Of a DNA stretch of 64,000 nt, positions 1 through 64,000 are shown in pieces (position 1 is the stretch's first letter; each line of letters begins with the position of its first letter). The notes beneath the pieces are model-generated. The model ran no database searches, was not told where the DNA came from, and saw only the letters and a program-made list of their open reading frames with translations. The stretch is from assembly GCA_965601515.1 (NCBI GenBank), contig CBFCWN010000001.1, positions 64,069 through 128,068 of the forward strand, written 5' to 3'. A program made the position numbers and the translations under genes. The stretch is from an uncultured Myxococcales bacterium (GTDB lineage: Bacteria; Myxococcota_A; Polyangia; Polyangiales; Houyiibacteriaceae).

Positions 1-1146
1 CAGGTCGGCCGAACCCCCGACGAGGTTTTCGACATTCGCCGCGAGGGCGTTGAGGACCGCGCCGCCCGCCTTACGTGTGGCGAGCCCTGTCGGATCGGGC
101 TCGAAGACGGGGAGATCGGCGTCCCAGCCGTCGGGCAGGTCTCCGGACAGCGCGGCATCGAGTGCTTCCGCGTCCTCGGGAAAGTCACGACGATAGTCTG
201 CAAGCTTCGCCTGCCAGGCGTCGTACTCGGCCGCGCCCTTCGCCCCGATCGCTTCGGCCGCGCCGGCGAGCTCGTCCGGTACGAAGAAGGGCTCCGTTGG
301 CCACTCCATCACCTGCTTGGTCGCGATGATCTCGTCCTCGCCAAGAGGCGACCCGTGCGCAGACGAGGTGTCCTGCTTGTTCGGAGACGGTCGGCCGATG
401 ATCGTTCGCACCCGCACGAAGGTCGGACGTGGATCGTTCATCGCCGATTCGGCCGCGGCGACCATCGCCCCGAGATCCTCACCGTCGTCTACGCTCAGGG
501 TGTGCCACCCGTACGCCGCGAAGCGGGCCAGCACGTCCTCGCTGAAGGAGATGTCCGTGCGGCCGTCGATGGTGATGTGGTTGTCGTCCCAGAAGACGGT
601 GAGCTTTCCGAGCTGTAGGTGGCCCGCGATGGACGCGGCCTCCGAGCTGACGCCCTCCATCAAGTCGCCGTCGGAGCAAATCACCCACGTTCGATGATCG
701 ATCAGCTCGTTCCCCCGCCGGTTGAAGCGTGCGGCAAGGTACCGCTCCGCCATCGCCATCCCGACGCCGTTGCCAACGCCTTGACCGAGCGGTCCCGTGG
801 TCGTCTCGACGCCCGGCGTCTCGTAGTTCTCGGGGTGGCCCGGCGTCAGACTCCCCCACTGACGAAACTGGCGAATGTCGTCGAGCGTGAGGGGATAGCC
901 CGTGAGATGGAGGAGCGAGTACTGAAGCATCGACGCGTGACCGCACGACAGGACGAACCGGTCGCGGTCGGGCCAATCGGGGTGTGCGGGGTCATGCCGC
1001 CGAATCTTGGAAAACAGCGCCCAGCCCAGGGGCGCGAGGCCCATGGGGGTGCCTGGGTGGCCTGATTTCGCCGACTGAACGGCGTCCATGCTGAGGCCTC
1101 GAATCGTCTTGATGGCAAGCTCATCGAGCCGCGCGGCGTTCCCCAT
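1..1146 (-). CDS. tkt: transketolase, N-terminal ~382 codons (3' end lies beyond the window start)
   Basis: Own minus-strand translation from ATG (cat at 1144-1146, AGGAGG just upstream): MGNAARLDELAIKTIRGLSMDAVQSAKSGHPGTPMGLAPLG...GHPENYETPGVETTTGPLGQG...CSDGDLMEGVSSEAASIAGHLQLGKL. Absent from the ORF track because it runs off the edge. Track ORFs at 75-1124 are off-frame artefacts. Confidence 0.9.
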   Translation of the reverse strand, partial: MGNAARLDELAIKTIRGLSMDAVQSAKSGHPGTPMGLAPLGWALFSKIRRHDPAHPDWPDRDRFVLSCGHASMLQYSLLHLTGYPLTLDDIRQFRQWGSLTPGHPENYETPGVETTTGPLGQGVGNGVGMAMAERYLAARFNRRGNELIDHRTWVICSDGDLMEGVSSEAASIAGHLQLGKLTVFWDDNHITIDGRTDISFSEDVLARFAAYGWHTLSVDDGEDLGAMVAAAESAMNDPRPTFVRVRTIIGRPSPNKQDTSSAHGSPLGEDEIIATKQVMEWPTEPFFVPDELAGAAEAIGAKGAAEYDAWQAKLADYRRDFPEDAEALDAALSGDLPDGWDADLPVFEPDPTGLATRKAGGAVLNALAANVENLVGGSADL

Positions 1147-1336
1147 GCTTTTTCCTCCTGCGTCGACGCGCGGCGGATCTAGCAGCCCCGAGGACGGCGC
1201 GACAGGCGCGCCCCGCGCTTTTTCAGCTGCCGCTGGACAGGACGCCCGATCGCAACTAACTACAGCCAGCGCGCTCAGCAGTTTGTTGACTGTTTGGATC
1301 GGGTTTGCCTCTCGGCGGGGCGCGCAGGAGGAAGGC

Positions 1337-2470
1337 ATGCCTCAGGTCTTTGTGCCCAAGGAAATCGCCGAAGGCGAAACTCGGGTCGCTTGCACACCGG
1401 AAACAACCAAGCGCTACGTCAAAGAGGGCTTAGACGTCGTGGTGGAGAGCGGCGCAGGTCGTCACGCTCACTTCACCGACGATCACTACCGCGAAGCGGG
1501 CGCGACGGTCGTCTCGGAGGCAGAGGCCGATGCCGCGTGGGGCACTGCCGACGTCGTCCTTCGCGTGTATCCGATCGCGCCGGAACAGGCGGCAAAGCTG
1601 AGGCCTGGCGCCCTTCTCGTCGGCTTCATGTCGCAGCACAAGAACCTCGACTCGGTGCGTACGCTTCGCGACAACAAGGTCAGCACGGTGGCCATGGAGC
1701 TCATCCCCCGCATCAGCCGCGCCCAGTCCATGGACGCGCTGAGCTCGCAGGCTTCGATCGCCGGCTACCAGGCGGTGCTGATGGCCGCCACCTACCTCGA
1801 CAAGTACTTTCCGCTTCTGATGACCGCCGCTGGAACGATCCAACCCGCGAAAATCGTCATCATGGGCGCCGGCGTCGCAGGCCTGCAGGCCATCGCAACC
1901 GCGAAACGACTCGGCGCGGTGGTGGAGGTTTCGGACATTCGGCCGGCCGTGAAAGAGCAGGTCGAATCGCTTGGCGGTCGCTTCATCGACTTCTCCATGG
2001 ACGAGAGCGGGGAAGGCGAAGGCGGCTACGCTCGTGAGCTCACCCCGGAGCAACTCGCCGCACAGCAAAAGGTGGTGCGCGAAAAGGTCGTCGCGGCCGA
2101 CGCCGTCATCACCACCGCTCTGGTTCCAGGGCGACCGGCGCCAAAACTGATTACGGCAGACATGGTCGAGGAGATGCGCGAAGGCGCCGTCATCGTCGAT
2201 CTTGCGGTCGAACAGGGCGGAAACTGCGAGCTCAGCAAGAGCGGTGAAATGGTCGTCGCCAACGGCGTGACGATCATCGGCCATCCGAACATGCCGGCCG
2301 CCACGCCGGCCGACGCGAGCCTCCTCTACGCTCGAAACATTCAAACCCTGCTGCTCAGCCTGTTGAAGGAGGGCGCTCTCGTGCTCGACCTCGAAGACGA
2401 GATCGTCGACGGCGCCCTACTCACCCACGACGGCGAGGTCCGGCACAAACCAACCGCCGAGGCCCTCTAG
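1337..2470 (+). CDS. pntAA: NAD(P) transhydrogenase subunit alpha part 1
   Basis: ATG at 1337 follows AGGAGGAAGG. Sequence MPQVFVPKEIAEGETRVACTPETTKRYVKEGL..., Rossmann motif IVIMGAGVAGLQAIATAKRLGA. The track start at 1088 adds an implausible 83-aa extension. Confidence 0.87.
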   Translation: MPQVFVPKEIAEGETRVACTPETTKRYVKEGLDVVVESGAGRHAHFTDDHYREAGATVVSEAEADAAWGTADVVLRVYPIAPEQAAKLRPGALLVGFMSQHKNLDSVRTLRDNKVSTVAMELIPRISRAQSMDALSSQASIAGYQAVLMAATYLDKYFPLLMTAAGTIQPAKIVIMGAGVAGLQAIATAKRLGAVVEVSDIRPAVKEQVESLGGRFIDFSMDESGEGEGGYARELTPEQLAAQQKVVREKVVAADAVITTALVPGRPAPKLITADMVEEMREGAVIVDLAVEQGGNCELSKSGEMVVANGVTIIGHPNMPAATPADASLLYARNIQTLLLSLLKEGALVLDLEDEIVDGALLTHDGEVRHKPTAEAL

Positions 2471-2487
2471 GAAGAAGGAGACCGAAC

Positions 2488-2781
2488 GTGACCCTCGGAC
2501 CCCTACTAATCGGAATCTACGTGTTCGTGCTCGCGAGCTTCGTCGGCTTCGAGATGATCACGAAGGTGCCGCCAACACTTCACACGCCGCTGATGAGCGG
2601 AGCGAACGCGATTAGCGGCATCACCATCGTCGGCGCCATCGCCGCAGCAACGACCGGCGCCCCCACCGTCGCGAACATTCTCGGCGCGCTCGCGATCGTC
2701 ACCGCGACGATCAACGTGATTGGCGGCTTTCTCGTCACGGACCGCATGCTCCGCATGTTCGGGAAGAAGAAGAAGAAATGA
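2488..2781 (+). CDS. pntAB: NAD(P) transhydrogenase subunit alpha part 2 (small membrane subunit)
   Basis: 97-aa hydrophobic protein (HTPLMSGANAISGITIVGAI) between pntAA and pntB. GTG start after AAGGAG; overlaps pntB by 4 nt. Confidence 0.85.
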   Translation: MTLGPLLIGIYVFVLASFVGFEMITKVPPTLHTPLMSGANAISGITIVGAIAAATTGAPTVANILGALAIVTATINVIGGFLVTDRMLRMFGKKKKK

Positions 2782-4211
2782 GCCACGAAGTCATTCGATC
2801 GACCGTGGTCCCGATCATCTACCTGGTCTCCGCGGTCCTGTTCATCTTCGGGATCAAGCGTCTTTCCAAAGTGAAGACGGCCCGGCAGGGCAACACGCTT
2901 GCCGCGGTCGGTATGCTGCTTGCCATCGTCGGTGCGCTCCTCGAGCTCGGCACGGTCGACTATCGATGGATCGCAGGCGGAATGATTCTCGGTGCGATCA
3001 TCGGCGCGATCTTCGCGATTCGCGTCGAGATGACCTCGATGCCGGAGATGGTCGCCCTCTTCAACGGGTTCGGCGGTATCGCGTCTGCTCTCGTGGCGGG
3101 TTCGATCTACTGGGCCGAGGTCGTGCAGAAGGCACCGGAAGGCACGGTCGCTTCCATCATGGGGACGGACGAGTCGATCACGGTGATGCTCTCGATCCTC
3201 ATTGGCGGCGTGACCTTCACCGGGAGCATCGTCGCCTTGATGAAGCTCAACGGCAGCTTGAAGAACGGCCAGCCGATCCTCTTGCCCGCGCGGCACTTCA
3301 TCACGTTCGGGCTTTTGTTCGCCTCGGTGGTGTTCGGCGTCCTCGGCGTGGTGGCGGCCGGCGCGGATTCGGTGCTCTGGGTGCTGCTCCTCACCGGCGG
3401 CGCGCTGATCCTCGGAATCCTGCTGACCATTCCCATCGGCGGTGCCGACATGCCGGTAGTCGTCTCTCTGCTGAACTCGTACTCCGGGCTCGCAGCGTCG
3501 ATGGCGGGCTTCGTCATCGGCAATCCGTTGCTCATCATCGCAGGTGCGATGGTCGGCGCGGCCGGCCTCATCCTCACGCAGATCATGTGCGTCGCCATGA
3601 ACCGCTCGTTGCTCAACGTCCTCGTCGGAGGCTTCGGCGTGGCCGACGGCGCGGGTGGCGGCGGCAGCGACGAGTACACCAGCGTGACGTCCTGCGGCCC
3701 CGAAGAAGCGGCCATGATCCTCGAGAACGCCGAGTCGGTCATCGTCGTTCCTGGCTACGGCCTCGCGGTTGCACAGGCTCAGCATGCGGTCCGCGAGCTG
3801 GCGGACCTTCTCAAGGCCCGCGGGACCAAGGTGACGTACGCGATTCACCCGGTCGCGGGGCGCATGCCCGGCCACATGAACGTGCTGCTCGCCGAGGCGG
3901 ACGTCCCCTACGAGGAGCTTCTCGAGATGGACGAGATCAACCCGGAGTTCAAGAACACGGACGTGGTGATCATCCTTGGCGCCAACGACGTCGTGAACCC
4001 GGTCGCCAGCAAGGATCCGGCCAGCCCGATCGCAGGAATGCCCATCCTCAACGCTCACGAGGCGCGGTCGGTGTTCGTCGTCAAGCGCAGCCTCAGCCCG
4101 GGCTACGCCGGCATCAAGAACGAGCTCTTCGAGTACGACAACACGATGATGATCTTCGGCGACGCGAAGAAGGTCCTTCAGGGCCTCATCGGCGAAGTCA
4201 AAGACCTCTGA
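2778..4211 (+). CDS. pntB: NAD(P) transhydrogenase subunit beta
   Basis: 477 aa. Polytopic N-terminal half plus C-terminal NADP(H) domain (VVPGYGLAVAQAQH...HPVAGRMPGHMNVLLAEA...ILGANDVVNP). Confidence 0.92.
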   Translation: MSHEVIRSTVVPIIYLVSAVLFIFGIKRLSKVKTARQGNTLAAVGMLLAIVGALLELGTVDYRWIAGGMILGAIIGAIFAIRVEMTSMPEMVALFNGFGGIASALVAGSIYWAEVVQKAPEGTVASIMGTDESITVMLSILIGGVTFTGSIVALMKLNGSLKNGQPILLPARHFITFGLLFASVVFGVLGVVAAGADSVLWVLLLTGGALILGILLTIPIGGADMPVVVSLLNSYSGLAASMAGFVIGNPLLIIAGAMVGAAGLILTQIMCVAMNRSLLNVLVGGFGVADGAGGGGSDEYTSVTSCGPEEAAMILENAESVIVVPGYGLAVAQAQHAVRELADLLKARGTKVTYAIHPVAGRMPGHMNVLLAEADVPYEELLEMDEINPEFKNTDVVIILGANDVVNPVASKDPASPIAGMPILNAHEARSVFVVKRSLSPGYAGIKNELFEYDNTMMIFGDAKKVLQGLIGEVKDL

Positions 4212-4263
4212 TCCGCTCCGCGCGGTAACGAGGCCTCAGCCACAGCGCCAAGCTGCCGCATGC

Positions 4264-5646
4264 CTAGGGGTCGGCGAAGTCGGCGACGCCCGCAGAGCCG
4301 CCGTAGTAGTCGGGCTCGGCGAGATCGTCGAAGCGCGTGTACTCGTTGAAGAAGCGCACGCGACAGGTGCCGGTGGGGCCAGCACGCTGTTTGCCAATGA
4401 TGATCTCGGCAATGCCTCGATCGTCGCTCTCGCGGTTGTAGACCTCGTCGCGATAGATGAACCAAATCGTGTCGGCGTCCTGCTCGATCGCGCCCGACTC
4501 GCGAAGGTCCGAGAGTTGGGGCCGTTTGTCCTTCACCCCGCGGGACTCGACGCCGCGGTTGAGCTGCGAGAGGGCCACGACAGGGATCTCGAGCTCTTTG
4601 GCGAGCGCTTTGAGGTTCCGGCTAATCTCGCTGATTTCCTGCTCGCGTGAATCATTCCGCGACCCGGACCGCATCAGCTGCAGATAATCGACGACGACCA
4701 TGCCGAGCCCGATCTCCGACTTCAGACGTCGAGCCTTCGCGCGAAGCTCGAGCATGGTGATCGCGGGCGTGTCGTCGATCCAGATCGGCATCTCGCTCAG
4801 CGTCCCGGCCGCGTCGGCAAGCTTCGGCCAGTCGTCCTTTTGGAGCTGTCCCGTACGAATGCGGTTTCCGTCGACACGGGCCTCGCTGCCGAGCAGACGC
4901 CTTACGAGCTGCCCCTTGGGCATCTCGAGTGAGAACACGGCGACGGGCTGCTTCGTCTTTTCGCACGCATTGTGCGCGACGTTCAGCGCAAACGACGTCT
5001 TTCCCATGCCGGGACGCCCCGCCACGATGATCAAGTCACCCGCGTGCATCCCGGCGGTCATCTTGTCGAGCTGCTTGTAGCCCGTGGGCAGCCCTGTGAT
5101 CGCTTCGCCCCGGTTGGCGGTCTCATGAATCTCTTGGAACGTCCGCATGACCACGTCCTTGACGTGCTCATATGGATTTCGCGCTCGCTCCTTCGCCACC
5201 GCAAAGATCGACGACTCCGACTCGTCGAGAAACTCTTCGAAGACTCCGTAGTCTCCGTAGCCCCGCGAGACAACCTCGTGACAGGACCGAATCAAGGCAC
5301 GAACCAGCGCCTTCTCTCGAATGATCCGTGCGTGTGCCTGAATGTTGGACACGCTCGGAATCGTGTTGCTCAGCGAAAGGAGGTAGTCATCGCCTCCAAC
5401 GGAGCCGAGCTTGCCACCGTCGACGAGCGCCTCCCGCAGCGTCACGTGGTCCACAGGCTGACTTCGCCGGAAGAGCTCAGTCATCGCCTCGAAGATCTTC
5501 GAGTTCGCTTCGCTGTAGAAGTCGCCGGACGACAGCTCCTCGAGAACGACGTTCATCGCATCGTTCTCGAGCAGGATCCCGCCAAGCACAGCGCGCTCGG
5601 CTTCGAGCGCGTTGGGCGGAACCTGACCGGCTTTCGAAGAGCTAAT
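4264..5646 (-). CDS. dnaB: replicative DNA helicase DnaB (5' end set at a putative ATT start; track ORF begins at internal GTG 5589)
   Basis: Walker A GRPGMGKTSF, VVVDYLQLM, SQLNR motifs. The conserved N-terminal PPNALEAERAVLGGILL extends upstream of the first canonical start. See the finding on the start codon. Confidence 0.9.
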   Translation of the reverse strand: MSSSKAGQVPPNALEAERAVLGGILLENDAMNVVLEELSSGDFYSEANSKIFEAMTELFRRSQPVDHVTLREALVDGGKLGSVGGDDYLLSLSNTIPSVSNIQAHARIIREKALVRALIRSCHEVVSRGYGDYGVFEEFLDESESSIFAVAKERARNPYEHVKDVVMRTFQEIHETANRGEAITGLPTGYKQLDKMTAGMHAGDLIIVAGRPGMGKTSFALNVAHNACEKTKQPVAVFSLEMPKGQLVRRLLGSEARVDGNRIRTGQLQKDDWPKLADAAGTLSEMPIWIDDTPAITMLELRAKARRLKSEIGLGMVVVDYLQLMRSGSRNDSREQEISEISRNLKALAKELEIPVVALSQLNRGVESRGVKDKRPQLSDLRESGAIEQDADTIWFIYRDEVYNRESDDRGIAEIIIGKQRAGPTGTCRVRFFNEYTRFDDLAEPDYYGGSAGVADFADP

Positions 5647-5709
5647 GGCGCGCCTCCCTCACAAGGGGGTGATAGCGTTTACGCGCTGCGATGGGAAGGG
5701 AAAGAGCGC

Positions 5710-6177
5710 CTACGCGCGCGTCTTCACTTCGAGCTTGATGGTCGCCGTCAAGCCGTACGGTAGCTTCACGCCAACCTCGTAGCTCCCGACCTCTTTGATG
5801 GTTTGGTCGGGCATGACGAGCTTCTTCTTGTCGATCTCGAAATCAAAGCCCTTGGCCTTGATGCCTTCGAGAACGTCGTTCGACGTGACCGAACCGAACA
5901 GCTTGCCGTCCTCGCCTGCCTCCTTGGCCACCATCACGGTGACCTTCGAGAGCTCGGACACGACGCCTTCCTGAGCGGCACGGAGTTTCGCGATCCGCTG
6001 AGCCTGCACGGCCTTTTCGTGCTCGACCTGCTTCACGTTTCCGCGGCTGGCGACGACCGCCAAGCCTCGCGGCAAAAGGTAGTTGCGGGCATACCCGCGA
6101 CGGACCTTCACCACGTCGCCGATCGAGCCAAGATGCTCGAGGTTTTCCTTCAGTACGACTTCGACGGTGGATGCCAT
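5710..6177 (-). CDS. rplI: 50S ribosomal protein L9
   Basis: MASTVEVVLKENLEHLGSIGDVVKVRRGYARNYLLPRGLAV is the canonical L9 N-terminus. Sits in the rpsF-rpsR-rplI order. Confidence 0.95.
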   Translation of the reverse strand: MASTVEVVLKENLEHLGSIGDVVKVRRGYARNYLLPRGLAVVASRGNVKQVEHEKAVQAQRIAKLRAAQEGVVSELSKVTVMVAKEAGEDGKLFGSVTSNDVLEGIKAKGFDFEIDKKKLVMPDQTIKEVGSYEVGVKLPYGLTATIKLEVKTRA

Positions 6178-6184
6178 GATCTCC

Positions 6185-6451
6185 TCACTTCGTCGCCGTA
6201 TAGGGGAGAAGCGCGATGTTTCGAGCCCGCTTGATGGCGCGGGTCAGGTCGCGCTGCTGCTTCGCCGTCAGACCACTGATCCGGCGCGGCACGATCTTGC
6301 CGCGGTCGGTGATGAAATGACGCAGCTGCTGCGGATCTTTGTAGTCGAACTTGTGGTCAGGAGGTAGCGAGAGCCCGGGGGCACGCTTGCGGCCACCGCG
6401 ACGTCGACCACCTCCGTCGACATCGAAGTCCTGTCGAATCTCTTCACTCAT
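6185..6451 (-). CDS. rpsR: 30S ribosomal protein S18
   Basis: [50 protein letters not shown]. Confidence 0.95.
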
Positions 6452-6454
6452 GGC

Positions 6455-7213
6455 TTAGCCTTCCTCTTTCTTGGCGTCCTCGGCGTCTGCGTCGGCAGCG
6501 TCTGCGTCGGCAGCTGCGGGTTCCGCAGGTGCTTCGGGGGCGGCCTCAGGTGCCGGAGCGGCCTCGGCGGCGGGCGCCGCCTCAGGCGCCGGAGCGGCCT
6601 CGGCGGCAGGCGCAGCCTCAGATGCCGGAGCCGACTCGGTCGCCGCCTTAGCGGCAGTCTCGCCCTCAGGAGCCGCCTCAGCGGCAGGCGCCTCCGCCGA
6701 ACCAGCCTCGGCATCTGGCGCTGCTTCAGCGGGAGCGGCCTCCGGTGCACGAGGCTCTTCCTCACGCGGCGCACGCGGCGCCATCCCGAGGCTCCGGGCT
6801 CGCTCGAGCTCCGCGTCCTCGGTATCCTCGTCGTCTTCGACGTGAAGGTATTGAACCTCTTCGGGGTCGACCGAAACCGCCGCGGGGTCGATGTCTTCTT
6901 CGAGCAGCACGGTCTGGAAGCGAACGACGTCGTCGATCAGACGCAGGTTTCGCTCGAGCTCGCCCACGAGGTCGCCGAAGCCGACGTACTTGAGGTACAC
7001 GAACACGCCCCGATTGTTCTTCTGAATCGGGTACGCGAGCTTTCGTTTGCCCCAGTTGTCGAGCTTGGTGAGCGTGCCGTCGAGACGCGAGATCACGTCT
7101 TTCGCTCGCTCCACGACCTTCTCTTGCGTGTCGGAGTCGACGTCCGGCCGAAGGATGTAAATTGTCTCGTATTCACGCGCCCACTTTCGAGCGGGCGCCG
7201 CAGCGGTTGCCAT
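6455..7213 (-). CDS. rpsF: 30S ribosomal protein S6 with a ~130-aa Ala/Pro/Glu-rich C-terminal extension
   Basis: The N-terminal ~115 aa form the S6 fold (YETIYILRPDVDSDTQEKVVERAKDVISRLDGTLTKLDNWGKRKLAYPI). The remainder is a low-complexity acidic tail. Confidence 0.9.
   Translation of the reverse strand: MATAAAPARKWAREYETIYILRPDVDSDTQEKVVERAKDVISRLDGTLTKLDNWGKRKLAYPIQKNNRGVFVYLKYVGFGDLVGELERNLRLIDDVVRFQTVLLEEDIDPAAVSVDPEEVQYLHVEDDEDTEDAELERARSLGMAPRAPREEEPRAPEAAPAEAAPDAEAGSAEAPAAEAAPEGETAAKAATESAPASEAAPAAEAAPAPEAAPAAEAAPAPEAAPEAPAEPAAADADAADADAEDAKKEEG
6485..6640 (-). repeat. in-frame tandem repeats inside the rpsF tail (15 nt x2 at 6485-6514; 36-nt period x~2.7 at 6543-6640)
   Basis: gtctgcgtcggcagc occurs twice back to back. 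gcctcagg recurs at 6543 and 6579, with a diverged copy (gcctcaga) at 6615 (36-nt period). Encodes AAPAAEAAPAPE-type repeats and DADAA x2. Confidence 0.8.
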
Positions 7214-7297
7214 AGGTCCTCCTGGTCAATCGGCCCCAGCGCGAGGCTGGAGCGAGGAAGGGCGGTGTGTAGCTGATCTTCGAGCCGGCGCCAGCGG

Positions 7298-7867
7298 TCA
7301 CGCGCGCGTGTGATGGCGATTCATCGCCGAGCGGATCCCCTCACGCACGGTGCTATCGACCATATCGGCGGCCAGATCGAGCACGTCCGGCAGCTCAGCG
7401 CGCTCCAAATCACCGAAATCACTCAGGACCCAACTCTCCGTCCGTCCCCGCGGCGGTCGCCCGATTCCGATTCGGCACCGTAGAAAATCGGGGCCGCCGC
7501 AGTGCTGCACCATCGACCGAAGCCCATTGTGACCCGCGGTCCCGCCGCCTGCCTTCAGGCGAACGACCCCAAACTCCAAGTCGAGCTCGTCGTGCACGCA
7601 CAGGACGTGGTCGAGCGGCACCTTGAAGAACTGCATCGCCGCCTGCACCGACTCGCCGCTGAGGTTCATGTACGTCATCGGCTTGAGGAGGATCACGTCG
7701 TCCTCGCCGACGCGCACCTTGCTGTAAAGCCCCTTGAACTTCTCGCGAGACGAAGGTGCATTCCAGCGCTGCGCCAACACATCGACAGTCATGAAACCAA
7801 CGTTGTGCCGATTGCGGGCGTACTTCGGCCCTGGGTTTCCAAGACCGGCGATGAGGTGCGTGCTCAC
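7298..7867 (-). CDS. pth: peptidyl-tRNA hydrolase
   Basis: LIAGLGNPGPKYARNRHNVGFM...GHNGLRS motifs. Sits in the conserved prs-rplY-pth order. Confidence 0.95.
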   Translation of the reverse strand: MSTHLIAGLGNPGPKYARNRHNVGFMTVDVLAQRWNAPSSREKFKGLYSKVRVGEDDVILLKPMTYMNLSGESVQAAMQFFKVPLDHVLCVHDELDLEFGVVRLKAGGGTAGHNGLRSMVQHCGGPDFLRCRIGIGRPPRGRTESWVLSDFGDLERAELPDVLDLAADMVDSTVREGIRSAMNRHHTRA

Positions 7868-7881
7868 GGCGCGCGCCGCGT

Positions 7882-8523
7882 TCAGCTATCCGACTGCGAG
7901 GCCTCGCCCTCGGCCGCCTCCGCAGACTCGCCACCTGCGGCTTCTTCTTCTTCTGCGCTCGCAGCCGCACGTCGCGGTTCGAGCACGAGTACGAGCGTGA
8001 GCTTCGGAGGAAGCCTGCACTCCACGCCCTCGGGCAGCTCGACCTCCTCGACCGAAATGGTGTCTCGCAGCTGCATCGCCGTGACGTCGACATCCACCGA
8101 CACCGGAATCTTAGCCGGCGTGGTTCGAACCGGAAGCGTGCGACGCGTGACGTTCAGCACACCACCCATGACCACGCCCTGCGCTCGGCCGTGCGTGCGG
8201 AACGGAACGTCGATCTCGAGCTCGTTCTCCTCGAACACGCGGTAGAGGTCCACGTGCAGGAGCTCCTGCGAGACGGGATCGACGGTCACATCCTTGACCA
8301 TCGCGAGCTCCTCCTTGCCACCCACCGACAGCGCGAACACCACGTTTCGCCCTCTCTCGCCTCGAAGCGCTTTTTCCAACTCTTTGGGGGACAGGGTCAG
8401 CGGCGTGGGCTCGACTCCGGGGCCATAAAAGACACCGGGGACTTTTCCTTGAGCACGCAGCCGACGCGCTGGCCCCTTTCCGCGTGTTTCGCGGACCTCA
8501 GCCTGCAACGTCGTCGTTTCCAT
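7882..8523 (-). CDS. rplY: 50S ribosomal protein L25 / general stress protein Ctc, with acidic C-terminal tail
   Basis: Start METTTLQAEVRETRGKGPARRLRAQGKVPGVFYG at cat 8521-8523. The track ORF (to 8841) carries an Arg/Gly-rich false extension. Confidence 0.9.
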   Translation of the reverse strand: METTTLQAEVRETRGKGPARRLRAQGKVPGVFYGPGVEPTPLTLSPKELEKALRGERGRNVVFALSVGGKEELAMVKDVTVDPVSQELLHVDLYRVFEENELEIDVPFRTHGRAQGVVMGGVLNVTRRTLPVRTTPAKIPVSVDVDVTAMQLRDTISVEEVELPEGVECRLPPKLTLVLVLEPRRAAASAEEEEAAGGESAEAAEGEASQSDS

Positions 8524-8540
8524 CTTCGAACTACTCCAAA

Positions 8541-9482
8541 TTAGACAAACAGCGAGCTCACCGAGTCGCTGTGGTGAATGCGTTTGATGGCCTCTCCTAG
8601 CAAACCCGCTACGGAAAGCACGCGGAAGCGCCCAGTGGCCTCGGCGTCCGCCTTTAGGGGTATCGTGTCGGTCACGAGGACCTCTTCGAGGGGTGAATCC
8701 ACGATACGCTCGATGGCCGGACCCGAAAGAACCGGGTGAGTTGCGGCCGCCATGACGCGTTTGGCCCCCTTGTCGCGAAGCGCGCGCGCCGCGTTGGCCA
8801 TGGTGCCGGCGGTATCGATCATGTCGTCCAAGATCACGCACTCGCGATCCTGCACATCACCAATGATGTTCATGATCTCGCTGACGTTCTTGGCCTCACG
8901 CCGCTTGTCGATGATGGCGAGGTCTGCGCCAAGCCGTTTCGCGTAGGCACGCGTTCGCTCCACACCGCCGGCATCGGGCGAGACGAACACCGCAGGCTCG
9001 CGAAACCTCGGGCGCAGGTGCTCGAGAAAGACGGGCAGCGCGTACAAATGGTCGAAGGGCAAGTTGAAGAAGCCCTGAATCTGAGCGGCGTGCAAATCCA
9101 TCGAGACGATTCGGCTCACACCCGAGGCGGTGAGCAGATCTGCGACGAGCTTGGCGGTGATCGGCGTACGAGGTGCAGCCTTCCGATCTTGCCGTGCGTA
9201 TCCGTAATATGGGATGACCGCCGTGATCGATCCCGCCGACGCGCGTTTGAGGGCGTCGATCATCACGAGAAGCTCCATCAAAGTATCATTGACCGGGGTG
9301 CAAGTCGGCTGAATCACATAGACATCGACGCCGCGAACGTTCTCTTTGATCTCTGCGAACACTTCGCCATCCGAGAAACGCGAGACGCGCGCGCGCCCTA
9401 TCGGCAATTCCAAGTAGTTGGCGATCTTCTCGGCGAGCGCCGGGTTTGCATTGCCCGAGAATACGCAGGTCGATTTGAACAT
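8541..9482 (-). CDS. prs: ribose-phosphate pyrophosphokinase
   Basis: [18 protein letters not shown]...[10 protein letters not shown]...[11 protein letters not shown]...[11 protein letters not shown]. Confidence 0.95.
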
Positions 9483-9680
9483 CGGTGGATCCCTTCAATC
9501 GAGGAAAGAGCTGCCACCCCGGTAAGAGGCGCTCGGAGGTAGCAAAGCGACAATGCGGTGTCAACGACTACGGCCCCTGCTCGCACCGCACGAACAAAAA
9601 CCGTGCCGCATTTTCGAAGGATACACGGTTGTGGTTCTCCACGCAGGAGTGTAAACCTCATCGCTCCCGCACTCGGAGGA

Positions 9681-10505
9681 ATGATGGCACTCAGCGTGAC
9701 AGTGTTGACGGAGCGCGAGCCGCTTGCGCACCGGTGGCAGCAAGCTCTCACCAGGTACGACATCGATGCTCACGTTGTACCGCCGAGCAACTTGGCGGCG
9801 GCCGTGGCGGATCGTGCTGCGGTGATCGTCGACGTCGATGGCGCAGCGCTCGACTCGGACGAGCTCCTTGCAACGCTCGGGTTCATTCGAGCGTCGGGCG
9901 CGATTCCGGTGGCCCACGTGGACCGCGATCGGGAAGCTCTCGAAGATATCGTCGGCGAGCTCTGCTACGGCCTGGTGACGAGTGAGGACAAGGACATCGC
10001 GCAGGTCGCGGCAGCGATTCCAAGGCGCGCCGACGCCCGCCGCCGACTTCGTTTCGAGTTCGTGACCGTCTCACCGGCTGGCGACGACGTGCTCGCCCTG
10101 CTCGGAAACGGGCACGCTTCTCTCCACCCTCGTCCGATCGACGCGTCCGACGACGGCACGGCGATCGTCAGCATCACCATCGACCCCACCGCGACCAAGG
10201 CCACGATGCTCCTCGAGAGCGGCGCGACATCTCAGCTCACCGTCGCGAGCACGCAGGCTTCCGAAGTGACCAACGGCGGAGTCGACATCGCGATCGACGG
10301 CGAGAAGCTTGGCGCCCGTCTCCGAGAGCTTCGACTCGCAGCCGGTCTGACGCAGGCAGAGCTCGCGCGACGCACAGGAATCCATCGTCCGAACATCGCG
10401 CGCGTGGAAGCAGGTCGGCACACGCCGTCTCTCGAAACGCTCGCTCGCATCGCAAACGCGATCGGTGTGTCGACGACACACGTGCTCGTGTCTCGCGAGT
10501 CATGA
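9681..10505 (+). CDS. XRE-family HTH regulator with degenerate N-terminal receiver-like domain
   Basis: C-terminal LGARLRELRLAAGLTQAELARRTGIHRPNIARVEAGRHTPSLETLARIANAIG is an XRE HTH. Start set at ATG 9681 after GGAGGA; the start is uncertain (track ORF begins at 9558). Confidence 0.6.
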   Translation: MMALSVTVLTEREPLAHRWQQALTRYDIDAHVVPPSNLAAAVADRAAVIVDVDGAALDSDELLATLGFIRASGAIPVAHVDRDREALEDIVGELCYGLVTSEDKDIAQVAAAIPRRADARRRLRFEFVTVSPAGDDVLALLGNGHASLHPRPIDASDDGTAIVSITIDPTATKATMLLESGATSQLTVASTQASEVTNGGVDIAIDGEKLGARLRELRLAAGLTQAELARRTGIHRPNIARVEAGRHTPSLETLARIANAIGVSTTHVLVSRES

Positions 10506-11335
10506 ACGCGGGCTCGAGCGACAAACCGATCAAGGACGCATCGACTGTCATCCTCCTGCGAAGGGGCGAGGAAGGCGTCGAAACGTTCATGGTGTGTCGT
10601 CACCAGAAGAGCGGATTCATGGGTGGTGCACACGTGTTCCCGGGCGGAAAGCTCGACGACGAAGACCTGTCCGACGCGTGGGCGAAACACATCGACGGGG
10701 ACGAGCGCACGATTCAGAAGCGACTCGGAGAGTCGGACCCGGCGCGGAGCCGCGGGCTTCTCGTGGCCGGGGTCCGAGAAACCTTCGAGGAGGCGGGAGT
10801 TCTTCTCGGCCAAACCTCGAACGAGGTCGATCTCGAGGATGCTCGAGGTCGCTTGCACGGAGGTTCCGCGTTTCTCTCGCTCGCCGACGAAATGGCGCTG
10901 CGGATCGACGCGATGTCTCTCACGCCGTACGCGCGATGGGTCACGCCCGAGTTCGAGAGTCGCCGGTTCGACACCCGGTTCTACGTGACGGTCGTACCGG
11001 ACGATCAAGATGCATCCCACGACGGAAGCGAAACGACCTCGGCGACGTGGCTTCGCCCATCGGTTGCCATCGATCGAATGCGGTCAGGCGACATCAAGCT
11101 CGCGCCGCCGACCGTGCGGACGCTTGCATGGCTCGCCGGCTTCGGTGAGACGGGCGCGGTACTCGAGGACGCGCGGTCGCGTACGCCTCCGCTCGTTCGT
11201 CCCAAAGTCGTGACCGGGGGCGACGGCTGGTTCCTCGCACTTCCCGGCGATCCCGAGCACCCCGAATCCGAGCGCGCGCTTCCCGGCGCGACCCGAATGG
11301 TGCTCGACGGCGCCGCGTGGATCGATGTGCCTTAG
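10502..11335 (+). CDS. NUDIX-family hydrolase
   Basis: FPGGKLD...GVRETFEEAGVLLG is a Nudix-box core. The 4-nt overlap with the upstream XRE gene suggests an operon. Confidence 0.72.
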   Translation: MNAGSSDKPIKDASTVILLRRGEEGVETFMVCRHQKSGFMGGAHVFPGGKLDDEDLSDAWAKHIDGDERTIQKRLGESDPARSRGLLVAGVRETFEEAGVLLGQTSNEVDLEDARGRLHGGSAFLSLADEMALRIDAMSLTPYARWVTPEFESRRFDTRFYVTVVPDDQDASHDGSETTSATWLRPSVAIDRMRSGDIKLAPPTVRTLAWLAGFGETGAVLEDARSRTPPLVRPKVVTGGDGWFLALPGDPEHPESERALPGATRMVLDGAAWIDVP

Positions 11336-11410
11336 CCTGTTCGCTGGGGCACAGTTTTTCGGCTTTTCGAGGGTTTGACGTTGTAAGGGTTAAACCCGAG
11401 CCGCTACCCA

Positions 11411-11992
11411 ATGGAGGTGGTCGCGAGTATCCGAAAGCCCCGGGATCTCTTCACCGCGTCGCAGATTGCACGCTTCTGCCAGGTCGACCTGAAGACCATT
11501 CACAACTGGGCAGACCGTGGACAGATTGCGCATTTCCGAACGCCGGGTCGGCACCTTCGGTTCCGAAGGCCGCACGTGCTCGACTTCCTCCGAAAGTACG
11601 GATACCCGATTCCAGACGAGCTCGACGCAGGCCGCCCTCGCGTCGCCCTGATCCTCAACGGCCTCGGGAGCGCAGAGTCGCTCACGAGCTGCCTTGCGGA
11701 GCGGTTCGAGGTCATGGAGAACGAAAGCCCGCTGACGGCGCTTCTCCAGATCGGCGAGCAACCGCCCGATGCCGTGGTTCTCGCCGCAGAGCTCGGCTGC
11801 TTGAGGGGTGCCGACATCATCTCCGCGCTCAAGAGCGAACCGCACACTCGCCACATTCGAGCCGTGCTTCTGGCGGGAAACGACGGAGACCGGACCGCCG
11901 CGCTAGCCGCCGGAGCGTCCGCACACGTGAAGGAAACCGACGCCGAGGGCCTCAGGGACACGCTCGAAGCCCTCATGGGCGTGCGTCACTAG
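11411..11992 (+). CDS. excisionase/MerR-type HTH fused to a pseudo-receiver domain
   Basis: The N-terminal FTASQIARFCQVDLKTIHNWADRGQIAHFRTPGRHLRFRRPHVLDFL is an HTH. The C-terminal part has a CheY-like layout, but the acidic pocket reads NG and the phospho-acceptor position is Ala (PDAVVLAAELG). Confidence 0.7.
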   Translation: MEVVASIRKPRDLFTASQIARFCQVDLKTIHNWADRGQIAHFRTPGRHLRFRRPHVLDFLRKYGYPIPDELDAGRPRVALILNGLGSAESLTSCLAERFEVMENESPLTALLQIGEQPPDAVVLAAELGCLRGADIISALKSEPHTRHIRAVLLAGNDGDRTAALAAGASAHVKETDAEGLRDTLEALMGVRH

Positions 11993-12047
11993 GGTCTCCC
12001 CCGCCCGTCGTCTTTACGGCCCGCAGAGCCTGGGTTACCTCCCGGGC

Positions 12048-12707
12048 ATGTCTTTGGCGGACCTCAAGTACGACGACCAAGGCCTGATCCCCGTCATCGC
12101 GCAGGACGCGGAGACCGGCGAGGTGCGCATGGTAGCGTGGGCGAACCGAGAAGCGGTTCGAAAGACGCTCGACACGCGCAAGGGCCATTTCTTCAGTCGC
12201 TCGAGAGGCGCGCTCTGGCTCAAGGGTGAGACGAGCGGCAACACGCTTGGAGTTCAAAGCGTATGGGCCGACTGCGATGGAGATACGCTGCTCTATCTGG
12301 TCGATCCGGCGGGCCCCTCCTGTCACACCGGAGCCGAGACCTGCTTCTTTCGCCGCCTCGAGGCGGACGGAACGCTCGTTGACGCCCCGAGCGAGGCCGC
12401 TCCCACACTGCTTCGCCTCGAGCGTACCCTGGAGGCTCGCAGAACGGCCGAGGCTGGCAAGAGCTACACCAAGACGCTCCTCGACGAGGGCGCTGCGAAA
12501 ATCGACGAGAAGCTTCGCGAGGAGGCCTCCGAGCTAGGCCAAGCGCTGATCGACGAAACCGATGCACGAGTCGCCTCGGAATCCGCGGACCTCGCTTATC
12601 ACATGCTCGTTGGCCTCATCCTCAGGAAAGTCTCGCTGCGCGAGGTGCTCGAGGTCCTTTCGAATCGATTCGGCACTTCAGGGCACGAGGAAAAAGCCTC
12701 CCGCTAA
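12048..12707 (+). CDS. hisIE: bifunctional phosphoribosyl-AMP cyclohydrolase / phosphoribosyl-ATP pyrophosphatase
   Basis: HisI part: GLIPVIAQDAETGEVRMVAWANREA...GETSGNTLGV...DCDGDTLLYLVDPAGPSCHTG. HisE part: KSYTKTLLDEGAAKIDEKLREEASEL...ESADLAYHMLV. Confidence 0.9.
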   Translation: MSLADLKYDDQGLIPVIAQDAETGEVRMVAWANREAVRKTLDTRKGHFFSRSRGALWLKGETSGNTLGVQSVWADCDGDTLLYLVDPAGPSCHTGAETCFFRRLEADGTLVDAPSEAAPTLLRLERTLEARRTAEAGKSYTKTLLDEGAAKIDEKLREEASELGQALIDETDARVASESADLAYHMLVGLILRKVSLREVLEVLSNRFGTSGHEEKASR

Positions 12708-12710
12708 CGC

Positions 12711-13199
12711 TCAGTTCAGAATCTTGTCGATGTCGCGCTCGACCGTCTCTTCGCGGACGCGTCGCGCAAGCGCGAGTTCGGTGATGAGAAGCTTCCGCGC
12801 CTGTTCCATGAGCTTCTTCTCGCCGTAGCTGAGCTCGCCCTTGTCGGAGCGGACCTTCGCGAGGTCCCGTAGCACTTTGGCTACCTTGATCGGCGAGCCG
12901 CTTTTGAGCATCTCCGTGTACTCGCGGTATCGCCGATTCCATGGCTGTGAGGTCACCGCCATCTCATCCTTGCGGAGCTCCTCGAGGACCGACTTGGCGG
13001 CCCGCCGAGACATCACCTGGCGCAGCCCGACCCGGTCGACCGCGTTGGTGGCGACGCGGATGGTCCCCGCTTTGCCGTTGACGAGTTTGAGGATGTAGAA
13101 GTCGATCTTGTCGGAGCCGATCAATCGCTCCTCGATCTGGGTAATTTCGGCCACCCCGTGCGCTGGGTGGACCGCTTTGTCACCTACGCTGAAGCTCAT
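12711..13199 (-). CDS. cdnL: CarD/CdnL-family RNA-polymerase-binding transcription factor
   Basis: MSFSVGDKAVHPAHGVAEITQIEERLIGSDKIDFYILKL... is a CarD_CdnL_TRCF domain. ATG at 13199 follows GGAG; the track start at 13283 adds 28 aa. Confidence 0.85.
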   Translation of the reverse strand: MSFSVGDKAVHPAHGVAEITQIEERLIGSDKIDFYILKLVNGKAGTIRVATNAVDRVGLRQVMSRRAAKSVLEELRKDEMAVTSQPWNRRYREYTEMLKSGSPIKVAKVLRDLAKVRSDKGELSYGEKKLMEQARKLLITELALARRVREETVERDIDKILN

Positions 13200-13434
13200 C
13201 AGGGTAGTCTCCTTCGGGTCAAAAACGACGAAAACCCGCACCGGAAGCTCGGGGCGGGAGTCCATTGTCGAACGGGCGTGCAATTCACTGCATGCACCCC
13301 TTATCTATAGCAAAATCAGCGGCTCCAGTCAATGGTTGCCTGGCGCTAAAACCCTGTGATTTCAGAGTGTTGGATTCGTTCAGGGGCGGATTTAGTGGTT
13401 GACAAATCCGCGTTGCAGGAGGCCGCTCGCGCGC

Positions 13435-14535
13435 TCAGTTGGGGCGAGCGCGCTTCGAGGACCCGCCCTTGGAGGCCGCCGGCTTCGGATCGGCGGGTGC
13501 GCCCGATGCCTCCGCAGCCCCCTCGTCCGCCGCGTCAGGCTTGGCGAGGCCGTGGTTCTGAAGAAGCTTCAGCTCGACTGCAGAGAGAATGTCCGGGTGC
13601 TCCTCGAGGAAGTTGCGAGCGTTATCGCGACCTTGCCCGACGCGCTCTTCCGCGTAGCTGTACCAGGCACCCGACTTCTGAATGATGCCCGCCTCGACGC
13701 CGAGGTCGAGGACATCGCCCGTGCGACTGATCCCCTTACCGAAGAGGATATCGAACTCACACATCCGAAACGGCGGGGCGAGCTTGTTTTTCACCACCTT
13801 GACCCGACAGCGATTTCCGACGGCCGAATCCCCGACTTTGATCGTGCCGATGCGGCGGATATCGAGGCGCTGCGACGCGTAGAACTTGAGGGCGTTCCCG
13901 CCGCTGGTGGTCTCCGGACTGCCGAACATCACGCCGATCTTCATGCGGATTTGGTTGATGAAGAAGAGCGTGGTGTTGCTCTTTTGAACGGTCCCGGTGA
14001 GCTTGCGGAGCGCCTGACTCATGAGGCGCGCCTGCAGACCGACGTGGCTGTCCCCCATCTCGCCTTCGATTTCCGCGCGCGGCACCAAAGCGGCTACCGA
14101 ATCGATGACGATGATGTCGACGGCGCCGGAGCGAACCAGGGTGTCCGCGATTTCGAGCGCCTGCTCCCCGTGATCGGGCTGGCTGACGAGAAGCTCGTCG
14201 ACGTTGACACCGAGTTTTCGCGCGTAGTTCGGGTCGAGTGCGTGCTCGGCGTCGATGAAGGCCGCGATGCCGCCCTTTTTCTGGCACTCGGCGATCGCGT
14301 GGAGGGTCAGCGTGGTCTTGCCGCTCGACTCCGGTCCATAGATCTCGACGATGCGACCCCGCGGATAGCCCCCGATCCCGAGTGCCAGATCGAGCGAGAT
14401 CGCTCCGCTCGAGATGACGGGCACTTCGATCTTTGCCGCGGCGTCGCCGAGGCGCATGATGGAGCCTTTTCCGTAGGCTTTCTCGATAGTTCCGAGAGCG
14501 AGATGGAGGGCTTTGTCGCGGTTGGAGTCGGCCAT
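13435..14535 (-). CDS. recA: recombinase RecA
   Basis: [20 protein letters not shown] (Walker A), [19 protein letters not shown]. Confidence 0.97.
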
Positions 14536-14552
14536 GCTGCGGATTCCTTTGG

Positions 14553-14569
14553 GGATGAATTACCTGAAC
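14553..14569 (-). promoter_or_regulatory. putative LexA (SOS) box upstream of recA
   Basis: The minus strand reads CTAGACGGATGTTCAGG, 18 nt upstream of the recA ATG. It is an imperfect palindrome CTaGAC-N4-GTtCAG. It matches 14/17 positions of the Myxococcus-type box CTRHAMRYBYGTTCAGS as I recall it. Confidence 0.4.
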
Positions 14570-14695
14570 ATCCGTCTAGTCGGGTTTGATGGGGGAGTCA
14601 AGTTTGGGGCGGCGGACCCTGCGGCCCATCGCTCGAACAACCCCGTCACCCCTCTAGAGCCTGACCTTACCGCGCCCAGTGCGTTCGGAGAAGGC

Positions 14696-15955
14696 CTAGC
14701 GCTCGCCGAGGTCCAAGTCGCGTCCAAGCACCGACCGCCGAACGAGCTCGAGCGCGATGTACGCCGAGAGCGTTTGGACGCGCGCCCGCTCCCAGGGAAG
14801 CTTCCGATGGCGCGTCACGGTGGGCTCGCCCGCGCGCGCGACACCGAACCAAACCGTACCGACCGGTTTGTCCTCGGTTCCACCGCCCGGACCTGCGATT
14901 CCGGTGATCGAGACCGCAATGTCCGCACCGGCGACGCGCAGCGCCCCTTCCGCCATGGCCGCCGCGGTCTCCGAGCTCACGGCGCCGTGGGCGCGAAGCA
15001 CCTCTTCGTTGACGCCGAGGACACGCTCCTTCGCGAGATTGGAATAGACCACCGCGTCGAGCAGCAGGTAATCCGACGCACCCGGAATCCGGGTGAGCAT
15101 CTCCCCAACCTGCCCGCCCGTACACGACTCCGCGACGGCAAGCGTCTTCCCTTTGTCACGAAGCGCTGAGCCGACGACCTCGGCAAACGAGTCCGAGCGC
15201 CCTCCGAACACCGCATGGCCCAAGATCTCGCGAGCCTCCGCGGCGATCGCCTCCGCCTGCTCTTCCGCGGCCTGGGACGATTCCGCCCGAACATGCACCT
15301 TCACCTCGATCTCGGGAAAGTGCGCCCGATAGCCGAGTGTGAGCCCCTCGTGATCCTTCTCGAGGTGTCGAAGCGCCTGGGCAACCCCGGACTCGGTCAT
15401 TCCGAAGGTTCGGATGTGCACCTGATGCGTGCGCCGCTCGGCGAGAGGAGCGATCTCGGCGAGGATCGAATCGTGGAAGATGTGCTTCATCTCCCGGGGA
15501 ACCCCCGGCACGAAGAACAGCCGTGCACGCCCAAGCGTCATCGCGAAGCCGGGCGCAGTCCCCATCATGTTCGGGAGCACGTCGGCGCCCTCCGGGAAGT
15601 CGCCCTGCTTGGCATTCGAGTCGGGCATCACCCGTCCGAACGCCTGGAACTTCTGTCGAATGCCCTCCACGACGCTCTCGTCCCGAACCAGCCCGACCCC
15701 AGCGGCGCGTGCGGCAGCCTCCGTCGTGAGGTCGTCCGAAGTCGGTCCTAGCCCGCCCGTCGCGATGACGATGCGATGGTTCTCCGAAAACCGCCGGATG
15801 ACCGTCACGATACGCTCGAGGTCGTCGTCGACGGTCGCCTGCTCGGTGACCTCGAACCCCAGCGTCGTGAGCTCCTCGCCCAACCACGTGGCGTTCGTAT
15901 TCACGAGCTCACCGCGTGTGAGCTCTGTTCCGATCGATAGAACGGCGGCGGTCAT
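14696..15955 (-). CDS. cinA: competence/damage-inducible protein CinA (MoCF-like domain plus nicotinamide-nucleotide amidase domain)
   Basis: MTAAVLSIGTELTRGELVNTNATWLGEEL...ATGGLGPTSDDLT...SCTGG...ITGIAGPGGG. Lies immediately upstream of recA on the same strand. Start at cat 15953-15955. Confidence 0.85.
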   Translation of the reverse strand: MTAAVLSIGTELTRGELVNTNATWLGEELTTLGFEVTEQATVDDDLERIVTVIRRFSENHRIVIATGGLGPTSDDLTTEAAARAAGVGLVRDESVVEGIRQKFQAFGRVMPDSNAKQGDFPEGADVLPNMMGTAPGFAMTLGRARLFFVPGVPREMKHIFHDSILAEIAPLAERRTHQVHIRTFGMTESGVAQALRHLEKDHEGLTLGYRAHFPEIEVKVHVRAESSQAAEEQAEAIAAEAREILGHAVFGGRSDSFAEVVGSALRDKGKTLAVAESCTGGQVGEMLTRIPGASDYLLLDAVVYSNLAKERVLGVNEEVLRAHGAVSSETAAAMAEGALRVAGADIAVSITGIAGPGGGTEDKPVGTVWFGVARAGEPTVTRHRKLPWERARVQTLSAYIALELVRRSVLGRDLDLGER

Positions 15956-16071
15956 CGGGGTCGGGGAGTGTCGCAAACCCAAGCGACCCGTCAACCCGCT
16001 TTGCCGCTTGAAGCGGATGTGGTAGCGCCCCATGGAATCGAAGACGCCGCGTGCGTGTTGTCAGGAGTCAG

Positions 16072-17463
16072 ATGAGACCGGTCTTAGTGGGAATCGCATT
16101 CGCAACGCTCGTCGCTGCCCTCGTTTCGTTCGAGGCCAGCGGGGAGGCTGCCAACGAACCAGGCGCAAGCGCCCTATCGAACATGCAGGTCATCCGAGGG
16201 GCGTTGAACAACGGCCTCCGCGTGGTGATGAATCCGGACAACACCGTCCCAACGGTGGCGGTCTCGGTCTACTACGACGTAGGGTCTAGGAACGAGGTGA
16301 AGGGCCGTTCCGGCTTCGCGCACCTCTTCGAGCACATGATGTTCCAGGGGTCGGCCAACGTCGGTAAAGGCGAACACTTCGGTCTGATCATCAATCGCGG
16401 TGGCAGCGCGAACGGTACCACCAGCAACGACCGCACCAACTACTTCGAAACGCTTCCCTCCAACGAGCTGGCGCTCGGGCTCTGGCTCGAAGCCGACCGA
16501 ATGCGTTCCCTCGCGATCACACAGGCCAACTTCGAAAACCAACGCCAGACCGTGATGGAGGAGCGGCGCCAGCGGATCGACAATCAGCCGTACATCCCAA
16601 GCATGCTGCGTATCAACGAGCTCGCGTACGGAGACTACTTTCCGTATGCCCACTCGACGATCGGCGACATGCAGGACCTCGTCGATGCGCCGCTCGAGGC
16701 GGTTCAGGAGTTCTTCGACACCCATTACGCGCCCAACAACGCGGTGCTGAGCATCAGCGGCGATTTCGACCCTGACGAGGCGATGGCGCTGGTGAGGGAG
16801 TACTTCGGCGACATCCCGATGCGAGACTCCGCTCCGTTCGAGCCTCCGCCTTTCGAGGCGCCGGTCGGCGAACAGCGAGAGACGATGTACGACGCGAACG
16901 CCACGCTGCCAGCGTTCCACCTCGCGTACCACATCCCCCCGAGCCGCACTCCCGACCACTACGCGCTCGAGATGCTTGCGCTGATCCTCGGTGACGGCGA
17001 GTCGAGCCGCCTCTATCAGCTTCTCGTGAAACGGGACGAGATCTGCCAGGAGGTCGCGGTTGCCACCGACGACAGGCGGGGTCCGGACCTCTTCAGCGTG
17101 TGGGCGGTCATGGCGAGCGGCCGCTCGGTCGACAAAGCGCAGGACGCCGTCTTCGCAGAGCTCGACTCGATCGCCAAGAAGGGCGTGACCGAACGCGAGC
17201 TGCAAAAGGCCAAAAACCGCATGAGCGCCGCGTTCGTCTTCGGTCTCCAGTCGAACATGCAGCGCTCCCAGCACCTCGCCGAGTTCGAGCTCTACTGGGG
17301 CGACGCAAATCTCCTGAAGCTCGAGCTCGACCACTACCTCGCGGTGACCGTCGACGACATCAAGCGCGTCGCAGGAACGTACTTCGCCGCGGCAAACCGA
17401 ACCGTCCTCGACGTGATGCCAGGCGAGGCGCCCGCACAAAAGACCGAGCAGGAGGCGAAATAA
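16072..17463 (+). CDS. M16 (pitrilysin) family zinc peptidase, catalytic-type subunit, secreted
   Basis: The HxxEH motif is present (GFAHLFEHMMFQG). N-terminal signal-like segment. ATG 16072 follows AGGAG. Confidence 0.85.
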   Translation: MRPVLVGIAFATLVAALVSFEASGEAANEPGASALSNMQVIRGALNNGLRVVMNPDNTVPTVAVSVYYDVGSRNEVKGRSGFAHLFEHMMFQGSANVGKGEHFGLIINRGGSANGTTSNDRTNYFETLPSNELALGLWLEADRMRSLAITQANFENQRQTVMEERRQRIDNQPYIPSMLRINELAYGDYFPYAHSTIGDMQDLVDAPLEAVQEFFDTHYAPNNAVLSISGDFDPDEAMALVREYFGDIPMRDSAPFEPPPFEAPVGEQRETMYDANATLPAFHLAYHIPPSRTPDHYALEMLALILGDGESSRLYQLLVKRDEICQEVAVATDDRRGPDLFSVWAVMASGRSVDKAQDAVFAELDSIAKKGVTERELQKAKNRMSAAFVFGLQSNMQRSQHLAEFELYWGDANLLKLELDHYLAVTVDDIKRVAGTYFAAANRTVLDVMPGEAPAQKTEQEAK

Positions 17464-18983
17464 TGAAGTCGCGACTCTCTCTCGCCGCCGTGCTGCTCGT
17501 CGGCCTCGCCGGCGCCTGCTCGAAGGAAGCTCCTCCACCCAAGACGGCGGCTACGACGGGAGCGAAAGCCGAGCCGAAGCTCGAGCCCCCTCCTGCTCCG
17601 TCCGCCCCGAAGGCGCTGGTTCTTCCCACCGTGGGGATCGCGGAGCTCGATAACGGTCTTCAGGTGAACACGATCGTCACCGACCAGCTCCCCGTGATTT
17701 ACGCGACGCTCGTCGTCCGGAGCGGAGCCGAGTCCGACCCGGAGACGCTCCCGGGGCTATCGGGCATCGTCGCGCAGATGCTCAAGGAAGGTACGACGAA
17801 GCGCAAGGCCGCCGAAATCGCCGAGGAGATCGAGTTCCTCGGAGCCGACCTCTGGGCGAGCTCCGACGAAGAGAACACCTACATCGGAGTGCGCGCCCTC
17901 GCGGAGCACTTCGACGTGGCGATGTCCATCCTCGCCGAGGTCGCGGGCCAGCCCGCGTTCAACAACGCCGAGCTCGCCAAGCTGAAGCGCCGAGAGCTCG
18001 ATCGGCTTGCCTTGTCCGAACGTGAGCCTCGCTACATCGCTCGCCGTCAGTTCTACCGCTCGCTCTACGGGGACCACCCCTACGGCACGGTCGATACGAC
18101 GCCGCAGGCGGTCAAGCGGGTGCGTCGACAAGACCTCGTCCAATGGCACCGGAAGAACTTCGTCGGCAAGAACGCGTTCTTGGTGGTCGCGGGTGAAATC
18201 GACCCGGAGACAGTGAACGCGGTCGCAGGGCGCACGCTTGGCTCGCTCAAGCCCGGCCAACGCGCGGTCCCCCAGTACACGGATCCTCCGCGTCCAAAGG
18301 ATCGAAATATCCTCGTGGTCGACCGACCCGGCTCCGTTCAGTCCGTGATCTACATGGGCAACCTCGCCATCCGGCGGGCGAATCGCGAGTGGATTCCACT
18401 CATCGTCGCGAACCAGGTGCTTGGCGGCTCCGCCGCGTCGCGACTGTTCATGGACCTCCGCGAGAAGCGCAGCCTCACCTACGGCGCCTACAGCGCAATC
18501 GCCGAGCGCGTCGACATCGGGCCGTTCGTCGCCTACTCGTCGGTTCGAACCGAGGTCACCCCCGAGGCCATCGGCGCGTTCTTCGACCACCTCGAGCTGA
18601 TCAATCGCGAGCCCCCGAGCGAGGAAGAATTGGTCAATGCGCGTCGCTACCTGAGCGACTCGTTTCCACTTCAGGTGGACACGCCCGGCAAGCTCGCCGA
18701 TTTGGTGATGGAGCTTCGGACCTACGGTCTTCCAGACGACTACTGGACGAATTACAGGAACTACATCCGCCAGACGAGCGCCTCCGAAGCGCAATACGTC
18801 GCTCGAACGTACATTCGACCGGCAGAAGCATTGGTCGTGATTGTGGGCCAGGCCGCAGATTTTGCCCCGGCGCTTGCCAAGTACGGACCGGTCACGGTCG
18901 TGTCACCGGACGGCGAGATCAAGGCCCAGTTCCCCGACGAGCGAACCGGGCCTACGGGTGCACAGCGAGGGCCCATCCAGTAA
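17463..18983 (+). CDS. M16 family peptidase-like lipoprotein, non-catalytic-type subunit
   Basis: TAATG overlap with the upstream gene. MKSRLSLAAVLLVGLAGAC is a lipobox. The position equivalent to HxxEH reads GLSGIVAQMLKEG, so the motif is lost. Confidence 0.8.
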   Translation: MKSRLSLAAVLLVGLAGACSKEAPPPKTAATTGAKAEPKLEPPPAPSAPKALVLPTVGIAELDNGLQVNTIVTDQLPVIYATLVVRSGAESDPETLPGLSGIVAQMLKEGTTKRKAAEIAEEIEFLGADLWASSDEENTYIGVRALAEHFDVAMSILAEVAGQPAFNNAELAKLKRRELDRLALSEREPRYIARRQFYRSLYGDHPYGTVDTTPQAVKRVRRQDLVQWHRKNFVGKNAFLVVAGEIDPETVNAVAGRTLGSLKPGQRAVPQYTDPPRPKDRNILVVDRPGSVQSVIYMGNLAIRRANREWIPLIVANQVLGGSAASRLFMDLREKRSLTYGAYSAIAERVDIGPFVAYSSVRTEVTPEAIGAFFDHLELINREPPSEEELVNARRYLSDSFPLQVDTPGKLADLVMELRTYGLPDDYWTNYRNYIRQTSASEAQYVARTYIRPAEALVVIVGQAADFAPALAKYGPVTVVSPDGEIKAQFPDERTGPTGAQRGPIQ

Positions 18984-18992
18984 AGTCGAAAC

Positions 18993-20825
18993 ATGTGCGG
19001 AATCGTCGGCTACGTCGGTAGCGAGGAAGCTGCTCCGATCTTGGTCGATGGTCTCCGGCGTCTCGAGTACCGGGGCTACGACTCGGCCGGAGTGGCGGTT
19101 CACGAAGAAGGCGGCATCGAGATCGTTCGAGCCGTTGGCAAGCTCCGAAACCTCGAGACGGCGCTTCACGATCGGAAGCTCGCGGGGAACGTCGGCATCG
19201 GCCACACGCGGTGGGCGACACACGGGCGACCCTCCGAGGTCAACGCCCATCCGCACGTCGCCGGCCCCATCGCGGTCGTCCACAACGGCATCATCGAAAA
19301 CCACCTTCAGCTCCGGTCGGAGCTCGAAGCGGACGGCGTCGCGATCGTGAGCGACACGGACACCGAAATCGTCTCCCACCTCATCCATCAGGAAACCGAG
19401 GGCGGGCACGATCTGCTCTCCGCCATTCGACGCGCGCTCGCACGCGTCGAAGGCGCCTACGCGATCGCCGTGCTTTCCGAAACCGAAGCCGATCGAATCA
19501 TCGTCGCCAAGAACTCTTCGCCGCTGGTGCTGGGGGTGGCCGACGGCGCCAGCTACTGCGCAAGCGACATTCCGGCACTACTCCCGTACACCAACGAGAT
19601 GTTGTTTCTCGAGGACGGTGAGATTGCGGTCCTCGACTCGGCCGGATTCGAGATCACGACGCTTGCGGGCGACCCCGTGACGCGCAGCGCGCAGACGATC
19701 TCGTGGTCTCCAGTGATGGCCGAGAAGGCAGGCTTCAAACACTTCATGCTCAAAGAGATCTTCGAGCAGCCACGTGCGCTCGAGGACACGCTGCGCGGGC
19801 GCCTCGACCGCGAGCACGCGGACGTCGTCACCGCCGAGATTGGGCTTACCGAACAGGACGCGGCGGACACGAAGCGAGTCATCCTGCTCGCGTGCGGAAC
19901 GAGCCACCACGCGACCATCGCGGGACGCTACTGGATCGAAGAGCTCGCGGGCGTGCCCGCGATCACAGAGCTTGCCAGCGAGTTTCGTGGCCGCGACGCG
20001 GTCGTCGGCGAGGGTGACCTCGTCATCGCGGTGAGCCAGTCCGGCGAAACCATCGACACCCTGATGGCCGCCAAGGAGGCCAAGCAGGCCGGAGCCAAAG
20101 TGCTCGCGATCGCGAACGTGATTGGGAGCGCGATTCCACGAATGGCCGACGCGAGCTTCTACACGCACGCGGGTCCGGAAATCGGCGTCGCGTCGACGAA
20201 GTGCTTCATGGCGCAGCTTGCCAACCTGTTCATGTTCAGCCTTTGGCTCGCACGCCGCCGCGGCACGTTGAACGAAGGAGAGGCGGGCGAGCTCATCGAA
20301 GGCCTGGCTCGGGTTCCGCACCTCATCGACGAGCGCCTCGAGAGCAGCCACAAGGCGATCGCCGACCTGGCGACGAAGTACTCCGCCGCACAGGACGTGC
20401 TGTTCCTCGGTCGCGGCCTCAGCTTTCCCATGGCGCTCGAAGGCGCGCTCAAGCTGAAGGAGATCTCCTATGTGCACGCCGAAGGCTATGCCGCCGGCGA
20501 GATGAAGCACGGGCCCATCGCCCTGCTCGATACCGACGTACCGGTCATCGTGCTCGCGCCCCAGGACCGTCACTACGAACGAGTCTGCAGCAATCTCCAG
20601 GAGGCACGCGCTCGCGACGCCCAGATCATCGGCATCACCACGGACGGCGACGGTCAGGCGCAAAGCCTATGCCACGACTTCGTCGAGGTCGCTCCCACGC
20701 TCGAGGCGCTCACCCCGTTCCTCACGGTCGTCCCGCTTCAGCTCTACGCCTACTGCGTTGCGGACCACAAGGGCACCGACGTCGACCAGCCTCGAAATCT
20801 TGCGAAGACCGTCACGGTCGAGTGA
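18993..20825 (+). CDS. glmS: glutamine--fructose-6-phosphate aminotransferase
   Basis: MCGIVGYVG N-terminal nucleophile, two SIS domains, C-terminal PRNLAKTVTVE. Confidence 0.97.
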   Translation: MCGIVGYVGSEEAAPILVDGLRRLEYRGYDSAGVAVHEEGGIEIVRAVGKLRNLETALHDRKLAGNVGIGHTRWATHGRPSEVNAHPHVAGPIAVVHNGIIENHLQLRSELEADGVAIVSDTDTEIVSHLIHQETEGGHDLLSAIRRALARVEGAYAIAVLSETEADRIIVAKNSSPLVLGVADGASYCASDIPALLPYTNEMLFLEDGEIAVLDSAGFEITTLAGDPVTRSAQTISWSPVMAEKAGFKHFMLKEIFEQPRALEDTLRGRLDREHADVVTAEIGLTEQDAADTKRVILLACGTSHHATIAGRYWIEELAGVPAITELASEFRGRDAVVGEGDLVIAVSQSGETIDTLMAAKEAKQAGAKVLAIANVIGSAIPRMADASFYTHAGPEIGVASTKCFMAQLANLFMFSLWLARRRGTLNEGEAGELIEGLARVPHLIDERLESSHKAIADLATKYSAAQDVLFLGRGLSFPMALEGALKLKEISYVHAEGYAAGEMKHGPIALLDTDVPVIVLAPQDRHYERVCSNLQEARARDAQIIGITTDGDGQAQSLCHDFVEVAPTLEALTPFLTVVPLQLYAYCVADHKGTDVDQPRNLAKTVTVE

Positions 20826-20840
20826 CACAACGCTCGTCGC

Positions 20841-21542
20841 TCAGGGAGTGACTCGCTCCGTACCCTTGGGCGGCCGGTAGTCGAACCGCTTGTCGGGCAC
20901 GTCCCGGTTGAACTTGAACTTCGAGAAGTCGAAACGGTTTCGGTTGCCCGCGGCGTCGATGATCAAGACCCGCTGCACGATACCCGCACGCTTCCCGTCG
21001 GTGGAGAGCGTTCGCACGTAAAAGACGAGTTGTTCGTAGTTCGGGGTCGGCTTTCGCGGAATGAGCTGCAGCACATGCCCGTCCTCGAACGAAGCGTTGT
21101 CGTGATCGAGCAGCCGCACCTCGAAGTCTTTTTCGAGGTCGCCCTGCCCTGTGAGAAACGAAAACGCGGATGGGAGCTGGTCCTGATCGAGCTTGCGCTC
21201 GATCAGCTGTCCGCGCTTTTCGCCTTCTTCGGGGGGCTGGTAGATCAAGAGCTTCTTTCCGTCGCTCACGAACACCTGTCCGTTCGGCTCGGCGTAGTCC
21301 CAACGCATCTTGCCCGGTGTCTTGAACACCACGGCTCCCCGTGCGCGATCGTAGCGATCGTAGAGTCGGGTGTATCGAGTCTGCTCGAAATGGGCTTGGA
21401 GCGTTTTTGTTTGATCGTAAAACGTTTGGACGAGCGTCACGATCGCGCGCGCATCAAGCGGCTCCGCAGTTTGTGCACGACTCGCGTGCGTGAACAAAAC
21501 CACCGTAAAAGCCAGGGCGATCGCCCTCCATCGCCACTGCAT
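20841..21542 (-). CDS. LolA-like outer-membrane lipoprotein carrier protein
   Basis: Signal peptide MQWRWRAIALAFTVVLFTHASRAQT, then VQTFYDQTKTLQAHFEQT...GAVVFKTPGKMRWDY...VSDGKKLLIY (LolA pattern). Start at cat 21540-21542. Confidence 0.75.
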   Translation of the reverse strand: MQWRWRAIALAFTVVLFTHASRAQTAEPLDARAIVTLVQTFYDQTKTLQAHFEQTRYTRLYDRYDRARGAVVFKTPGKMRWDYAEPNGQVFVSDGKKLLIYQPPEEGEKRGQLIERKLDQDQLPSAFSFLTGQGDLEKDFEVRLLDHDNASFEDGHVLQLIPRKPTPNYEQLVFYVRTLSTDGKRAGIVQRVLIIDAAGNRNRFDFSKFKFNRDVPDKRFDYRPPKGTERVTP

Positions 21543-21727
21543 CACCACCCTACAAACGCTCCCGAGGGCGTAGTATTCACCCCGCAAGCGGGTACACAAG
21601 CCGACTCCACTTCGCCCCAAGGTGGGGATTGATCATTCGAGCTCACACCCTTATTCTGTAAGTGCGACGCTTCACGCGTCCCGCGTTAGCTTGGCTTTCG
21701 AACCCCGTCCACCCTTGGGAGGTGTCA

Positions 21728-21922
21728 ATGACCAAGCAGCATGCTCGAGCCATTCCACTGGAGCGAACCCGCTCCCATCTCGAAAAGAAGCACGCGGAGC
21801 TAGCCGCGCGAGTCGCAGCGCTCGACAGTCGGCTCAGCCTCACCCCTACGGAAGAGCTCGAGCTGCATCAGCTCAAAAAAGAAAAGCTTTGGGCGAAGGA
21901 CGCCCTTCAATCGTGCGGTTAG
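21728..21922 (+). CDS. DUF465 (YdcH-like) small protein
   Basis: 64 aa. HLEKKHAELAARVAALDSRLSLTPTEELELHQLKKEKLWAKDAL. ATG 21728 follows GGGAGG. Confidence 0.7.
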   Translation: MTKQHARAIPLERTRSHLEKKHAELAARVAALDSRLSLTPTEELELHQLKKEKLWAKDALQSCG

Positions 21923-21977
21923 CCGTCAGCTAGCCGCCAAATCCGCACTTCTCCTTCATCTCCTCGCAAGTCCCCGT

Positions 21978-22013
21978 GACGGCTCACTTCCTCCGTGGTG
22001 AGCCGTCTTTTTT
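21978..22013 (+). terminator. intrinsic terminator of the DUF465 gene
   Basis: GACGGCTCAC-(10-nt loop)-GTGAGCCGTC followed by TTTTTT. Confidence 0.75.
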
Positions 22014-22054
22014 CATGCGCTCGGGTACCAAACCCGGGGCGAGGCGCGTTGGTT

Positions 22055-22083
22055 AAACAAAACGGGCCACCCAAAGGTGACCC
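22055..22083 (-). terminator. intrinsic terminator on the minus strand
   Basis: The minus strand reads GGGTCACC-TTTG-GGTGGCCC (8-bp stem with one G-U pair) followed by GTTTTGTTT. Confidence 0.65.
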
Positions 22084-22234
22084 ATTTCGACCGAAGGAAT
22101 CGATCTACACTGAACTAAGCTAGGAAAATAAGTTAAGCTGGAGTTACAAGCAGTTAGTGAGTTAAGGACGACCCATCGCCACGCGGATGCCGGGCAAGCT
22201 GGAAAGTGCGCGGCGTGGGTCTTAAGCAAGTGCC
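22056..22234 (-). ncRNA. candidate ~180-nt small RNA bounded by a sigma-54 promoter and an intrinsic terminator (family unknown)
   Basis: No ORF of coding quality; stop codons in all six frames. A 13-bp 5' stem spans 22221-22170. An ~85-nt stretch is ~40% GC, with four UAACU repeats and CU-rich motifs. The terminator follows. See the first finding. Confidence 0.45.
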
Positions 22235-22244
22235 CCCGATTCAA

Positions 22245-22260
22245 TGCAATCGGGGTGCCA
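22245..22260 (-). promoter_or_regulatory. sigma-54 (-24/-12) promoter core
   Basis: The minus strand reads T-TGGCAC-CCCGA-TTGCA-T, an exact TGGCAC-N5-TTGCA match. Predicted +1 is near 22234. Confidence 0.55.
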
Positions 22261-22440
22261 ACTACAAGCCCGCCGAAACAGGGCTGTTTTCCAGGCTACA
22301 GGCCTATCGGTAGGACATTTCTGTCATACGTCCGCACGGCATGTCGTGGTCGGCTCCAATCCCCGGGCGGACGCCGGCGACGTTCAAGATACCTACATAA
22401 ACCTACCCGGGCGAGTTGAAAGCTCGGTCGAGTCACGCGT

Positions 22441-23763
22441 ATGATCGGAGCACCGGGCGAGCCGGGTTCAATGCCGACGTGCAACACGTGTAATGCGAAG
22501 GTCGTGAGGACGGACGCTTTTTGCGGTGCCTGCGGGGAGCCCGTGCCGGGCGCCAAGCCCGTCGTGCCGATCCGTGCGTCGTCCCCGGCAAACCTGACGG
22601 CCGAGCGCGAGCACGTGAGCGGCGCCTTTTCGCCGCCCGCCCCCACGGGGAACGCGGCGCAGGCGGCCGTCATCGTCGCGATTTCGGACCCCGAGCCACC
22701 GGACTCAGAGATCCGCGAACCCAATGAGACCGCGGTGCGCGAGCGCGAACGGAGCGAACCGGCGCCCGTCGTCCCGCTTCAGCGGCGCAAGGACGAGAGC
22801 ACGTCGATCGAGCAGCCCGCGGCGCCTGAGGAGCCCCTGCCCCTCGTCGGCACGATGGGTCGCGAGGCCGAGGCTCCGGCGGCCGAGACTCCAGCGGCGG
22901 AGACTCCAGCGGCGGAGACTCCGGCGCCGGAGCGCGGCGACACGAGCCTGCCGAACATTCCAGTTCGACCCGCAGCGCCTCCAATCTTGGCCTCGGACTT
23001 GCTCCGGGAGCAGATGCGTCCGTCGAGCCCGGGGGAGACGGAGCTCCGAATCGGTACGCTGGCGCTCTGTGCCATCGCAGGCGGGGTCGCTGTTTGGGCG
23101 GGTGGGACCCATCCGCTGACCTTGGTGTCGCTCGCTCTTTGTTTGTGCATGGCGATTCTCGCCGCCACGCCGATGTCGTATCGAGTTCGAGCCATCGGGC
23201 TCGTGCTCCTCGGCAGCGCGGCCACCGGCGTCTCGCTCTGGCAGCAAGAGCTCTCCGGAATTGCTCCGGAAGGCGCGATTCTCGCGATCGCAACCATCCT
23301 CTTGAGCGGCGGCCTTTTGTTCCGCGCGTACTACCGAGGAGCGATGTGGTCCCGCGCGGCCGTCGCCGTCGGCGTCGCGGCTCTCGTCGCGTGGTTCATC
23401 GTATCCGGCGGTCACCAGAGCCTGGTCGCGCTCGAGGCAGCCTGGCACTCCTGGGCGCCCGCGATCACGCAGATGGCGCTCGGCCTGCTGGCCCTTCTCT
23501 CGCTGATGGCCTTCATGGACAGCAGCACGCGCGGGGGCACCCACGTATGGGCTGCTGCTCTCCTATTCTTCTACGCGGTCCACATTGGACTGCTCATCGG
23601 AACGCAGCGCTGGCCGCTCGCACCCGGCGAAACGATGATTGAAGGCAGCACCATCGCCGCGCTTCTCGCAGGCGCGGTCGGCACCATCGTCGCCGGCGTG
23701 GCGCTCGCCCAAGTATTCGTGGTCCTCTACCAGAAGAAGACGTCTAGACGACGCTCCACCTAG
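22441..23763 (+). CDS. zinc-ribbon domain protein with Pro/Glu-rich linker and polytopic membrane C-terminal domain
   Basis: N-terminal CNTCNAKVVRTDAFCGACGEP (CxxC...CxxC), an ETPAA x3 linker, then about 7-8 hydrophobic segments. Confidence 0.7.
   Translation: MIGAPGEPGSMPTCNTCNAKVVRTDAFCGACGEPVPGAKPVVPIRASSPANLTAEREHVSGAFSPPAPTGNAAQAAVIVAISDPEPPDSEIREPNETAVRERERSEPAPVVPLQRRKDESTSIEQPAAPEEPLPLVGTMGREAEAPAAETPAAETPAAETPAPERGDTSLPNIPVRPAAPPILASDLLREQMRPSSPGETELRIGTLALCAIAGGVAVWAGGTHPLTLVSLALCLCMAILAATPMSYRVRAIGLVLLGSAATGVSLWQQELSGIAPEGAILAIATILLSGGLLFRAYYRGAMWSRAAVAVGVAALVAWFIVSGGHQSLVALEAAWHSWAPAITQMALGLLALLSLMAFMDSSTRGGTHVWAAALLFFYAVHIGLLIGTQRWPLAPGETMIEGSTIAALLAGAVGTIVAGVALAQVFVVLYQKKTSRRRST
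22885..22929 (+). repeat. 15-nt in-frame tandem repeat x3 (encodes ETPAA repeats)
   Basis: gagactccagcggcg, gagactccagcggcg, gagactccggcgccg. Confidence 0.85.
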
Positions 23764-24800
23764 GGGACCTTCCGCGGCCACGACGCAAGCAGGACGACGG
23801 CACACACGCGACCCCGGTCGTCTTTGGCTTCGCCGAAACCCGCATCGGTGAACCGCGGGTCGGTGACCGTCATGCGGTGGCTGGGGCTGTCCTCGATGGC
23901 GTGAAGCGCCTCGCGCATCGTCTTGGCCCTTGCGACCGCCTCGCCGACCACTCGGGCTTCGATCCCGCGTGCGAGAAGTCGAGCCTCCGGGTCGCCGTTC
24001 GGATCGAGCTCGTGCCCGAGTTTGCCCGAATCACATACGTTCTGCGCATGACTCGTCGCCTCGCGCGACAGCAGGCGGTTGTGGCGAACCGTCCGAGCCC
24101 CGCTCGCACGGCGAAGCTGAAGGAGCCATGCCTCGGGGTTTTGATTGCCACCCTGGACGGGGGCCGCCTGCGGGATCGTGCCGATCCATCGCTCCGCAAC
24201 GGGACGCGGACCGCTTGGCCCGGTCGCAACGAGCTGAACGAATAGCGGCCGAGGCCACTCGTTCGGAAGTGAGATGTCCGAACCGTACGCTTCGCCGTCG
24301 ACCGCGATTCGTCGCGAGCCCCCCGCCGAGTCGCGGACCATCAGGTAGGGGTCTCGAAAATCGGGGACGACCTCGGCGTGCAGTGAGTTCTTGCCGATCA
24401 TCTTGATCATGCCTGCCTGGACCGCAGCGACGAGCACCACGCGTTCGCCCGACTGCGCGCGCCCGCAGATCAGCGGCCCGTCGGTGGTCTCGATCAGGTC
24501 CTCGACCCACGCTTTGAAGCTCGCGACTTCGCCGGTCACGCCAAACTTCGCATACACGGGATTCGCGTCGACGCCCTGCTCTCGTGCGACCCGAACGAGC
24601 TCCGACGACGGCGGAACGCTCTGCTGGTCCGCGAGTACCTTCGCGACCTTCTCGAGCTTCTTGCTCCTTACGCAGAGCTTCTTCGGCTTCTCCGGCTCGG
24701 CCGCCGGAGCGGGGGGCGAGTCGCCCGAGTTCTTGTCTGCGCCGGCGCTCGCTTGGAATACCAAGAGCGTGGCGATGAGGAAGAGTATGTTGCGCAGCAT
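23760..24800 (-). CDS. secreted CAP/SCP (YkwD-like) domain protein
   Basis: N-terminal signal peptide. The C-terminal LSREATSHAQNVCDSGKLGHELDPNGDPEARLLARGIEARVVGEAVARAKTMREALHAIEDSPSHRMTVTDPRFTDAGFG resembles CAP domains. Confidence 0.65.
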   Translation of the reverse strand: MLRNILFLIATLLVFQASAGADKNSGDSPPAPAAEPEKPKKLCVRSKKLEKVAKVLADQQSVPPSSELVRVAREQGVDANPVYAKFGVTGEVASFKAWVEDLIETTDGPLICGRAQSGERVVLVAAVQAGMIKMIGKNSLHAEVVPDFRDPYLMVRDSAGGSRRIAVDGEAYGSDISLPNEWPRPLFVQLVATGPSGPRPVAERWIGTIPQAAPVQGGNQNPEAWLLQLRRASGARTVRHNRLLSREATSHAQNVCDSGKLGHELDPNGDPEARLLARGIEARVVGEAVARAKTMREALHAIEDSPSHRMTVTDPRFTDAGFGEAKDDRGRVCAVVLLASWPRKVP

Positions 24801-24809
24801 CGGTTCGGG

Positions 24810-26000
24810 TCACGTCCGGTAATCGGCGTTGATCCGAACGTACTCGTGACCGAGGTCGCAGGTCCAATAATGACCAACGCCTCGGCCCCTCCCTACGCGG
24901 ACGGTAATCGCGTACTCCGGCTGCTTCATCGTCGCTGCCGCCTGTGCCTCGCGTTTGGCGTTCATGATCGGACGTCCCTCTTCGAAGATTCGTACGCGTC
25001 CGATTCGCATCGAAACGTGATCAGGGTTGAAACGTGCGCCCGAGCGGCCGGCGGCGGCTAGGATTCGTCCCCAGTTGGGATCGCAGCCGTGGAGCGCCGT
25101 CTTCACCAGCTGTGAAAGCCCGATGGTACGAGCGATGGCAACCGCATCCGTATTGCTTCGTGCACCTTCGACGCTCACCCGAACGAGATGCTCGGCGCCC
25201 TCGCCGTCGGCCACGATCATCTTGGCGAGCGCCTCGAGCACCTCGACGAGCGCTGCCTGAAAGCGGCGCCCCGACGCGCTCTTCTCCGCAAGCTGCTGGG
25301 CTCCTGCTGCGCCCGACGCGAGCGCGTAAATCGAGTCGTTGGTGCTCGTGTCACCGTCGACGGTCGCGCGGTTGAAGGTCTCGTCCGACGCTTTCACGAG
25401 AAGCCGCCTGAGGATCCGGTGCGGAACGGTTGCATCGGTCGTCACGAATGCGAGCGTGGTCGCCATGTTGGGGTGAATCATCCCTGCGCCTTTCGCGATG
25501 CCAAGTACGGAACACGCGGTGCGGCCAACCCGAACCTCGGCCTTGGCAACTTTGGGTCCGCGGTCCGTCGTCATGATCGCGCGTGCGAAGCGATCGGCTC
25601 CATCTTCTGCAAGGTCGTCCACCAGATTCGGAATTGCCCGCTGCATTGGACTCACCGGAAGCGGTACGCCGATGACGCCGGTCGACGCAGGGAGTACGAG
25701 GCCTCGACGAATCCGAAGTGCTTTCGCGGTGTCCCCCGAGAGCGTCAACGCCGCGTCGCGGCCCGCAGAGCCCGTGCATGCGTTCGCATTGCCACTGTTG
25801 ACGAGCACCGCCTGACTCGTTCCCCCGCGAAGTCTGCGCGCGCTCAGCTCCACCGGAGCCGCGCGAACGAGGTTCCGAGTGAACACGCCGGCCGAATCCA
25901 CCTGCGTCTCCGCTGCAATGAGACCCATGTCGAGCGCCCCGTCTGACTTGATGCCTGCGTGCACGCCCGCGAAGCGAAACCCCTTCACGCGATCGCTCAT
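24810..26000 (-). CDS. argJ: bifunctional ornithine acetyltransferase / N-acetylglutamate synthase
   Basis: KGAGMIHPNMATTLAFVTTDA autoprocessing site; ends DYRT. Confidence 0.95.
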   Translation of the reverse strand: MSDRVKGFRFAGVHAGIKSDGALDMGLIAAETQVDSAGVFTRNLVRAAPVELSARRLRGGTSQAVLVNSGNANACTGSAGRDAALTLSGDTAKALRIRRGLVLPASTGVIGVPLPVSPMQRAIPNLVDDLAEDGADRFARAIMTTDRGPKVAKAEVRVGRTACSVLGIAKGAGMIHPNMATTLAFVTTDATVPHRILRRLLVKASDETFNRATVDGDTSTNDSIYALASGAAGAQQLAEKSASGRRFQAALVEVLEALAKMIVADGEGAEHLVRVSVEGARSNTDAVAIARTIGLSQLVKTALHGCDPNWGRILAAAGRSGARFNPDHVSMRIGRVRIFEEGRPIMNAKREAQAAATMKQPEYAITVRVGRGRGVGHYWTCDLGHEYVRINADYRT

Positions 26001-26024
26001 GGCGAGCCTCTTATCAGATGCGCG

Positions 26025-29000
26025 TTACTGCGGCGAGGCTGCGGCCTGGTCTTCGCGGTAGTGGCAGTTCTTGTACTTCTTGCCGCTCCCGCAGTAGCAG
26101 GGGTCGTTTCGCCCGAGCTTGGGTCGCTCTCGCTTGACCGTTGCAGCCTGAGGGGCCGCTTCCGGAGGTGGCGCCGCCGCGGGCGCCCCCGCACCTGCTC
26201 GCCGTCCACGCGCTGCTGCCGCCCGCCTCTGTCGTCGACTGAGCCCCTGCTGCGGTTGCTGAGCGCCGGAATCTCCGGCCCCTTCGCCCGGATGCATCGA
26301 GCGCATCTGGCGCTGGCGCTTCTCCGCGGCCTGGCGGCGCTGCTCCTCGAGGCGCTGAAGGTCCTCTTCGCGCGCGCGCTCCACGGTGAACATCGAGAGT
26401 GTCACCGACGACTTCACGCTCTGCACCATCTCGAGGTACATGTCGAAGCCCTCACGCTTGTATTCCTTCTTCGGATCCCGTTGGCCGTAGCCACGTAGGC
26501 CGATGCCATCCCGAAGGTGGTCCATCGCCTGGAGATGGTCCATCCACTGCTTGTCGATCTCCTGGAGATAGAGGTCGCGGAAGAGACGAAGGAAGTTCTC
26601 CGCGCCGAAATCGTTTTCCTTCCGAACGAGTACAGCCTCGGCGTCGGCATAAAGCTTTGTGAGCAGCTCTTGGCGATCGGTAATGTCCCGAATGCCGCTT
26701 GCGTCGATCGAAAACTGCTCCTTGTACGCGCTCTCGAGTCCCTCGAGGTCCCAGTCCTCGTAGTGCTTGCCCGGGGGGCAGGCATGGTCAGTCATCGTGA
26801 CGATGATCTCGTCGACGAGGTCGAGGAGCCGCTCTTTTTGCTCGGAGAGCGACATGCCGACCGCTTCCTTCAGCGCGTTGAACGCGCCAACTGGGTCTTT
26901 GCGATAGGCGTTGAGTGGCACGACGCAGCCGAACCACTGATAGATGTCCTTTTCGAGCGACTCCACCCGGACGTCGGTCAGTGAAGTCAGGTCGGACTCG
27001 AGCGCGCGCTTCCGGAACGCCGGCGCCTCCTCTTGAGTCAGCCCCTCGTCAGGCAGCGGATACGCGTGGAACTTCACGATGTTCTCGAGCACCCCCGACA
27101 CGCGTGCGAGAAGCTCGTCGTCTACCTCGTCGACGAACGGCTGGGGCTCGACTCCTGCCTTGCGCTCCTCATCGGTTGGAACGCTGCGGTACTCGCCTCG
27201 GAGCACCTGCTTGCGGAGCGCGTACATGCTCTTGCGCTGCTGGTTCATGACGTCGTCGTACTCGAGGAGATGCTTTCGAATGTCGAAGTTTCGTTCTTCG
27301 ACCTTCTTCTGTGCATTCTCGACGGCGCGCGTGACGAGTCGGTGCTCGATCGGCACGTCCTCTTCCATGCCGAGGCGATCCATCATGGTCTGAACTCGTT
27401 CGCCTGCGAAGATCCGCATGAGGTCGTCTTCGAGGGAGAGGAAGAATCGCGACGCTCCGGGATCGCCCTGACGGCCCGAACGACCACGCAGCTGATTGTC
27501 GATGCGGCGCGACTCGTGACGCTCGGTTCCGATGATGCGAAGCCCGCCTGCAGCTTTGACAGCCTTCGCGTCCTCTTTGCACTTCGCGATGAAGTGGTCG
27601 GTCGCTTTCTCGACGGCGGCCTGGTGAAGCTCGGGGTTCGCGAGCGTCTCTTCGGAAGCGGTTTCGAGGACCTCGAGCTTCGCCAGCATCTCGGGGTTGC
27701 CACCGAGAACGATGTCCGTGCCTCGACCCGCCATGTTGGTGGCGACCGTGACCGCGCCGGGCGTACCCGCCTGCGCAACGACGTACGCCTCCCGCTCGTG
27801 CTGCTTCGCGTTCAATACGTTGTGCGGAATGTTGCGGCGGTTGAGGAAGTGCGCGACGGCGTCCGACTTTTCGACGCTCGTCGTGCCGACGAGCACGGGC
27901 TGCCCGGCCTTGTGCGACTCCTCGATCTCCTGACAGATCGCTTTGAACTTTTCGCGCTCGGTCTTGTAGATCAGGTCTTCGGTGTCGAGACGCGCGATCG
28001 GCTTGTTCGTCGGGATCACCACGACGTCGAGCTCGTAGATGTTGTGGAACTCAGTTGCCTCGGTATCCGCCGTGCCCGTCATTCCGGAGAGCTTGCGGTA
28101 GAGTCGGAACAGATTCTGGAACGAAATCGTCGCAAGCGTGAGGTTCTCGCTCTGGATCGGGACGCGCTCCTTGGCTTCGACCGCCTGATGCAGGCCATCC
28201 GACCAGCGACGCCCGGGGAGAACGCGGCCGGTGAACTCGTCGATGATCATCACCTTGCCATCCTCGCTGACCATGTAGTGCTGGTCGCGGTGGTAGAGCG
28301 CGTGAGCCCGTAGGCACTGCTGCAAGATGTGGAGTGTTTCGAGGTTGACCGGATCGTAGAGGTTGTCGCCCGAACCGCCGAGGAGGCCGCGGCCGCCGAG
28401 AAGCTCCTGTGCGGTCTCCATTCCGTCTTCGGTCAGCGTGACGCTTCGATTCTTCTCGTCGAGGTCGTAGTGCTCCTCGAGGCGAAGGCGAGGAATGATC
28501 TCGTTGATCTGCTCGTACTTCTCGCTCGCCGTCTCCCCTGGGCCGCTGATGATCAGCGGGGTCCGTGCCTCGTCGATGAGAATGGAGTCGACCTCGTCGA
28601 CGATCGCGTAGTTCAGATCTCGCTGGACGTAGTCGTAGATGCTGAACTTCATGTTGTCGCGCATGTAGTCGAAGCCGAACTCGTTGTTCTGGCCGTACGT
28701 GATGTCGCATGCGTAGGCGCGCTTCTTGAGCGCGTTCTGTTGACCCGGAACGACCACCCCGGTGGAGAGCCCGAGAAACCCGTAGAGCTTGCCCATCCAC
28801 TCGGCGTCTCGAGTGGCGAGATAGTCGTTGACGGTGACGACGTGCACGCCCTTGCCTTCGAGACCGTTGAGGTAGCAAGGCAGCGTCGCGACGAGGGTCT
28901 TGCCCTCGCCGGTCTTCATCTCGGCGATTTTGCCCTGATGCAAGACGATGCCGCCGACGAGCTGCACGTCGTAGTGGCGCATGCCAAGCACGCGCTTGCC

Positions 29001-29222
29001 TGCCTCTCGCGCTACCGCGTACGCCGGGATGAGAAGGTCATCGAGCGGCGCGCCGTTGTCGAGCTGCTGCCGAAACTCTCCGGTCTTGGCCCGAAGCTGG
29101 GCGTCCGAGAGCTTCTGCATCTCCGGCTCCAGCGCGGAGATGGCGGACACCATGGGCTGCATGCGCTTCACTTCGCGCTGGTGCTTGGTGCCGAACACCT
29201 TCTTCAAGACCGAATCGAACAC
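26025..29222 (-). CDS. secA: preprotein translocase ATPase SecA (1065 aa, extended basic linker before C-terminal zinc finger)
   Basis: MFDSVLKKVFGTKHQREVKRM..., MKTGEGKTLVATLP Walker A, C-terminal CYCGSGKKYKNCH. Confidence 0.97.
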   Translation of the reverse strand: MFDSVLKKVFGTKHQREVKRMQPMVSAISALEPEMQKLSDAQLRAKTGEFRQQLDNGAPLDDLLIPAYAVAREAGKRVLGMRHYDVQLVGGIVLHQGKIAEMKTGEGKTLVATLPCYLNGLEGKGVHVVTVNDYLATRDAEWMGKLYGFLGLSTGVVVPGQQNALKKRAYACDITYGQNNEFGFDYMRDNMKFSIYDYVQRDLNYAIVDEVDSILIDEARTPLIISGPGETASEKYEQINEIIPRLRLEEHYDLDEKNRSVTLTEDGMETAQELLGGRGLLGGSGDNLYDPVNLETLHILQQCLRAHALYHRDQHYMVSEDGKVMIIDEFTGRVLPGRRWSDGLHQAVEAKERVPIQSENLTLATISFQNLFRLYRKLSGMTGTADTEATEFHNIYELDVVVIPTNKPIARLDTEDLIYKTEREKFKAICQEIEESHKAGQPVLVGTTSVEKSDAVAHFLNRRNIPHNVLNAKQHEREAYVVAQAGTPGAVTVATNMAGRGTDIVLGGNPEMLAKLEVLETASEETLANPELHQAAVEKATDHFIAKCKEDAKAVKAAGGLRIIGTERHESRRIDNQLRGRSGRQGDPGASRFFLSLEDDLMRIFAGERVQTMMDRLGMEEDVPIEHRLVTRAVENAQKKVEERNFDIRKHLLEYDDVMNQQRKSMYALRKQVLRGEYRSVPTDEERKAGVEPQPFVDEVDDELLARVSGVLENIVKFHAYPLPDEGLTQEEAPAFRKRALESDLTSLTDVRVESLEKDIYQWFGCVVPLNAYRKDPVGAFNALKEAVGMSLSEQKERLLDLVDEIIVTMTDHACPPGKHYEDWDLEGLESAYKEQFSIDASGIRDITDRQELLTKLYADAEAVLVRKENDFGAENFLRLFRDLYLQEIDKQWMDHLQAMDHLRDGIGLRGYGQRDPKKEYKREGFDMYLEMVQSVKSSVTLSMFTVERAREEDLQRLEEQRRQAAEKRQRQMRSMHPGEGAGDSGAQQPQQGLSRRQRRAAAARGRRAGAGAPAAAPPPEAAPQAATVKRERPKLGRNDPCYCGSGKKYKNCHYREDQAAASPQ

Positions 29223-29264
29223 GGCTGCAATCTAGGTCGGCCGGGCGAACCGCGCAAACAAGAG

Positions 29265-30755
29265 TCAAAACCAACCCTTAGAGAGCGCGAGCACCGCGAT
29301 CACGACGAAGACGAACAGCACGAACGCCCAAAGGCCACGACCCGACGCGGGCGGTGGCGTGCCCGTGGCGTCGCCGCTGGCGAGCGATTCGAGCACGCGG
29401 TTGGCTCGCTCCTGCGCGAGCACTTCGAGACGCCAAAGCACGAGACTCACGAAAACACCGACGAGCAGGATCAGTACGGCCGCACGAATGCGACGCGACT
29501 CCTGCACCTCGGCCGTCGATTCATCGACATCGATCCGTGCGCTCACTCCGTTGCCGAGCTCGACGACGTCGAACGAGGGGATCGCGAGGAGAGCGGCCAC
29601 AGCGGCATCTGGGTCTCCCACGAACTCGCCACCGACGACCGACATCGCGAGCGGGTCGAGCCCTTCTTCATGCGCCATCGAAAGCACGAAGTCCGCGGCC
29701 ATCGACGCCGCCGGTGCTTCATCCGGGATCACGACGAACGCGACCGCCCCGGTGTTTCCACTGAAGAGGTCGCGCCGCACCTGAAGACGCCAGACGCCTG
29801 GCGAGAAGCCGCGAATCCCGGGTTCTCTCGGCGATAGGGACAGCGCATCCACCCACCGATGCTCGTCGAAAACGTCGACGAGCACCGGCCCAGCATCTCC
29901 AAGCGACTGCCATTCGAGCTCGACGTCGTCGCCGCGGGTTTCCGCCGAGGCGGTCATGCCCCCCGGCACGAGGGGCAATCGAACGTTTCGCTCCGCGAGC
30001 ACGCTTCCAGCGGCATCGACTGCGTGAATCGCGACGCGAGCTTCCGGGCCCGTGACGGTGACCGGGAACCGAGCGAAGCCGCCTTCTGTGCGGACCCGAT
30101 CCGCGTCGATGCGCGCGCCCGTGAGCGGTCGCGCTTGCAAGAGGCCCTCCCAATCGCCCACCCATACGACGAGCGTGCAGGGAAGGTCCGGCGTGCATGC
30201 GCCTTCCTCGATACGTGGGTCGAGCACGGAAGGCGCCCGCTCTTTGTCGAGCCGCTGCAGCGGCTCGAGGGTGTATGCCTGGAATGCGTTGATCGTGCGC
30301 CCGGCTTCGAGCTTCGAGTCGATCGACTCCCTCACGTAGAGCGCGCGATCGACTTCAACTTCGCGACCGTCGATCTCGGCAAGAGCGACCAACGTGTACT
30401 TGCCGTCGAGGGCTGCGGGAACCTCGAGACGACCCTCTCGGCCCTCCACGCGCGAGCGTGCGAGCGTCGTCTCCGCGCGGACCTGTCCCGCGTCATCGCG
30501 GAGCTCGATGCGAACGCTCGGTGCCAGCACGGACACCCGACCGAGATCGTCTTCGTCGAGCTGCCACGAGCGGAGTCCAATCGTGTCACCGGGCCGCGCG
30601 ACGACCGGAGCGCTCAAGCGCAGGTCGGGGATCGGCCTGGGCTTTCCCGACAGCCAAAGCACCGCGAGCACCACCGAAACGAACAGCGGGGATAGCCGAA
30701 CCGCCCAATGAAACCGCTCGACGGAGTACGGCTCACTTTCAGCAGGGATGGACAA
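29265..30755 (-). CDS. hypothetical membrane-anchored protein (one N-terminal and two C-terminal TM segments, large beta-rich middle)
   Basis: 496-aa ORF with genome-typical codon bias. I recognise no family. Confidence 0.55.
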   Translation of the reverse strand: MSIPAESEPYSVERFHWAVRLSPLFVSVVLAVLWLSGKPRPIPDLRLSAPVVARPGDTIGLRSWQLDEDDLGRVSVLAPSVRIELRDDAGQVRAETTLARSRVEGREGRLEVPAALDGKYTLVALAEIDGREVEVDRALYVRESIDSKLEAGRTINAFQAYTLEPLQRLDKERAPSVLDPRIEEGACTPDLPCTLVVWVGDWEGLLQARPLTGARIDADRVRTEGGFARFPVTVTGPEARVAIHAVDAAGSVLAERNVRLPLVPGGMTASAETRGDDVELEWQSLGDAGPVLVDVFDEHRWVDALSLSPREPGIRGFSPGVWRLQVRRDLFSGNTGAVAFVVIPDEAPAASMAADFVLSMAHEEGLDPLAMSVVGGEFVGDPDAAVAALLAIPSFDVVELGNGVSARIDVDESTAEVQESRRIRAAVLILLVGVFVSLVLWRLEVLAQERANRVLESLASGDATGTPPPASGRGLWAFVLFVFVVIAVLALSKGWF

Positions 30756-30798
30756 ATTCGGGATGTTACCTTAGGAACGGTTGGGGTATAGAGCGCGA

Positions 30799-31257
30799 AT
30801 GGGAGCGACCGCCGAACATGACGTCGAGCAGCTGCGAGCTCGCTTGAACGACTACATGTCGCGGCACGGGCTGCGTTCGACGGAACAGCGGCGGGTCGTG
30901 ACCGAGCAGTTCTTCGCGAGCGACGGGCACCTCTCGATCGAGGATCTCCTCGAGATGGTGCGCGTCGAGGAACCGGGGATCGGCTACGCGACGGTCTATC
31001 GCACTCTGAAGCTTTTGAAGGACTGCGGCCTCGCCTTCGAGCGCCACTTCGGGGACGGCGTGTCCCGCTACGAGGTCGCCTGGGAAGACGAGCACCACGA
31101 CCATCTCATCTGCATCGAGTGCCAGAAAATCGTCGAGTTCGAGGACGAGGGCATCGAACAGCTTCAGCACAAGGTCGCCGAGCGTCACGGCTTCGAGCTG
31201 GTCCGTCACAAGCTCGAGCTTTACGGGGTGTGCTCCGACTGCCGGACGCATTCGTAG
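30799..31257 (+). CDS. fur: Fur-family metalloregulator
   Basis: RSTEQRRVVTEQF...GYATVYRTLKLLKDCGL...HHDHLICIECQKIVEF...CSDC. ATG at 30799 preferred over TTG at 30781. Confidence 0.85.
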   Translation: MGATAEHDVEQLRARLNDYMSRHGLRSTEQRRVVTEQFFASDGHLSIEDLLEMVRVEEPGIGYATVYRTLKLLKDCGLAFERHFGDGVSRYEVAWEDEHHDHLICIECQKIVEFEDEGIEQLQHKVAERHGFELVRHKLELYGVCSDCRTHS

Positions 31258-31287
31258 CACCCGGCAGCCGAGGTTTCGGTCGTCGCC

Positions 31288-33141
31288 TCAGATCGTCGCG
31301 AACGCTTCGTCCGGCATGTCCACCGGGAGCGTATCGATCTGCATGAGGCGCTGTATGCGGGCGGGGATCGTCGCGAGCGAGTTGTTCGCGAAGAACTGCG
31401 CGGTGAACTTCTTACCCGTGTAGAACGCGTGGTCAGGGTGTGACTCCGAGGTGTCGGGAAGCTTGCGGAGCGCGATCGATGCCTGGTCGAGTAGGAGCCA
31501 ACCCACGGCGAGGTCACTCATGATCGTGAGGAACTCTTCCGCGGCGAGCGGGATGTGCTCGATCTTGCCACCCTTGAACCAGCCGATGAGCTGCATCACC
31601 GAAGCGGCGACTGACTCGTGGGCCGCCTGGAGGTGCTCGATGCCGGCCTTGAGCTCCGGCGTTTCCTTGTTCTCGGTAATGAATGTCTGAATGTCGGTCA
31701 GGAACGCCTGGGTATTGGCGCCGCCCGCCTGACCGAGCTTGCGGCTGACCAGATCCATCGACTGAATGAAGTTCGTGCCCTCGTAGATCTGGAAGATCTT
31801 CGAGTCTCGACAGTACTGCTCCACCGGGTAGTCGCGGAGGTAGCCGTGCCCGCCGTGCACTTGAATCGCCTTCGCCGACACCTCGAACGCAGCGTCGGTG
31901 CCGTACGCCTTCACGAGCGGCGTGAGCAGGTCGATCTGGCCTTTGTGGTACGCCTCGGACGTGTCGTCCTTGCCACGGGTCGCGTTCAAGCGGTCGGCGT
32001 GGTTCGAGAGCTTCATCACGAGTGCGCGAACGCCTTCGACGCGAGCCTTCATCTCGAGAAGGTCGCGGCGAATGTTCGGATGCTGAAGAATCGGCACACG
32101 CGGCGCGTTGGCGTCCTTGAACGACTTCACGCTGGCGCCCTGCTTCCGCTCCCGGGCGTACTCGAGCGCGCTCATGTACGATGCGGCCGCCACGGCGAGT
32201 CCCTGGATGCCGACGCCGATGCGGGCGGCGTTCATCATGTGGAACATCTGGCGGATGCCCTGATGCTCGATGCCGCCAACGACCTCACCAAGGCAGTTGC
32301 CCTCGTCACCGAAGTTCATGACGCAGGTCGCCGAGCCATTGATACCCATCTTGTGCTCGATGGACGGAACTGTGACGTCGTTCGTCTCGCCGAGCGAACC
32401 GTCCTCGTTGATACGAACACGCGGCACGATGAAGAGCGAGAGACCCTTGGTTCCCTTCTCAGCGCCTTCGATGCGGGCAAGCACGAGATGGATCACGTTC
32501 TCCGAGAGATCGTTGTCGCCACCGCTGATGAAGATCTTCGTGCCCTGAACGCTGTAGGTACCGTCCTCGTTTCGGGTTGCGCCGCTCGAGGCCGCACCGA
32601 CGTCCGACCCTGCGTGCGGCTCGGTGAGACACATCGTGCCCGACCACTCCCCGCTGAGCATCTTCGGTACGTACTTTTCCTTCTGCTCCTCGGTGCCGAA
32701 CTCGAGGAGGAGCTCCGCGGCCGACTGCGTCAGGCCGGTGTACATCGTGAACGCGGTATTGGCGCCGCAGAACATCTCTTCGACGAACGAGCCGAGCATC
32801 ACCGGCGCGTCCTGACCGCCCCAGCGCGACGGCGCCGAAATCGTGCGCCAACCGGACTCCCACACCTTGTCCCACGCGCCCTTGAAGCCATCGGGGGTGA
32901 TCACACGGCCGTTCTCGAGCCGGCAGCCCTGGGCATCGCCGGACGAGTTGAGGGGACCGGTGACGTCGCAGACGAACCGGTAGACCTCGTCGAGCACCAT
33001 GTCGCACTCTTCGGTACCCCATTCGGCGAACGGCTCTTTCCCGAGGAGAGAGGGCAGGTCGAACTGCTCGAAGAAAAGGAATCGGAAATCTCTCAGGTCC
33101 GCACGATAGCGGTTGATTGCTTGCGCCACGACAGCCTCCAA
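31288..33141 (-). CDS. long (617 aa) acyl-CoA dehydrogenase with extra N- and C-terminal domains
   Basis: YRADLRDFRFLFFEQFDL is an N-terminal ACAD motif. Also TEPHAGSDVG and a YEGTNFIQSMDL-type C-terminal catalytic region. Confidence 0.9.
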   Translation of the reverse strand: MEAVVAQAINRYRADLRDFRFLFFEQFDLPSLLGKEPFAEWGTEECDMVLDEVYRFVCDVTGPLNSSGDAQGCRLENGRVITPDGFKGAWDKVWESGWRTISAPSRWGGQDAPVMLGSFVEEMFCGANTAFTMYTGLTQSAAELLLEFGTEEQKEKYVPKMLSGEWSGTMCLTEPHAGSDVGAASSGATRNEDGTYSVQGTKIFISGGDNDLSENVIHLVLARIEGAEKGTKGLSLFIVPRVRINEDGSLGETNDVTVPSIEHKMGINGSATCVMNFGDEGNCLGEVVGGIEHQGIRQMFHMMNAARIGVGIQGLAVAAASYMSALEYARERKQGASVKSFKDANAPRVPILQHPNIRRDLLEMKARVEGVRALVMKLSNHADRLNATRGKDDTSEAYHKGQIDLLTPLVKAYGTDAAFEVSAKAIQVHGGHGYLRDYPVEQYCRDSKIFQIYEGTNFIQSMDLVSRKLGQAGGANTQAFLTDIQTFITENKETPELKAGIEHLQAAHESVAASVMQLIGWFKGGKIEHIPLAAEEFLTIMSDLAVGWLLLDQASIALRKLPDTSESHPDHAFYTGKKFTAQFFANNSLATIPARIQRLMQIDTLPVDMPDEAFATI

Positions 33142-33257
33142 TGGTCTGAACGGTCACCCTCTGACGCCCGCGGGATTACGCAGGCCGGCCCAGATGGATG
33201 CCTCTTGTAATGGAACGTGAGGGCAGCTCGTCTTTGCGTCAAGGCATCGGCCGACGC

Positions 33258-34214
33258 TTACCGTGTCTTATCGGTCACAAAAACGCCGATGCGGTCGATC
33301 GCTTTTCGCCCTTCCTCGAGCATGGGGGCGAATACGTGCCACGCGTGAATCATGTCGGGCCACACCTCGAGGGTGACGTCGACCCCCTCCGACCGGGCTC
33401 TTTCCGCGACGCGGAGGCTGTCATCGAGTAGGGATTCCGCGGCTCCGACCTGAACGAGCAGCGGTGGAAGACCGGCGAGCTCGGCGTGGACGGGCGACAC
33501 GAGCGGGTTCCGGTGCTCGTCCCGAGGCGCGAAACGCTTCGCCATCGTTCGCACCCCGAGGCGGGTCACGAAATCGTAGTGGCTGTTGAATTGCATGGAG
33601 GTGCTGCGCGGGTCCAGGTCGAACCATCCCGAAATTAGGACGGCACCCGCCGGAAGAGGCAAACCCTCATCTCGAAGCGACACGAGCGTCGACAGCGTGA
33701 GCCCGGCGCCGGCCGACTCGCCCCCCATCACGATGTGCTCGGGGGCCATGCCCTCCCGCTCGAGCAGCCATCGATAGACGGCATGCGAATCCTCGAGCTG
33801 CGCCGGAAATGGGTGCTCCGGCGCGAGCCGGTAGTCGGCGGCAAGCACGCGAGTGCCGCTTGCGATACAGAGGCGCGCGAGAAAGTCCCGGTGAGAGTTG
33901 ATCGAGCCCGTCGAATAGCCGCCGCCGTGAAAGTAGAGCACGACCCGCTCCGGATCGCTCTCAGGCTGCGAGAACCACTCGCAGGACACCCCGTCCGCCA
34001 CCAGCGGCACCATGTCCACCTCGCGCATGGGCGCCGTCACCGGCCGCGCGGGATCGATCACACGACGTTGGAATTGAAGAGGCATCACTGCCGATAGGGT
34101 CGACGAACGGCGAAGGACTTCCGCCACGGTCTCGAGCTCGAGGCTCCACGTAGGACGCCGCGGACCCAACACGGCGCGGCGAGCGCGAATCACGGGTTTC
34201 AGCCCATCCATCAT
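33258..34214 (-). CDS. alpha/beta hydrolase, hormone-sensitive-lipase-type esterase
   Basis: HGGGY oxyanion motif and GESAGAGL (GxSxG). Start MMDGLKP at 34214; the track ORF (to 34655) overlaps the argS 5' end. Confidence 0.8.
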   Translation of the reverse strand: MMDGLKPVIRARRAVLGPRRPTWSLELETVAEVLRRSSTLSAVMPLQFQRRVIDPARPVTAPMREVDMVPLVADGVSCEWFSQPESDPERVVLYFHGGGYSTGSINSHRDFLARLCIASGTRVLAADYRLAPEHPFPAQLEDSHAVYRWLLEREGMAPEHIVMGGESAGAGLTLSTLVSLRDEGLPLPAGAVLISGWFDLDPRSTSMQFNSHYDFVTRLGVRTMAKRFAPRDEHRNPLVSPVHAELAGLPPLLVQVGAAESLLDDSLRVAERARSEGVDVTLEVWPDMIHAWHVFAPMLEEGRKAIDRIGVFVTDKTR

Positions 34215-34313
34215 CACGCGAATGAAGTTCACGGCGGGGGTTGTATCACGCGCAGACCCCGCTTCGCACTCTGGAGGTGGCGCGCTGGGGACTTCGCCAC
34301 TATTTCTGCGCCC

Positions 34314-36071
34314 ATGCTCCTCGAGCGATATCTCGAAGCCATCGGCTCGGAGGCCATCCAGCGAGCCCTCGATCTCGACGGCCCCCGCCCCGCCCTCATT
34401 CGGGCGACGACGGACGCAAAGTTTGGCGACTTCCAGCTCAACGGAGCGATGAAGCTCGGCAAGGAGCTCGGGAAACCTCCACGCGAGTTGGCCGGACCCA
34501 TCGCGGAGGTGCTCGCCGAAGTGGATGCCATCGACAAGGCAGAGGTCGCCGGGCCGGGCTTCGTCAATCTGCACCTGTCGGACGCGTGGATCGCGGAGCG
34601 ATTGACCGAGGTGCTCATGGACGTGACCAGGGACGGCGTGCCCGAAGTCGAGCACTCAGAAAAGGTCATCGTAGACTTCTCGAGCCCAAACATCGCCAAG
34701 CAGATGCACGTAGGCCATCTCCGTTCGACGATCATCGGCGACGCGATTTCGAGGATCCTCGCGTTCGTTGGCCACGACGTGGTTCGCGACAATCACCTTG
34801 GCGACTGGGGCACCCAGTTCGGCCTGCTCATCGTTGGAATGCGCGAATGGGGCGACGAGCAGGCGCTCGTCGACGACCCGATCGGGGAGCTCGAGCGCGT
34901 GTACAAGCTCGCGTCGGAGCGCGCAGGCAACGAGGAGACCTTCGCCGACGCCGCGCGTGCCGAGCTCGTGAAGCTCCAAGACGGAGACCCGGAAAACCGC
35001 AGACTATGGGAGCACTTCGTCGAGGTCAGCCGAACCGCGCTCGACGCGGTCTACGACGAGCTCGACGTCACCTTCGACGAGTGGCTCGGCGAGAGCGCCT
35101 ATCACGATGCGCTGCCCGGCGTCGTCGACGATCTTCTCGAACGGAAGATCGCGCGGGAAGACGACGGTGCCGTGTGCATCTTCTGGAACGAGCTAGACGG
35201 CACCCCGAAGTCCCTCAAGAAGCAAAAGACCCCGTTCATCGTTCGAAAGAAGGACGGAGCCTTTCTCTACTCGACGACCGACATCGCCACCGTGCTCCAT
35301 CGGCGGGACCATTTCCAAGCCGACCGGGCGCTCTACGTCGTCGACAACCGGCAGGGGCTCCACTTCCAGCAGCTCTTTGCCGCGATGGCGTTGCTCGGGG
35401 TCGACATGACGCTCGAGCACATCGGTTTTGGGACGGTCCTCGGCAAGGATGGCAAGCCGCTTCGGACCCGAGACGCGAGCGGGAACGTCATCACCCTGGC
35501 CTCTCTCCTCGACGAGTCGAAAACGCGGGCGAGAGCACGCATCGACGAGGGTGTCGCCGAGGGCAGGCTCCGGGTGCGCCCGGACGAAATGGCGGAGGTG
35601 TCCCGCGTCGTCGGCATCGGAGCCGTGAAATACGCGGACCTTCGTCAAAATCGGCTGAGCGACTATCAGTTCGATTGGGACAAGATGATCTCGTTCCAAG
35701 GCAACTCGGGGCCCTATCTTCAATACGCATACGCACGCTGCGCTTCGATTTTCGCAAAGGGAGGCCTCGCAATGGACGACGCGACCGAGGCGAGGGTCCT
35801 CCTCGAAGCGCCGACCGAAATCGCCCTCGGCAAACACCTGCTCCGGTTTTCGGACGTCGTGTTCCACGCAGCCGCCACGAGCCAGCCGCACCTGATTTGC
35901 GAGCATGTCTACGAGCTCTCGCGCGCGTTCAACGGTTTCTACACGGAGTGCCCGGTGCTCGACGCAGAGGGCGACACTCGCGGGAGCCGGCTCGCCTTGA
36001 CCGCGCTGACCGCGCGTCAGATTCGGCGGGGGCTCGGGCTCGTCGGCATCGGTGTCGTCGACCGAATGTAG
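34314..36071 (+). CDS. argS: arginine--tRNA ligase
   Basis: SSPNIAKQMHVGHLRSTIIGD (HIGH-class motif) and a DALR anticodon-binding C-terminal domain; ends VVDRM. Confidence 0.95.
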   Translation: MLLERYLEAIGSEAIQRALDLDGPRPALIRATTDAKFGDFQLNGAMKLGKELGKPPRELAGPIAEVLAEVDAIDKAEVAGPGFVNLHLSDAWIAERLTEVLMDVTRDGVPEVEHSEKVIVDFSSPNIAKQMHVGHLRSTIIGDAISRILAFVGHDVVRDNHLGDWGTQFGLLIVGMREWGDEQALVDDPIGELERVYKLASERAGNEETFADAARAELVKLQDGDPENRRLWEHFVEVSRTALDAVYDELDVTFDEWLGESAYHDALPGVVDDLLERKIAREDDGAVCIFWNELDGTPKSLKKQKTPFIVRKKDGAFLYSTTDIATVLHRRDHFQADRALYVVDNRQGLHFQQLFAAMALLGVDMTLEHIGFGTVLGKDGKPLRTRDASGNVITLASLLDESKTRARARIDEGVAEGRLRVRPDEMAEVSRVVGIGAVKYADLRQNRLSDYQFDWDKMISFQGNSGPYLQYAYARCASIFAKGGLAMDDATEARVLLEAPTEIALGKHLLRFSDVVFHAAATSQPHLICEHVYELSRAFNGFYTECPVLDAEGDTRGSRLALTALTARQIRRGLGLVGIGVVDRM

Positions 36072-36123
36072 GCCGGATTGATTCGCACGGCCGCCCCCTC
36101 GATGTGCTAAGCGAAGGCTTGCG

Positions 36124-37116
36124 ATGCAGGGCAAGCTCGTTCGCGTTCCTCACCAAAGCCGGTGCCTCCGGGACAACCCACTCGGGGACCCGTACGAGCG
36201 CGACGTCTACGTCTACCTTCCTCCCCAATACGACGGCTCGGCGCGTTTCCCCGTCGTGATGATGCTCGCGGGGTTTGGCGCAACGAACCATTCGATCGCC
36301 GCGTGGAGCCCGTGGAAACCCAATACCGTGGAGCTCTTCGATCGACTCATCGCGAGCGGCACCTGCAAGCCTGCGCTGCTCGTGCTTCCGGACTGTTTCA
36401 ATCGCTGGGGAGGCTCCCAGTTCATCGACTCGGAAGGCACGGGTCGCTACCAAACCTATCTTGCGGACGAGGTGATCCCGTTCGTCGACGCCGAGTTTCA
36501 AACCGTGCCGGAGCGGGAGGCGCGAGCCGCGATCGGGCGTTCGTCTGGAGGCTTCGGCGCACTTCGACTGGGAATGGACCGCCCCGACGTCGTTTCCGTG
36601 CTCGGAAGCCACGCCGGCGACGCCGCGTTCGAGGTCAGCATGCGTCCGATGTTGACCAGTGCCGCGATCGCGTTCGACCTCGCGGGAGGCATCGAGGCAT
36701 TCGCGCGCGACGTTCCCGAGGCGGGTCCTCAAAACGCCACCCAGTTCGACGCGATCTTCGTGCTGGCAGCCGCAGCGGCGTACGCGCCGACGGCCGCGTT
36801 CCCATTTGCGGACGTGCCGGTTGATCCGGCGACCGGCGAGCTCCGCTCGGACGCTTGGAGCCGGTGGCTCGAGCAGGACCCGCTCGCCCGCATTGGCGAG
36901 GCTGCCGAGGCTTTGCGAACGATGTCGCTAGTTTACGTCGACGCAGGCAACCGGGATGAGCACGGGCTACACTTCGCAGCGCGGATGCTCGGAGAGGCCC
37001 TCGGCGCCCATGGGCTGCCCGTCCGGTACGAGGAGTACGAGGGGGGGCATCGGGGAACCTCCTGGCGCTACGAAGTCTCGCTCCCACAGATCGTTGAAGC
37101 ACTTCGAGGACCCTGA
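36124..37116 (+). CDS. putative esterase (esterase D / enterochelin-esterase-like alpha/beta hydrolase)
   Basis: VYVYLPPQYDGSARFPVVMMLAGFG..., GRSSGGFGAL nucleophile elbow, C-terminal GGHRGTSW. Confidence 0.72.
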   Translation: MQGKLVRVPHQSRCLRDNPLGDPYERDVYVYLPPQYDGSARFPVVMMLAGFGATNHSIAAWSPWKPNTVELFDRLIASGTCKPALLVLPDCFNRWGGSQFIDSEGTGRYQTYLADEVIPFVDAEFQTVPEREARAAIGRSSGGFGALRLGMDRPDVVSVLGSHAGDAAFEVSMRPMLTSAAIAFDLAGGIEAFARDVPEAGPQNATQFDAIFVLAAAAAYAPTAAFPFADVPVDPATGELRSDAWSRWLEQDPLARIGEAAEALRTMSLVYVDAGNRDEHGLHFAARMLGEALGAHGLPVRYEEYEGGHRGTSWRYEVSLPQIVEALRGP

Positions 37117-37785
37117 ATGACGACCAAAAAGCAGAGCACGAAATCGAGCACGCAGGAAGGCTCAGAGGCACGCCCGCCGAAGAAGACGGGTGGCGGTGCG
37201 GCGGCCGTCGCGCAGAGGATCCTCAGCGACGACAACCCGCAGTCGAAGATCGCAGAGCACGGCGAGACCATGATGGAGGGCCCGCGCACTGCAGCGACTC
37301 AGTCCGCGCGCGTACTGAGCGAAATCATCGCGGAGAAGCCCGAGCTCGTCGTGCCGCTCGTCGCGAAGTTCGCAAAAGGGATTTCGTCGTCGAACAAGCG
37401 CGTAGTTCAGACTTCCGCAGAAGCGCTCCCTGCCATCGCTCGCATCGCTCCGGCACGTGTCGCACGGCAGCTCGACGTTCTGAAGGGCTCGTTCGAGGAA
37501 GCGAACGACGTCGGCAAAGATGGCTTGGTGAAAACGTTCGCAGCGCTCTGCACGGCGTCGGTCGCCTATCAGAAGCGGCTCGAGCCCGTGCTGACCACTG
37601 CCTTGAACGGCGCCGACGGGAAGACGCTGTTCGCATGGACGCAAATCGTGCTGCCTGCGCTCAAGGGTGAGCCCCATGCACGTGCGCGAGCCGTTGTCGA
37701 AGGTCGACTGAACCTGATCCCGCGCTCGTACGCGCAGCAGATTGCGGACTTCCTAGGCATCAAGCTGCGGCTTCGCTACCGCTGA
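37117..37785 (+). CDS. hypothetical protein, basic N-terminus and helical (HEAT/ARM-like) repeats
   Basis: ATG immediately follows the stop of the upstream gene. All-helical repeat character; no family recognised. Confidence 0.5.
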   Translation: MTTKKQSTKSSTQEGSEARPPKKTGGGAAAVAQRILSDDNPQSKIAEHGETMMEGPRTAATQSARVLSEIIAEKPELVVPLVAKFAKGISSSNKRVVQTSAEALPAIARIAPARVARQLDVLKGSFEEANDVGKDGLVKTFAALCTASVAYQKRLEPVLTTALNGADGKTLFAWTQIVLPALKGEPHARARAVVEGRLNLIPRSYAQQIADFLGIKLRLRYR

Positions 37786-38687
37786 TTCACGAGCACGAAC
37801 TCGTAGTCTCTGTTGCGGTGATCGAAGTCCCGGTCCTCGAGTCCGGGATTGAGCTCGAGCTCTACGTAGTCATACGACTCGTAGAGGTCGCCGTGGTGGT
37901 CCCAGGAGATCGCCATGATCATCATGTACGAGCGCTTGCTGATGAAGTACTCGCCGCGGCTCGCGTAGTAGTGAGGAACGAAGACCTCCTGCCCGCTGCT
38001 CAGGTCGGTCGGCGAGTCGATGTCGTCGTTGTGATGAAGAATCACGTACATGTCCTGCTTCGTGCGCCGCGCGATGTCCCATAGCGTTTCCCCGCGCCGC
38101 GCTTTCACCGTGTAGCCGCGTGCGTGGGTCTCCATGTCGATGCGCCAGGTGGGTTCGCCGCGGATCATGCCCCCCGCCGAGAGCGACAGCTTCGCGTCGC
38201 CGCGGGCGATGGCCTTCTCGATGTTCCGTTTCGCGAGCTTGAGCATGTTCTCGAGGCCAAACGAGGTGATCGGGTGGTGGTTCTCGATCATCGCGATTCG
38301 GCCGCGCGGATTCAGGCTCACCATGATGTCGGGCACAGAACCGCGGTGCGCGCGCAGCTTGTTGTTGTATCTGCCTCGAACGTAGAGCCCTTCGCGTCCT
38401 TCGTAGGGGTCGAGATACTTCACGTAGACTTTGAACGGGCGCGAGAACTTGAACGCGAGCTTCTGAGTGACGAGCTCATCGCCGAAGAGCTCTCGTTTCA
38501 CGATGACGCCCTGGTAGTCGTAGATTCCCGCCATCGTTTTCGACGCCTCGTCGAGGAGCGCCTGCACCTGCGCCTCTACTGAGCCGGACGGTTCAGCGAG
38601 GGGCTGAGCCGTCGCGGAAAGCCCGCCGGCGAGCGATCCCAGTGCGATGAGCGCAGCGAGCGCCCACGCTGGAGCGCGCGTGCTCAT
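37776..38687 (-). CDS. secreted DUF1571-like protein with an embedded LysM domain
   Basis: Signal peptide. YTVKARRGETLWDIARRTKQDMYVILHHNDDIDSPTDLSSGQEVFVP is a LysM domain. 4-nt overlap with gpmI. Confidence 0.65.
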   Translation of the reverse strand: MSTRAPAWALAALIALGSLAGGLSATAQPLAEPSGSVEAQVQALLDEASKTMAGIYDYQGVIVKRELFGDELVTQKLAFKFSRPFKVYVKYLDPYEGREGLYVRGRYNNKLRAHRGSVPDIMVSLNPRGRIAMIENHHPITSFGLENMLKLAKRNIEKAIARGDAKLSLSAGGMIRGEPTWRIDMETHARGYTVKARRGETLWDIARRTKQDMYVILHHNDDIDSPTDLSSGQEVFVPHYYASRGEYFISKRSYMMIMAISWDHHGDLYESYDYVELELNPGLEDRDFDHRNRDYEFVLVNQR

Positions 38688-40339
38688 GTGAGAAGCGACG
38701 GCTCGTAGCCTTCGGGACGATCGAATCCGAGGAGCTCCAGCGTCGTCGCCGCCACGTTGGCGATGCCCGGCTGCTCGATCGACTCGTTGAGCGCAAGCTT
38801 TGCGCCCGGCGCATGGATGTAGCAGGGCACCCGGTTGAGCGTGTGGCTAGTCTTGCTCCTCAGGTGGCCCTCGGGGTCACGCTTGAACTCGCCGCTCTTC
38901 TTGTCGACCTCGAACATCTCGTCTGCGTTGCCGTGGTCGGCGGTGACGATGACCGCTCCTTCGAGAGCGTCGATGACGGGAATGATGCGCGCGAGACAGA
39001 GGTCGACAGCCTCGACGGCGATGACGGCCGCGTCGCGGTGGCCGGTGTGACCGACCATATCGCCGTTCGCAAAATTGATGCGACCGTGCCGGAGGCCTCC
39101 GCGGCGGAGAGCATCGAGCGTAGCGTCGGTGATTTCGGCCGCCTTCATCCAGGGTCGCTGCTCGAACGGCACGACGTCGCTCGGAATCTCGACGTACTCT
39201 TCGTACATCTCGTCGAACGCGCCGGTGCGGTTGCCGTTCCAGAAGTACGTGACGTGGCCAAACTTCTGGGTTTCGCTGCATGCAAACTGCGTGACCTCGT
39301 TGCGCGCGAGGTATTCACCCATGGTGCGGTCAATGGCAGGCGGCTGAACGAGATAGTGCCGCGGCAGCTTGAGGTCGCCGTCGTACTCCATCATGCCGAC
39401 GAACTCGACGTCCGGGATCGGTCCGCGATCGAACTCCATGAGCTCGGGCTCGGTGAATGCGCGGGTCAGCTCGAGGGCGCGATCACCCCGGAAGTTGAAG
39501 AGCACGACCGCGGCGCCATCTCGGATCGGTCCCACCGGCGCGCCGTCGGAGTCGACGATCACGAAACCGAGCAGGTCTTGGTCGATCATCCCGGGGTTCT
39601 CGTCGCGAAGGGTCTTGATCGCCTCGGTTGCGCTGCCGAAGCCGCGCCCGTCGCCGAGCACATGGTGCTTCCAGCCGCGTTCCACCATCGACCAGTCGGC
39701 GCCGTAGCGGTCCATCGTGATGAACATGCGCCCGCCGCCGGAGGCGATTCGGTAGTCGCGTCCGCCCTGCTCGTTCAGCTGGTGAAGCAACGTCTCGAGC
39801 GCGTCGACGTACTCGAGCGCGCTCGTCTCGGGGACATCCCGCCCATCGAGCAGGATGTGCACACGCGCCTTTTCGACGCCTTCGTCGTTGCACCGGCGGA
39901 GCATCGCAAACAGGTGCTCGATGTGGCTGTGGACATTGCCGTCGGACAGCAGCCCAATGAAGTGCATGGGTTCGCCGCTGTCATGGACTTTTCGAACGAG
40001 CTTTTTCCACTCGTCCCCTTCGAAAAGCTCGCCGCTGTCGATCGCCATCTGAACACGCTTGGCGCCCTGATCGAACACGCGACCCGCACCGAACGCGTTG
40101 TGCCCGACTTCGCTGTTGCCCATGTCGTCATCGCTCGGGAGGCCCACGGCCGTGCCGTGTGCCCGAAGCCTCGTCGTGAGGGAGGTTTCGGCGAGGCGGT
40201 CGAGCGTCGGGGTGCGCGCCAGCCACACCGCGTCACCGTCGTTCTCGGCGCCAATGCCGACGCCGTCCATCACGACGATGAGTACCGGGCCGGGCACTCC
40301 GGCGAACGTAGGATGCTGCTTCAGATGCCAGTCGGTCAC
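38684..40339 (-). CDS. gpmI: 2,3-bisphosphoglycerate-independent phosphoglycerate mutase
   Basis: VMDGVGIG...MGNSEVGHNAFGAGR...HFIGLLSDGNVHSH...ADHGNADEM. Confidence 0.95.
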   Translation of the reverse strand: MTDWHLKQHPTFAGVPGPVLIVVMDGVGIGAENDGDAVWLARTPTLDRLAETSLTTRLRAHGTAVGLPSDDDMGNSEVGHNAFGAGRVFDQGAKRVQMAIDSGELFEGDEWKKLVRKVHDSGEPMHFIGLLSDGNVHSHIEHLFAMLRRCNDEGVEKARVHILLDGRDVPETSALEYVDALETLLHQLNEQGGRDYRIASGGGRMFITMDRYGADWSMVERGWKHHVLGDGRGFGSATEAIKTLRDENPGMIDQDLLGFVIVDSDGAPVGPIRDGAAVVLFNFRGDRALELTRAFTEPELMEFDRGPIPDVEFVGMMEYDGDLKLPRHYLVQPPAIDRTMGEYLARNEVTQFACSETQKFGHVTYFWNGNRTGAFDEMYEEYVEIPSDVVPFEQRPWMKAAEITDATLDALRRGGLRHGRINFANGDMVGHTGHRDAAVIAVEAVDLCLARIIPVIDALEGAVIVTADHGNADEMFEVDKKSGEFKRDPEGHLRSKTSHTLNRVPCYIHAPGAKLALNESIEQPGIANVAATTLELLGFDRPEGYEPSLLT

Positions 40340-41721
40340 GCCGGCTTTCTAGCACGGTTGTGAGCGTCTTCGATGGCTACAGGACCAGGAAGCGAGTCAC
40401 GGGCGCGGACATCTGGCGGAGGCTTGATGACTTTCGGCATCCGGTCGTCACCGGTGATGAGCCGCGCACCTCGTCCGCCGGTGAAATAGAGCCACGCCCA
40501 CTCGACGAACACGACGAGCTTACGGCGGAAGTCCACGAGGAACAGAATGTGTATCAACGCCCACAGGAGGAACGCGAAGTAGCCGCCGAAGCGAAGACTT
40601 CCCACCTGAGCCACCGCGCGGTTTCGGCCAATGATCGCCATCGAGCCTTTGTCGTTATACGCGAACGGTTTCCGCTGAGGCGGAGGGAGGTTGCGCTCTG
40701 CGTGCTTGATTTCTTTCGCGATGGCCTTGCCAACGAACGCGCCACCTTGAAGCGCGCCTTGGGCGACACCCGGAACCGGCTTGCCGGTGTTGGGGTCGAT
40801 GATGCTCGCCAAGTCTCCTGCGACGTACGCATTCGGGTAGCCGGGAATGCTGAGGTCTTCCTCGACGAGCACGCGTCCCATCCGATCGAGCTCGACCCCT
40901 AGAGTCTCGGTGATCGGGGCCGCTTTGACGCCCGCCGCCCAGAACACGTTGTTGGCATCGATTCGAATAGTACCTTCGGGCGTCTCCGCAGTGAGCCCGG
41001 CTTCGTCGACATCCGTGACGCGTGTCTTGAGGATGACCTCGACGCCTAGACCCTCGAGGTCGCGCCTCGCGCGGTCGGAGAGGTCTTCCGCGAACGAACC
41101 CAACACTCGGTCGGCAAAGTCGATGAGGATGATGCGAGCGGTTCGGGTGTCGATCGACCGGAAATCCTTGCGAACGTTCTCCGCGATTTCGGCAAGAGCA
41201 CCTGCCATTTCCACACCCGTCGGGCCTGCCCCAACGATGGCAAACGTCAGTGCGGCACGCTTGGCCGCCGTGTCCTGTTCCAGCTCGGCCTGCTCGAAGG
41301 CGAGCAGAAACCGCGCCCGCACGTCGGTGGCTTCGTCGATGGTTTTGAGGCCCGGCGCGTACTTCTTCCACTCGTCGTTTCCGAAGTAGTTGGTCTCGAG
41401 CCCAGCAGCGAGGACCAGGTAGTCGTAGGTATACGGTTCCGAGCCGAGCATCACCTTGCGATTCTCGAGGTCGATGCTCTCCACCTGGTTCATCGTCACG
41501 CGGCAGTTCTTCTGGTCGCGGACGACGGCGCGAATCGGTGCAGCAATGGTGCCCGGATGGAGCGCCGCGGTAGCAACCTGATAGAGTAGCGGCTGGAAAA
41601 GGTGGTGGTTGTGCTTATCGACGAGGAAAATGTTCGCGTCGGCTCGTCGAAGGGCGCGCGCTGCGGCGATCCCTGCGAAGCCTCCGCCAACGATCGCGAC
41701 TCTCGGTTTCGTCGGTTCCAT
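40336..41721 (-). CDS. ndh: type II NADH dehydrogenase (NDH-2)
   Basis: PRVAIVGGGFAGIAAARAL and FAIVGAGPTGVEMAGAL dinucleotide folds. Start MEPTKP at cat 41719-41721. Confidence 0.9.
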   Translation of the reverse strand: MEPTKPRVAIVGGGFAGIAAARALRRADANIFLVDKHNHHLFQPLLYQVATAALHPGTIAAPIRAVVRDQKNCRVTMNQVESIDLENRKVMLGSEPYTYDYLVLAAGLETNYFGNDEWKKYAPGLKTIDEATDVRARFLLAFEQAELEQDTAAKRAALTFAIVGAGPTGVEMAGALAEIAENVRKDFRSIDTRTARIILIDFADRVLGSFAEDLSDRARRDLEGLGVEVILKTRVTDVDEAGLTAETPEGTIRIDANNVFWAAGVKAAPITETLGVELDRMGRVLVEEDLSIPGYPNAYVAGDLASIIDPNTGKPVPGVAQGALQGGAFVGKAIAKEIKHAERNLPPPQRKPFAYNDKGSMAIIGRNRAVAQVGSLRFGGYFAFLLWALIHILFLVDFRRKLVVFVEWAWLYFTGGRGARLITGDDRMPKVIKPPPDVRARDSLPGPVAIEDAHNRARKPA

Positions 41722-41774
41722 GGCTCCCTTGTAGAGCCTGCTGCGCCTTTCGGGAAGCGGGGTATGCTTCGGCC

Positions 41775-42143
41775 ATGATCTGCGTGACCAATCGAATCCC
41801 CGTCGCCGAGGGCTATGAAATCGACTTCGAGCACCGTTTTCGCAAGCGAGTGCACCTCGTGGACCAAGCAAAGGGCTTCATTCGCAACGAAGTGCACCGC
41901 CCGAAACCCATGAGCCTCAATCACGAAACAGGCGAGTGGTCCCCAGGACCTTCAGGCACCGGGTACTACGAAGTGAAAACGTGGTGGAAAACGTTCGACG
42001 ATTTCGTGGCCTGGACGAAGAGCCCCTCGTTCGCCGAGGCTCACCGTAATCGGCCGCCAAAGGAAATGTTCCGAGGGCCGAACGAGCTCACGATTCACGA
42101 AGTCTTTTTGAACACCGATGAAGCGAGCGGCGGTGCCGACTGA
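41775..42143 (+). CDS. ABM-fold monooxygenase, IsdG/HmoB-like (putative heme-degrading)
   Basis: N6 ... W80 ... H90, with W-to-H spacing of 10 as in IsdG N7/W67/H77. WWKTFDDFVAWTKSPSFAEAH parallels IsdG [21 protein letters not shown]. Confidence 0.65.
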   Translation: MICVTNRIPVAEGYEIDFEHRFRKRVHLVDQAKGFIRNEVHRPKPMSLNHETGEWSPGPSGTGYYEVKTWWKTFDDFVAWTKSPSFAEAHRNRPPKEMFRGPNELTIHEVFLNTDEASGGAD

Positions 42144-42152
42144 GCATGACTG

Positions 42153-42830
42153 ATGGCGACAACAACGAAAGACCCCGTGAAGAGGCGGCTGTGGACCACG
42201 CTGATTGTCTTGGTGGTGCTGCTCATCGGGGTGGGCGCGCTGATCGCCTGGCTTGGAGGCGATGACGTGGCGTACGAGAGCCCCAGCTATCGCGTCGCGG
42301 AAACGATCGGTAGCGTCGAGATCCGTGAGTACGACCCATACGTCGTGGCGGAGACAGACGTGGACGGAACGGTCGAAGGCGCAGGCAACCAGGGTTTTCG
42401 GATCCTCGCGAAGTACATTTTCGGTGGCAATCAGGGGAACGCGAAGGTCGCGATGACGGCCCCGGTCACTCAGGAAAAAGCGACACCCGAAACGATCGCA
42501 ATGACCGCACCGGTGACACAGGAACGCTCGGGCGAGCAGTTCACCGTTCAGTTCATGATGCCGTCGAAGTACACGCTCGATACCCTGCCGAAGCCGAACG
42601 ACTCGCGCATTCGCTTCCGGGAGGTCGAGGGCCGTACGCTCGCCGCGATTCGATACTCCGGGCGATGGACGCAAGGCAACTACGAGACCCACCTCGACGA
42701 GCTTCTTGCCGTCCTGCGTCAGAATGGATACGAGCCCGTGGGCGAGCCGGTGTGGGCGCGCTACGACCCGCCGTTCAAGCCCTGGTTCATGCGACGCAAC
42801 GAGATTCTCACTGCGTTCGAACGCCGCTGA
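42153..42830 (+). CDS. SOUL heme-binding-protein family, membrane anchored
   Basis: YESPSYRV..IGSVEIREYDPYVVAE...GFRILAKYIFGGN...MTAPV (x2)...ARYDPPFKPWFMRRNEI. Confidence 0.8.
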   Translation: MATTTKDPVKRRLWTTLIVLVVLLIGVGALIAWLGGDDVAYESPSYRVAETIGSVEIREYDPYVVAETDVDGTVEGAGNQGFRILAKYIFGGNQGNAKVAMTAPVTQEKATPETIAMTAPVTQERSGEQFTVQFMMPSKYTLDTLPKPNDSRIRFREVEGRTLAAIRYSGRWTQGNYETHLDELLAVLRQNGYEPVGEPVWARYDPPFKPWFMRRNEILTAFERR

Positions 42831-42875
42831 CCGCTATTGTATTTAACGGTCGAGGCGCGCAGAATCGCTTCTGCC

Positions 42876-43760
42876 ATGTCGGATATCGCCAACGACAACC
42901 TGGGTTTCGTCGAGTGTTGGAACGAAATCCTCACCCCGAAGTGGATCCGCTTTCGGCATCTACTGTCTGGAAACGGAAAGATCCACAGCGACATCGCGTA
43001 CGCCGACTACGGCATCAAGCCGGGCGACAAGGTGCTCGACGTTGGATGCGGGTTCGGTGAGACGTCGCTCGAGATCGGACGGATGGTTGGACCGGCGGGC
43101 GAGGTGCTCGGGCTCGATTGCACGGACGCGTTTCTCGAAATCGCAAACCAGGAGCGCGATGCGGCGAGCGCGGACAACGTGCGCTTCGAGATTGGCGATG
43201 CGCAGGTCTGCGGGCTTCCGGAAAGCTACTTCGACGTCGCGTACTCGCGCTTCGGCGTGATGTTCTTCCAGAGTGCCGTGCGCGCGCTTCGCAACATGCA
43301 CCGCGCACTCAAGCCGGGCGGCAAGGTGTGCCTGATCGTCTGGCGCTCCCTTTCCGACAACCCGTGTTGGGGCGCTGCCAAAGAAGTCGCCCTCCGCCAC
43401 CTGCCACCGCCGGGCGACGGCGCCGCAACCTGCGGCCCTGGCCCGTTCTCGATGGCGAGCGAGGAGACCGACCGCGCCATGCTCGAAGCGGCCGGCTTCA
43501 CCGACGTGAAGGTGTTCCGCCAAATCAACGCGGACGTCTGCATCGGCCGCACGATCGACGAGGCGATCGACTACCAGCTCCTCGTCGGCCCGAGCGGCGA
43601 AATCGTCCGAGAGGCAGGCGAGCTCGGCCAACAAAAGCTCCCGGCTCTCCGAGCCGACCTCGACGCCCTGATGTCCCCCCACCTCAAAGACGACGGCGTC
43701 TGGATGCCCAGCAGCACCTGGTCGATCATGGCTCAAAAAGGGGACACGCAGCCCTCCTAA
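42876..43760 (+). CDS. class I SAM-dependent methyltransferase
   Basis: VLDVGCGFGETSLEI motif I and LKPGGKVCLIVW. Start MSDIAND at 42876. Confidence 0.8.
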   Translation: MSDIANDNLGFVECWNEILTPKWIRFRHLLSGNGKIHSDIAYADYGIKPGDKVLDVGCGFGETSLEIGRMVGPAGEVLGLDCTDAFLEIANQERDAASADNVRFEIGDAQVCGLPESYFDVAYSRFGVMFFQSAVRALRNMHRALKPGGKVCLIVWRSLSDNPCWGAAKEVALRHLPPPGDGAATCGPGPFSMASEETDRAMLEAAGFTDVKVFRQINADVCIGRTIDEAIDYQLLVGPSGEIVREAGELGQQKLPALRADLDALMSPHLKDDGVWMPSSTWSIMAQKGDTQPS

Positions 43761-43944
43761 AACCCCAACAATCCCAATCACTTACAAACCAACCCGCGCA
43801 ATTCGCAACTCTCAGAATTGCGGTGAGGGTGTGAGGCGCGGGCACGAAGCCAGTCGCGGGGCGTGTCGCAAATCGCGCGGGTCGATGGGCAATGCGCCGA
43901 GATCGTTGGGGTTCTGGGTACCCCGCGTGTCCCTCGAATTGTCC

Positions 43945-43972
43945 TTGACCGGGGTAGAACTTGTTCTAAACT
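43945..43972 (+). promoter_or_regulatory. sigma-70-like promoter with overlapping 14-bp palindromic operator upstream of the P450 operon
   Basis: TTGACC (43945-50), 16-nt spacer, TAAACT (43967-72). The perfect inverted repeat TAGAAC-TT-GTTCTA at 43955-43968 sits in the spacer/-10 region. Confidence 0.35.
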
Positions 43973-44022
43973 GGGAATAGTTTACATGTAGTAAAGTAAG
44001 GTTCTGGCCCGTCGGCTGAACC

Positions 44023-45237
44023 GTGGAGAATCCCGTGGAGAACAAGTGCCCCGTGAAGTTTCAAAATCTCGACTTCTGCGCGCCGGAGACGCACGCGAAT
44101 CCGTACGAGATGTACGACTACTTCCTCGAGCACGAGCCGATCGTCTGGGACGAGAAGAACGGCTTGTGGACGGTCTTCCGCTATGACGACATCGTCACGA
44201 TCGAGCGCGACACCGAGACGTTCATCAACAGCGAAGGTGTACGTCCGAACATTCCGCCCGACCCAGGGATGATCTATCAGGACGGCGAGCAGCACAGCAA
44301 GCAGCGCGCGCTCGTCTCGTCGGGTTTCACGCCGCGCCAGATGCGCAAGATGGAAGACCGGGCGCGAGAGATCGTGGTCGAGCTCGTGAGCGACATGCTT
44401 GCGAAGGACGAGGTCGACATCGTCGCCGACCTCGCCGCACCTCTACCGGCCCGCCTCATCGCAGACATGCTCGACATCCCACAGGAGAAGCGCGCGTCGG
44501 TGATGCAGTGGATCAACCGCATGATTCATGGAGGCTGCGGCCCAGACTACGTCGACGACGAGGTCAACGATGCGTTCGCGAACTTCTGCGAGCACCACGA
44601 GGAGATGTACCAAGACCGCATCGCCAAGGGCTGCACCGGGAGTGACCTTCTCACGATCTGGATCAACGCCGAGATCAATGGCGAAAAACTCGACGAGTCG
44701 CAGCTCCTGTTCGAGCACGCGCTCCTCAACGTGGGCGGAGCAGAAACCACTCGAAACGCCATCGCGGGCGGACTCTACGAGCTTGCGCACGACCCGAGGC
44801 AGTACAACGCCCTCCACGAAGATCCGTCCCTCATTCCGAACGCCGTCGAAGAGATCATCCGCTTCGTTTGCCCGTTCGTCAACATGTACCGCACCGCGAC
44901 TCGCGACTACGAACTCCACGGCAAGGTCATCAAGGAGGGTCAGCAAGTCGGCCTCACCTACCCCGCAGCCAACCGCGACCCACGCAAGTTCAAAGAGCCA
45001 CACAGGTTCAACATCTTCCGTGACTTCTCGAAAGAGGCGCGGCACCTCTCATTCGGGCTCGGCCCGCACTTCTGTCTCGGAGCGTCACTGGCACGGATGG
45101 AGGTTCGTCTCTCGCTCGAAGAGATGACCGAGCGTGTGAAGGCGATTCACCCGATCGAGGGCAGGGACGCCGTACCTGTGCTGTCGTCGTTCATCCGAGG
45201 TCTTCAATCGTTCCCGGCGACCCTCGAGCCCCGCTGA
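44023..45237 (+). CDS. cytochrome P450
   Basis: FGLGPHFCLGASLAR heme-thiolate loop, I-helix GGAETT, EIIRF (ExxR). Confidence 0.93.
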   Translation: MENPVENKCPVKFQNLDFCAPETHANPYEMYDYFLEHEPIVWDEKNGLWTVFRYDDIVTIERDTETFINSEGVRPNIPPDPGMIYQDGEQHSKQRALVSSGFTPRQMRKMEDRAREIVVELVSDMLAKDEVDIVADLAAPLPARLIADMLDIPQEKRASVMQWINRMIHGGCGPDYVDDEVNDAFANFCEHHEEMYQDRIAKGCTGSDLLTIWINAEINGEKLDESQLLFEHALLNVGGAETTRNAIAGGLYELAHDPRQYNALHEDPSLIPNAVEEIIRFVCPFVNMYRTATRDYELHGKVIKEGQQVGLTYPAANRDPRKFKEPHRFNIFRDFSKEARHLSFGLGPHFCLGASLARMEVRLSLEEMTERVKAIHPIEGRDAVPVLSSFIRGLQSFPATLEPR

Positions 45238-45250
45238 AGAAGGAGACCAC

Positions 45251-45649
45251 GTGGCGCCCGAAGCCGCACTCGAGAATACCCCGTACGAACTGCTAGGCGG
45301 TGACGAAGGAGTACGGCGGCTCGTCAGGGACTTCTACGAGCTGATGGACACCCTTCACGAAGCCGCCCCGATCCGCGCGATGCACAAGGGCGACCTCGCG
45401 GAAATGACCGACAAGCTCGCCACCTTCCTGATTGGCTGGATGGGCGGCCCGCAGCGTTACCAGGAACGCTTCGGACGTGTGATCATCCCACTCGCACATC
45501 GGCCGTTCCCGATTGGGCCAGCCGAACGCGACCAGTGGCTCATGTGCATGCAGCGCGCTCTCGAGAAGACCACACTCGACGCGTCGATGAAGGCGCGACT
45601 CATGGATTCGTTCGGGCGCATGGCGGAAATGTGCCGAACCAAAGACTAA
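45251..45649 (+). CDS. truncated (2-on-2) hemoglobin, group II-like
   Basis: TPYELLGGDEGVRRLVRDFYELM...LAHRPFPIGPAERDQWLMCMQRAL (proximal His context). GTG follows AAGGAG, 13 nt after the P450 stop. Confidence 0.8.
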   Translation: MAPEAALENTPYELLGGDEGVRRLVRDFYELMDTLHEAAPIRAMHKGDLAEMTDKLATFLIGWMGGPQRYQERFGRVIIPLAHRPFPIGPAERDQWLMCMQRALEKTTLDASMKARLMDSFGRMAEMCRTKD

Positions 45650-45667
45650 AACCGGAAGGGGTAAACC

Positions 45668-45859
45668 ATGAAAATCGTGTTCGACGCCAGCCGATGCAAG
45701 AACCACGGTCAGTGCCGAGGGGCGGCCCCGGAGCTGTTCGACTTCGCACCCGATGGAAGCTTGGTCGTACTCCAAGAGTACCCACCCGAGGAGCTCCGCG
45801 AAGCCGCCCAAGACGCGGTCGACGTCTGCCCTGAGCAGGCCATCTCGATCGAGGACTGA
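45668..45859 (+). CDS. small [3Fe-4S]-type ferredoxin (P450 redox partner type)
   Basis: 63 aa with CKNHGQC...VCPEQAI (CxxHxxC...CP). Starts 18 nt after the globin stop. Confidence 0.8.
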   Translation: MKIVFDASRCKNHGQCRGAAPELFDFAPDGSLVVLQEYPPEELREAAQDAVDVCPEQAISIED

Positions 45860-45898
45860 GCACCCTGGCCCGCAAGGGCGCGTGATATCGTCGGGCCC

Positions 45899-46513
45899 GT
45901 GCCGAGCGGGCTGGTCACGGGCGAAGACGGGAAGTCGCGTTGCTGGTGGGGCGCAAGCACCCCCGACTACGCGGCGTACCACGACACGGAGTGGGGCTTC
46001 CCCGTCCACGACGACCGCCGACTGTTCGAGAAAATCTGCCTCGAAGGTTTCCAGTCCGGCCTGAGCTGGCTGACCATCCTTCGAAAACGCGACAATTTCC
46101 GAAACGCCTTCGCCGAGTTCGACTATCGCCGTGTCGCACGGTTCAACTCGCGAAGCGTCGACCGTCTCTTGAAAGACGCCGGCATCGTGCGCCACCGCGG
46201 CAAGATCGAGTCCACGATCAACAACGCGAAACGGGCGATCGAGTTGGAGAACGAGTTCGGCTCGCTCTCCGCCTACTTCTGGGAACACGTGCCGCCCCCG
46301 AGCGAACGACCGAAGAGGATCAACAAGGTCTCGCTCATGAAACTCAGCAAGACGCCCACATCGACCGCGCTCAGCAAGGACCTCAAGAATCGCGGCTGGA
46401 CCTTCGTTGGCCCGACCACCGTGTATGCCTTCATGCAGGCGATGGGCCTGGTGAACGATCACCTGGAGGGTTGCTTCGTGCGGAATCGCATCGCACAAAT
46501 GCCCCGTGCCTGA
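45899..46513 (+). CDS. tag: DNA-3-methyladenine glycosylase I
   Basis: RCWWGASTPDYAAYHDTEWGFPVHDDRRLFEKICLEGFQSGLSWLTILRKR. Confidence 0.9.
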   Translation: MPSGLVTGEDGKSRCWWGASTPDYAAYHDTEWGFPVHDDRRLFEKICLEGFQSGLSWLTILRKRDNFRNAFAEFDYRRVARFNSRSVDRLLKDAGIVRHRGKIESTINNAKRAIELENEFGSLSAYFWEHVPPPSERPKRINKVSLMKLSKTPTSTALSKDLKNRGWTFVGPTTVYAFMQAMGLVNDHLEGCFVRNRIAQMPRA

Positions 46514-47567
46514 GCTCACCAGCATCTTTTTCGGAAACGACCTCCAGACCTGGCTGATCGCGCTAGGCATCACCTTCGGCGTCCTCATCGTGCTTCGACT
46601 CGTCGAGCAGGTCCTCATCGTCCGCGCGCAGCGCCTCGCGGAGAAGACCCAGACCATCGTCGACAACATCGTGATCGGCGCGCTTCGAAGCACGAAGCTG
46701 ATCTACCTTCTGATCGTCGCACTCTTCCTCGGCTCGCGGGTGCTCGAGCTCCCGGACGCCATCCGCGCCATCGACTGGCGAGTGCTGATGGTCGCCACGT
46801 GGCTGCAGGTAGGCCTCTGGGTAAGCCGCGGCATCACGATTTGGCTCACGAACTACCGCGCTAGGGAGGAAGACGGCGCCAACCGCACCACGATGAACGC
46901 GCTCACGTTCCTCGTGCGTGTCGCGGTGTGGACCACCGTTCTCCTGCTGATTCTCGACAACATCGGGGTCGACGTCACCGCGCTCGTAACCGGCCTCGGC
47001 ATCGGTGGCATCGCCATTGCTCTCGCTGTGCAGAACGTGTTGGGCGACCTGTTTGCGTCGCTGTCGATCGTGCTCGACAAGCCCTTCGTCAACGGGGACT
47101 TCATCGTGGTCGGCGACATGGCCGGCTCGGTGGAGCACGTGGGCATCAAGACCACGCGCATCCGAAGCATCTCGGGCGAGCAGCTGGTGTTCTCCAACAA
47201 CGACCTGCTGACCAGCCGAATCCGTAACTTCGGGCGCATGAACGAGCGCCGCGTCGTGTTCCCGCTGGGCGTCACCTACCAGACGCCCGCCGAGAAGCTC
47301 GAGCGGATTCCCAAGCTCATCGAGGCGGCGGTCGCAGACCAGGAACAGGTGCGCTTCGACCGCTGTCACTTTGCCAGCTACGGCGATTCATCGCTGAACT
47401 TCGAGACGGTCTACTACGTCGAGTCGTCGGATTATGGCCAACACATGGACATCCTGCAGGCTCTGAATTTGTCGATTTTTCGCAGCTTTGCGGCCGAAGG
47501 AATCGAGTTCGCGTACCCGACCCAGACGCTTTTTATCGAGAAGGGTGAAACTTCCAGCGAGGAGTGA
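46506..47567 (+). CDS. MscS-family mechanosensitive channel
   Basis: Several TM segments, then LGDLFASLSIVLDKPFVNGDFIVVGDMAGSVEHVGIKTTRIRS (MscS beta domain). Confidence 0.85.
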   Translation: MPELTSIFFGNDLQTWLIALGITFGVLIVLRLVEQVLIVRAQRLAEKTQTIVDNIVIGALRSTKLIYLLIVALFLGSRVLELPDAIRAIDWRVLMVATWLQVGLWVSRGITIWLTNYRAREEDGANRTTMNALTFLVRVAVWTTVLLLILDNIGVDVTALVTGLGIGGIAIALAVQNVLGDLFASLSIVLDKPFVNGDFIVVGDMAGSVEHVGIKTTRIRSISGEQLVFSNNDLLTSRIRNFGRMNERRVVFPLGVTYQTPAEKLERIPKLIEAAVADQEQVRFDRCHFASYGDSSLNFETVYYVESSDYGQHMDILQALNLSIFRSFAAEGIEFAYPTQTLFIEKGETSSEE

Positions 47568-47603
47568 CGTTAAGCAGCTGAGCCTTAGATTTGGAGGGCA
47601 AGC

Positions 47604-48752
47604 ATGAGAAGCTTACGCACGATTGTGATGGGACTCCCGATTATGACGGCCGCACTGTTTGTGGCCATCGCGGTCTCGTCCACCCGCGCTGACGCGCCGC
47701 AACAGGACAAGCAAGAGAACACGCCGGCGAAGGGCGGCAAGCTCGCGAAAGCGACCTTCGCCGGCGGCTGTTTCTGGTGCATGGAGCCTCCTTTCGAGAA
47801 GCTCCCCGGCGTCGTGCGCGTCACCTCGGGCTACACCGGAGGCCCCGAAAAGGCCCCGTCCTACAAAGAGGTGAGCTCGGGTCGCACCGGCCACGTGGAA
47901 GCTGTGCAGATCGAGTACGACCCTACTGAGATCAGCTACGACTACCTGCTCAAGGTGTTCTGGCGGCAGATCAACCCAACCGACGCAGGGGGGCAGTTCG
48001 CCGACCGCGGTACGCAGTACGAAACCGCGATCTTCGCGCATGACAAGGCGCAACGCGAAGCCGCCGAGGCGTCCAAGAAAGAACTCGAAAAGAGCGGCGT
48101 CTTCGACAAGCCCATCGTCACTCCCATCCGGTGGGCGCAGCCGTTTTATTCGGCCGAGACGTACCACCAGGACTACTACAAGAAGAATCCGAGCCACTAC
48201 AAGCGCTATCGTGTGGGCTCGGGTCGTGAGGGCTATTTGAAAGCCGTGTGGGAAACTCGTCCCCTCGAAGCGCCGACGAAACCAAAAGGAAAGACCTCGA
48301 TGACCGACGAAAAGCGATATGAGAAGCGACCCCATGCCGAGCTGAAGAAGGAGCTCACTCCGCTTCAGTACGCCGTCACTCAAGAGGAAGGCACGGAGCC
48401 GCCGTTCCGGAACGAGTTTTGGGACCACAAGGAAGACGGTATCTACGTCGACGTCGTAAGTGGTGAGCCTCTGTTCAGCTCGACGCACAAGTACGACAGC
48501 GGCACCGGCTGGCCGAGCTTCACGAAACCCCTCCACGAGGAGCACGTGACGGAGCACACCGACCGAAAGCTGATGATGAGCCGCACCGAGGTGCGCAGCA
48601 AGCACGGCGAAAGCCACCTCGGGCACGTCTTTCCGGACGGCCCGGGCCCAAGCGGGCAGCGGTACTGCATCAACAGCGCTTCGCTTCGGTTCATCCCGAA
48701 GGAAAAGCTCGCCGAAGAAGGTTACGGCGAGTACCTTGCACTCTTCGAGTAG
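47604..48752 (+). CDS. msrAB: fused peptide methionine sulfoxide reductase MsrA-MsrB with N-terminal signal peptide
   Basis: [13 protein letters not shown] (MsrA). [17 protein letters not shown] and RYCINS (MsrB). Signal peptide [29 protein letters not shown]. Confidence 0.92.
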
Positions 48753-48755
48753 CAG

Positions 48756-49370
48756 GTGTCCCTTCGCAGTCGTATTCAGCCGTTCTTTCAAGACTTCGCC
48801 ATGGCGATGATGGACCCGCTGCGCGGAGAGACCGTCGGAGTCGCACAAGGTGAGGTGCTCGAAATCGGTTTTGGTACTGGGCGGAACCTGAAGTTCTACG
48901 ACGAAGGTCATGTGAAGGCGGTTCACGGTCTCGACCCGATGGTCACCGAAGGCGTCGGCAGGGTCGACCAACGTATCGACGCCGCCCCTTTTCCCGTGGA
49001 GCGGTTCGCGCTCGAAGCAGACAACACCCTGCCCTTCGATGCCGGACGCTTCGACTACGTTGTCACGACGTGGACACTTTGCTCGATCCCGGACGCGGGC
49101 GCCGCGCTCTACGAGATGCGCCGGGTGCTGAAACCAGACGGCAAGTACGTGTTCATCGAACACGGCCGCTCACCGAAGCCAGGCACGGCCAAGTGGCAAG
49201 ACCGCGTGAACCCGTGGTGGAACAAGCTCACCGACGGCTGCAACCTCAACCGGCCAATTGCAGACATCGTGAGCGACGCGGGTTTCGAGTTCGAGTCGAT
49301 CCGCGAGTTCAAAGTGACCGGACCAAGCCTGACGTCGTACATGTATAGCGGCGTCGCCAAGCGGAGCTGA
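48756..49370 (+). CDS. class I SAM-dependent methyltransferase (Methyltransf_11-like)
   Basis: VLEIGFGTGRNL motif I and LKPDGKYVFIEH. Starts 3 nt after the msrAB stop. Confidence 0.8.
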   Translation: MSLRSRIQPFFQDFAMAMMDPLRGETVGVAQGEVLEIGFGTGRNLKFYDEGHVKAVHGLDPMVTEGVGRVDQRIDAAPFPVERFALEADNTLPFDAGRFDYVVTTWTLCSIPDAGAALYEMRRVLKPDGKYVFIEHGRSPKPGTAKWQDRVNPWWNKLTDGCNLNRPIADIVSDAGFEFESIREFKVTGPSLTSYMYSGVAKRS

Positions 49371-49377
49371 TCACGCC

Positions 49378-49809
49378 GTGGGGCTCTTTCGCCGAACGCT
49401 CCGCTTGGCCTGGGAAGGACCTCAAACCGCGCTCGGGGTGGCGGTACTCGGAGTCGAAGCGGCGCGGCGGCGCATCGTTCAGCTCGAGGTCGAGGATGGT
49501 CGGCTCGTCGTGGAGTCGACCGGGACCGGCGTTTCGCTGGGCCACGTCGTGTTCTGGAGCCGCGAAAACAGTCGCTGGCACGACCTCGATCTCAGGAACC
49601 GAGCGCACGAGCTCGGTCACACCAAGCAGTCGCGACTGCTCGGGCCGCTCTACCTTCCGGTGGTCGGCTTGCCGTCGATCTCGAGAGTGGCGTACGCCTT
49701 CGCCTACCGCGAACTGACCGGCAAGCAGTGGAACGGCTACTACGATGGATACCCCGAAAACTGGGCCGACCGGCTCGGCGGAGTCGTGCGAGGCAGAAGC
49801 CCTTTCTAG
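49378..49809 (+). CDS. small HExxH protein (DUF4157-like zincin motif)
   Basis: 143 aa. GVSLGHVVFW...RAHELGHTKQS resembles the DUF4157 HELxHxxQ signature. GTG start 7 nt after the upstream stop. Confidence 0.5.
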   Translation: MGLFRRTLRLAWEGPQTALGVAVLGVEAARRRIVQLEVEDGRLVVESTGTGVSLGHVVFWSRENSRWHDLDLRNRAHELGHTKQSRLLGPLYLPVVGLPSISRVAYAFAYRELTGKQWNGYYDGYPENWADRLGGVVRGRSPF

Positions 49810-49853
49810 TCGTCTCCTCGACGGAGCTCGCCAGGTGCTAAGCTCCGATCGTC

Positions 49854-50951
49854 ATGGAGCTCGAGGTCGTAGGCGAGAGGTTTCCTGGGTTTCTCTACAG
49901 ACGGCAACCGAGAAACGTCTACTGGGAAACGACCATCTCCTGCGACCTCGCGTGCAAGCACTGCCGGGCCAGCGCGATTCCCCATCGCGACCCTGGTGAG
50001 CTCACGACGAGTCAGGCGAAGGCGCTCATGCGAAGCGTACAAGAGCTTGGGAGCATGCTGGTGCTCACGGGAGGCGACCCACTCAAGCGGCCCGACATTG
50101 AAGAGCTCATCGAGTACGCCCGTTCGCTGCCGATTCACGTGTCGATCACGCCCAGTACCACCCCACTTCTCAGCGACGAAACGGTGGCGCGCTTCAAGGA
50201 CCTGGGCGTGAGCGCGATGGGCGTAAGCCTCGACGGACCAACCGCCGAGACGCACGACGCGTTTCGAAGCGTCGATGGAACGTACGAGTACTCGATGCGA
50301 GCGCTCGAGTGGGCAAGGCGGCACCGAGTTCCGGTGCAGGTCAATACCACCATCACAGCGCAGACGTTGCCGCACGTGCCGGAGATCTACGAGCTACTGC
50401 GCGACCATGCTGCGCCACCCGTGCGGCGGTGGAGCCTGTTTCTACTGGTGCCCGTCGGGCGCGGCACCGAACTGCATACGCCGAGCGCCGACGACGTCGA
50501 ACGCTTGTTCGAGTGGGTCTACACGGCCTCCGAGGCCGCGCCGTTTCGAATCGGGACCACGGAAGCCCCGCACTACCGCCGCTACTGGATACAGAGAAAG
50601 CTCGAAGCGGGCATGCCGCTCGACGAAATCCATCGACACGCGCGAGCGATGTCGTTCGGCATTCGCGACGGAAATGGCGTGATCTTCGTCTCCCACTTGG
50701 GCGAGGTCTACCCGGCGGGCTTTCTGCCTTACCCGGAGCTCGGCAACGTGAAGCGGGAGCCGCTTCACGAGATCTACCGTCGTTCCGAAGCCCTTCACGA
50801 GCTTCAGGATCCGGCGAACTACCGAGGCCGATGCGGCCGGTGCGAGTTCAAGTTCGCCTGCGGCGGCTCGCGCGCTCGCGCGTACGCAATGACGGGCGAC
50901 GTGCTGGGGGACGATCCTCTTTGCGCCTATCAGCCCGCGACGCCCGCCTAG
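49854..50951 (+). CDS. radical SAM enzyme with C-terminal SPASM domain (TIGR04053-like, substrate unknown)
   Basis: CDLACKHC is a CX3CX2C cluster. VLTGGDPL. The C-terminal CGRCEFKFACGGSRARAY...DPLCAY forms auxiliary-cluster motifs. Confidence 0.85.
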   Translation: MELEVVGERFPGFLYRRQPRNVYWETTISCDLACKHCRASAIPHRDPGELTTSQAKALMRSVQELGSMLVLTGGDPLKRPDIEELIEYARSLPIHVSITPSTTPLLSDETVARFKDLGVSAMGVSLDGPTAETHDAFRSVDGTYEYSMRALEWARRHRVPVQVNTTITAQTLPHVPEIYELLRDHAAPPVRRWSLFLLVPVGRGTELHTPSADDVERLFEWVYTASEAAPFRIGTTEAPHYRRYWIQRKLEAGMPLDEIHRHARAMSFGIRDGNGVIFVSHLGEVYPAGFLPYPELGNVKREPLHEIYRRSEALHELQDPANYRGRCGRCEFKFACGGSRARAYAMTGDVLGDDPLCAYQPATPA

Positions 50952-52078
50952 TCTTTTTTGGGTAGTCCGAGCGCGCGGTCGGCAATCAAGTTCATTAAGA
51001 GGTTATTGAAGACGTAGACCGTGCCTTCACGGAGCTTTCGTTCGACCGGGTAGCTCGACGCGAGAGCCCAGCCCCCGAACGTCGTGAGTGCCGCGCGGGT
51101 CGTTTCCCAAGCCGCTTCGGAGGCGAGCACCTTCGCCATGGCGGAGCGAGTCATCGCGTCGCCGCCAGAATCCACGAGATCGAGGACGTCCCAGCGCATG
51201 AGGTCCGCAGCCTCGACTTTGGAGTACGCCTGCACGAGGGGGTACTGGATACCCTGGTTGACGCCGATGAACTCGCCAAACGTCTTTCGGGTCTTCGCGT
51301 AGTCGATGCTCTGTTCGAGGAGGAACCGAGCGTTACCAATGGACTCGGCGGCCGCGAGCACTCGCCGAACCACGAAGCCTTTCATCAAGCACTGGAGACC
51401 TTCACCGGCAGGGCCGATCCGCGCGCTGTCGGGCACACGAAGCTCGTCGATGAACACGCTCGCGGTCATGCGGTTGGCGACCATGTCGATCGGATGAAGC
51501 TCGACGTGGTCGCCGACCTCATCGAAATCGAGAAGGAAGAGCGTGGTGCCCTCCTCGGCACGCGCCAGAAGAATCATCAGGCGAGTGTGCTCGGCGAAGG
51601 AGATCATCACCTTGCTGGCATTGAGCACCCAGTCGTCGCCGTCGCGTCGGGCCGTGCTGGCCAGTTCCTTCATGTTGGCTCCGCTGTCTGGCTCAGTGGC
51701 GGCAACAGCCAGGAACCGCGTGTCGCCCGCTGCAACCCCCGGGAGGTAGCGCGCCTTCTGCTCGTCGCTCCCGTTTAGAACCAGAGTTCGGCAGATCGAC
51801 ATCTGTGCGTTGAGCACCGCGGAGTCTCCGCCGGCCCGATTGACCTCCTCAACCAGCACCGACGCGACCCGCGGCCCGGCGTCGACCCCCCCGTACGCTT
51901 CCGGAATGAACGTCCCGAAGTAGCCGGTGTGCGCCATCGTCTCGAAGAACTCGCTCGGAAAAGCCTTCTCGGCGTCGGCCTTGCGCCAATAGTCGAGGTC
52001 GAATCGCTGCATCACCTTTCGCACGGCCGCGCGGATCTCGCCGAGCGCTGGATCGTTCACGGAAGTTGGAGCCATCAA
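50948..52078 (-). CDS. acyl-CoA dehydrogenase
   Basis: 376 aa. ATEPDSGANM and the C-terminal REGTVYVFNNLLMNLIADRALGLP pattern. Confidence 0.88.
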   Translation of the reverse strand: MMAPTSVNDPALGEIRAAVRKVMQRFDLDYWRKADAEKAFPSEFFETMAHTGYFGTFIPEAYGGVDAGPRVASVLVEEVNRAGGDSAVLNAQMSICRTLVLNGSDEQKARYLPGVAAGDTRFLAVAATEPDSGANMKELASTARRDGDDWVLNASKVMISFAEHTRLMILLARAEEGTTLFLLDFDEVGDHVELHPIDMVANRMTASVFIDELRVPDSARIGPAGEGLQCLMKGFVVRRVLAAAESIGNARFLLEQSIDYAKTRKTFGEFIGVNQGIQYPLVQAYSKVEAADLMRWDVLDLVDSGGDAMTRSAMAKVLASEAAWETTRAALTTFGGWALASSYPVERKLREGTVYVFNNLLMNLIADRALGLPKKD

Positions 52079-52101
52079 GCGTCAGCTTGGCATCGACCGC
52101 G

Positions 52102-53391
52102 CTAGGTCGCCAACAAGTCGCGGAGCACGTCGTAGACGGCAGGGTGGCTTGCGATGTCGACGTGGCTGACGCCATTTACGAACCCTCCGCCGTTGAACCG
52201 CACGCGGCGAGCGGGTTCCGGCGCCTCGCCTGCGGCGCTCGGAAGCCGGACGAGAAGGTCGCCGAGTAGCTGGCCGACCGGATGATCGGGATCGCGCGAA
52301 ATCGTGGCTGCGACGAAATAGTACCCGACGCCGTCGACGAGCGGAACGTTCTTCCGCGCGTCGGCGAACACGGCATCCGGGTCTTCGCCCGACCACTCTT
52401 CGTCGAGGGTGTAGCCGTAGCGGAGGTCCTTCACTCCAACGCTTCGCGCAGCGAGCAGCTCGGCCGTCACCTGAGCGCCTGCGGCGTCGACGCGCCTGAG
52501 GACGCTCGCAAACACGTGAACCGCCTTTTCGAGAGGCGCGCCCAGGTGTGGAGAGCCGATGCACGCCACGTGGCGAAGAAGCTTGGCCCAGCGAGCATCG
52601 TGCGTGCTTCCGTAGTGGGCGGCGCTGCGCGCGACGAGGCCGCCCATGCTGTGCCCGACGAGCGCGATTTCCTCGACAGAAATCGGGTAGGCATCAAGCA
52701 CCTCGTCGAGCAGCGTTGCAAGCCGCTTTCCGTTCTCGGAGATATGAAGGCCGCTGTTGTAGCGAAGGTAGATCGGGGTGAAGCCGGCATCTTCGAGGAG
52801 CCTCGTGCCGAAGGTCACCTCAGGATCGCCGTAGTGAGCTTCGGACGAAAGGCTCCAGAGCCACTCGGTCGCAGCAAGTGCGTGAACGAATACGCAGACT
52901 TTCGGGGTTGGGTTCGGAAACGCCTGCTCGAAGGCCTCTGCGGTCGCCGGCAAATGCCGGCCGTGGTGGCGAAGCGTCATCCCGAGGTCGAGGCGGCTGT
53001 TCTTGCGCTCGATGTAGTCGCCCCAAAACCCATTGAGCGAGGCCTGCGCGTAGTCGACCACCCAGCTCGCCGTACCGGCGGCCGTAGAGCGGATCGGGGT
53101 CGCCAACTCGGCGTCCTGGACCTCGGACGGAAGGTTCGTCTCCGCCGTGTCGGCGGCGGCATTGACGGCAAAGCGGGTGATGCCGTTGACGGTTCGAATC
53201 GACTCGAACGTGATGGCGGAGATTACGGTTTGCACGCCGGTGACGATCTCCGCGGTGGTCTTCGCCGGCTCGATGGGCGCGAATCGTCGCTTCGTGCGCT
53301 CGACGACCGAGTCGTGCGTGCGCTCCACGAGATTCGTCGTCTCCTCGACGACGTCGAAGACGAGATCGATGAATCCTCGGACACGCCTCAT
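52102..53391 (-). CDS. alpha/beta hydrolase (lipase/esterase, PGAP1/DUF676-like)
   Basis: LVGHSMGGLVARSA nucleophile elbow. Start MRRVRGF at cat 53389-53391. Confidence 0.72.
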   Translation of the reverse strand: MRRVRGFIDLVFDVVEETTNLVERTHDSVVERTKRRFAPIEPAKTTAEIVTGVQTVISAITFESIRTVNGITRFAVNAAADTAETNLPSEVQDAELATPIRSTAAGTASWVVDYAQASLNGFWGDYIERKNSRLDLGMTLRHHGRHLPATAEAFEQAFPNPTPKVCVFVHALAATEWLWSLSSEAHYGDPEVTFGTRLLEDAGFTPIYLRYNSGLHISENGKRLATLLDEVLDAYPISVEEIALVGHSMGGLVARSAAHYGSTHDARWAKLLRHVACIGSPHLGAPLEKAVHVFASVLRRVDAAGAQVTAELLAARSVGVKDLRYGYTLDEEWSGEDPDAVFADARKNVPLVDGVGYYFVAATISRDPDHPVGQLLGDLLVRLPSAAGEAPEPARRVRFNGGGFVNGVSHVDIASHPAVYDVLRDLLAT

Positions 53392-53445
53392 GACTGGAGT
53401 ATGGACCGCTTGATGTGCACGAAGCAAAGTGCTCCACTCCTGGCG

Positions 53446-54159
53446 ATGGAAAAACACGTTTCACTGGCACTCCTCGTCATGCTGACGCTCGCCGTCGGCG
53501 TCGGCTGCAAAAGCAAAGGCCCGGTTCCTGGGGGCGAAAGCCCGACGAACGAAGCTCCGAAGGTCGTCAGCACGGAGACCACGGGCGCACATCCAGGCGC
53601 GGCCAACCCTCATGGAAGTGACGACCCGCACGCAGGCCTCGGCATCAATGCACCTTCGGCGACCGCACCCAAAGTGGACGAAGCGGGGATGCTCGACGTC
53701 GGCGCAATCAAGTTCGCCGTTCCCACCGACTGGACCACCCAAACGCCGAAGTCGTCGATGCGTCGGGCACAGCTCGAGGCCCAAGGAGCCGGTGGAGCTG
53801 CCGAGCTCATCGTCTACTACTTCGGTCCCCAGGGAGCAGGTAGCACCGAGGACAACGTAAAGCGTTGGATCGGCCAGTTCGGCGATCCGTCGGCCACCGA
53901 CGCGGAAGTCGCGACGCTCAAGGTCGCGGGCGAGACCGTCACCATGGTCGACGTGAGCGGGCAGTACACCAACACGATGACGCAGGCCGGACAGGGCTCA
54001 CCGAGCAAGGCCGACCAGCGCCTGCTCGGCGCGATCGTGCCGACCGGAGACGGACCGTACTACTTCAAGTTCCTCGGTCCGAGCGCCACCGTCGGCGCCC
54101 AGGCCAAAGCTTTCGGCGGGCTGATCGAGTCGATTACGCCAGCGCGCGGCAACGACTAG
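53446..54159 (+). CDS. hypothetical lipoprotein
   Basis: MEKHVSLALLVMLTLAVGVGC is a lipobox. The track ORF (from 52282) is an antisense-extended artefact. Confidence 0.62.
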   Translation: MEKHVSLALLVMLTLAVGVGCKSKGPVPGGESPTNEAPKVVSTETTGAHPGAANPHGSDDPHAGLGINAPSATAPKVDEAGMLDVGAIKFAVPTDWTTQTPKSSMRRAQLEAQGAGGAAELIVYYFGPQGAGSTEDNVKRWIGQFGDPSATDAEVATLKVAGETVTMVDVSGQYTNTMTQAGQGSPSKADQRLLGAIVPTGDGPYYFKFLGPSATVGAQAKAFGGLIESITPARGND

Positions 54160-54206
54160 CCCGGACGGGGCCGCCACGAAGCGGATTTCATGATACGACG
54201 CCACTC

Positions 54207-55259
54207 ATGCGCGTCGACATGTTCACGAGCGAAAACAACGATTGGCAGAAGCTCGCCGAGCAGGCGCAGCGGGCCGAGGCCATTGGCTACGACGGGTTTG
54301 CGATTCCGGAGATCACCTCGGACCCAATCCTCAGCGCCGCGATCGTCGCCCAGGCGACCGAGCGTATTCAAGCGCGGACCGGCATCGCCGTCGCCTTTCC
54401 GCGCAGCCCGATGGTCGTTGCGGAGCAGGCCTGGGCGATTCAGCGAAACAGCGGCGGACGGTTTGCTCTCGGCCTCGGTACACAGATCAAGGCGCACAAC
54501 GAGCGTCGTTTCAGCACCCCGTACGGAAAACCGAGAAGCCGCATCGTCGAGTACGTCGAAGCGCTTCGAGCGATTTGGCGATGCTGGGAGCTGGGGGAAC
54601 GACTCGACTATCAGGGGGACCAGTATCAGTTCACGCTGATGACACCGGAGTTCACTCCTCCGAAGTCGAACCTGCCGATGGTCCCCGTCTACCTTGCCGC
54701 GGTGCGGCCGCGAACGCTCGAATCGGCTGCGGCCGTTGCCGATGGCCTTCGGCTCCATGCATTCTGCACGGCCAAGTACTTCCGCGAAGTGGTGAAGCCT
54801 GCGATCGACCGCGGGCTCGAGTCGACGGGCCGTTCACGGCACGAGCTCGATGTATGCGGGGGCGGCTTCATCATGACCGGGCCCGACGAAGAGACCGTGA
54901 TGAAGAACCGCGAGTGGGTTCGCTATCGCATCGGCTTCTACGGGTCGACGCCGGCGTACCGACCAGTGATGTCGCTTCATGGCTGGGACGACCTCGCAGA
55001 CAAGCTGCTCCACATGACCAAGACCGGTCAGTGGCAGAAGATGGCTGCGGAGATCCCCGACGAAGTGCTCGACGAGTTCTGCATCTACACGACCTACGAC
55101 GAGCTCCCGGCGGCCATCGAAACGCGGTTCGGCGGGATTTCCGACACTGTCGAAGTCTCGGTCGAGGAAGACACGGACGTCGACGTGGCTCGCGAGCTCA
55201 TGTCGAAGATCCACGCGATCCCGAGCGCCTTCGAAGCGCCCGCGAACCACTACGCCTGA
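54207..55259 (+). CDS. luciferase-like monooxygenase family oxidoreductase (TIGR03617-like, probable F420-dependent)
   Basis: IAVAFPRSPMVVAEQAWAIQRNSGGRFALGLGTQIKAHNERRF...YVEALRAIWRCWE...FTLMTPEFTP. Confidence 0.78.
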   Translation: MRVDMFTSENNDWQKLAEQAQRAEAIGYDGFAIPEITSDPILSAAIVAQATERIQARTGIAVAFPRSPMVVAEQAWAIQRNSGGRFALGLGTQIKAHNERRFSTPYGKPRSRIVEYVEALRAIWRCWELGERLDYQGDQYQFTLMTPEFTPPKSNLPMVPVYLAAVRPRTLESAAAVADGLRLHAFCTAKYFREVVKPAIDRGLESTGRSRHELDVCGGGFIMTGPDEETVMKNREWVRYRIGFYGSTPAYRPVMSLHGWDDLADKLLHMTKTGQWQKMAAEIPDEVLDEFCIYTTYDELPAAIETRFGGISDTVEVSVEEDTDVDVARELMSKIHAIPSAFEAPANHYA

Positions 55260-57013
55260 GGCTTGCTGAGGACGAGGAGCGCGGTCTCGGCAGCGAGGTT
55301 CGGGTCCTCCTCGGGTGACACCACTCGGTTGCGGGTGTCGTCGTAGTAGCGCGCCTCCTCTACTGTGACGCCCATCTTGTCGCAAAGGTCGAGCATGTCG
55401 CGAATGGACGGGAACCTTCGGTTGGGCGTGTTGTACCACTCGTAGGAATAGGAGCCGGGGGCTTTCGGGGCCCGACCCTGGATGCCGAACATCTCGCGCA
55501 GCGTGCGGTGAGCGAAGTTGGTGAAGCTGACGATGGCGCGCTTGCCGACGCGAAGCGCGTCCTCGAGGAGGCGCTCGACGTTCGGCACGGCCTGCAGCGT
55601 CGAGGAGAGCACGACGTAGTCGAAGCGGTCGGTCGCAAACTCTGGAAGCCCAATGTTGAGGTCGTAGTCGATGGCGTCGACGCCGTGTTGCATGGTCGCG
55701 GCGATCAGATGGGTGCTCACCTCGACGCCACAGAGAAGCGGCGACCCCCGCGCTTTGAGTTTGGCGAGCAGGTCACCCTCCCCGCAGCCGAGGTCGAGCA
55801 CGGAGCTCCCTGCCGGGATGAGCTCCAGAATGCGGTTGTCCTCCGTCGATGCGCGTGGGGTCATCGGTGAGGTGGCGCCGAGCTTCGCGGCGACGAGCGG
55901 GGCGAACTGATCGATATCCTGTTGAAGAAGGAAGCTGTCGTGGCCACCGTCGGTATCGATTTCGCAATACGACACCGACTGGCCGAGGCTCGTAGCGAGC
56001 GCGACGAGCTCGCGGGATTGCGCGGGTGGAAACAACCAGTCGCTCGAAAACGAGATCATCAGCCAGTCGCAGCTCGCGTTGCGAATCGACTCGAGCCGCG
56101 CCTCACGCGTGTCGCCAAGGTCGAAGTTGTCCATCGCGAGCGTGACGGCCACGTAGGAGTTCGCATCGAATCGGCCCACGAACTGCTTTCCCTGGTACGC
56201 AAGATACGACCCCACGCTGAACCGCTTTTCGAAATCGGTCACGATGTCTCTTGGGGCGTGCCGATCGAGATCGAACTTGCGCGTCATCGCGTCCGACGAG
56301 AGGTAGGTGATGTGGCCAAGCATGCGGGCAAGGGCCAGGCCCGTGCTCGGGAACTCGCCGGTCGAGTAGTACTGACCATCGTGGAAGCTCGGATCGGTCT
56401 GGATGGCGTTTCGGCCGACGACATCGAACGCGATGGCCTGGGCGGTGAGACGGGCCGACGCAGCGATGACGACCGCGGTCTCGACGTAGTCCGGATAGCG
56501 GGTCGCCCAGCTCAACACCTGGTGTCCGCCGAGCGACCCCCCGACGACCGCGCGAAGATGCGAAATGCCGAGCAGATCGACGAGGCGCTTCTGCACGTCG
56601 ACCATGTCCTCCACCGTGACGAGCGGGAAGTCGCTGCCGTACGGCTTGCCGGTTTCCGGATTGATCGTGACGGGCCCGGTCGTGCCACGGCAGCCGCCGA
56701 GAACGTTCGAGCAAATCACGAAGAAGCGCTCGGTATCGAGGGCCTTGCCAGGGCCGACCATACCTTCCCACCAGCCGAGATCGTCGTCGGGGTCGTGACG
56801 TGCCGGGTGCGAGTCTCCTGTGATCGCATGGCAGATGAGGATCGCGTTGTCCCGCTTGGCATTCAGGGTGCCGTAGGTTTCGTAGGCAACCTCGACGCCC
56901 GGGAGTACCTCGCCGTGACGAAGCTTCAGCGGCTCCGGGAACACAGCGGTCTTCACGTATCGAAGTGGAGCGCCACTTCGAATCGAGTCCGTGCTTTCGA
57001 ACGCGTCGACCAC
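55250..57013 (-). CDS. metXW: homoserine O-acetyltransferase fused to MetW
   Basis: The N-terminal ~380 aa is MetX (NAILICHAITGDSH, VVGGSLGGHQVL). The C-terminal ~200 aa is MetW (VLDLGCGEGDLLAKL...VVLSSTLQAV). Confidence 0.9.
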   Translation of the reverse strand: MVDAFESTDSIRSGAPLRYVKTAVFPEPLKLRHGEVLPGVEVAYETYGTLNAKRDNAILICHAITGDSHPARHDPDDDLGWWEGMVGPGKALDTERFFVICSNVLGGCRGTTGPVTINPETGKPYGSDFPLVTVEDMVDVQKRLVDLLGISHLRAVVGGSLGGHQVLSWATRYPDYVETAVVIAASARLTAQAIAFDVVGRNAIQTDPSFHDGQYYSTGEFPSTGLALARMLGHITYLSSDAMTRKFDLDRHAPRDIVTDFEKRFSVGSYLAYQGKQFVGRFDANSYVAVTLAMDNFDLGDTREARLESIRNASCDWLMISFSSDWLFPPAQSRELVALATSLGQSVSYCEIDTDGGHDSFLLQQDIDQFAPLVAAKLGATSPMTPRASTEDNRILELIPAGSSVLDLGCGEGDLLAKLKARGSPLLCGVEVSTHLIAATMQHGVDAIDYDLNIGLPEFATDRFDYVVLSSTLQAVPNVERLLEDALRVGKRAIVSFTNFAHRTLREMFGIQGRAPKAPGSYSYEWYNTPNRRFPSIRDMLDLCDKMGVTVEEARYYDDTRNRVVSPEEDPNLAAETALLVLSKPQA

Positions 57014-57028
57014 GGGGCTTGAGCTAGC

Positions 57029-58339
57029 TCACCCCACGGCCGCGGCAAGCGCCTGATCGATGTCGGCGATGATGTCCTTCACATCTTCGATGCCGACCGA
57101 GACTCGAACGTACTCGGGCACGACGCCGGTCTGCTGCTGCTCCTCCGGGGAGAGCTGCTGGTGCGTCGTCGATGCCGGGTGAATGACGAGCGTCTTGGCG
57201 TCGCCGATGTTCGCGAGGTGCGAGCAGAGCTTCACCGAGTTGATGAACTTCTTGCCCGCTTCCATGCCGCCCTTGATGCCGAAGCCGAGGATGGCCCCTT
57301 TGCCCTTCGGCAGATAGTGGTTCGCGCGCTCGTGATCGGGGTGGCTCGCAAGACCTGGGTAGTTGACCCACTCGACCGCGTCATGCGCTTCGAGGTGTTC
57401 GGCGACCGCCTGCGCGTTTTCACAATGCCGGGGCATGCGAAGATGGAGAGTCTCGAGGCCCTGAAGGAACAGGAACGCCGCAAACGGACTCATCGCGGCA
57501 CCGGTGTCGCGGAGCCAGTGGGTACGCGCCTGCACGTTGAAGACGATGTTGCCCATCGGCGCGAGGGCATCGGCGAGGACGGCCCCGTGGTAGTTCGGGG
57601 ACGGTCCGCAAAACTCCGGCCACTTGTCGCGGTTGTCGGTCCACTGGAACTTGCCCGAATCGACGATGCAGCCGCCGATGTGAGCACCGTGGCCGCCGAT
57701 GAATTTCGTCGTCGAGTAGATCGCGATGTCGACGCCGTGGTCGAACGGCTGGAAGAGGTACGGCGTCATCACCGTGTTGTCGCAAAGGACGGGGAGCGCG
57801 CCGTGGGGTGCGGTGTGCGCGGCCTCGGTGATCGCCTTGAAGTCGGGAACGTCGTTCTTCGGGTTGCCGAGCGACTCGATGTAGACGAGCCGGGTATTCT
57901 CGTCGACGAGCTCGTGGATCTGCTCGGGCTGATTCGGATCGAAGAAGCGCACCTCGACGCCGAGGTTCTTCATCGTATTGTTGAAAAGCGTCCACGTGCC
58001 GCCGTAGAGGCTCGTCGCGGAGACGAAGTTCTGTCCGGAGTGACAGAGCGTGAGCACGGCAGCGTTAACGGCCGCCTGACCGGACGCGAACGTGAGACCC
58101 GTCACTCCCCCATCCATCGCGGCGAGGCGCTTCTCGAGCACGTCGCACGTCGGGTTCATGATCCGCGAGTAGATGTTGCCGAACTCGGCGAGACCGAAGA
58201 GCGCGGCGGCATGATCGGTGTCGTTGAAGACGTAAGAGGTGGTGGCGTAGATGGGTACGGCCCGTGAGTTGGTGGTGGGGTCGGGTTCTTGGCCTGCGTG
58301 CAGAGCAAGCGTACCGAGGCCGTAGTTCTCTTCAGTCAT
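57029..58339 (-). CDS. metY: O-acetylhomoserine sulfhydrylase
   Basis: IYSRIMNPT...IAIYSTTKFIGGHG (PLP lysine)...LGDAKTLVIHPASTTH. Confidence 0.93.
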   Translation of the reverse strand: MTEENYGLGTLALHAGQEPDPTTNSRAVPIYATTSYVFNDTDHAAALFGLAEFGNIYSRIMNPTCDVLEKRLAAMDGGVTGLTFASGQAAVNAAVLTLCHSGQNFVSATSLYGGTWTLFNNTMKNLGVEVRFFDPNQPEQIHELVDENTRLVYIESLGNPKNDVPDFKAITEAAHTAPHGALPVLCDNTVMTPYLFQPFDHGVDIAIYSTTKFIGGHGAHIGGCIVDSGKFQWTDNRDKWPEFCGPSPNYHGAVLADALAPMGNIVFNVQARTHWLRDTGAAMSPFAAFLFLQGLETLHLRMPRHCENAQAVAEHLEAHDAVEWVNYPGLASHPDHERANHYLPKGKGAILGFGIKGGMEAGKKFINSVKLCSHLANIGDAKTLVIHPASTTHQQLSPEEQQQTGVVPEYVRVSVGIEDVKDIIADIDQALAAAVG

Positions 58340-58522
58340 GACGATTTCCTTCGTGCTTCGCTCCGAGAAAGAGCGCTGGGGGGCGCGATGATAGCGGTTT
58401 TGTGGGCGTTCTCACAAGCGAGATCCTTTTGGGCCTTGGCACGGTTTTACCGATGAGAAACCAAAACTCGTGGGCATTGGGCCGCGGGATTTGCCAGAAT
58501 CTTGAGGTAGCGGGGGACACGG

Positions 58523-59257
58523 ATGGAAGCAGGGAGCCACGATTCACTGGCCGACCAGCTCTTGGAGCTGCACTCGATCCAGGAGGCGCGCGTAGCGGCC
58601 GAAGAAGAAGCGCGATTGAAGGCCGCCGAAGAGGCACGCCGGCGCGAGCAAGAGGCCGCGGCAAAGCGTCGCGAAGAGGAGGCCGCACGCCTCGCTGCCG
58701 AGGAAGAAGCGCGGCAAGCTGCCGAGCAGGCAGAGCGTGAGCAGGAAGAGCAGCGCGTCCGCGAGGCGAAAGAAGCCGAGCTTCGCGTGCAGCTCGAAGA
58801 AGAAGCGAAGGCTCGTGCAGCAGAGCAGGAGCGGCTCCTCGAGCACGAAAAAGAGATTGCCGCGATCACGGCGGCGGAGCGCAGCAAAGCGCGGAACCGC
58901 AAGATCGCCGGCGGCAGCGTGGTGGGTGCGTTGGTCGTCGCAGCGATGAGCTACGTATTCGTCATCGGTCCCGCGCTCGACCGCAAGGCGCTCGAAGCGG
59001 AGCTAGCGCGCCAGGAGCAGCAGCTTGCGCTCGAACAGAAGGAACGCGCGCAGCAAGAGCTCGAACAGGCCCAGGAGCAGGCCATGGCCGCCGAGCAGGA
59101 GAAACAGCAGCTCGAGCAGCGCATGGCGGAGCGAGAGCGTCGCCAAAAAGAGCGAGAGGCGCGCGCAAGGGAACGCGGAAGCAAGCCGGCTACTACTAGG
59201 AAAAAGAAGAAGCCCGGCTGTGCTCCCGATGATCCGCTTTGCGGTCTGCCGCTCTAG
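58523..59257 (+). CDS. Glu/Ala/Arg/Gln-rich coiled-coil protein with one central TM segment and basic Cys-containing C-terminus
   Basis: Long heptad-like charged repeats flank IAGGSVVGALVVAAMSYVFVIGPAL. Confidence 0.55.
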   Translation: MEAGSHDSLADQLLELHSIQEARVAAEEEARLKAAEEARRREQEAAAKRREEEAARLAAEEEARQAAEQAEREQEEQRVREAKEAELRVQLEEEAKARAAEQERLLEHEKEIAAITAAERSKARNRKIAGGSVVGALVVAAMSYVFVIGPALDRKALEAELARQEQQLALEQKERAQQELEQAQEQAMAAEQEKQQLEQRMAERERRQKEREARARERGSKPATTRKKKKPGCAPDDPLCGLPL

Positions 59258-59269
59258 CTCGAGTCCGGC

Positions 59270-59650
59270 TTAGAACATAGGCGTGAAGCACATCGCGAAC
59301 GCCAAGCCCTCGGCGTTGCACCCCGACACGTCCTGGCAGTCAGACTGCTCGAGGCACTCGAGCAGCGCGGCTGTTTCGTCCAGACAATCGCCGAAAATCG
59401 CACCCACATTCATTTCGCACGCTTCAACGCACTCGGCGAGGTCACCCGGATCCAGTATCTCGTCGGCACATGGGCTTTCGCAAATGGCCTGACAGGCCGC
59501 GTCGCCGCTCGTGTTGCCGGTACCGCCGCTGCCGGGGGTTCCGCCGCTGCCGGCACTGCCCCCGCCACCGGCGCTTCCGCCGCTGTCGCTATCGCCGCAG
59601 CCCGCGAAGGCCAACGTCACAACACACACACACATCAGAATTGCACGCAT
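59270..59650 (-). CDS. Cys-rich small lipoprotein with Gly/Ser linker
   Basis: MRAILMCVCVVTLAFAGC lipobox, GGSAGGGGSAGSGGTPGSGG linker, then a 10-Cys acidic domain. ATG 59650 follows GGAGAGGAGA. Confidence 0.6.
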   Translation of the reverse strand: MRAILMCVCVVTLAFAGCGDSDSGGSAGGGGSAGSGGTPGSGGTGNTSGDAACQAICESPCADEILDPGDLAECVEACEMNVGAIFGDCLDETAALLECLEQSDCQDVSGCNAEGLAFAMCFTPMF

Positions 59651-59728
59651 CAATTTCTCCTCTCCAGCTGTTCCTTGCCGACAGGAGGGCTGTACCACGA
59701 GCTTCGGCGACCGGGGAAGAAAGAACCG

Positions 59729-60943
59729 CTACTTCAGGGTGATCACGAAGTCGCCCTCGTTGCCAAGCGGCGGCCCCTCGAGGACCTCGTCGAGTCGCTC
59801 GTCGCCGAGGATGTGACGGCGGCCGAATGCGAGGAGGTAGGCGCTGAGCACGGGAACCGCCTCCTCCGCGTCGATGAACTCGGGACCACAACCATCCTCG
59901 CCCGCGTCGGGCTGGAAGATGTCACGAATCGCCTTTTCGAGGTCGTAACAGATCGTGATGAACGTGAAGTGCCCGCCCTCAGGCATCTCGATCCAAATGT
60001 CGCTGTCGCCGTCGAGCTGATTCCAGCTCGGGATGGCGGAGGTCTCCTGGGTGGTCGTTTGGTCGAGTCGGCCCGTCATCAGCATCACCGGAATCCCGAG
60101 GCCCGTGAGCGCATCTTCCTCGAAGGAGCCGATAGCAGGCGCTTGAGGTGCGAGCGCAACGACACGAGGGTCGAGAAAGCCCGCCCGAAACGCCTCCTCG
60201 TTCTCGGGCGTGTTGATGACTTCGCAGCTTGCGCTGTCGGTGCCTTCGCAGGCCTCGAGCTGCTGGTCGACGGCGATGGGAGCACCGGCTTTCGAAAACG
60301 TCGTGTATCCGCCGAAGCTGTGACCGTAGACGAACACTTCTGAGGTGACGGCTTTGCCGGCAAGCGGATCGCCGTCGAGGCCCGACTCGAAGGCGTCGAT
60401 GATGGCAGTAATGTCGGTCGGCCGATCCAGCGATGAACGCGTACCCGGGTCGGGCGTGCCGAGGAAGTCGAGCGCGGTGTTGCCCGTGTGGTTCGGAGCA
60501 ACGTGGATCCACCCGTGCGACGCCATGAGCTCACCGTACGGATAGGCGGTGAGACCCTCGCCTCCGTTTCCGTGCGAGTGGACGACGAATGGAAGTTCGT
60601 CGTCTTCCGTGATGGGGGGCGAATCGAGAGCGAGTTCAGCAGGCAGATCGACGATGCCGCCAACCTGGTAGCGCGCGGGAGGCGCATCGGAACCTGGGTC
60701 GGCCGGATACCAAACGCGCAGGAGGATCTCTCGCTCGCCACCGTCTCCTGCCGCGTCGTAAGTGATGGGAAACTCGCGGAAGCCAACGTCGTAAGGCCCC
60801 GGCTCGAAGAGCTCTTCCGGATCGGCAGACCCCGGCGGTGTCCCGGAGTCTCCATCGCTCGAGCTGCTGCCGCAGCCGAAGAGCGTCGTTGTCAAGACTA
60901 CAGCCGCGCCGACGGCTGCGCTGAAGAAAGTACGGGTACGCAT
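59729..60943 (-). CDS. lipoprotein alpha/beta hydrolase, PAF-acetylhydrolase-like
   Basis: LFGCGSS lipobox and the VYGHSFGGYT nucleophile elbow (the GHSFGG signature of PAF-AH-type lipases). Confidence 0.7.
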   Translation of the reverse strand: MRTRTFFSAAVGAAVVLTTTLFGCGSSSSDGDSGTPPGSADPEELFEPGPYDVGFREFPITYDAAGDGGEREILLRVWYPADPGSDAPPARYQVGGIVDLPAELALDSPPITEDDELPFVVHSHGNGGEGLTAYPYGELMASHGWIHVAPNHTGNTALDFLGTPDPGTRSSLDRPTDITAIIDAFESGLDGDPLAGKAVTSEVFVYGHSFGGYTTFSKAGAPIAVDQQLEACEGTDSASCEVINTPENEEAFRAGFLDPRVVALAPQAPAIGSFEEDALTGLGIPVMLMTGRLDQTTTQETSAIPSWNQLDGDSDIWIEMPEGGHFTFITICYDLEKAIRDIFQPDAGEDGCGPEFIDAEEAVPVLSAYLLAFGRRHILGDERLDEVLEGPPLGNEGDFVITLK

Positions 60944-61191
60944 CGGGCCGAAATATAGTGCAACCCCCCAGACAACCAAGACTTCAGCTCAATGAGAGAT
61001 TCGCTGAGTTTCTTCATTTCGCGGGGGATTACACGACAACGACACACTCGCGACTCCGGTCACGAATCTGGCACCGACCATCACCGCACGCCTTGGGCTG
61101 GCCACCCACCGATCACCGCGCGCGGTTCGCGTCACAGGCACCCCCTCATTCCATCGCCCGGCGAGGCCGCCTCAACCCCCCTCGCCCACCC

Positions 61192-61229
61192 ACAGGCCGC
61201 GCGGCCTGTTGTTTCTCCCGTGTTTTTGG
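61192..61229 (+). repeat. copy 1 of palindrome plus T-rich tail module (terminator-like)
   Basis: ACAGGCCGCGCGGCCTGT (perfect 18-nt palindrome) followed by TGTTTCTCCCGTGTTTTTGG. Ends 70 nt upstream of the cysD ATG. Confidence 0.8.
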
Positions 61230-61299
61230 ACTTTCGAGCATCGACATCGCACGTCTTACTTGCGAACTGTAAATCGCGTATTACGTTTCATCTATCGTC

Positions 61300-62217
61300 A
61301 TGGACGCACCCATTGAGCTTCGGCAGCTGAACGACCTCGAGCAGCTGGAGGCGGAGGCCATCTTTGTCATTCGGGAGACGGTCGCCCAATTCGACAATCC
61401 AGCGCTTCTCTTCTCGGCGGGAAAAGATTCGATCGTCATGGCACACCTTGCGCGGAAGGCGTTTCATCCGGGGAAGCTGCCGCTGCCTCTGCTGCATGTG
61501 GATACAGGACACAACTTTCGCGAGACGATGGAATTCCGCGACGAGTATGTGCAGGAGCTTGGCGCCCGACTCGAAGTCGCCAGCGTCCAACAGATGATCG
61601 ACGAAGGCCGCCTCGAAGAAGAGACCGGCCCCCACGCCAGCCGAAACGGCCTACAGATCCCAACCCTACTCCACTGCGTGGAGCAACGAGGCTTCGACGC
61701 GTGTCTCGGCGGCGGCCGCCGCGACGAAGAGAAAGCGCGCGCCAAAGAACGCTTCTTTTCCCACCGCGACCGATTCGGGCAGTGGGAGCCGAAGGGACAG
61801 CGCCCCGAGCTCTGGAACCTCTACAACGGCGCCAAGAAGCCGGGGGAGAGCTTCCGCGTCTTCCCACTCTCCAACTGGACGGAGATCGACGTCTGGCGCT
61901 ACATCCGCCAAGAGCAGATCCCCTTACCGATTCTCTATTTCGCAGCCGAACGCGAGTGCCTGACCCGCGCCGGAGTGATCCTCGCGCTCTCCGAATTCGT
62001 TCAGCCCCGCCCCGGAGAGACCGTCGAAAAAAAGAGCATCCGCTTCCGAACCATGGGAGACGCCACCATCACAGGGGCTGTCGAGTCCACGGCCTCAGAC
62101 CTGAACGCCATCATCCAAGAGGTGGCGATGGCAGACGTCACCGAGCGCGGCAACCGCGCCGACGACAAGCTCTCAGAGACCGCCATGGAAGACCGAAAAC
62201 GCGAAGGCTACTTCTAA
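61300..62217 (+). CDS. cysD: sulfate adenylyltransferase subunit 2
   Basis: LRQLNDLEQLEAEAIFVIRE...LLFSAGKDSIVMAHL...LLHVDTGHNF...EDRKREGYF C-terminus. Confidence 0.93.
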   Translation: MDAPIELRQLNDLEQLEAEAIFVIRETVAQFDNPALLFSAGKDSIVMAHLARKAFHPGKLPLPLLHVDTGHNFRETMEFRDEYVQELGARLEVASVQQMIDEGRLEEETGPHASRNGLQIPTLLHCVEQRGFDACLGGGRRDEEKARAKERFFSHRDRFGQWEPKGQRPELWNLYNGAKKPGESFRVFPLSNWTEIDVWRYIRQEQIPLPILYFAAERECLTRAGVILALSEFVQPRPGETVEKKSIRFRTMGDATITGAVESTASDLNAIIQEVAMADVTERGNRADDKLSETAMEDRKREGYF

Positions 62218-62261
62218 CCCAGGGTCCTTCGCTCGTGCGACCGCCAGTGTGCTGGCACGGA

Positions 62262-62299
62262 ACAGGCTGCGCGGCCTGTGCTTTCCCCCGTGTTTTTGG
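62262..62299 (+). repeat. copy 2 of palindrome plus T-rich tail module; probable cysD terminator
   Basis: ACAGGCTGCGCGGCCTGT followed by GCTTTCCCCCGTGTTTTTGG. 34/38 identical to copy 1. Confidence 0.8.
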
Positions 62300-62302
62300 C
62301 GA

Positions 62303-62491
62303 TTAGGCCGCAAGCCTCGACGGTGGCGGCGGTTCCTCCGGCGGAGGCACGTAGGGAAGCAGAACGTACTGCCCAGGCCGCACCTTGTGGAGCTCCTGCG
62401 GCATCACGAGCCCGTCCCATGTGATGACGATCGGGGCCCGCTCTTCCGAAGACTCCGTGAGAACGTTGTGATTGAGCACGATTGGTTTCAT
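62303..62491 (-). CDS. hypothetical small protein (62 aa, Pro-rich C-terminus)
   Basis: MKPIVLNHNVLTESSEERAPIVITWDGLVMPQELHKVRPGQYVLLPYVPPPEEPPPPSRLAA. Third-position GC is about 77%, consistent with coding. No clear RBS and no family recognised. Confidence 0.42.
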   Translation of the reverse strand: MKPIVLNHNVLTESSEERAPIVITWDGLVMPQELHKVRPGQYVLLPYVPPPEEPPPPSRLAA

Positions 62492-62523
62492 GGCCACGTT
62501 ATCGGGTGAGAGATCGAAGAGTT

Positions 62524-62562
62524 GCGTGCCGCGCGGCCCGTTGTTTTTCTTCCGTTTTTCGG
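62524..62562 (+). repeat. copy 3 (diverged) of palindrome plus T-rich tail module
   Basis: GCGTGCCGCGCGGCCCGT followed by TGTTTTTCTTCCGTTTTTCGG. Ends about 42 nt upstream of the ATG at 62604. Confidence 0.65.
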
Positions 62563-62603
62563 CCCCCATCCACTCCGCCCGCGAGTTGGTGTACGCTCGT
62601 CGG

Positions 62604-63062
62604 ATGGAAGTGGGATGGCTGGCCCTCGGCGCCGCGGGTGGTGCGCTGTCGATTTGGCTGAATGCGATGCAGGCCGAACGAATGGCCGACCGCATGCCGG
62701 ACTACGAGGTTCGGAGCTGGGCAATCTTCCTGCTGAGCGCGGCCATCATTTATGTGGGATTCGCTCTGTTCAACGGAGCGTCCAATCGCTGGCTCGCCAT
62801 CGAGCTCGTGGGCCTGGCGATCTACGGACTTGTCGCATGGAACGGCGTCGTACGATTCGCGCCGCTCGTAGGCGTCGGGTGGCTGCTCCACACGCTGTGG
62901 GACCAGCTCCTCCATCCCGGCGGCGCCCCAGGGTACGTTCCCGAATGGTACCCCGCGCTATGCCTCGGGTTCGACCTGTTCGTAGGAGTCGCACTCATCT
63001 ACCGGTTCCGGCGAGCGGACTTGATCCCAGTCGACGCCGAGCCGGCCGCCCCCGCAGGCTAG
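62604..63062 (+). CDS. hypothetical small integral membrane protein (4-5 TM)
   Basis: MEVGWLALGAAGGALSIWL...IFLLSAAIIYVGFALF...LVGLAIYGLVAW... The start at 62604 is chosen because the track N-terminus overlaps repeat copy 3. Confidence 0.55.
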   Translation: MEVGWLALGAAGGALSIWLNAMQAERMADRMPDYEVRSWAIFLLSAAIIYVGFALFNGASNRWLAIELVGLAIYGLVAWNGVVRFAPLVGVGWLLHTLWDQLLHPGGAPGYVPEWYPALCLGFDLFVGVALIYRFRRADLIPVDAEPAAPAG

Positions 63063-63153
63063 CCAGCCCGCGCAATCACCGGCAGCCGCGACTCGAAACC
63101 ACGGCGACCCGCGCTCTACCATCTCGCCAGGGCAGCTCGACGAGCAAGCAGCC

Positions 63154-63993
63154 CTACCCCGCCAAGAACCCGGCCATCAGCCTTCCCACCGTCTCCGGAT
63201 CGTCTTCCTGAAGAAAGTGCCCACAGTTGGGCAACGCGGTGAGTTCGGCGTTTGGGAAAGTGCTCTTCAGGCGAGACATCGTCTTTGCAACGTCGGGAAG
63301 GATGCGATCCTGCTCCCCGTAGATGAGGCGCACTTCGCCCTCGTAGTGAGGGAGCTCACGGGCGATTTTGGCGAGGCCACCAACGCCGAGACTGCCGCCC
63401 GCTTTGATGAGTGCCTTGCGCGCGGCGGAGCTTACGAACGGCGCCGTGTATGGCGTGAGAACCTCGCGGGTCATGAGGGCCTTGTTGGCGACGCCAAACT
63501 GCATGGAGCCGACGAGTCCCCTCTGACTCACGAGAAAGTCGCGTACGCCGGGGGTCTTCATCGCAAGGAGGAACAGTTTCACGGCCCAGGATGTTTCGGG
63601 GTACGCGAGCGTGTTGAGGATGACGAGCTTCTTGACTCGCGCTGGGCGCCGAAGCATCCAGTACAACCCGACCGGCCCACCGAGGTCGTGAACGCAAAGG
63701 TTGAGGTCCTCAATGCCGAGGGTGTCGAGGAACGCGTCGAGCGTGTCCGCGAAAAACTCGTAGTCGTAAGGGGCGTCGAGTGGTTTGCCGGAAAGACCGT
63801 ATCCCGGAAGGTCAGGAGCGATGGCGCGGCGTGCGGCACCGAGGATGGGGAGGATGTTGCGATAGAGGTGAGAGCTGGTCGGGAAGCCGTGGAGGAGGAT
63901 GGTCGGCGGATAGGCGGACTCTGTCTGACCCGATTCCAAGTAGTGGAGGTCGATCGCGTTCGCGGTCAGACGGTGCGAGGACGGCTTGGTCAT
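63154..63993 (-). CDS. alpha/beta hydrolase, haloalkane dehalogenase / epoxide hydrolase-like (Asp nucleophile)
   Basis: ILLHGFPTSSHLYRNILP...APDLPGYGLSGKP...LCVHDLGGPVGL...PNCGHFLQEDDPE. Confidence 0.85.
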   Translation of the reverse strand: MTKPSSHRLTANAIDLHYLESGQTESAYPPTILLHGFPTSSHLYRNILPILGAARRAIAPDLPGYGLSGKPLDAPYDYEFFADTLDAFLDTLGIEDLNLCVHDLGGPVGLYWMLRRPARVKKLVILNTLAYPETSWAVKLFLLAMKTPGVRDFLVSQRGLVGSMQFGVANKALMTREVLTPYTAPFVSSAARKALIKAGGSLGVGGLAKIARELPHYEGEVRLIYGEQDRILPDVAKTMSRLKSTFPNAELTALPNCGHFLQEDDPETVGRLMAGFLAG

Positions 63994-64000
63994 TCCCTTG

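Follow-up and report, generated by a model that had tools for sequence, protein, structure and literature searches.

Introduction

Regulation by small RNAs that are driven by sigma-54 is already well established as a principle, and sigma-54 is present in Myxococcota. The genes pxr, qrr1, glmY and crcZ adjoin the genes of their activators, and CrcZ titrates Hfq/Crc, as GlmY does RapZ. To our knowledge only a handful of regulatory RNAs have been described in Myxococcota, and Pxr alone has been studied in depth. In Pxr of Myxococcus xanthus, whose activator is PxrR/Nla19, a predicted sigma-54 promoter with an enhancer-binding region upstream precedes an RNA of three hairpins, whose 5' stem-loops are highly conserved and whose remainder is more variable (PMC5684412). 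Pxr is about 111 nt long and is reportedly confined to Cystobacterineae, and a survey of sequenced myxobacterial genomes reported no Hfq homolog (PMC5568312). The GlmY/GlmZ RNAs of Enterobacteriaceae are tied to glmS, and their promoters carry the GlrR consensus TGTC-N10-GACA (PMC3045617). The Qrr RNAs of Vibrio, controlled by LuxO and sigma-54, are about 100 nt long, Hfq-dependent and encoded beside luxO, and feed back on the mRNA of a neighbouring regulator. CrcZ/CrcY of Pseudomonas, controlled by CbrB and sigma-54, represent a sponge model; CrcZ measures about 400 nt, lies beside cbrB and carries several copies of the A-rich motif AANAANAA, which binds Hfq/Crc.

The locus described here lies in a 64-kb window (the whole stretch of DNA that was analysed, 64,000 nt) and is, judging from sequence, probably an independent gene for a non-coding regulatory RNA of ~180 nt, driven by sigma-54 and an activator and acting in trans by base pairing. 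Pxr, which we compared by description and not by sequence, is nearest to it by phylum and architecture; both combine a predicted sigma-54 promoter and a putative upstream enhancer region with a three-hairpin RNA in which the 5' stem-loops are highly conserved and the remainder varies more. The present RNA differs from Pxr in length (156-208 nt against about 111 nt), in host (an SG8-38-like Polyangiales clade, not Cystobacterineae) and in synteny, pxr lying directly downstream of its activator gene whereas no activator is found here in the window or flanks. Given these other neighbours, the missing adjacent activator and the Polyangiales-like clade, we reject identity with the Pxr locus. With GlmY/GlmZ the locus shares a length of ~150-200 nt, a sigma-54-type promoter, putative upstream activator sites with TGTC/GACA half-sites and a possible bend site, and glmS is 1.2 kb away. 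However, GlrR sites occur in three copies at the GlmY/GlmZ promoters, whereas here there is a single GACA-N4-TGTC and a GACAT half-site; as the GlrR consensus has the order TGTC-N10-GACA, the site is not the same. Furthermore, there is no Rfam match at E <= 10, and the complementarity to glmS is no better than to shuffled targets. The likeness to Qrr consists of a sigma-54-type promoter, a terminator-defined end and a long invariant single-stranded block, and the Qrr feedback resembles the tentative pairing with the Zn-ribbon mRNA described below; yet the present RNA has no Rfam match and belongs to the myxobacteria, which are reportedly Hfq-less. As to CrcZ, the likeness lies in a sigma-54-type small RNA with several copies of a short motif, but the repeat here is GCUU(R) and again no Rfam match is found.

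The original prediction knew of no RNA that this one resembles, and the Rfam search is in agreement. Rfam 15 yields no match at the gathering threshold anywhere in the window, and on the RNA's own strand, the minus strand, positions 21850-22500 give nothing even at E <= 10, so that membership of a known Rfam family is rejected. This presumably covers GlmY, GlmZ, Qrr and CrcZ, for all of which we take Rfam to hold models.

Results

The RNA gene occupies the gap between a Zn-ribbon membrane-protein gene and a DUF465 gene. This gap was originally given as 518 bp, with the Zn-ribbon gene starting at 22441; the true start is the conserved MPTC methionine at 22471, and therefore the gap measures 548 bp. 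Each of its six frames carries 4 to 11 stop codons, as expected from the first reading of the gap as devoid of any ORF of coding quality. That reading holds across the family as well; in the copies of the alignment no ATG ORF of at least eight codons is common to all, and indels of non-triplet length in the middle region break any frame. The AT-rich segment proposed to stand out at ~40% GC is real (39.5% over the middle 86 nt), but the background of the window is 63.6% rather than ~66%. Gene order is constant at all loci: a CAP-domain gene, the Zn-ribbon gene on the opposite strand, the RNA, the DUF465 gene on the opposite strand and lolA. At all recovered copies the Zn-ribbon gene is thus read divergently from the RNA and DUF465 convergently with it, and lolA follows downstream on the strand of the RNA, from which it is separated by the DUF465 gene and its terminator, about 510 nt in all. 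Read on the RNA strand, the terminator of DUF465 lacks a U-tract. A conserved promoter of the Zn-ribbon gene itself, TTGAA(A/G)-N17/18-TATGAT, lies in the same gap on the strand opposite to the RNA, and the 5'UTR of this gene is short, about 25-30 nt. In the window glmS appears leaderless. The RNA is present in a single copy per locus, and nhmmer with the family profile found no paralogs in the window or the fetched loci.

We find the sigma-54-type promoter TTGGCAC-CCCGA-TTGCAT on the minus strand at 22261-22244, precisely where it had been placed, with the -24 box TGGCAC at 22260-22255 and, after a 5-nt spacer, the -12 box TTGCA at 22249-22245. Such a match had been estimated to be rare by chance, and indeed the exact TGGCAC-N5-TTGCA occurs once on both strands of the 64-kb window and in 0 of 100 dinucleotide-preserving shuffles of it; with one mismatch tolerated it is still the sole match in the window. 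The form TGGCA(C/T)-N5-TTGC(A/T) is kept in all 14 distinct loci reached via neighbouring proteins, that is, in 9/9 reached through LolA and in 5/5 reached through the Zn-ribbon protein, Myxococcales bacterium SG8_38 among the latter. Among these loci the 5-nt spacer and the region from -11 to -1 drift while the boxes stay. The promoter scan listed no sigma-70-type promoter on the RNA strand; the sequence TGACA(A/G)-N15-TGCAAT, noticed by eye in some loci as a possible overlapping promoter, has too short a spacer and is absent from the window.

Upstream of the boxes, an alignment of 26 regions reveals further conserved elements, all given here on the minus strand. The proximal one, ATGACAGAAATGTCCTA (22311-22327), holds the palindrome GACA-N4-TGTC and is unique in the window even at 3 mismatches. 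In the form ATGACAGAAATGTCCTAC it is nearly invariant across loci, centred about 85 bp before +1. Thus the conservation of the promoter in relatives, on which the first reading depended, extends beyond boxes that are present in every related locus found to the palindrome ATGACAGAAATGTC, a putative binding site of an enhancer-binding protein. About 25 bp beyond the palindrome, at about -108 to -118 from +1, lies a distal element, GACC(A/G)CGAC(A)AT (22341-22351), a putative enhancer half-site. Between enhancer and promoter there is an A-tract/T-tract palindrome, GGAAAACAGCCCTGTTTCGG (22273-22292), possibly a bend or IHF-type site, of which AAAAC-N4-5-GTTTT is retained in most loci while its centre changes. 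Palindrome, A/T-tract and -24/-12 boxes are arranged as is usual for a sigma-54 promoter that depends on an enhancer. We rejected a neighbouring activator gene, as the 64-kb window and about 30 flanks contain neither rpoN nor a gene for an enhancer-binding protein (GAFTGA or RpoN-box motif).

The predicted transcript runs from 22234 to 22055 on the minus strand, about 180 nt, its +1 near 22234 being placed by promoter geometry 12 nt past the C of the -12 GC. After about 11 variable bases downstream of the promoter it begins with the 5' leader GCACUUGCUUAAG. In accordance, conservation in the 26-copy alignment sets in with the predicted +1 and stops just past the U-tract, and the family profile matches the window at 22233-22054 (nhmmer, E = 1e-47). 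A transcript of 185 nt folds at -64.4 kcal/mol, compared with -47.6 +/- 3.9 for shuffled sequences (z = -4.3, 0/200 equal), and the fold contains both helices that had been proposed. The first of these, SL1 (22221-22170), is a 13-bp stem with one bulge and a 23-nt loop; its arms, GACCCACGCCGCGC (22221-22208) and GCGTGGCG-AT-GGGTC (22184-22170), can be read directly on the minus strand and are recovered by folding. The loop carries a 16-nt block, CAGCUUGCCCGGCAUC (22201-22186), a candidate seed or protein-binding site, which is identical in 26/26 aligned copies and in four further distinct copies and is predicted to be accessible (mean unpaired probability 0.73).

An AT- and pyrimidine-rich linker of 82 nt follows (22169-22088), with the motifs UCCUUAAC, GCUUAAC, CCUAGCUU and GAUUCYUUCG; in the predicted ensemble UCCUUAAC, GCUUAAC, CCUAGCUU and GAUUCUUUCG are mostly unpaired. 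The four TAACT, the two AGCTTA and the TCCTT/TTCCT motifs reported at the outset are all present, but the UAACU repeats are largely specific to the genome of the window and do not extend to the family, which has GCUU(R)/CUUAA as its common repeats, with 5.1 GCTT per RNA where 1.1 are expected. Relatives may carry an optional mid-RNA hairpin, SL2, whose stems differ by lineage (CCGUAA/UUACGG, CGAAA/UUUCG or UUCGU/ACGAA) and which is missing in six copies. We regard the invariant SL1 loop, over the CU-rich stretches that had been proposed to pair with Shine-Dalgarno sequences, as the strongest functional candidate in the RNA.

The transcript is closed by the intrinsic terminator expected ~180 nt downstream, a GC-rich hairpin with a U-tract at 22087-22055, formed by AAAUGGGUCACC and GGUGGCCCGUUU around a UUUG loop and followed by a U-rich tail. 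Its core, GGGTCACC-TTTG-GGTGGCCC (22083-22064), leads into GTTTTGTTT (22063-22055), the tail UUGUUU ending at 22055. A strong 12-bp hairpin with a U-tract is found in all copies. A simple terminator scan of the window did not list the hairpin, likely because the A/U stem extends into the U-tract and takes up part of it; the same scan listed the orthologous hairpin in locus L003. The SL1 3' arm and the terminator 5' arm both contain AUGGGUC.

From MAGs and metagenomes we recovered at least 30 distinct full-length copies of the RNA and two that are cut by contig ends, and among the matches listed these copies come from an SG8-38-like Polyangiales clade. From its occurrence in sequence the RNA appears to be found only in this uncultured marine and sediment branch of the myxobacteria. 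Close relatives of LolA number hundreds in metagenomes, labelled Polyangiales, Myxococcales or Deltaproteobacteria bacterium, and a genome scan with LolA led to ten related loci. The whole intergenic region is conserved in eight of the ten (nhmmer E = 1e-32 to 1e-53), where LolA itself is just 69-81% identical. The exact TGGCAC-N5-TTGCA is present in seven of the eight, with TGGCAT in the remaining one. In the ninth locus, L009 (LolA 62%), the promoter reads TGGCAC-N5-TTGCT, and the loop motif TGCCCGGCAT comes 38 nt after it. The tenth (L010, 56% identity) is without the element and was rejected as a more distant locus of the family.

A metagenome scan with a promoter-plus-loop pattern gave at least about 20 further copies amid many chance matches. 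As this pattern presupposes the promoter, loci were also fetched via the Zn-ribbon protein, and all five distinct ones, which include Myxococcales bacterium SG8_38 (GCA_001303415.1) and a 2-Mb contig, carry both RNA and promoter; together with the nine reached via LolA they make up the 14 protein-reached loci. The main alignment comprises 26 distinct full-length copies of 156-208 nt. Three distant copies, L009, L076 and L107, exceed the others in length and abound in CGCUUGG/GCUUGCUU repeats. With a covariance model built on the 5' domain they reach 7-9 bits, below chance hits, which gives no statistical proof of their homology; their membership therefore rests on synteny, promoter and loop motif, and for L076 and L107 the search pattern had itself included promoter and loop motif. 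L009 was found independently of that pattern, and a chance resemblance is very unlikely in its case.

Promoter, 5' stem-loop and terminator, the three parts for which conservation had been proposed, are present in every related locus found, and the 5' domain has a mean identity of 91%. RNAalifold on the alignment recovers SL1 and the terminator. Over the two helices standard pairs occupy 99.4% of 701 cells (SL1 100%, terminator 99%), compared with 32-49% when the partners are slid by 1-3 columns. Of the covariation that was proposed for relatives, the preservation of pairing is thus borne out, but strict covariation is sparse; only 2/27 pairs have a double compensatory change and 14/27 never vary. 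One SL1 pair alternates between C-G, U-G and U-A, and locus L138 switches A-U to G-C at the SL1 bulge. Given that most stem positions are invariant and only two pairs change on both sides, the structure is compatible with the data and not proven by them. The invariance of the stems could also reflect recognition by a protein.

We compared the SL1 loop with the -40..+25 region of five neighbouring genes, using each locus's own RNA. The mean z is -1.9 for the Zn-ribbon gene and -0.1 to +0.4 for the other four. In the window the complementary site, ACCGGGCGAGCCGGG (22452-22466, plus strand), lies in the Zn-ribbon 5'UTR at -19..-5 from 22471; the loop, which contains UUGCCCGGC, would form 10 contiguous pairs with ACCGGGCGAG at -19..-10 and three more pairs downstream. 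At -27.2 kcal/mol this duplex ranks among the best 0.6% of 1968 real 65-nt segments, and 0/40 shuffled loops equal the real loop on the Zn-ribbon gene. Among related loci the Zn-ribbon pairing falls under the 5th percentile in 12/24, against 1/71 for the four neighbouring genes, counts that are not independent since the loci are phylogenetically related. The register of the pairing varies by locus, with the 5'UTR engaged in some and the start codon in others, the pairing is weak in the two most divergent loci, and a GCCCGGC motif that recurs on one strand of the DNA would describe it equally well. The divergently transcribed Zn-ribbon mRNA is the sole target candidate visible in the available sequence, and a tentative one, a lead that we think rather unlikely to hold. 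DUF465, lolA and the CAP-domain gene gave no signal and were rejected as local targets. Regulation of the nearby glmS in the manner of GlmY/GlmZ was rejected as well. Unrestricted duplex folding gave a meaningless result and restricted tests were used; loop, leader and linker pair with the -25..+30 region of glmS no better than shuffled sequences or genomic background (median percentile 0.60), and a 6+5-bp match found by eye (GUAGC..CGAUUC against GAAUCG..GCUAC) is not significant.

Discussion

The reading of this locus as the gene for a sigma-54-type small RNA, advanced in the original prediction, is supported by the conservation of promoter, enhancer-like element, helices, terminator and synteny and by the absence of a conserved ORF. 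We infer transcription, dependence on sigma-54 and an activator, a trans-acting mode and a target. On this model sigma-54 RNA polymerase would bind the TGGCAC-N5-TTGCA promoter and would be activated by an enhancer-binding protein that is encoded elsewhere in the genome and acts via the palindrome GACA-N4-TGTC some 85 bp upstream, with DNA looping helped by the intervening A/T-tract, and transcription would stop at the intrinsic terminator. The RNA would then pair in trans with mRNAs, with the 16-nt apical loop of SL1 as its main contact and a probable contribution of the unpaired pyrimidine-rich linker, and so occlude ribosome-binding or start regions of its targets.

The same gene and promoter could also produce an RNA that titrates a protein and not mRNAs, its GCUU(R)/CUUAA motifs and invariant stem-loop serving as a decoy for an RNA-binding protein. 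The excess of GCUU, the greater length and repeat-rich make-up of the three distant positional relatives, and stem sequences that are invariant beyond the needs of pairing keep this sponge model alive. As a survey of sequenced myxobacterial genomes reported no Hfq homolog (PMC5568312), the sponge would be expected to bind a different protein. Yet the GCUUR motifs are not arranged in a regular array of hairpin loops, the locus has no linked gene for a candidate protein, and the complementarity of the loop to a neighbouring mRNA favours base pairing. Likewise, we know of no RNA-binding protein that recognises GCUUR, and on the whole we consider titration unlikely. A different role for the same helices would be that of a cis-acting leader or attenuator, in which SL1 acts as a sensor and a conditional terminator allows read-through, antisense over DUF465, into lolA, or in distant relatives into a downstream lipoprotein gene. 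Such a leader would fit the position of lolA downstream on the same strand at every locus, the DUF465 terminator that lacks a U-tract on the RNA strand, and the lipoprotein-like ORF that comes next on the same strand in L009 and L107; and because AUGGGUC is shared by the SL1 3' arm and the terminator 5' arm, a swapping of partners is conceivable. However, this alternative pairing is lost where the terminator arm changes (L003, L093), and no Rfam riboswitch match is found. Above all, with a convergent gene and its terminator, about 510 nt, in front of lolA and a strong 12-bp hairpin with U-tract in every copy, an attenuator is distinctly improbable.

It has also to be asked whether an RNA is needed at all, since the gap might act as DNA, through operators and promoters of the flanking genes, with the sigma-54 match and the hairpins being incidental. 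The Zn-ribbon gene does have its own conserved promoter there, and TGCCCGGCA, a near-palindrome with a related GCCCGGC upstream on the same strand, is a possible protein site. But about 180 bp are conserved continuously, bounded exactly by promoter and hairpin-plus-U-tract, the changes in the stems keep pairing, the conservation is strand-asymmetric with a U-tract on one strand only, and the -24/-12 boxes are kept around a variable spacer, all of which makes a purely DNA-level function very hard to credit. Least credible of all is an mRNA for a very small protein, which we hold to be extremely unlikely. A 63-codon ORF with a TTG start does exist at 22244-22053, but it has no Pfam match, and the 4-codon ATG-GGT-CGT-CCT-TAA at the SL1 3' arm, seen in many copies, loses its ATG in L027, L046 and L057; the missing shared ATG ORF of at least eight codons and the non-triplet indels in the middle weigh against any coding function.

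A trans-acting, base-pairing RNA therefore remains our preferred reading, and it defines a new family that is well delimited, in a group where literature searches found no described small RNA of such kind, whether in Polyangiales or in SG8-38. SG8-38-like Polyangiales are uncultured and common in marine and estuarine sediments, and we found no regulatory RNA described for them. A more far-reaching version, which we think improbable, would place the RNA at the centre of an envelope circuit specific to its lineage, in a phylum without Hfq, the loop silencing the Zn-ribbon protein while the GCUU(R) repeats titrate an RNA-binding protein; if true, it would add a new motif class of sponge RNA. The about 30 sequences, with defined promoter, putative enhancer, structure and loop, are suitable for an Rfam entry and for the annotation of MAGs, and the RNA offers a handle on a putative sigma-54 regulon amid envelope genes (glmS, lolA, glycosyltransferase, secA). 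The Zn-ribbon membrane protein that figures in the envelope circuit is, for its part, co-inherited and clade-restricted.

Positional counterparts and possible internal duplication of the predicted sRNA

In three distant loci, L009, L107 and L076, in which LolA is approximately 60% identical, the region upstream of DUF465-lolA contains a counterpart of the sRNA at the equivalent position (L009, 2525-2830; L107, 3846-4130; L076, 1354-1770). In all three, a sigma-54-type promoter occupies the position corresponding to that of the sRNA promoter, and the loop GCU(U)GCCCGGCAUG is the same as that of the family, while the stem enclosing it is of different sequence. These RNAs exceed the family members in length, contain abundant CGCUUGG/GCUUGCUU repeats, and were not detected by nhmmer or covariance model searches. 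The RNA of L009 and that of L107 are each followed on the same strand by a lipoprotein-like ORF.

Within the family, the sequence AUGGGUC is common to the 3' arm of SL1, the 5' stem-loop of the sRNA, and to the 5' arm of the terminator. This heptamer, shared family-wide, hints that the origin of the sRNA involved an internal duplication. In one relative, L007, the 5' arm of the terminator is itself duplicated in tandem (3440-3480; GGAATGGGTCAC GGGAATGGGTCACC).

Expression signals of the neighboring genes

The 3'UTR of the DUF465 gene (21923-22013, plus strand) is C/U-rich (CUCCUUCAUCUCCUC) and is closed by a terminator hairpin (21978-22007, plus strand) with the loop sequence CUUCCUCC. This 3'UTR carries motifs of the CUCC/CCUC type at 20 of 27 related loci. 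The only sub-threshold Rfam matches within the gap between the DUF465 and Zn-ribbon genes are to CcsR1 and ar14, both sRNAs carrying the CCUCCUCCC motif. The DUF465 3'UTR may represent a 3'UTR-derived anti-Shine-Dalgarno sRNA.

Examination of the start region of the Zn-ribbon membrane gene (22416-22500, plus strand) indicates that the longest-ORF start is wrong; the conserved start is the methionine of MPTC at 22471. Upstream lies a conserved promoter, TTGAA(A/G)-N17/18-TATGAT, leaving a 5'UTR of about 25-30 nt with a CCGG...CCGG mini-hairpin. The encoded Zn-ribbon/multi-TM protein (22471-23763, plus strand) belongs to a small family, with at least 175 matches among 8000 candidates scored. Among the 120 matches listed, every source-given name reads "hypothetical protein", and a precomputed Pfam domain is available for none of these matches. 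Where a match bears an organism label, the label is always that of a Polyangiales, Myxococcales or Deltaproteobacteria MAG; SG8_38 is among them, and these lineages are of the type that carries the sRNA.

At the glmS start (18960-18995, plus strand), compared also among orthologs, a conserved TA(A/G)AGT hexamer is located 6-7 nt upstream of the ATG and no Shine-Dalgarno sequence is present; this holds at 12 of 13 loci, the exception being the distant L009. This arrangement suggests that the glmS mRNA is leaderless.
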